From contig NW_026889802.1 of the NCBI RefSeq assembly GCF_033153115.1, positions 1,860,001-1,924,000 of the forward strand: a stretch of DNA of 64,000 nucleotides. Reading direction: 5' to 3'. The translations under genes were made by a program, and so were the position numbers. Below are positions 1-64,000 of this stretch, piece by piece. Numbering within the stretch: the first letter of the stretch is position 1; every line of letters begins with the position of its first letter. The notes beneath the pieces are model-generated. The model did no database searches, was not told the DNA's origin, and was given only the letters and a program-made list of their open reading frames with translations. This stretch comes from Saccostrea echinata. Lineage: Eukaryota.

Positions 1-26105: not shown

Positions 26106-27563
26106 CGCTCCTTTTTTTAATCAAAACAAAAAACAAAAAAAAAAAAAACAAAAAAAAAAAACCCTAAGTCTCTGACGAGTTTTTAGCTCTACTGATGCGG
26201 ACTTATCTGAAAAATAAAGAGGTGTCTTATCATAGTCTACTTGTGTACCAAGACTTATTGAAGTATGACTAAAACTGTAGGAGGAGGAATGTTTTGAAAG
26301 AATTTCACAGAAATCCTTTCTATAAATAGATTTTTTATCTAAAAAAAATCAATTCAATTTACATTATTATTAAAGGTTCATGAACATTAATAACATAAAA
26401 CTAATTAACACGGTTAATATATACATAACAAAGTGACAAACATGAGGTAAACAAAATTTAAAATAAGTCACTGTTTGCTTTCTTTTCTGATATAGAGGAG
26501 TTTTTCAAGAAACAACATAGCCTTCTAGCAGCTGTAGTATTTGTAAGATTGACAATTTTCTAATGGGATTATCATTGGTGTATGTGATCACATTAAATAT
26601 ATAATTTTACTTGCATCTATACTGGTCATTCTTTGAACAGTATAATACAAAATGTTTTTCATCATCAATAAACAATATACATTTTTATGAATAGCATTCT
26701 TTAACGTTTTTCTCTAGGAATAGGGGGTTTAGAAATTGGAATAGCTACCCGTTTCAAATTTCAATATACAATGGAAGGGCGCTGTTTTGATTCACAATTT
26801 TTGCTATAAAAGCTAATTTTCCAGAGTCTGATATACTTCTGATTTTCAGTTATTCATGTATATTGTTTTGGTAATGCTCTTGTAATTTGTTTTTCAAGGT
26901 TGTGTGCGAAATATCCAAAGAAGTGATATTCAATTTTTGTAGTAATAAAGGCAGTTTTCCTTGCCAAGATATTCTAGATACAAGTTCTCTATCTTCTTTA
27001 AATGCAGATACCACTGAATAATTAAAGGCTACTTGTGTATCAAGTGTTACTAAACTGTACACTGTAGGAATAGGAAAACTCAAGTTCATGCTTGGCAGGT
27101 TTTAAACCCAAAAATGTACAGTTAAATTATAAATAAAAACAACGTGGATCTACTCTGTGTTTATAAGTCTACAAAATTTAATGAAAAACGTGAAAGCTGA
27201 GACGGAGGACCCTCTTCCCCTTACCCATCCACTAGTCATCCCTTAATGATCTTGATTTTGACGACTTCCTCAGTTTAATCAATGTTAAAAAGATTGCTTT
27301 TCAAAAGTTTTTTTTTAATTAAATCTAAAATATATGATTATGTTGAAAAAATGTTTGAAAAAGACCACAGGTATTCACTTGAACTGTCAATAAACTACAA
27401 ATGCTTGAATGGAGCTACCCTCCCCCATCCGTTACAGGGAAGGTAAAAATAACACGTATAACACGAAATTTGCATGGCCATTTCATGTGATATTAAAGTA
27501 AAATATCTTCAATCATCAAAATATCTGTGGTCATGATAAAACGTACGTCGATATGGAATCTTA

Positions 27564-29494
27564 ACAATAGGCCCAAGGGCCTTAACGGTCACCTGAATAC
27601 AAAAATTTAAAGGATCCATAAAAGTATAAAATAAACTGGTAGATGAAGCTTTATTGCCTAAATCAAGAGAAATGGGATGACCAGGATCAACGAAATAATT
27701 AGTCTGTTACTCATTAACAACTCATAAAGTAAGTTCTTCTTGCCCCCATTTATCACTATCACCATGCAGACTATTAACAAAACAAAAATTCTTCGGTACT
27801 ATTTTTAACCCCATTTTATAATCTCTCAAATTGGCCTCTCTTGGTCTTTGAAGAAAATTAAAAAAGATAAGTTATTTTTGTTTCATTTTTATTTATCTGT
27901 TATTTACAAGTCCATCTGACCATTAAAACTACGAAAATAATTTCTGTATTATATATTAAAATTCTTGCATAATTCTCTTATTCTATTAACCTTTCAAGTA
28001 CATTATTTACAGTGATTTATTATCAAAAGCGAATGGCAAAGGGGAATAACTTCTCTCCGTAGAATACAAATCAAAAGAGTCCTGGCCAGAACCAGAACAA
28101 TTGACCAAATGGCCCAGATGTTAAAAAATCTGGTAAAAATACCCTTGCTTATTAAAACTTTTACTCTGTTTGTCTCCGATATGTCCAGGAGCACAGAAGA
28201 TTTTCAAGGAAATAGTGCATTTTCACTACAGATTTAACACAGTCCAACACTAACACTAGAACCAGGGTCATGAATTTCAACAATTTGGAAGAGGTACCCT
28301 CATCATTATAACTATGAACTTAGTTGAAGTTTTTCAAAGAATCAACACATTTTCTCGACACTATCAAAAGACAACCCCCCCCCCCCCCAAGAAACACCAG
28401 AACCCCTGACTCTGGGAAACATTGTAAGAAGCACCCTTGCTCATCATAACTATGCATTTTGTTTATCTGCTTAATACCCAGGAGCAGATATGATTATTTA
28501 ATAGAATTAATGCATTTTTACTATATTATCAATAGAGCCCCATCCTTACACCAGAACATCTGACCCAGGGGAAATGAAACTCACAATTCTGGAAAAAGCC
28601 CCCTTGCTCATTATAACTATAAACTTAGTTTCTTTGCTATTTAAAACCTGGAGCAGAAAAGAATATTTTCAAAGACGTTATGCATTTTCACAATATAATC
28701 AATAGAGCCCCCTTTCACCAGAACCCTCTACCCTGGGGTCACGGATTTAATAATTTTGGAAGAGGCATCCTTGCTTATCATAACCATGCACTTAGTTTGT
28801 TGAAATAATACCCAGGGGCAGAGAAGAAGATGTTCAAAAAAATTAATGCAGTTTCACTATATTATCAATAGAGTTCCGCCCTAACATCAGACCCCCCTCC
28901 TGCAGAACCCCTGACCCTGGGGCCACAATTATTACAATTTTGGAAGAGGCACCTTTACTCATCATAACTATGTACTAGTTAGTTTGTTTAATACACAGAA
29001 GCACAGAGCATTTCATAGAATTAATGCATTTTCACAATATAATCAATAGAGCCCCGTCCTAACACCATAACCCCTGACCCAGAGGTTATGAATTTCACAA
29101 TTTTGGAAGAGGCACCCTTACTGATCATAACTATATACTCTTTTTTTAATAGACAGGAGCAGAAAGAAAGATTTTCAAAGAAAAAATGCAATTTCACTAT
29201 ATTATCAATAGAGTCCCGCCCAAACATAAGAACCCCTGACCCAAGAGCCATGAAAATCCCAATTTAGGAAGAGACACCCTTGCTGATAATAGCCATATAC
29301 TTAGTTTGTTTACATAATACCCAGAAGCAGAGAAGAGGCACCCTTACCCATTCTTCTCTGTTCCTGTGTATTAAATAAACTAACTAGTGAGTTTGTTTAA
29401 TACACAGGAGTTTTCAAAGAAATAATGCATTTTCGCTATTAGCTGCAGATCTGTAGCTCGCTGGTCTGAAAAAAACGACGACGGACGAAAACAG

Positions 29495-29525
<31 letters not shown>

Positions 29526-29531
29526 GCCTAA
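27564..29531 (-). mobile_element. Older HINE copy of the same 168-bp family as 7201-9160, inverted
   Basis: AGGCCCAAGGGCCTTAACGGTCACCTGA at ~27569 and AAAACAGATAGCAATAGGTCACCTGAGTGACTCAGGTGGCCTAA at ~29490-29531 are reverse complements of the element ends; diverged units at 28190-29440. Confidence 0.82.
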
Positions 29532-30200
29532 AAAGCACACCACTGCATGCAGTGCCATAAAATTAAGACAATAGCCGCTCACTTTTTGATCTCAGTCTCA
29601 CCTTAACAAAAGAAATCAAACTTGATGTTATCTAATTATTATGGCCTCGGGCCAGATCCGTAGGAAACGGGGGGGGGGGGGATGTGATAAGTTTTTTTTT
29701 TCTTCTCTATTTGAGATGTGGACAAATATCTCATTTTTTAAATATCCTTGAACTTGACTGGATGACCTTGACTTAGGGTCAACAAGTTAAATTTCATGTA
29801 TCTTGACAGTAATTCACATCGGGATCGAAGTTCAAAACTCAACCGATCAATCGGAACTCTCAGCATTTGGTCTCAAGGCCGAAAGTGTTTATCTGATGTA
29901 GAAAATACATTAAGTTGTGATGTAGATGCCAGCAGAAGGCCCGTTCTCCTTTTTTCTGCCCACTGGGAACAGGTTTTTCAAGGTAAAAAATGATATTTAA
30001 AAAAAAAGATACAGAGAAAAAAGAAAACAACAACGTGAACTGCCACATTGTATAACTCGTGGTTAAATGACAGGTGAAGATATATGATTATGTGAATATA
30101 TTTCAGTTACTGGGCAATAACATCATGAAATACAATGGTTATATATCATAGCAATCACTTATGTGCTTGAGAATACCTGTATGCTACCATTAAGCACAGA

Positions 30201-33128
30201 ATGGCAGAAACGACAATTGCTGAGCCAAAGAGTTTTGACACTGAAGTTTAGTAAGTAACATAAATGAATAAATTGCCAAATGTTACACTTTGTTAATTTG
30301 AACAGCATTTAATAATTATTTTTACCCCTCTTCCAGTATGGAACACAATGAGAGCGAGTTGAAATTCCTTGATATACCATGGGAAGATGTGGTGTTCAAG
30401 TACATTATGCCTTGCCTTCCTCTCCAGACAAAGTTTCAGATGAGGAGAGTTTCCAAGCAGTGGTTAGAGATGGTCACCCTGTATTTTAGCATTAACAAGA
30501 CAGTAAATACTTGTCGTATTGCTAACAAAATGACAGTAGGTGCTCTGTCCATCATGACAAGAAACAACTCAAGTCTTCAAGATCTTGTATTGCGCAACTC
30601 TAAAGATTGGCTGACTGATGCTGTATTAATGCCTGTTTTAAAACAAAATCCCAAGCTTCAACAAATGGATATTTCCAATTGTTCTTTTGTGACTAATAGT
30701 TCTCTCCAAGTATTGGGAGTAAACTGTCAGAATGTGAAAGTTGTCTCCCTTAGTGACTGTCACTGGGTCAGTGTTGATGGATTGACAGTGTTAGCCATGC
30801 AATGTGTCAATTTAGAAAGCCTCGATCTCACTGGATGTTGGGGTGTCAATGATGAAGCAATCACACTTCTTGCCATACGTTGTAAAAAGTAAGACCAAGA
30901 ACATTCAATGTCTCTATAAAATTTTTAGAATTTAGATTAACTAGAGGTACTCACTACTGTTAGTGAGCTTTTCAAAATGATACCCCTGCTTCACTTTTTA
31001 GCTCACATGAGTCAAAGGCTCAAGTGAGCTTTTCTGATCGAAGGATGTCTGGCATCTGTCTGTCGTCTATTAACTTCTCACATTTTCGACTTCTTCTCTA
31101 GAACCACCGGGCTTATTTCAACCAAATTTGCCACAAAGCATCCTTGAAAGGGGATTCAAATTTGATCAAATGAAGGGCCATGCCCCTTTTCAGGGGAGAT
31201 AATTAAGAATTGGGTAAAATTTAATGGCATCTTTTTAAAATTTTCGTCTCAATAACCACTGGACCAGAAAAAAATGAATCTTATGTGTAAGCTTTATTAT
31301 ATAGTGTAGATTCAAGTTTGTTCAAATGATGACCTCCTGGGGTAGGGTAGGATAGGGCCACAATGGGCAATAAAAGTTTTACATAGGAATACATAGGCAG
31401 AATCTTTAAAAATCTTCTTACGAACAGCAAAGCCATGATTAGACATGTATATATATGGAAGCATACCCAGGTAGTGTAGATTCAAGTTCGTTCAAATCAT
31501 GACCCCCCCCCCCCCCCTTTCCAGGTAGGGTAGGGCCACAATGGCGGATCAAAGTTTTACCTAGGATTACATTGGAAAATTCTTTAAAAATTAAAATGTT
31601 CTCCTCAAGAATAGCAAAGACTTTACTAGTTATATTTATATGGAAGAATCCTTAAGTAGTGTAGATTCAAGTTTGTTCAAATCTTGGCCCCTGGGGTTAG
31701 AGTGGGACCTCGATGGTTTTACATAGGAATACAAAGTTATACATAGGAATATGTAAGAAAAATCTTTAAAGATTTTCTCAAGAACAGCAAATCCCTGATT
31801 AGTCATGCTTATATGGAAGCATCCTCAGGTAGTGTAGATTTAATTTTGTGTAAGTCATGACTCCCTACCCTGCCCTTTGGGGGTGGAGGGGGGGGGGCTC
31901 CCTACCCTGCCCTTTGAGGGTGGATAGGGGGACCACTTATTTATTTAAACTTTTCAATACTGAACTGATTTCTGCTTTTCTCTAGCCAAAGTGCTCATGG
32001 GAATGTGCCTCTTGTTTGTATGGTTGCATCCAGTGTTTGGCAGTTTCTCTCTTGCAAAGTTATACACCACTTCTTTTTATGAAAATGATCTTGAGCTTGC
32101 CCAAATGACCTTGAGTCTAGGTGACACCTCCAGGTGGTCTTTTTGTTCTATGTGCTGCCAATGTTTCTATTAAAAGCCATGTCCAGAAATTATAAATTTT
32201 TCTGCCGGTGACCAGTAACTTGTGTAAGTGATCAAGGTCATGACATATCTGGTCAAGTTATAAGTTATGATCTTTCAATGTTTCTCCATTGGAAAGAAAT
32301 GGACCAGACACAAAATATACACTTTTTCAGCTCTTGACCCTGAACTTAAACTTAGTCAAGGTCCTTACACACTCCCAAGTGATTAATATTTGTGTGAATT
32401 ATAAACTTCCAATGTTTCTTTTTAAGAAAGTTATGGACTGGGCTCAAATTATCCACTTTTTCTTTGTTGCCTGTGACCTTGAACTTGCCTTAATTCTTGA
32501 CAGACCCTCAGGTCATAAGCAATTTTTAAAGTATGATTTTCTGATGTTCATCTATAAGGAAGTTCTGATCCTGCATGATTGAATGGACAAACAGACAGAC
32601 AAGGTGACTCCTTTACCCCCCCCCCCCCCCCCCAACTTCAGGGGAGTAAAATAATAAGATATTTGTAAAATAGAAATTCATGATATGAATATTTTTATTC
32701 ATTGCATTTTACATTTATTACCAAAAGGTTGAGGTATTTGTCAATGGCCAAAATCTATGGACTCACAGATTATGCAATGGCAATTCTGGCCAGAGAGGCC
32801 ACTTCATTATGTCACCTTAATATTAGGGGATGCTGGAGACTCTCAGATGATTCTATTGGGCAAGTATCATTGTAATTTCAATATAAGATGTCTACGTTGA
32901 AAACTATTAGAAAAATAATTTTTTTTTGTATTTTTGCTTTGTAGGATTCTAGCAGAATATGCCAAAAATCTGAAAGCTTTAGAGGCACGTGAATGTAGAG
33001 ATATTACTGAAAACAGTCTGTATAAGCTCCGAAATAGAGGAGTCAAAATTGACGTTCGACCACCACAACCTCCCAGAGGACTGGCAGGGCTCCGGCACAG
33101 AAAACCGTGTCTGAACATACAGATTTAA
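30201..33128 (+). CDS. FBXL15: F-box/LRR-repeat protein 15, ~305 aa
   Basis: Exons 30201-30250, 30337-30888, 32728-32859, 32945-33128 (918 nt). F-box FLDIPWEDVVFKYIMPCLP..RRVSK, cysteine-containing LRRs (LSDCHWVS, LDLTGCWGV, NIRGCWRL), C-terminal GVKIDV..LNIQI. The start could be ATG 30338 instead. Confidence 0.9.
30938..32650 (-). mobile_element. Old minus-strand HINE in FBXL15 intron 2, interrupted by a younger HINE
   Basis: AACTAGAGGTACTCACT..GTGAGC..GATACCCC end at ~30939; degenerate TGACCTTGAACTT units at 32060-32580; GACA microsatellite and hairpin end at ~32586-32650. Confidence 0.55.
30996..32017 (+). mobile_element. HINE with Cg170-like ~165-bp central repeats
   Basis: 5' TAGCTCACATGAGTCAAAGGCTCAAGTGAGCT palindrome plus GTCT repeats; units containing GTAGTGTAGATTCAAGTTTGTTCAAAT; 3' GTGCCTCTTGTTT. 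Confidence 0.8.
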
Positions 33129-33145
33129 AATTGTTCAATTTTACA

Positions 33146-34045
33146 ATTTTAGCTCATCTCAACAAAGTTGGGGGAGCTTGTGTAATGCCCTTGGTGTCGG
33201 CGTCCCAAGTTAAAGTTTTTGGAGCAGATTTCTTTTCAAGTACTTCTATGCCCTGTATTAATCAGAGATGCATGGAGGATGCTTCTAGTGTGTTTCATTA
33301 TACCAGTCAAGGTTTCAGATGCTGCAAATTCAGCTAAAGAATGACCAGGTTAAAGTTTTTGGAGCAGATCTCATTTCCAAGTAACTATAAGCCCTATGTT
33401 GACCAAACTTGCATGGTTGATAAACTAAGGATGCACAGGCTTGCTACGGATGCTCGATCCGACCTACATTTTCCGGATCTTATTTCCAAGAAACTATAAG
33501 CCTTATATTGACCAAACTTGCAGGGATGATACACCTAAGGATGCACACTACAGGACTTGCTTCGGATGCTAGATCTGACCTACATTTTCCGGATGAGTGA
33601 CCAGGTTACAGTTTTTGGAGCAGATCTCATTTCCAAGTAACTATAAGTCCTATGTTGACCAAACTTGCATAGATGATACATCTAAGGATGCTCAATACTG
33701 GACTTGCTTCAGATCTGGATCTAACCTACATTTTCCGGATGAGTGACCAGGTTACAGTTTTTTGAGCAGATCTCATTTCCAAGTAACTATAAGTCCTATG
33801 TTGACCAAACTTGCATAGATGATACATCTAAGGATGCTCACTACTGGACTTGCTTCAGATCAGGATCTGACCTACATTTTCTGGATGAGTGACCAGGTTA
33901 AAGTTTTTGGAGCAGATCTCATTTCCAAGTAACTATTAGCTATATCTTGACCAAACTTGCATGGATGATACATCTAAGGATGCACACTGGACTTGCTTTG
34001 GATGCTGGATCTGACCTACATTTTCCAGATGGGTGACAAGGTAGA
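33146..34045 (+). mobile_element. HINE-like element with 146-bp tandem repeats in the FBXL15 3' UTR
   Basis: Starts TTTTAGCTCATCTCAACAAAGTTGGGGGAGCT..GGTGTCGGCGTC; GACCAGGTTA at 33599, 33745, 33891 (146-bp period); first AATAAA noticed after the stop codon is at 34347. Confidence 0.75.
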
Positions 34046-34748
34046 TTTTTTTTTCACTTTACTAAATCTGTGCCAAGAAGCTAGTCATAATTTAATATAA
34101 ATTTCAGTTCCCCCTTTTGGTAGAGAAATGTACAGTTTGAAAAAAAAAACCAAACATGATGTTGACATCATTGTATCATACACAAGTGGGCATCACAGCC
34201 CTTGGTCTCCATAGTATACTAAATTATTGTTAAATTGTTGTATTTTATCTGTCTATTGCAATTGTTACCAATTAAGAACTGATGATCTTTACAAGCAATT
34301 GAAAATTGTATTTTGTGAAAATTTATCATTTAATATTTTTATTTTGAATAAAAATATGTTTACATTATAGACTTTGTTGTATGAGTAGTAAAATTGAATT
34401 TAGTTTCAATGTGCTGTGTGATATTCCAGCATCCACAATTTCTGACAACAGGACCTGCAGACTTTGGATTTGGTGCCGTATCAGCTGCCCAAATTATGCA
34501 TCATTTGAAAATCCAATGTTAAAATTTGGTTACAATTCATTTTGCTGGTTGGTAAATACTTGTATTAAGTTTATTATTATACATGTACATGTAATTGCAC
34601 ATTGTCACACATGACTTAGAAGTAATGTTAAACTGTACTGTAAGTCGCCTTTTATTTGCAGGAACTTCATTTGCTTAATTATGCCAGACCTCTTTTTTTT
34701 GTGCAAAAATTTCATTCTTGCATATATTTTTATTATTAAAGATTAAAT

Positions 34749-35628
34749 ACAAGAGCCCAATGGGCCTTGAAGCTCACCTGAGCACTTTGGTTACAGAAAA
34801 GCAGAAATCATTCAGTATTGAAAAGTTAAAAATATATAAGTGGTCCTACCCTACCATGGAAGGGGCTGTGATTTGAACAAACTTGAATCTACACTAACTG
34901 TGGATGCTTCCATATTTTTATGACTAATCATGGCTTTAAAAGATTTTTACAGAGTTTCTTCTATATATATTCCTATGTAAAGTTTGATCTTCTATTGTAG
35001 CCCTACCTTGATCCAAGGGGTCAGATTACTATTAATCTACACAACCTGAGGATGCATTCATATTAATATGACCTATCATGGCTTTCGCTGTTCTTGAGAT
35101 TTTCCCATTTATCCTTATGTAAAAATTTGGTGACCCATTGTGGTCCAACCCTAGCCTTGGCTGCATTATTTGAACAAACTTGAATCTACACTCTGTATTA
35201 ATATGACTAATTGTGGCTTTGCTGCTCTTGAGAAGATTTTTAAAGATTCTTCCTTATATTCCTATGTACGACTTCGATTGCCCATTGTGACCTCACCGTA
35301 GCTAGGGTTCATAATTTGAAAAAACTTGAACCTACACTATGTAATGAAGCTTTCATATAAGTTTCATCTTTTCTGGCACAGTGGTTCTTGAGAAGAAGAT
35401 TTTTAATAGATGCCATTAAATTTTCACTAATTCTTGATTATCTCCCTTTGAAAGAGGGTGCGGCCTTTCATTTGAACAAATTTGAATCCCCTTGACCCAA
35501 GGATGATTTGTGGCAAATTTGGTTGAAATGCCCAGCGGTTCTGAAGAAGATGTAAATGAGAAAAGTTTACAACAACTGTGATGATAGACAAATTTTGATA
35601 TGAAAAGCTCATTTGAGCTCAGATGAAC
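34749..35628 (-). mobile_element. HINE (Cg170-like family), inverted relative to 30996-32017
   Basis: ACAAGAGCCCAATGGGCCTTGAAGCTCACCTGAG at 34749; TTTGAACAAACTTGAATCTACAC units; GAAAAGCTCATTTGAGCTCAGATGA end. Confidence 0.78.
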
Positions 35629-36248
35629 AAACTGTAACTAGTAATTTTGTCTTGTTTACAAATACCTATCTTGTGAAAACAGGGTTGCAAAAATTTGGTA
35701 ATCTACAGTATTTTATTTAAATATGTAAAATACATTGAATGGGATACACTGTATTAGAAATCACCAGGCTCATTCATTAGCCATTTTCTAGATCTGTAGC
35801 TGACTCCTGGAGTTTCTGGTGCTTCATTTTGGTACTAAGTAATAGAAATACAGCTATTTAAAATTGCAGTAAAATGAATTGGTTCAAAGAAAACTTTATT
35901 ATACTGTAAATAGAAACTTGAACATTTCCTAATAATTAAAAATTTTATCACAAAATATATCACATAACATCTCATTATTATAAAACATCCTCTATTTCTT
36001 GATGTTAGAGGTGATAGTTCTATTTTAGTCACTGTTCAATTCTTCTATTATGATTTAACAATATAAACAAGTATTGCATTTTAAGAGGAGGACAATACAT
36101 TCCTTTCAGTTGAAATAGTTCATTTAAATATACATATACCATTCATTTCTGAGAACACTACAAATTTACCATTGCTTTTTTTCATAAATGGATATTATAG
36201 TTTAAGTGATATTTTTAAGTTCAAGGTCAGCATCACCGACGTAAAAGG

Positions 36249-39200
36249 TCAGAGGTCAAACACAGGAAGTTCCTCCTCCTCCTCATTTTCCTTGTCACTG
36301 TCCAGAAGTGTCGGATCAATGTGGGGAAGTTCTCTCCGCCGCTTAGACTTATTTCTCGAGGCCTCATCTGTCGTTTCAAAGGAACTTAATATGATAGGAC
36401 TCTCACTGACCAAAGATTCATCTGAAATATATTTCATAAGTCCTTTGAAAAAATCTTAATAAGGAAAAAACAAATATTTCAAACAAATGTACATGTATTC
36501 ACAGAAAGAATTCAGTATTCGTGTATCTAAGTAGCCCAGTAGTTTGAAGATTTGCATGATAAACTGAATCAGGAGGATTTTTCTCTTTAATCTTTATTTA
36601 AGATTTAAATATCAAACATTGCATACTGATTTAATGCTTTCAAATCATTGCATTACAAGATGTGGTATATACCTCCTAAAATCTTAAAAATTTAAGAGAT
36701 GCCTGTTGTGTCCAATGTTTACTGATTTCTTTATACCTGTTTGTCCTGTCAGTGACATTGGAGGACTTTCCTCCTCTTCCTCATCCTGTTTCCTTTTTCT
36801 TTTTCCTCCCTTTGGTTGCCTATAAGTGCTGGAGGAAGACCCTTGAGAGAATCTGTCTAACAGAGAACTCAAACTGTGACTAGCCTCTTCAGAATTCTGC
36901 ATCCCATCTTTGCGAGCTACAATAATATGTAACAATACAGATTACCAAGAAAAAATATATAACTCATCCTTAAAAGCACTAATTAGCTCTAGTGTTTTAT
37001 AATTGGACAAGGTAAAATGAATCAATATTTAAAATTTTAAGACATTATTTTATCACTTTATATAAGGAAACCATATTTAAAAATGTGTATAAATGGGGGG
37101 GAGGGCTTGAGAATCTGAATTGATTGCAAATTTTGAAACCAATTTCCATCATTCAGACAGAATAATTATTAACCAGTTAACAATATCCATGTCTAAATAA
37201 TAAAGTCTGAGTCTTTCAATGTGTAATTGCTCCTAACCTCTACACATGGAAATGACTCTTCCCCAGAGTGAGTTTTTCTCCAGATTGTTTAAATGTCCCA
37301 CAATAAAAAGATGATGCCTGGCTCTAGTCAAAGCAACATTAGTCCTCCTGTAAATTATAATGAATAATATTAATGAAAATGAACAAAACTATCTAAGATT
37401 TGGTATATAATGAACAAAGTTGTATTATATAAAGCCTGTGTGGTTGTACATATACTTGTGGTTGTCTATAAAGCCTGTGTGGTTGTACATATACTTGTGG
37501 TTGTCTATGAAGCCTGTGTGGTTGTACATATACTTGTGGTTGTCTATAAAGCCTGTGTGGTTGTACATATACTTGTGGTTGTCTTTAAAGCCTGTGTGGT
37601 TGTACATATACTTGTGGTTGTCTATAAAGCCTGTGTGGTTGTACATATACTTGTGGTTGTCTATAAAGCTTGTGTGGTTGTACACTTACTTGTGGTTGTC
37701 TATAAAGCCTGTGTGGTTGTACACCTACTTGTAGCTCATAAAGTCTGTGTGGTGTACACTTGCTTCCGATTGTCTGTAAAGCCTGTATTGTTGTACACCT
37801 ATTTCTGATTGTCTATAAAGCCTGTGTTGTTATACACTTACTTTTGATTGTCTATAAAGCCTGTGTTGTTGGTGCGTACACAAGAAAGGATAATGATATT
37901 CCTTTCACCACCCTGGAATGCATCTACAGTTGAAACAAGGATGGACTTTGTTTCATTCTGACTGCAGTTTCTTTTTGAAAGAGAAAAATTTAATTGAAAT
38001 AAGTTAAAACACAACATTTCTGACCTTGATAGCTGAAGAGATTTGCCATATAATCTCATAATCCCCCCCCCCCCCCCCAAAAAAAAATCTTGGAAAAATT
38101 TATCCTATACTTTAAGTAGAAAACTATCTAAATGTCCATAAAATTTTAAAGTAAAAACATGTATACACTGCAGACTTTATTAGAGTTCTGAATCTGTGGT
38201 ATTTATACTGTTAGAAAAGTCAGCCCTTATATCCAAAATGAAATAGTGTGTTACTCATTTTGCAATCATTTCAAACCTTCTTATTATCTAAATAAGTCAA
38301 AAATGAATTAATTAAACACTTTATCTGCATCCCCCCCCCCCCCCACTTTGTAAACAGTAGTGGTAAATGTCAGGTACCTTTTGTTGAAAATGAAATACCC
38401 AGTACACATTGATTAACTCAATATTTAAACTTTTATAGGATAGGACATTTTTTTGAGATCCAAAAACATTTTGTTTTAGTTAGAGAGGGTCCTTAGTACT
38501 TTAAAAAGGCCCCTTAATACTTTAAAACATGGATGTAGTAAATAATTTGGTCAAAAGATCCATAAAAATATTCATTATAATGTGATGTCTTCAAATATGT
38601 AGGTCACAAGCCAAATTTGAGAGAAATTAACAGCACTGAAGGGGAATTAACTCTTATAACTACCGGTAACATAGAATGAGATTCTCCGCATACTTTTTCA
38701 TTCATGTTGTTTTAAGGACATTGGCAAGGTTCCTGGTTATCGTATAAAATTTTTCAAGAACTCTTTAGTAGGTTTAATTGTACTAAACAGGCTATATTCT
38801 GGATTGATTAACCTACCAAGCCAGCCTTCTTTTTTAGAATTTGTCTAATCAGTGTTTTTGCAATTCTCAGTGCATTTCCTATGTAAAATGTTGATAAAAG
38901 GGACCCACATAATTTTTTACCATAATATTTCTCCAAAAACCACTTATTTCATATAGTTTTTGTATTACATGTATATACATTATTGTATCTTCATTTCCTA
39001 TGACTTCTAGATATTTTGGCTGAAAACGTGTATATAGAAACAATACAAGGACATACCGGCACCGATCTTTATTTTTGAGTTACTTCCCTTAACAGCTATA
39101 ATTACATATTATCCATAATGGTCAAGAGAGTCAGACTGGTTGATTATTCTATCATGTAATTGACTGAATTGATTGAAACACATTGTCATAAAAATATTGG

Positions 39201-42200
39201 CATGGATTTATTTTAATTTTTATTCGTAGTTAATAAATGCTGCCTCCTTCATACAACCTAGGAACTGATCTCAGTCGGTCTACCTTTCAGCATAATTTAT
39301 GTCACATCTTTGCCCTTTCCAGCATACTGAGTATAACTATAGTAAATGACGACCTGTTGACTCTTTGTCCCCCTGAATACAATGTACAACAAAGCCATTA
39401 CTACTTTTCTTTCTTACACATGCTTTTGTTTACCTCTGTAACATAACGCTTTATTCGTTTTCACCGCTTAGAGAATTCTACACGGGAGATCACTCACAAT
39501 CCCCTTTTCATAAATGAAAAACCCATGTATTAAACCTTTTTTCTCCGGAAAACCCTGACTTGCCAATGTCCTTAAGCTCATTTTATAAGCATTATTTACA
39601 TGTAAGTTGCATATATATACCAAAAGTAGCAAATATCTCTCTATTATACATCAAATACCTTAAGATATGAAAATGAACATTTCAATTTCTATTAGATAAC
39701 TTGAAATATCCAGAAACTGAAAGTTTTCACTTGCATAAATAAATAAAATATGTATTAAAAAAATTGACCATTATGACAGAATTCAAAGTGCGTTAAGGCT
39801 AATTATATCAATGTCTTAAAATAGATATATACTGTAAATCTGGAAATTTTTACGTCAATTTATTTTTGCGAATCTGGGTCTAAAAGGTGTTGATTAATTT
39901 TTACGTTTTAAAATTTTGCGAATTGTCATTGGCGCTAAAAATAAAAAGCTCTTAAAATTTTCATAACGTACACTTTATAAGTTACAGATGTGCATACAAT
40001 GAATTATGCATGTACATACAATCACATTTCTTTCGTCGGGGTTTCATTATACACGAGAGTAAGTTCTTCGTTAATATCTGTTGTGCTAAGAATTTGTTGT
40101 TAGATAAAATAACTGGCCTTTCTTTCTTAGAGAAATAATTTAAAAGAGACATACTGCCAGTCAAACAATCGGACGATATTGAATGTAGTTAATGCAAGGA
40201 TTATCACGGGTAATTAGCTTGTAGTATGAACAGATGTTCACCGGGTTAAAAAAGACACCAGCTGTCAGAAAATTTTTTGTTTACATTTTTTGTTGTTGAT
40301 TTATTTTTAAGAAAAATATTTTTGCGAATGCAATGCACACACAAATTTGCTGAAAATCTATCTACAGTAAAAATTTCCAGATCTACGGTATTCAACCAGT
40401 CAAAATTCAACTTTAAGAATGGCTTATAAAAGAGTTTGAAGTATAATTGTAAATAAAGTCTACCTGCTGGTGCCTAGCTTGGCTATGATGCCATACATTT
40501 GGGATTTGTAGAGTGTGATCACCCCAATAGATGTTGAATCTACCCCGGCACTAATTAAAGCCTCTATCATAAATGCCACAAAATCTGCCTCCTTTTCATT
40601 TGAGAAACTTCCACTGGAGTCACTACTTTCTTGTCCATTAGAAACATCATAAAAACAAAGTGTGGGCAAGATATCCTAGGAGGAATTATCAAAGTTTATT
40701 CATCAGAATCACAAGCATATTGAAATATCACAAAATGTTAGTATCTAACTACAGGTAACTCTTGATAGCTCGAACTTCGATCTCTCGAAGTTCTTGATCG
40801 CTCGAAGTGAGTCTCCGGTCCCGAATTTTTCCCCTATATAACTAACCAAATTTACTCTTGATTTCTCGAACTCTTGATCTCTCGAAACCCTTGATCCCTC
40901 GAAGTCAAAATGCGGTCCCGTTATGCATATTCTATTGGAATTTACCCTCGATACCTCGAAGTGGCTTTGTGTATACAAGGTTATATAATTAGCACCTTTA
41001 CCTGGACATCTAAATGGCCCCAAGCAGAAGTCGCGGGTCTCGAGGAACGAGATGTTTATTCAGGTAACACTTATGCTGCGAGGTGATAATTGGTTTATGA
41101 TTAATCATATTTAGCCTATATGCTGTTTAAATATTCATCAACAACTGTCTTACGATAATTTAGAGACGCAGTGTAGTGAAAAGTAGTAGTCGGTTAAAAG
41201 ACGAAATACTAATTTAATTTTTATTTCGAGTCAGTGTCAAAGTTAAACGAAATATGAAAAAGCAGAAACAGCCTCAATGTCAATGCGACGAGTATTATTA
41301 GACAAATACAGAATTGCATTCAATGATCATGTTTGGAATAGTCAATGCTATGTACGACGCTGTAAAATGTCGTTTTTATGTAATGAATGTGTTGTATGAT
41401 GTCCATATTATAAAGAATAAATAAATATATATGAAATGACAATATACATTTTTTGCTTTACTCATTTTAATGAAATATTCATCTAAATTATGAAAAAATA
41501 TCGTTGTTTTATAAAGACCACATGTAAGAGGTTAGCACTGCATGAAAATCATTACATCCGGTAAGACTAATTTTAAAACCTGTCAACAAACCCTGAAAAT
41601 TCTGGACTCTTGAAAACTCGAACTCTTGATCTCTCGAAATTTTTCCTCGGTCCCACGGACTTCGAGGTATCGAGAGTTACCTGTATATTACAGTCTAATT
41701 TGCCTTTACCAAAACAGGTGCCCTGTCTGTGGCCTCAATACCATCCAGCAGCTGACCTTGATAAAACAAAGTGTTGGCAAGGTTGCTAATGACTGGGTGA
41801 CATCTATATTGTGTTCTCAGCAGAGTAGGAATGTGGCCCTGCAGTAGAAAATATCCATGTTTAAAAATCCACTTATAACTACTGTTTCTCAGCAGCAAGA
41901 CCTGAATTAGACTAAGACTAACAGTAATCAGAAATTGGTTCAAGTTCTACAGAGACAATCCTACCATTTTGATGAGTCTGTCAAACATTGTCTGCTCCAG
42001 TCCCTCTGAGTGGCTGGCCTCTGAACCTTGAATTGTCGGATCTAATTGCTACAAATTAAAATATTATACATGTATGTCAAACCTCTACTAATTCTGCTTG
42101 TGAATCCTCCAATGAGGAACAGGGATCTTTGTCAATAGACTTTCTTATTCAATAATTTAGTGTATGATAAGTGAGGAAAACGAAGACATGAGGACATACC

Positions 42201-45200
42201 TTAGGATCTCCTACAAGCACCAACTTCTCACAAGCACACTTAGACATAGGAAATAGAGATGCTGGCTCTGTCATCTGACTGCACTCATCTAATATAACCA
42301 CCTGTCAAAAATTCCAGACATCCATGAATCCGTTATTTATTTTCTGAGATTTTACTCTCTACACTGTAGTCTTTAATTTGGCTAACATAATAAAAAGAAA
42401 TGCAACAATGACATTTGCTTACTGGAAACTTTAAGTCTTTGAGACTGGGAGCAACACATGAAGCACAAGTGACCCCAACAACAGCAACACTGCCAAGCTT
42501 CTGAAATATTGAAAAAAGACGACTAGTTTGTTAATTTGTTTTTTTAAGATGATAGTTGAAAAATTTACTGTATTAAAGAAACACTTGACTTGTTACTACT
42601 GACAAAAAAGAAAAAAACACATGCACACAGACATATCAAACTTGAAAGAAATCAGTGACTGTGTAACTTATAAAAGTAGCAGTGACTATTAATTTTTAGA
42701 GTAACTTGCTTCTTTCATATTTCTAACATTACACAACTGAGTTATATGTATTTGTTAAAACTTCTGAAGACAAAAGAACAGATTTCAAATGCATAATAAA
42801 AGAAATCAATGTTAATAATTGCTGTTTGTGGCTTTTAAACTTACCTTCTTATTTTCACCAAGTTTATGTTTCTCTATACTTTGACGCACATTGCTAAAAA
42901 TACAAGTACAGTATTAAACAGATTTACAGATACCAGTATAAGTAAAACTTTTAAAATCACTTAATAATAATATAATAAACACTAGTTAAATTGATTCCAT
43001 CATCATTAGCCACAGGTTCTGATCTGATTGGAAATCTTTGTGAATGAAGATAGAATGTCAAATACACAAAAATTTTCATGTGCATGCATATATACATGAA
43101 TTACTTTAAATCAACACAAAAAATCAAGTTTATCTTGGTTTCACAAGTGAGTACAATAGTAATATCAGATATAAATCTTGTTAAGTATGGATCTTTAAAA
43201 TCACTTTAATCATTGCTTAATTATTACAATATGTTTAAACAAGAATCATTTATATATGTAAGCTTTTTTCAGACTCTGACTAGAGTGACACGTACTGTTT
43301 CTCTGAGGGACTGAGATCACCACTTCTCATCATTTCCTGTAGATCTTTAAGCTCCTGGCTTTCTGTACCAGTGGCATGTACACTACAACACAATACATAA
43401 TCAACAGCCAGTAATAATGTACATTACAACATAATCTTATGAACAGCCAGTAATAATGGCTACAATACATCTCTGCACAAGTGATTTTTATATACCGTAT
43501 CAGTGGAAATTTTAGCGAGACATAAATTTAGCTATTTACATGTATCATTAAATAATGGTAACTAATTTTTAGTGAGAATCAATTTTAATGATTTTAAAGT
43601 GCCTATTAAAGAAGCTATTACAAATAAAACGCAATTTATTTTTAGCGATATTCAATTTTAGCAATCTCTACACCCTCGCTAATAATGCCAAAATTAAATC
43701 CTTGCTAAAAATTCTGTTTATACAGTATCTAATAGAAGGAGGCAACATATAAGTCACTTTCTTTTCTTGAAAATACCACAACAGAACAACACTATACAAT
43801 TATTGACCTTTGATGAGGTCTACACAAGACTATATGGACCTGGTCAGGTATTGGTTGACCGAGGCCGAAGGCCAAGGTTAACCAATACCTGGCCAAGTCT
43901 GTATAGTCACAAGTAGACCAAATTCAAAAGTCAATAACCATTTCATTAAATAATCAGGAATTTTACCACGTTTTTGACACTAGTTCTTGTCTCTAACAAA
44001 TACAAACACTTATAATATTTACATTCAGTGTCATTTTCTTTATGAAATCCATTGTAAACCTACAACATTCAATACCCTATAACACACGTGAAACCTTGTC
44101 ACTGCATGGTAGAATACAGTTTAAAATCTGTTTAAAAGTGGAAAACTATATTATAAAACAATAAACATTCAACCATTAACTAATAAAGGAGTTTAGTCTT
44201 TGTGGTACTGGCATCTGTCATATTTACCATACCAACGACACATGCTTTAAAACATACAGTTTGATTGGTCAAAAAAAAAGGTAAGCCAATTTATGGTTGG
44301 TCAGAAGGGAAAACCCAAATAAACCTCTCAGAACTTCATTTTGAGGTGAACTCACTCTGAAGTACACCTCAGGAAAGGGAATCTAGACCAATCAGAGAGA
44401 ATCAAAATTCCTGATCATTTAATAAACTCATTTACAGACTAACCTGTAAGGTAACACTGGTTTAGCAATTTTCTTCATGCTCCCCACTCTAATAAAGTCT
44501 TCAAAGCCAATATCCAGTAATCTATAATGAATAAAATTTGTGTCTATGTAAAACCATATGTACAATAACTGTACTAAGTAAATGCGATTGAATTTGCAGA
44601 TGTATAATTTTGCTTACTTTTCCCATGGCACATTATTGCATGTGTTTGAATTCACTCAGTAACAAATTACTCTTCATTATATATACTCGTGTTTGAATTG
44701 TTACATAGATCTATACTTTAAAAGTCGAACATTTCTAGTGTTTAACTGAGCTGTCCAAACGAATTCCATGTTGGACTTGGTGAGATGTTGAACCACTCTT
44801 TTTTTTTTAACATCACACTATTCCTGAGCATAGGTGGGGTCAGCTATATATAATTTGCATTTGTTGATGTTCAACAATTACAGAACAGATTGATTAAAAT
44901 CTGCAGTGGGGTATAGGAAATTGACATCAAGATTTTCATCTTAAAATTGCAAACAAGGAAGCCAGCACAAAATATGTCCTTATTTAAAGTAAAAGGTATA
45001 ACAAAACATGTATGGATTTGGTTCTCAAGCAGAATGTGTTTTGTCAAACCCTTGAACCAAACTGTTGCCTTCTGCCTACAAGTTTCAAGGAAACATTTTT
45101 GGTTCTTGAGTCAAACAAAATGTATGTTGTCCTCAAAGCCAGTCAATAAATGTACAATGTTCCTAAAACTTCTTAACTTTTCTAAGACATTTCTTAATAT

Positions 45201-48200
45201 ATCTATAAATATTGGTATATATGAACAGTATTTTCCTGCAGTTACTTTGCATTAACTGAAATTGTAATTGTAATAGATTTCTCTTCGAGAGAAATATCAT
45301 GCAGTCTAAACCTCTCCAAGATAACCAATACCATATGCACCACATTTTCAATAACACCTACCCCATGAGAACCCTGTCCACAGCCACATTTGTGATAGAG
45401 GAAATGACACCTACCCCATGAGAACCCTGTCCACAGCCACATTTGTGATAGAGGAAATGACACCTATCCCATGAGAACCCTGTCCACAGCCACATTTGTG
45501 ATAGAGGAAATGACACCTACCCCATGAGAACCCTGTCCACAGCCACATTTGTGATGGAGGAAATGACACCTACCCCATGAGAACCCTGTCCACAGCAACA
45601 TTTATGATAGAGGAAATGACACCTACCCCATGAGAACCCTGTCCACAACCACATTTGTGATGGAGGAAATGACACCTACCCAATGAGAACCCAGTCCACA
45701 ACCACATTTGTGGTGGAGGAAATGACACCTACCCCATGAGAACCCTGTCCAAAGCCACATTTTGATGGAGGAAATGACACCTACCCCATGAGAACCCTGT
45801 CCACAGCCACATTTGTGATGGAGGAAATGACACCTACCCCATGAGAACCCTGTCCACAGCCACATTTGTGGTGGAGGAAATGACACCTACCCCATGAGAA
45901 CCCTGTCCACAGCCACATCTGTGATGGAGGAAATGACACCTACCCCATTAGAACCGTCCACAGCCACATTTGTGGTGGAGGAAATGACACCTACCCCATG
46001 AGAACCCTGTCCACTGCCACATTTGTGGTGGAGGAAATGAGGCCTACCCAATGAGAACCCTGTCCACAACCCCATTTGTGGTGGAGGAAATGACACCTAC
46101 CCCATGAGAATCCTGTCCACAGCCACATTTGTGGTGGAGGAAATGACACCTACCCCATGAGAACCCTGTCCACAGCCACATTTGTGGTGGAGGAAATGAC
46201 ACCTACCCCATGAGAACCCTGTCCACAGCCACATTAGTGATGGTGGAAATGACACCTACCCCATGAGAACCCTGTCCACAGCCACATTTGTGATGGAGGA
46301 AATGACACCTACCCCATGAGAACCCTGTCCACAGCCACATTTGTGGTGGAGGAGATGAGGATCTTCCAAGGGTAAGGTAGTCCTGGGGTGTAGCTTCCAT
46401 TCACTTCAAACACCCTCACTAGGAATCTTACCATAACAGACAACAGAAAGCTCTTCCCGGCACCGAACACTCCTACAACAAACCCTTAATAGTTGTCACA
46501 GTGAAAAGTCACTAGTATAACTTCTTTTGTATAGGAAAAGGCCCACAACTATACACTGAGTTACTATCCAATTTGTTAAAACAGCATTATCTTTACATTT
46601 TATAATTCTTGTCACACAAAAACATGTAGCTTGTATTTTGTGTTCAGTACAACTCAGATGTGATGTCACAGTGATAAACTGTTTTTGAAATAGGTAACTT
46701 TTACTTTCATGTGCTAGAACAATTTAAATATTACGTTAAACAATCTTGTTTTGCTGCGTACACAAAATGAGTACATAAATTTTCATTGCTTTATAAAGCA
46801 CATTATGTAAAATATATGCATATCTACTAGGTGACATAAAATAAAAGTAATCCCTTAATTGATACCAGATATTTGGTCCAAAATAATAGTGTGTAACTCT
46901 TGACCAAGTGAACTGTTACCAGAGATATAAATCAGTGCTATATTAAAAATGATCCAATGTTAAAATTGTTTATGGTATATTTATGATGAAAACAATCATA
47001 AAAAAGTACATTGTAGTTACTGTGTCCATCTGTAAAATCAAGGTGAAATAAAATATCTATAAGTGAATATCAAGGTGAAATGAAATATCTATGGGTAAAT
47101 TTATGTGAACTCATCCTCTCCATACCATGTATAAGAAGAAGGGAGGACACTTCACTGTGACTGTCCTCACAAAACATGGCTGCCAGTCTCCTTAATGCTG
47201 AACCCTGGTCCATGTTCAGAGAGTAGGTCATCATAAACTCAGTAACCAACTCATTCTGGAAAACAAAATAAGCATTAAATCTCTCTGAGTGTGCCTAACA
47301 AAGAGATTCTGGAACATTAAATAACCAAGTTATGACATGTGATGAAAAACAAGATCTTTTGAAGTACTAGAATCCATTCAGAGGAGAGCACATTTTTCTA
47401 CCATCAATTTGCGAGTCTCCAGCCTCAAAATTTATTTCAAAATTTTTTGTAAATAAATACTTCTGCATCAAATCATTAACCAATTTAATGGAAATACTTT
47501 ACAAAACTCCTATCAACAGTATAACATTGAGCACTTCTTAAAAACATTACCATTGCATATACAGGGACATGAATGTTAGAGGTTGATTTGCCCTGATTTA
47601 GTCTGGGAGGCTGGAATCTCTTGTGTGCCTTAGAAGCATCAGCACTGTCCCTAAATAAAACACAATACATAAATATTAAAGGAAGAATTTATCATTAACA
47701 ATATGATACAAGTTGTTTCACATTCAAAGTAATTCCTTTATTTACTATGCCACTTACACACTGAGAAGTTGGCTGAGTATGGGCAGACAACTCTGTTGTA
47801 CATTGTCCTGTATGTTGTCAAGGTAACTAAGCTCAGAACTGACATTTCCAGCTAACACAGCATGACAAGGAGCTGCAACAAATCACGGGAAATAGTAGAA
47901 AGACAGGCAAGAAATAATTTGGCATTTTTTTAAGCATTGTGTAGGAGGTTTGTTGTTCAGATTCAAGGTTTGTCAAGTAGCATTTAATTTACATACATGT
48001 ACAGTCAAACCTTAATATATCAAACACAGCTCTCAAAAATGTTCAAAATATGCATGTATAAGAGTTTCATGTTCATAATAAGATTAGGAACAAAGACTAC
48101 TATGGCATATCATGTTCAAGATACTGAAGCTCAACTGCAGTTCAAATATCATGGCAGTGGCTAAAATTGTAAACAGACAAATCAAAATTTCCTGGAATCT

Positions 48201-51200
48201 AGAAGATTTTTTAAAAATCTAGACTACTTTATAAACTATTTAATTTGCATGGATGTTATTCTTTGTTTGAATTTTTTATAATGATCAATTAAACAAAAGT
48301 ATTCATAAAATTACAAAAACCTTCATTCTTCCAATTAGAGGGTGAGAACTTGGACACTGGCTCAATCTCCACTTCATTCCCTGATGTTGGTCCATAGTAT
48401 GTGCTTTTGGCCAGAAAGGTACAAGTAGAATCAAAATTCAGATCTCTAGATACTATCCATAAATCATCTGAAATATAATATGCAATCAACTAAAGAAATT
48501 CATTTGATTAAAACAAATTAAGATTTAACTGTGATAATGTTTCAGATGAGGTCAAATTTTAATTCTCAGTTAGGGCATTTAAAATAATGTAACTGAAATG
48601 CTTTTCAAGTTTCGACGATTCTCATTTTTCTAACCTTTGGAGAACAGTGTTGAGGAATCTTTTCTGGATAATCGAATGAAGTATTTTCTTTGCATTTTAT
48701 TTTCCCTCTGGTACTTCTGTTTTGCCCATGGCTGAAGTGAAATTGAATATAGATGCATTTTTTTCGAATTCAGTAAAAAATAATGGATTGTCTACTGATT
48801 ACCAAGAGACTTACATTTTTGAAGTGGGCCAGAATGCTTTCCATTGACTTCTGCAGGTATTGGCACTGACAATAGAACATGATATGGTGCTGACGGAAAT
48901 ATGATGTCACACTGGCAGCATCTGTCAATCTTACCTTAGCTCCACCCATATGATGTAGCCCTACATTTCCACTGGAGTCAGCCCACTGGAAAAACTGTAT
49001 TACAAAATATGATAAACATGTACATGTATAACTACATTAGATACTTTAATACATGATGGTACAATGGTGGTACAATGATAAATACTTTTTCTGGGTCTAT
49101 TGTTTCTCAGAATAGATTATATACAGTATTCAGTGTACCTTACACCTCTGACTGACTGGGTTGGTACAGGAGTAGAAATATCTTCCTTTATTGGGTCCCT
49201 CCTTCCTGACTTGGATCAGTTTGGAGGAGACCCCACAGTGACAGGGGGGTAATGGGGGTCCTGTATCCCTAGACTGACTGCTCTGAGTGTTCTTCACTGA
49301 AATCAAGATTCATAAAAAATCTTAATATTGGTTATTGCTAAGAAGCTAGTGAAACATTATTTCATCAACTTTAATTTTTTTTGAGATATAAATGTGAAAT
49401 GAGAGATGTAAACAACAAATACCTGGAAATGTTAAACTTGTGGTATCTGTTTTTGACAAAACCTGATGATACTGCTTTGACAGATCAAACAAAATGATGT
49501 TCAAGTGCTCTGAAACCAAAGGAAGAATATTTTACATTTTCATTAACTTTAATAATCAAGAAAAGAACAAATAAATAAATTGTGGTAAAGTAGAGGTACA
49601 GATATGATCTAGTTGACATTGGGGCCTATTCATATTGATATAAATGATTTAAGTGCCTACTTGCACTGACCTCTGGGAGCTACTGATGAGGACCCCCAGT
49701 TGTATCCATATTGATCTGTAAGAGTTGTTAAGAGGACCTATTGCCAAATTGTATCTGTACTGAACTGTAAGAGTTGTTAAGAGGACCTATTGCCCAGTTG
49801 TATCTGTATAGATCTGTAAGAGTTGATATGAGGACTAATTGCCCAGTTGTATCCGTATTGATCTGTAAGAGTTGTTAAAAAGACCTATTGTCCAGTTGTA
49901 TTTGTATTGATCTGTAAGAGTTGATAAGAGGACCTATATCCCAGTTGTATCTGTATTGATCTGTAAGAGTTGCTAGGAGGACCTATTGCCCAGTTGTATC
50001 TGTATTGATCTGTAAGAGTTGATATGAGGACCTATTGTCCAGTTGTATCTGTATTGATCTGTAAGAGTTGATATGAGGACCTATTGTCCAGTTGTAGCTG
50101 TATTGATCTGTAAAAGTTGATATGAGGACTTACTGCCCAGTTGTAGCTGTATTGATATGAGGACCTATTGTACTGAGATCTGATTTGTGACCTCTGTGAC
50201 CTGAGAAGACAACTTATTTGTACACTTTCAATCTATTTGTATTGACTTCTGAGGATAGACATAGACTGTTTTTACTTCTCAACACAGATATGAGGACATG
50301 TATGTTGACCTTCACTTAGAGAGCAGGCCTGTTTGTGATGACACTATACAATTGTGTGTACACTGTATTAACACATGATGACCTGTTTGTTCCGACCTTT
50401 GAGAAGAAATATGCAGACATGTTTACAGGTTATACTTTCTAGAAAGATGATACCAATACCTTTTGTACTGAATTTTGAAGGCAAATATGAGGAATTGTGG
50501 GTACTATCCACTGAAAGGCTGAAACAAAGAGCTGTTTGATAATGTACTGACCTCTGAGAGCAGACATGAGGACCTGTTTGTATTGTAGAGGAGAGGAGAA
50601 CATGGTTGGTATGACAATCTTCCTGACTGGCGTGGGGTTGTTTTCTACCTCTGACAGACTGGCAAACTGAAGGTCATCCCATAAACTTCTCTGTAAGATA
50701 AGAGGATTTTAATGACTGAACAGTTCTTAAAGCATATAAACATTTTTTTTTTCCCTAGGCTAAAGAAAACTTCACAAACCTTTGTTCCAATTAAGATGTT
50801 TGGTGAGGAGGTAGAATTGATTATTGGAGGATTAAACCTCTTCTCACGGTTGATCTGTATCATAGAATCTGCTGAACTGTCTGTCTGTGGCACTCTCTGG
50901 CCAATAGGGGAGTTAACTTCAGAACTGGCTTTGGAGTTTGCACCAGCAAGTACTTTCTGATTGGTGGGTTTAGTGAGTACTATGTCTCCAGACTTGGGGG
51001 ACTGGCTGGCTGGAGAATTATACATGTATTTGTAAGACTTCTGCTCTGGGGATTCATACAGACTTGGGGAGGAACCTAGACATATAAGGTCAAGGTTAGG
51101 GGAAATTCCTACACACTGATTGGTGGAGTTTGTGAAGTTCTGATGATGTGAGGAATAACCTTTCTGCATGACATCTAAACTAGAAGAATCTGTGCTGTGG

Positions 51201-54200
51201 TTTGATGTATCACAATTTTCCACATTTCTTTGTGTTATGACCTTCTTGGCAGTGGATTGATTACTTTCCAAAAATATACTGTCATTATTATCACCATTAG
51301 ATGAATGTTGCTCACCATTAGATGAATGTTGCCTGCCTTTAAAGCAGAACTTCCGACTTTTTCTAATACCCACTGTACCATTACAAAATGTGAGAGTATC
51401 GGCATTTTCTCTCTGTGCCGGTGTATTCAATGCAGTGCTCCTGCGAGAGCTCATTTTAGAAGTTTGATTAGATGCAGCTGTCATATGATTTGTGTCCACA
51501 TTATTATTACGTCTTTGTGACTCTGAATTTATCTTTCCCGAAGATGTATTGAAGTCATAAGAACAGTTCAAATAATCCAAGTCTTCCTCATCATCTACAG
51601 ATATAAATTTCCCCCACTTTGACGCAACAGATTCTGCATTATCTACAGGATTTCCTTCCACACCCCCTGTGTTAAAGTTCTCAGGATTGGTATCTAACTC
51701 TTGTCCTGAAGAATTCACTGAACCATACTCTGTATCTCTGACAGAATATGACTGCGAATCTTGACATTGATCTTTAAATGGCTGACTCCTCAGGCCTATC
51801 TTAGGTTGGTCCCTTGCTGATCCCACATCAGGAGAAAACATCTTCCTGGGTCTTCCATACACATTGTCTTTACAGATCTCTTCATCCTGTGAATTAAAAA
51901 CTGTGACAGATTCTGCTGTAACAAAGCTGTTGTTTTTACTTATATTGTTCAGCACCTCTTCTTCTGTTTCCAGCAGTGTATCAGGACTGTTGTATGACAT
52001 CTGATGACCTAATCTTGTTGTGGATTCTACGTTCCTGATGGAATTATTTCCAAAGTTGTTGTGATTTGAATATTTTCTTTTCACATAAGAGGGTTTGGCA
52101 CTATTCACTGAACTACCCACTTGTGATAAATTCTGTAACAGAATTTTTTTTATTTGATATTCACATATTTTACTAACAAGAACTGAATAATTATATACAA
52201 GAGATGTTTGTGAAACACTTATGCCCCCCCCCCCCAATAATTGGAATTTTTCTAAGTCCAAGGGACATAATTCTGTCAAAAATTGCTCGATCGTACCCAA
52301 AACAGAACTTGACCTAGATATTTTTATGATAAATCTGTATACCAAATTTCATTTCAGTATGTGCAACCTCTGTGAAGAAAATGAATGGAAACTGTTGGTG
52401 GACCGATAGACAGACAGACCGACCAACAGACAGCAGCAAAGCAATATGCTCTCCCTTCTTTGAAGGGGGGCATAAAAACACATACGAATATTCAACAGAA
52501 TGGTCTAAATTCTTGCCTCAGTATTTCTCTGTTCAGCTTGTAACTTGTCTATCCAATCTCCATGGACAGTTTCTTCTGACTGAATTTTGAAGTCTTAATA
52601 ATGAACGAATAAAAAGTACTCAATTCCTATTGCATATGTTGCAAACATGTAATAGTCTTTAAACATGTAATTTTCTTTGTCAGTTTTCAAATATGATAAG
52701 AATGTGCAAGATTAAATCTTAAATATGTAAAAGATTACCTGTTTTCCCACCTTTGGGGCCACGTCTTACTTGACTGAGGATGATATTTGGTCCAGTCTTA
52801 GAATTAAACCCAGTCTGTTGTAATGTTGGAATTCTGTGTCGCTTAGCAGTCATGCCAATGACACTGCCTCTCATTCTGTATGAATCCATCCTCTCAGAAA
52901 TCTATCAAATGTTTGTACACCATATACATTATAAAGCTAAATGAAAATGTTCATCAGGCTTTAAAAGAAGCATAAAATGCGTAGTTGTCTTGACTATTGT
53001 GGTTTAATACCCAAGTTAAAGCAAGTGAAACAGCTCTCTTGATCATCATTTTGGCACTGCTCTACAGAAAGTAAAAGAGGCCCTCTAATCCAATGTAATT
53101 AAATTATCATTTTTTATCAAAAAAACTTGACTGTTCAGAAAAAAAAATTAAATAATCTTGACCTTCTTGGAGAGATCCTTCTCTTCCATTTTCTGAGGAC
53201 TTCTGATGAGTTCTGATGGGTGAGGGAGACCCTTGAGAGCTAAATGTTAAATAGTATAAAAATTTGACAATGTTCACAAGAATATACATATATACACTAT
53301 ATCCATACTGCAAAAAATTTTTGAAACTGATAAATATGTAAAAAAAAATATTTTGAGCATTTTTTTGAAATGCTGCATTTGGCTCAAAATAACTTTAAAA
53401 AGCATTTTATATAAAAAGAGTCCCAGAAGTCTCAATGGTGTCACAATGCAATCTTGTTCGTTAGTTCATTGGGTGTTTGTTGTTTTTTCTTCTCTCAACA
53501 GCTTTGTAAAACTTCAGAACCCATTTGTGTCAAAGAAAGTTACACTATAAAATTTCTTCCTATGTTTATAAGACTTTGGAGCCTTCCTGACCGCATCCTA
53601 GCCCCAGGGAACACAATTTGAACAACCTTGATTTTTTTCTATACAGCAAAACTCGTTTAGTACGAACACGGATATTGCGAATTCACAGATATAGCGAAGT
53701 TTTCTTGGATCCCTAGCTAGATCAATTTAATGAATTCCTTATACGGATATAAAAAATTACGGATATAGCGAAGTGATTTCACAGGTCCCAGTGACTTCAT
53801 TATAACCGAGTTTTACTGTATATAAGGAGGTTTGTTAACATGTTGAGTCTTTCTGGCCCAAAGTATTATGGAAAACATTTTTAATTTGATTCTATCCTAT
53901 TCTTGACTATTTCTATCTCTGAATTAGAATCCTCACCTTTATATGCTAATTTTGATTAAAACTGCTTTTTAAGTTCTGGAGAAGAAGTTGAAAGCATTTA
54001 TGCACAATGACTGACAAACATGTACAGCAATAAGTCATACAAGTCACTGAGCTGATTTCAGGAACAAAGTAACAATAGGAAGGAAGACTTACAGTGACAT
54101 GGTTCTGTCTTTGGCACACAGTTCATTTCTGTACTATCCACTAAAGATGACAACATTGATGTGACACTGCAGGAGTCCATCTTCTCATTGATCCATCGCT

Positions 54201-57200
54201 GGTCAGACTCTTGATTTGATCTGAATTGATCATAGCGACGGAAATGTGGATTTATAAATACATTTTTCTCTTCAACATGTTCATTACTAATACATTCTAC
54301 TATATGCGATTTGTCCTCTGTCAGAGTATTGTCCCCTGAATCACATTTTTCAGAACATTTCAGAGAATTCAAACATGACTCAGAATCAGCTTTGTATTCT
54401 TGTTGTTGATGTCTATTCAGTCTCAAAGGAGATGTATCAAACATTGATTCATCTTCAGACCAGCTGGTTTCAAACACAGGCAATTTAACATTTCCTACTT
54501 GCACATCTGATGAATTCATTATCAAATGGGCATTTTGTGATATCCAAGAAGAATTTGTTTGAGAACTTTTGAAAAAATATCCTGGTGAATCTGGGCTCAA
54601 TTCTAGATATCCTAGAGACTTTTGAGAAAACCCCTCTGAATCTGTTTGGCCAGCTACTCTCTTCTGGGACATCCCACTCTGCTTTGCCTCCTCCTTCTTT
54701 ACATGTTTTTCTCTGTATTCATTTACAGTTATGCAGGGTGTTTGACTTGAATCCAGACAATGATTGACTCCATCCCCAGTTTTACAAATGGTGCTCTCCT
54801 TCTCTTTAAGACTGTTAGGGTCTTTGACATCTCTATGACTGGTACATGTGTTTCTTTCCTCTGCTATTTCCACATCTTGATTATCTTCCTGCAGTACTAA
54901 ATTATCACCCTTATTCACTTCTGTTTCATCCAAAGCTTTTCCATTAACCATTATTTTCACTTCTGTTTCTGAAGACAGTGAGTCTGATACCTCTGCAGAC
55001 TTGACACTCTGTTCTTGTTCTTCCTGCTGCTGGATGTTTTCTCCACTACCTGGTGGTTCCTCACAATCACTGTCGTAGTCTGATGGTATCACCGACAAGG
55101 GGGAGAAAGATATGGCAAACGAGGCCCCTCCTTGACAATCCATCTCATCTTCTTCCCCCTCCTCCTCTAAATAATCCCCACTCTCCATCCTTATGTTAAG
55201 ACACTGCTTAGAACTTTCTTCCTTGGAAAGATTCACATCTTTCTGAATTAATTCAACATCTGTCAATTCTGACTGATTATTAACTTCATGCACTGAGATA
55301 GCAGAATCTTTTTCATCAACAATGTTGCTTGTAACATTGTCTGGGTGTTCTCTTACTGCACTGAATTGAGGTTCACTTATTACATTATGTTGAGGTTCAT
55401 TGTGCACTCTAAGATGTGATTCATCCTTTACATTGTGTTCAGGTTTCATTACCACAGTATGCTGAGCTTCACTCTGCACTGCTTGCTGAGCTTCACTCTG
55501 CACTACTTGCTTAGGTTCACTCTGCACTACTTGCTGTTCACTCTGTACTACTTGCTGAGGATCACCTATAATTTGTTCAGGTTCACTCCTTATAATGTGT
55601 TGAGGTTCTACCTCCACTCTACCATCTGATTGATAGTCGGGACTCTCACACAGTGACTTGGTTCTCTCAGACTCCATACAAGTCACCATGCTTGGTGTTG
55701 ATATCAGGTCATAATGACTGTCATCTGGTTGGTTTTTAGAATCAGCAATGAATGACCCACTGTTGTGAAAAGACCTTTGTGAAGAAAAAGATAATAAATG
55801 GGATTGATCACAGTCATTGCTAAGGTTAGGGATGCCTGGAGTGGCAGGAACTTCACCTTGTTGTTGGTTCCACTGTAACATTTGTCCCTCTTTCTCACCA
55901 TCCACTGGCTGAACCAAAGGACTCATTTTATCAAATGAACATTTCAGTTCATTAGTACTGGAAAGTCTATTTTGGGGGGAGGGTTTTGTTATTGGTAAAT
56001 TTGTATTACATGAGTTGCCTTCTGTGATCAGAGTTTTGCTAGAAGTCTTGGATAAAAGAGCTAATATTTGTGTAGTACTTCTCTTCTGATGTGAAGTAAA
56101 GGAGTTTTCTTGCATTGTGTGCTGTAAGCCACAAGTGTTTTCAACAATCTGCTCTCTGATAAAATGAGTGAAGGGTTTTGGGCCTAGTTCTTGAATGTCT
56201 GTATCTTGCTGAGAATCTAATTTGGAGCTGCCTGGGGATTGGCTAGATCCAATTGTGCTCCAAGGAGATGTTGTCAGGGACCTTCTGTTCATCAGACCAA
56301 TCAAAGGTGAGGAATTCTCTCTGTAACTCCCTCTATCTGGAGAGTTTTGGGCTCTACTGTTAAGGAACAGTGGATCTGTTCCTGACATCTCTGAGTTATT
56401 TAACTCTGACAAAGTTCTTCTGGGGCTAACTTGATTTAAAATGTTATATCTTCTTTGAAATGATGCAAAATGATGAGATTTTCTGACCGGACTCTGACCC
56501 TCCATTTCTCCACAGTTTACATTAGCTATCTGTTGTTTTGGAGGTTCTGGATCTTTCGCTGCAATAAGTCTTGGAGGAACAAAACCCTACATAGAGGAAA
56601 GAGGTTACCAATTATCAACTTAGCAAATATGAGATTTACAACTTTGAACACACTTATGAGGGGTTTATAAATAACATTTAAAAGTACATCAATTTAACAA
56701 CTCTCAAAGATATATAAAGAAAGTTGAAAGAGAACGAAATAATGGTTTAAAAGTTCGGCAGATCATAAAGTAAGATTTATAACTTTCATGAAGTGGCATG
56801 AAGTCAGTATGTCTTAATCGTCTGAAAATAATGTCGCATAATTTTAACAATAAAAACACCTACCTATTATGATATTGTGGAATATAAAAGCATTAGTACT
56901 TATCATGTTGACCAAAGGCTTTTAAATGTATCGACTATAGTGCAGATTTGTATTTTATTACCTATCGAATCAATTTTTATGACAATTTATAAGACACAAC
57001 AAACTCTAAGTACATGTAATATATTATAAACAAGAAGATAGAAAACTAAAAATCTTACACATATGTCATCTTTACTTCTCTAGAAGTCAATACATGTATT
57101 TGTATTCTGTCCGTCTGTTTTACATAAAATCATTTCAATTAATAAAATAATAATTTCTCCTACTGGTGACTAACTTGACTCTTGAAATTCACATCTCTTT

Positions 57201-57291
57201 GTCCAGAATACAGTGTAGTCTAGAGTGTAAGCAGATATTTTATTACTGAATGACTCTGATCATTTACCAAGTAATTTGGGACATTTTGCCC

Positions 57292-57330
<39 letters not shown>

Positions 57331-60300
57331 TCACATGCTGCCTGTGTTGAAATTGTTTTTTATCTAGAGATTTGAATGTAAGTGGGAAATTTATGCTCAA
57401 CTTACTCCACGACCCTTCTTGAGACCTGTCCTGATCTTTGATTTATTTCCCCCTGATCTGATTGGTCCAACAGCTGGTTGATCTCTAGGAGTATCATTCT
57501 GACTGGTTGCACCAGATTTAGACTCCTCCTCTATCAAGATGTAGTGTCGATCACTCTCTAGTTGCTCACCAAGCAAGATGTCCTCTGATCGCACATGAAT
57601 TGTGTCTATTCGGCAATTCTTGTCATCATAAAGTACACCCTGTATCATGGTATATTCAGAATTTTTTTATGGCATCAAGTAACTAAAAAGAATAATTTTA
57701 TCAATATATATATATTTTTTCTCTAGCTATGAGGGCTTATAGTCTAATACCTAAGCTTATAGTCTCCTTCTAAATAGGAGCAATCCCTCTTAGGTCATAC
57801 ATACTGAAGGCAAGTGTTCACCTGATACCCATTTACAGCATGGTAGAATATTGCATTGAAAATTGAGTATTGTGTAAAAACATGCAATATGGAATGATCA
57901 TGCAAGGATAGAATATGATCTAGCAACCTTCTGATTGCAAGTCTACTATAGTCTTACCATCTAGATTACAATGCTAAATGCTTTACAAAATTATCAAAAT
58001 ACTATACAATATTTCAAGTGTATAATAATTTTAAAGAAAACAGAACTTTCCTAGGTGTAAAGTTTAAATATTATCAAGTATTCTCTGAAAGTTGAGTATG
58101 CATCACATTGTTCATGACTTCTTTTTTTTCACCAAAAATCATATTTTTGTACGCAGTTTTATTTTGAAAATATTCAAAAGTGTTGTTTAAATCATTTTCA
58201 AATACAACAGCATAAGTAAGACGTTAATGGCAGTTGAAAAATATTACCTCCATATTAAATTGCAAACAATGGATATTTTTTAAAAATTCTTCAAACTGAC
58301 TGGGCAATTTTATGACAAAATATGAATTTTGATATGTCTTTTGAGGTGAACTTTTAAGTTTAAAGAGATGGTTATTTTGTTGACAATTTCCAGAAGGTGT
58401 TAGGTTTATGGTTCTATTTTGGGCATTTATACTGACAGGTATACAACTACTTGTCCCTGTTTATAAGAACATGTACTGAGATTACACCCTGTATTCCTCT
58501 TTATTCACCTTTCTTCCAAGTCCCAATAGTGTAATGAGTGCAGGCCTCTAAGTCCCCAGGTGTTTGTTTGTGGAAACAAGGTAGGTCTAAAAGAATTTAT
58601 CTATTTTAACAGTTTTTTTCCTAGTTTATAAAATTGCATAATTAGTCATCATATCCTTGCAATCAGAAGGCATCATAAAATTTACAGTAATAATTAATGT
58701 TTATAAGAAATGTTAATTATGACTACATAGTGGTCCCGCTTTTCCCATTTAAAATTCCTTAAAATGTTGTTAATTCAAAAAATAAATACATGTACACAGG
58801 TGGGAAAAATATAGATTGAAAAAAAATAAAATACCAGTACAGTGAAGCTTGTCTAATCTGGATATAGTGTATTCCGAAATTTTGCCTATTACAAAGTAAA
58901 TTTTTAGTTCCTTTCATTGAATTTAATTTAAATGTTGTCTACTTCTGAATGTTGTCTAGTCCAGTCAATTTCTTTGGAACCAATGGTGTCCAGATTAGAC
59001 AAGTTTTACTGTATAAAGAGGCCCATGGGCCACAATGCTCACCAGAGTTACTTTGGCTCAGAGAATGTTTTTTAAGAGCAAGGTTCACTTAGGACCTTTT
59101 TTGTCCCCATGAATGTCTGAAAAATCAGAACTCCCCAATTTCAGTGACCCTTGGTGACTGCATATCTATTAAAAATGATATGATTTTCTCAGCTAGCCAA
59201 AATATGACATCATGAATTGCATCAATATACCCATACTAATATTCTGAAAATTCCTTCAAAAATGGTAAAAAATTTAAGCTATTTTTCAATATTTTATATA
59301 TACACAGCCTCTGATCCAAAATGTGCAGGTATACCATGTATAATGATAGAACAGTTTCTGAATATTATAAAACACATCTTATTTTTTGGATCGTTGGCTG
59401 TGCTCATATTTTAATTCTTTGCTGAAGGTACTCAAATACACCTGTTTTCTGGAAAATGCAAGAACATTGCAATTTCACAGAGCCCATTTTCCAAATCCTG
59501 GAATCTCAAAGGAATCTTTGTTATAGGAAATGAAAGCACTAAGTATCTACTTTATATTGATGTTTGAAATGGGACATAGGGTGTTAGTTAATTAATTAGG
59601 ATATGGACAGGGCCATTTTATGCATATAGTGAACCTAGCTTTTTTCCCTCTTTGATTTCATAAATATTTTGACTCCCTAAAGGATTATGATTTATTCAAA
59701 GTTAAGTCAACACAACATTGGGATGCTTCAATACCAATATGATCAACTAGTTCCTGCTGTTTTGTTGGAGATTTTTTCCTATTCAAGTGTTATGTAAAAT
59801 TTGGATATCTGATTTCGGCTAAACTCTAATCCAGAGCTCATACTTTAAAAAAAACCCAATCTACTCTAATTTTTATAGGTATGTTTTGCTTATTAATTAG
59901 ATTATGATCTTGCAACTCTTTTATAAAGATTGTGTCCTGTGTACTCCCTTGTAAAACTCTGATCCCCTATTGTAGTCTCAACCTATTCTCAAGTGCCCTA
60001 TCTGAACAAACTTAAATCTAAACTCTTTGAGGATGCTTGCATATCAATATGCCTTTTCATGGCTTTGCTGTTCATTAGAAAATAATATTTTAAAGATGTT
60101 TCCTATGTAAAATTTTGATCTCCTATTGTAGCCCGACACTACCTTTGGTGGTATTGATTTGAAGAAACTTGAATCTATTCTACCTAAGGATGCTTCCACA
60201 TTAATATGACTAAAAATGCCAACACTGTTCTCAAGATTTATTCCTATATATTCCCATGTAAAACTTTGTCTGCCTATTGTGGCCCCATGGCATCCTAGCC

Positions 60301-60786
60301 ACAACACACAGGGGTCATGATTTGAACAAACTTGATTCTACACTACCTGAGGATGCTTCCATATAAATTAGACTAACATGGCTTTGCTATTCTTCATCAG
60401 AAGATTTTTGGTAAGTGTTCCTATGTAAAACTGTAATTGGCCATTGCATCCCCACCCTAGCCTGGGGGTAATAATTTGAATAATCTTCAGTCTACACTTG
60501 ATGCTTTCATATAAATATGACTTATCATGGCTTTGCTGTTCTTGAGAAAAAGATTTTTCCCATATATTCCAATGTGAAACTTTGATCACCTATTGTGGCC
60601 CAACTCTAGCCATGGGGTCATGATTTGAACAAATTTGAATCTACACTATGTAATGAAGCTTTAGAGTAAGTTTCATTTATTCTGGTCCAGAGGTTTTTGA
60701 GAAGATTTTTAAAGGATGCCATTAAATTTTCTCTAATTCTTAATTATATCCTCTTGAAAAAGGTGTGGCCCTTTTAATATTTGAAC

Positions 60787-60821
<35 letters not shown>

Positions 60822-61438
60822 GCAAGTTTAGTTGTAATAGGCCCAGTGGTTCTTGAGAAGAAGTTGAAAATGTGAAATGTTAACAGATGACGGATGCCAT
60901 ACACCTCTCTATCAGAAAAGCTCACTTGAGCCTTCAGCTCAGGTGAGTTAAAAAATTCTTCACTTTTGGGGTAAATCCTGTCTTTTCAATGTATTTTTCT
61001 TCATTTCAAGATAATACACAGCATAAATTTGAAATTCAACTTTGTATCCAACCATCTACAACTTTCTTGACTATAGAAGCAATACTTACTCTTACTTTGA
61101 AAAGCTTTCTCCATTTGAAAATCTTTAATTAAAAGTTCAGTAAAACATACCCTTGTTCCATTGCCAGAAAATCTGAGAGTGCCATCATGCCATGTCTTGG
61201 CTTTCTTTGTTTTTTGATTTGTATACAAAATCTAAAATAGTTGAAATGATCTTTAGCTATTTGTCCTTTTTTTCATACATAGAAATTGATAGATTACCCA
61301 TAATAAAATTAACATTGTACAAATACAATCAGAAAAATATAACCTATTCTCATCAAATCCAAAATATTAACAAGATTTAATTCATTGTAATCATTAATAA
61401 TTTTCAGGTGATCATACCACAAAACTCCTCTCTGACAT
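36249..61438 (-). CDS. ZGRF1: ZGRF1 5'-3' DNA helicase (DUF2439, disordered region, GRF zinc finger, UPF1/DNA2-like SF1 helicase), ~2,400 aa, ~30 exons
   Basis: Minus-strand exons: 61438-61418, 61231-61151, 57639-57406, 56586-54093, 53239-53163, 52901-52739, 52575-52517, 52132-50780, 50690-50552, 49509-49423, 49296-49139, 48994-48815, 48731-48635, 48467-48321, 47872-47758, 47650-47551, 47255-47126, 46472-46313, 44521-44444, 43382-43296, 42893-42845, 42500-42423, 42301-42200, 42048-41965, 41838-41710, 40675-40464, 37961-37842, 37347-37238, 36916-36737, 36454-36249. Motifs LYTNQKTKKAKTWHDG, CHCG..KEGPNKGRYFYSC..CKFFQW, HGVFGAGKS, TTNVAVD, ILDECSQ, VGDPKQL, QYRCHP, TVDAFQG, RTNVALTRAR. Confidence 0.93.
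37426..37870 (-). repeat. 38-39-bp minisatellite copied from a ZGRF1 exon end plus donor (~11 units)
   Basis: Minus-strand unit AACAACACAGGCTTTATAGACAATCAAAA|GTAAGTGTAT and variants; true donor at 37841. Confidence 0.9.
38716..39571. mobile_element. TTAA-flanked non-autonomous DNA transposon (Kolobok-like)
   Basis: TTAA-GGACATTGGCAAG ... CTTGCCAATGTCC-TTAA: perfect 13-bp TIR and TTAA target duplication. Confidence 0.85.
39832..40388. mobile_element. Tc1/mariner-superfamily MITE
   Basis: TA-CTGTAAATCTGGAAATTTTTAC ... GTAAAAATTTCCAGATCTACGG-TA. Confidence 0.8.
40752..41683. mobile_element. pogo/Tigger-like MITE
   Basis: TA-CAGGTAACTCTTGATAGCTCGAA ... TTCGAGGTATCGAGAGTTACCTG-TA, with repeated subterminal CTCGAA motifs. 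Confidence 0.85.
43496..43726. mobile_element. Short TA-flanked MITE
   Basis: TACCGTATCAGTGGAAATTTTAGCGAG ... CTTGCTAAAAATTCTGTTTATACAGTA; repeated TTTAGCGA motifs. Confidence 0.7.
43797..44422. mobile_element. Long imperfect hairpin (43801-43937) next to a TIR element (43945-44421)
   Basis: TTATTGAC..CAGGTATTGGTTGACC-GAGGCCGAAGGCCAA-GGTTAACCAATACCTG..GTCAATAA; ATTAAATAATCAGGAATTTT / AAAATTCCTGATCATTTAAT. Confidence 0.6.
45354..46353 (-). repeat. 53-bp minisatellite = 41 nt of ZGRF1 exon end + 12 nt of donor/intron, 19 copies including the real one
   Basis: Minus-strand unit TCCTCCACCACAAATGTGGCTGTGGACAGGGTTCTCATGGG|GTAGGTGTCATT; exonic part encodes SSTTNVAVDRVLMG (helicase motif Ia). Confidence 0.95.
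49660..50585 (-). repeat. Diverged junction-derived array with a homogeneous 49-bp core (~49697-50170)
   Basis: Minus-strand core CAATAGGTCCTCATATCAACTCTTACAGATCAATACA resembles the exon end AAACAGGTCCTCATGTCTGCTCTCAGAG|GTCAGTACA at 50552; period 49 (49928, 49977, 50026, 50075). Confidence 0.8.
52197..52478 (-). mobile_element. Short HINE (single internal unit)
   Basis: ACAAGAGATGTTTGTGAAACAC end; GACA/GACC microsatellite; ATGCTCTCCCTTCTTTGAAGGGGGGCAT hairpin end. Confidence 0.75.
53644..53818. mobile_element. TA-flanked MITE nested in a decayed HINE remnant (~53415-54060)
   Basis: TA-CAGCAAAACTCGTTTAG ... TATAACCGAGTTTTACTG-TA. Confidence 0.75.
58840..59011. mobile_element. TA-flanked MITE
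   Basis: TA-CAGTGAAGCTTGTCTAATCTGGA ... TCCAGATTAGACAAGTTTTACTG-TA. Confidence 0.8.
59014..60951 (-). mobile_element. HINE (Cg170-like family) with a nested TIR insert (~59081-59636)
   Basis: AAGAGGCCCATGGGCCACAATGCTCACC end; ~165-bp units; GAAAAGCTCACTTGAGCCTTCAGCTCAGGTGAGTTAA end. Insert bounded by AGGTTCACT / AGTGAACCT. Confidence 0.78.
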
Positions 61439-61874
61439 ATTTATTACTGCCGTAGATATAGTTGAACTTTACATCTGTATTCCTGAGAGAAAAAAGAAAA
61501 TTCAGACACAAGTGCTGGGAATATCATTCATTTTAGTGTAATTCATAATGAATTCTTTTTCAGTTGGCACGAACTAAACAGTATTTGAAATGTTAATTTC
61601 TGCACGAAATAGACCTATAACCACTGATCCCTCTTTCATTGAGTCTCTTTGTCTTGCCACTGTCTTGAAAAAAAAGTATTGCATTATCAACCAAATAATG
61701 TGATACTTAGCTTCAGGCTTATTTAGACTGGTAAACTTCAGATATGTAATAATAAATGTTTGAACATATTATCAGTCTAATAGTGTTTAAACAAAATCAT
61801 TGAAGCATGATAAAAGTAAAGGCAGATTCTCTCAAATCTGAATTCATTTTTTAACATATTTTTTTCTTAAATAG

Positions 61875-63122
61875 ATGCTTGGGAAATGGCGTACAGCCTC
61901 AGTTACCTATGATCAGTCACATCTCAATCATAATGGATCAAAGGGGAGAAATATTAGTGGCAGCTTTATTGAATTATGTGTAAGCAACTACATGTTATCC
62001 CATGACCCTTCAGAGCACCAAAAGGATCTACCTCCACACAGAATGGCAGGAATTATCATTATGAGTATCCTGACTGTTGTCATGGTGATAGCCAATATCT
62101 TGTCAATATGTACCATAGCAACCAATCATATTCTGCAACAGTCATCATACTACATATTTGTTTTGAGCCTGGCTATAGCAGACCTCCTAACAGGTGCCAT
62201 TATTATGCCCATCTATATTATCTGGGAATACAATGGTCAGTGGCCATTTGAAAAATTCTCCTGTGAAATTGTGACAGCTCTAGACATTGCATTTAGTGAC
62301 ATATCCATCTACATCCTGGTTCTTATAGCTCTGGATAAGTATATTTACATAACACAACCTTTACTGTACCATACAAAGCTAACAGTGACCAGAGCTCGTC
62401 TACTTATTGTAGCCCTCTGGGTCATCTGGTTGACCTTTGCCTTTGTGTCCATATATGGAGATATTGCACTGGACGAAAAATCTACAAACCTGTTTTCTAA
62501 CAATTGTATATTCATAATGAATGACATCTACACAGGAATAACAGGCATTGTGGCTTTTGTGATACCATTCCTAATCCTGACATACACTGGTATCAGAATC
62601 TACTGCATAGCTCACCTCCATCTCAGGAAAATCTCTCGCTGTCATCTTGATCCCCTTAACATCAGTACAGCTACTTTCACTGAACTGGAGAATTACCAAG
62701 TAAAGACAAACAACAGTGGAAGTGGAACTCTTCATTCAACTGCTCAGCATTACAACAGACCATCAGATGTTTCTATCAGATCTGAAAAACTAATAAAGAA
62801 GGCAACGTTATGTAAACCATTTGGAACAGTGGTGATTATTATTGTTTTTTTCCTTATAATGTGTGCCCCCTACTGGATCGCTACAGGCTCAGATATTTTC
62901 TGTCACTGTGTGGCTCCCTGGATATATGAAGATATTCTAGCAGTTGTCTATAATCTCAACTCACTTGTTAATCCATTTATATACATAATGACAGACAGGC
63001 AATACAGAGCTGCAGTAAAAAGATTACTAATTAAATGTCACAATGTTCTGTGCAAAAGCAAGCATGCTACCATCAACAAAACTAACACTCCAGGCAGTAA
63101 CTGTAGACAGAGACATTTATAA
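61875..63122 (+). CDS. Class A (rhodopsin-like) GPCR, biogenic-amine-receptor-like, 415 aa, single coding exon
   Basis: Seven hydrophobic helices; SLAIADLL, WPF..C, D3.32, DKY in place of DRY, FVIP, CAPYW, NSLVNPFIY; N-terminal sequons NGS and NIS. The ATG directly follows an acceptor (TTTTTTCTTAAATAG). Confidence 0.92.
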   Translation: MLGKWRTASVTYDQSHLNHNGSKGRNISGSFIELCVSNYMLSHDPSEHQKDLPPHRMAGIIIMSILTVVMVIANILSICTIATNHILQQSSYYIFVLSLAIADLLTGAIIMPIYIIWEYNGQWPFEKFSCEIVTALDIAFSDISIYILVLIALDKYIYITQPLLYHTKLTVTRARLLIVALWVIWLTFAFVSIYGDIALDEKSTNLFSNNCIFIMNDIYTGITGIVAFVIPFLILTYTGIRIYCIAHLHLRKISRCHLDPLNISTATFTELENYQVKTNNSGSGTLHSTAQHYNRPSDVSIRSEKLIKKATLCKPFGTVVIIIVFFLIMCAPYWIATGSDIFCHCVAPWIYEDILAVVYNLNSLVNPFIYIMTDRQYRAAVKRLLIKCHNVLCKSKHATINKTNTPGSNCRQRHL

Positions 63123-63210
63123 ATAACAGAGATTAAAAACTGTTCAAAATCCAACAATATCTCATAGGCCCTGCTGTTTAATATTTTTCAATTCTAGCAT
63201 TTTTTAAACC

Positions 63211-63924
63211 AATAGACCATTTCACGATATTAACTGCGGTACTGCTCTTTAGCAGGGCGAAATGATATATTTTGGTAAAATATGACGTAAAATCACCTAT
63301 TTATTATTTTTCAATTCTAGCATATTTTTAAACCAATAGACTATTTCACAATAACTACGCAATTGCTCTTTTGCAGGGCGAAATGATATATTTTGATGAA
63401 AAATGATGTAAAAGCAAAAGCAATTTGTTCAATTATCACTAGGGATGCGCGATTTTATCGGTATACCGGTATATCATGATTTTTTATTGCGTGATATGTA
63501 TCATGATACGGAGACTAAAATACCGGTATTTGGTACATATTTAAAAATTCCAGAAATTATTCATTTATATCTTCGAACTATTAAATAAAAATTACAGGAA
63601 GTTTAAAAAATGTTGAAAAAAGTTAAACTACGGCATCCAAACATGATTTATATTATATAAATTAAAATGAAGAATATTGAAATTATGTTTTTACAGCCTA
63701 TTTGTAAGAAAAATTATAGAAATTCATTAGAAATTGTAGTAAAAATTCCGTGTAAAAATATCACGATATTATCGTGATATTTTGGAGAAAAAATCGTGAT
63801 ATATTACGATTCGAAATTTTTGGCGATACCCATCCCTAATTATCACTTATCAAAAACTTCACCAAACGTTATCAATTTGCCCTGCAAAAGAGTAGTGCTG
63901 CAGTTATTGTGAAAGGGCTAATTA
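63211..63924. mobile_element. TIR element with a tandemly duplicated left end, interrupted by a hAT MITE
   Basis: ATAGACCATTTCAC..GCTCTTT.GCAGGGCGAAATGATA twice (~63212, ~63336); reverse complement TATCAATTTGCCCTGCAAAAGAG..GTGAAAGGGCTA at 63870-63920. Confidence 0.65.
63440..63838. mobile_element. hAT-type MITE
   Basis: TIR TAGGGATG / CATCCCTA with an exact 8-bp target duplication ATTATCAC. Confidence 0.88.
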
Positions 63925-64000
63925 TATCTCAAGAAAGAAAGATAAGACTTTTTGAATCCTATCAGTAAATTATCTGGACCTTTATTTTTGACAGTAACAT

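What the first reader, a model, noticed from the sequence alone, without database searches (positions are those of the whole stretch)
45354..46353. 18 extra copies of a splice donor behind the helicase motif I/Ia exon, all predicted poison
Seen: 19 near-identical 53-bp units including the real exon end. All but one extra copy (45466, GT to AT) keep |GTAGG. Reading through the first donor gives ATG GGG TAG, so use of any downstream donor adds a premature stop. A TCAT microhomology between exon (CTCATC) and intron (GTCATT) could have seeded the first duplication. Inference: either the spliceosome reliably picks the first of ~18 equivalent donors, or copy number tunes ZGRF1 output through nonsense-mediated decay.
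Basis: partly seen in the sequence, partly recalled or inferred. Interest (0 to 1): 0.7.

Follow-up and report, generated by a model that had tools for sequence, protein, structure and literature searches.

The report
Splice-donor minisatellite in oyster ZGRF1 intron
In a rock oyster's ZGRF1 DNA-repair gene, the end of one exon and its splice signal are copied 18 times into the next intron, but the assembled transcripts use only the first signal, so it is likely a harmless repeat of a kind known from human and lancelet genes, here unusually common in this and neighbouring genes.

Summary
The array is real: 19 copies of a 53-bp unit (45350-46358) spanning the donor of the helicase motif I/Ia exon of a Saccostrea ZGRF1-like gene; 17 of 18 extra copies keep GT. 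In 4 of 4 runs laid on the exon, one spliced contig joins it at the first donor straight to the next exon, and no contig of the repeat unit was laid (contigs hide rare isoforms). The 'poison' stop is ordinary: 4 of 6 phase-2 introns of this gene have it. GT retention matches neutral drift (17 seen, 16.9 expected), and the TCAT seed is not supported. This is a boundary-spanning minisatellite like human F7, CBS, ABCA7 and amphioxus 'mirages'; the scan found the same kind before in this genome (parkin, pyruvate carboxylase) and other invertebrates. In ABCA7, one-unit retention did not vary with repeat length. What is added here is density: 9 of 48 introns in ZGRF1 and a neighbouring cadherin gene carry copies of their own donor, 2 of 48 of their acceptor, and at least 13 of 51 locus-specific arrays in 1.16 Mb sit on a protein-verified exon boundary (12 of them near this window).

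The parts
46313..46472 (-). ZGRF1-like coding exon with helicase motifs I (GVFGAGKS) and Ia (SSTTNVAVD); motif names recalled
   Evidence: spliced contigs
46307..46315 (-). authentic donor GGG|GTAGGT, phase 2, first intron base 46312; in-frame TAG at 46311-46309
45350..46358 (-). 53-bp minisatellite, 19.1 copies; unit = last 39 nt of the exon + first 14 nt of the intron
45462..45470 (-). the one dead pseudo-donor (GT>AT, changed base 45467)
45350..45361 (-). last copy's intron start (GTAGGTGTTATT), where unique intron resumes
44444..44521 (-). next exon, 78 nt, phase 2-2 (skipping it would keep the frame; no skipping seen)
37428..37871 (-). second donor-spanning minisatellite of the same gene, 39 bp x 11.5, behind exon 37970-37842; copies 2 and 3 have lost GT
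   Evidence: first donor used in 4 of 4 runs
49695..50156 (-). third, diverged array (49 bp x 9.4) resembling the end and donor of exon 50690-50552
   Evidence: (4 copies pass, best score 38 against threshold 34)
43376..43458 (-). two-copy 39-bp duplication across the acceptor of exon 43382-43296; the upstream copy has AA in place of AG
36252..52000 (-). ZGRF1-like gene, the 23 exons covered by P0002 (further upstream exons not mapped)

Best explanation
This is a minisatellite whose unit is the exon's last 39 bases plus the intron's first 14, the assembled ZGRF1 transcripts are spliced at the first donor, and the extra donors are likely tolerated passengers, not a regulatory device. One 53-bp duplication across the exon-intron boundary likely arose by slippage or repair, then expanded by unequal exchange (inferred). 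It survives because the most upstream of several equal donors is preferred, as shown for human F7 and inferred here. Any small leak to a later donor would carry a stop at +2..+4 and is predicted to be removed by NMD, which cleans up rather than tunes. Such arrays are common in this gene and its neighbours, mostly at donors.
For: Shown: in X1, X2, X4 and X5 one contig of 4.5-7.6 kb covers 46471-46313 and continues directly with the next exon. In X1 and X5 the contig coordinates leave exactly 479 nt for six exons that sum to 479, so no 53-nt insert. Depth over the single unit included at each end of the array equals the main contig alone (14.9/7.54/15.1/23.8 seen, 14.88/7.55/15.06/23.83 expected; 6.28/6.42/10.1/6.48 seen, 6.28/6.41/10.06/6.47 expected). 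GT intact in 17 of 18 copies against 16.85 expected from the 3.2% per-site departure elsewhere in the unit. Over 10 donor arrays, GT is intact in 8 of 10 second copies, 8 of 10 third copies and 96 of 113 later ones, so no purge of near donors (the later class includes a few overruns past array ends). An in-frame stop at +2..+4 occurs in 4 of 6 phase-2 introns, and a stop within 53 nt in 16 of 22 introns. Predicted folding does not single out donor 1: its GT unpaired probability is 0.10 against 0.05-0.26 for the others. Precedent: PMC1557585 (abstract, introduction, discussion), PMC3087553 (passages).
Against: Logan contigs drop rare variants, and NMD would lower the unstable forms further, so a leak of several percent cannot be excluded. 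It was not tested whether the sequenced animals carry the array. The array's interior was not in the laid stretches. The runs are only guessed to be RNA, though their contigs are spliced at GT-AG. Upstream-first choice was shown in mammalian cells, not molluscs. In human 6-16 and CBS two downstream copies are used too (PMC1557585, introduction), and in ABCA7 repeat length does change splicing, through skipping of the next exon (PMC5954066).
Confidence: 0.82

Rival explanations
1. Downstream donors are used often, the products are destroyed by NMD, and copy number sets ZGRF1 output.
For: 17 intact copies of the donor with identical 9-mer context; every simple use adds a stop before motifs II-VI. 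ABCA7 shows that one-unit retention can occur and is NMD-sensitive (PMC5954066, passages and section 21).
Against: No unit-containing contig in 6 runs laid across. No sign of selection on the GTs. In ABCA7 the retention was 2 +/- 1% and unaffected by VNTR size. F7 uses only the first of 5-9 identical donors.
Confidence: 0.06
2. Array length affects splicing indirectly, for example by promoting in-frame skipping of the 78-nt next exon, as ABCA7's VNTR does for exon 19.
For: The next exon is 78 nt and phase 2-2. ABCA7 exon 19 skipping rose with VNTR size.
Against: All 4 loose ends at 46313 run into exon 44521-44444, and the joint 43382-44444 is present in 4 of 4 runs (36 further joints were not shown). 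No length polymorphism has been shown here.
Confidence: 0.07
3. Inner copies act as in-frame 12-nt microexons (CAG|GGTTCTCATGGG|GT, adding four residues), which would escape the stop.
For: The unit holds an AG 12 nt before each donor, and the insertion keeps the frame (sequence).
Against: The bases before that AG are purine-rich with no pyrimidine tract. Contig coordinates leave no room for 12 extra nt in X1 and X5, and the loose ends go straight to the next exon in 4 of 4 runs.
Confidence: 0.02
4. The array is an assembly artefact.
For: No DNA reads were laid on it.
Against: Copies differ by patterned substitutions shared between neighbours and by two small deletions. Similar arrays of different units sit at many other exons.
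Confidence: 0.03

Closest known systems
Human F7 intron 7 37-bp VNTR (Borensztajn et al. 2006, PMC1557585; read: abstract, passages, introduction, discussion)
   Same: First unit spans the exon-intron boundary, identical pseudo-donors follow, only the most upstream is used.
   Different: F7 has 5-9 copies with 4 exon bases per unit and is a proven polymorphism; here 19 copies with 39 exon bases, polymorphism untested, mollusc.
Human CBS IVS13 (15-20 copies), 6-16 intron 2 (25 pseudo-sites), LMNB2 (100 bp x 10-15), PDGF intron 4 (81 bp x 16-18), as summarised in the introduction of PMC1557585; primary papers not read
   Same: Same architecture and similar copy numbers; LMNB2 and PDGF use only the authentic donor.
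   Different: CBS and 6-16 also use two further copies; none was detected here at contig level.
Amphioxus 'mirage' minisatellites (Adh3, BflGb6, BflGb9; PMC3087553, passages read)
   Same: Tandem copies of exon-intron boundaries at either end of exons in a marine invertebrate, with normal splicing; described as possibly general in that group.
   Different: Mirages show length instability, somatic at Adh3; untested here. No bivalve report was found.
Human ABCA7 intron 18 25-bp VNTR (De Roeck et al. 2018, PMC5954066; passages and section 21 read)
   Same: Unit includes the donor; use of the second copy gives a premature stop and NMD.
   Different: Unit starts at the GT with no exon part; length is polymorphic and drives skipping of the next exon, which was not seen here.

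Membership tests
Exon-intron boundary minisatellite (F7 type / mirage) | Head-to-tail repeat whose first unit spans an authentic exon-intron junction | tested here: met
Exon-intron boundary minisatellite (F7 type / mirage) | Splice site reiterated in the intron, many but not all copies intact | tested here: met
   17 of 18 extra copies keep GT
Exon-intron boundary minisatellite (F7 type / mirage) | Normal mRNA made from the authentic site | tested here: met
   4 of 4 runs; contig level only
Exon-intron boundary minisatellite (F7 type / mirage) | Locus-specific unit, not a transposon satellite | tested here: met
   own-genome search matched only this locus (lower bound); no hit elsewhere in 1.16 Mb
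VNTR | Copy number varies between alleles or cells | not tested
Regulated unproductive splicing (AS-NMD, poison isoform) | A premature-stop isoform is actually made | tested here: inconclusive
   none at contig level, but contigs drop rare forms
Regulated unproductive splicing (AS-NMD, poison isoform) | Selective conservation of the alternative site | tested here: not met
   GT retention equals neutral expectation; orthologous introns could not be compared
Regulated unproductive splicing (AS-NMD, poison isoform) | Isoform rises on NMD inhibition and its share is regulated | not testable with these tools
   needs bench work
ZGRF1 orthologue | GRF zinc finger plus AAA_11/AAA_12 helicase domains; best hits named ZGRF1 | tested here: met
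   P0002 probably derives from this same genome, P0003 and the mussel proteins do not

The most novel reading that the evidence does not exclude
In rock oysters splice donors are hotspots that seed minisatellites: in array-rich regions about one intron in five carries copies of its own donor and most intronic minisatellites start at an exon boundary, which would point to a splicing- or transcription-coupled DNA duplication process at 5' splice sites and make oysters a natural, genome-scale test of first-donor selection.
Probability: 0.25. Interest if true: 0.6.

Novelty: new member of a known kind. Interest (0 to 1): 0.28.

Why it matters
The array itself changes little: it extends a known oddity to one more gene and suggests that first-donor choice holds in a mollusc against 17 intact competitors. 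The density matters more. If intronic minisatellites in oysters start at splice donors far more often than chance (7 of 8 non-ascertained array-bearing introns here, against 10-19% expected), something about donors promotes local duplication, a question left open in the amphioxus paper. These arrays also mislead gene prediction: my own exact-match mapper first jumped into an acceptor array.

Tried and rejected
RNA structure hiding the later donors: rejected, donor 1 is no more open than the rest. Selection against near donors, as suggested by dead copies 2 and 3 of the 39-bp array: not general, 8 of 10 and 8 of 10 intact against 96 of 113. TCAT microhomology as seed: the terminal copy reads TTAT, so it needs an extra mutation. 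The 39-bp array as a fossil of the ancestral exon: cannot be polarised, since distal copies match Ostrea (H, H) but mussels match the present exon at these sites. Run search: no holder is on record as RNA; the splicing of the contigs is the evidence that they are RNA. X3 and X6 were laid only downstream, where the 46-nt overlap cannot tell the donors apart, so they are not counted for donor choice. Donor-motif enrichment in array units was clear on the window's contig (6 of 27 against 1.1 expected) but not on seven other contigs (2 of 24 against 1.1; 10 of 24 against 6.5 at the looser threshold, P 0.07). Pfam verified only 5 of 57 upstream-edge frames, and missed the finding's own exon; 2 of 58 downstream-edge frames had weak DUF hits that I discounted. 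NCBIfam added 1 new exon among 5 tried. Literature searches with no relevant bivalve paper. The primary 6-16 paper is not held. No supplements were read; the amphioxus paper's additional files 4-6 may bear on unit comparisons.

Full report
Observation. Tandem Repeats Finder reports a 53-bp array at 45350-46358, 19.1 copies, 94% matches. On the minus strand there are 19 donor-like sites from 46312 to 45361, spaced 53 nt apart except one 51 and one 52. The unit is the last 39 nt of the exon plus 14 nt of intron. Seventeen of 18 extra copies keep GT; the copy at 45467 reads AT. Two copies equal the exon end at all 39 positions, the others differ at 1-5, and the majority of copies differs from the exon at one base, so the array is young or kept in step with the exon (inference). 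A search of the own genome with the exon end and one unit gave 8 matches, all at this locus.

The gene. The exon's peptide finds proteins named ZGRF1-like: Saccostrea echinata P0002 at 98% and Ostrea edulis P0003 at 96%. P0002 probably comes from this same genome and is not independent. It maps as 23 exons between 52000 and 36252. The exon 46472-46313 ends in phase 2, and the split codon is completed by exon 44521-44444, giving DRVLMGLLDIGFE as in both oyster proteins.

Which donor is used. The run search listed six runs, all assembled contigs, guessed to be RNA. Laid on 46250-49690, which holds the exon and one extra unit, each of X1, X2, X4 and X5 (3 samples, 2 studies) gave one contig of 4.5-7.6 kb spliced at GT-AG introns, leaving the exon at 46313 and running straight into the next exon. 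Laid on 37790-45425, X1, X3, X5 and X6 gave the downstream exons (its tables were cut). For X1 and X5, which are in both calls, contig coordinates leave 479 nt for six exons that sum to 479. Depth over the included repeat units equals that of the main contig alone at both ends. So no extended or repeat-containing contig was laid.

The poison argument. Reading through the first donor does give GGG TAG, and a protein cut there would lack most of the helicase. But the stop is part of the donor consensus in a phase-2 intron: 4 of the gene's 6 phase-2 introns have a stop at +2..+4, and 16 of 22 introns have one within 53 nt. Non-GT positions of the unit depart from the majority at 26 of 804 sites (two copies with deletions left out), which predicts 16.85 intact GTs of 18; 17 are seen. 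Across 10 donor arrays the second and third copies are no more often dead than later ones. Local folding leaves donor 1 no more exposed than the others, so order, not structure, is the likely cue (inference from F7). The TCAT microhomology compares the exon with the repeat's own junction; the terminal copy reads TTAT, so the seed is unproven.

Known relatives. Human F7 has a 37-bp VNTR over the exon 7 donor in which only the most upstream site is used and later sites take over in order when earlier ones are mutated; the same paper lists 6-16, CBS, LMNB2 and PDGF (PMC1557585). Amphioxus 'mirages' duplicate either boundary without disturbing splicing, by an unknown mechanism (PMC3087553 passages; lead from an earlier scan note). 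Five searches found no bivalve paper on such arrays. The scan has earlier, unchecked notes on the same kind in this genome (parkin, pyruvate carboxylase) and in another oyster, octopus, urchin, abalone and an annelid.

The surroundings. ZGRF1 has two more donor arrays (39 bp x 11.5 at 37428-37871; a diverged 49 bp x 9.4 at 49695-50156) and a two-copy acceptor duplication (43376-43458). The 39-bp array's first donor is also the one used, in 4 of 4 runs. I sampled 1.164 Mb: the window, 400 kb beside it and 100 kb from each of seven other contigs. Of 154 arrays with period 20-250 and at least 3 copies, 59 were locus-specific with period up to 130, and 51 remained after collapsing local duplicates. 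Their units hold a strong donor motif in 8 of 51 against 2.2 expected from shuffles; the excess is on the window's contig (6 of 27 against 1.1), not elsewhere (2 of 24 against 1.1). A neighbouring Fat4-like cadherin (P0131) maps as 27 exons; 6 of its 26 introns hold copies of their own donor (one single copy, one at the threshold) and 1 of its acceptor. With ZGRF1 this makes 9 of 48 donors and 2 of 48 acceptors, while the same probes passed in another intron for 1 of 48. Counting protein- or family-verified exons, 13 of the 51 arrays derive from a boundary: 3 in ZGRF1, 7 in the cadherin (one weak), and one each beside exons hitting TIGR01578, Paf67 and CAP-ZIP_m. Twelve of the 13 lie on the window's contig. 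Three more look the same by eye (L062, L063, L037) and are unverified. Leaving out the two introns by which the genes were chosen, 7 of 8 array-bearing introns have boundary-derived arrays (6 without the weak one), against a chance of 0.10-0.19 each; P is 8e-7 to 8e-4. The sample is small, regional and partly chosen by the finding.

Mechanism. Shown: the architecture, first-donor use at contig level, neutral decay of the donors, and recurrence in neighbouring genes. Inferred: a single boundary duplication expanded by unequal exchange, tolerated because the upstream donor wins and any leak is degraded. Tolerance explains why such arrays survive, but not why intronic arrays start at boundaries more often than elsewhere; that excess is the open and more interesting part.

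Verdict. A real, new member of a known kind, most likely without regulatory function. Interest 0.28. The bolder reading, that oyster donors seed minisatellites genome-wide through a splicing- or transcription-coupled process, has probability about 0.25 and would merit 0.6.

Noticed in passing
window 37428-37871: Distal copies of the 39-bp array translate as NHTGFIDNHK, identical to the Ostrea edulis protein, while the exon and the two nearest copies read NNTGFIDNQK/NRK; mussels have N and Q/E. Either the array is old and keeps an earlier exon state, or exon and copies exchange sequence.
   Followed up: partly
L028-L033 (G000:C53 about 1,963,600-2,013,300): Fat4-like cadherin gene with boundary-derived arrays in 6 introns (one match weak), including an 87-bp x 9 acceptor array (L030:4398-5188) with perfect copies of the acceptor and exon start, plus one single donor copy.
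   Followed up: yes
L014:7444-7912, L015:2353-2558, L021:9841-L022:575: Arrays behind exons of a MiaB-like methylthiotransferase gene (CDKAL1, name recalled) and a Paf67-domain gene (eIF3L, name recalled); the L015 array starts just inside the intron and its origin is unclear.
   Followed up: partly
L062:8371-8849, L063:9206-9754, L064:4992-5296: Three donor-spanning arrays within 17 kb on another contig, likely one WASH-complex subunit gene; only L064 has a Pfam hit.
   Followed up: partly
G000 samples: Locus-specific arrays are unevenly spread: 27 in 464 kb on C53, none in the 100-kb samples of C30 and C40, 9 in that of C60.
   Followed up: no
window 12648-15047: 57-bp x 42 array whose unit reads as a 19-residue repeat, broken by occasional stops, following an ORF start at 12587 on the plus strand; coding status unknown.
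   Followed up: no
window 5700-9300, 30302-30892, 61875-63122: Exons resembling S-adenosylmethionine synthetase, an F-box/LRR protein and a single-exon GPCR; names recalled from the translations.
   Followed up: no
window 7516-9035, 28429-29336, 33476-34042: 146-168 bp arrays with copies elsewhere in the sample, resembling oyster transposon-linked satellites (family resemblance recalled).
   Followed up: no
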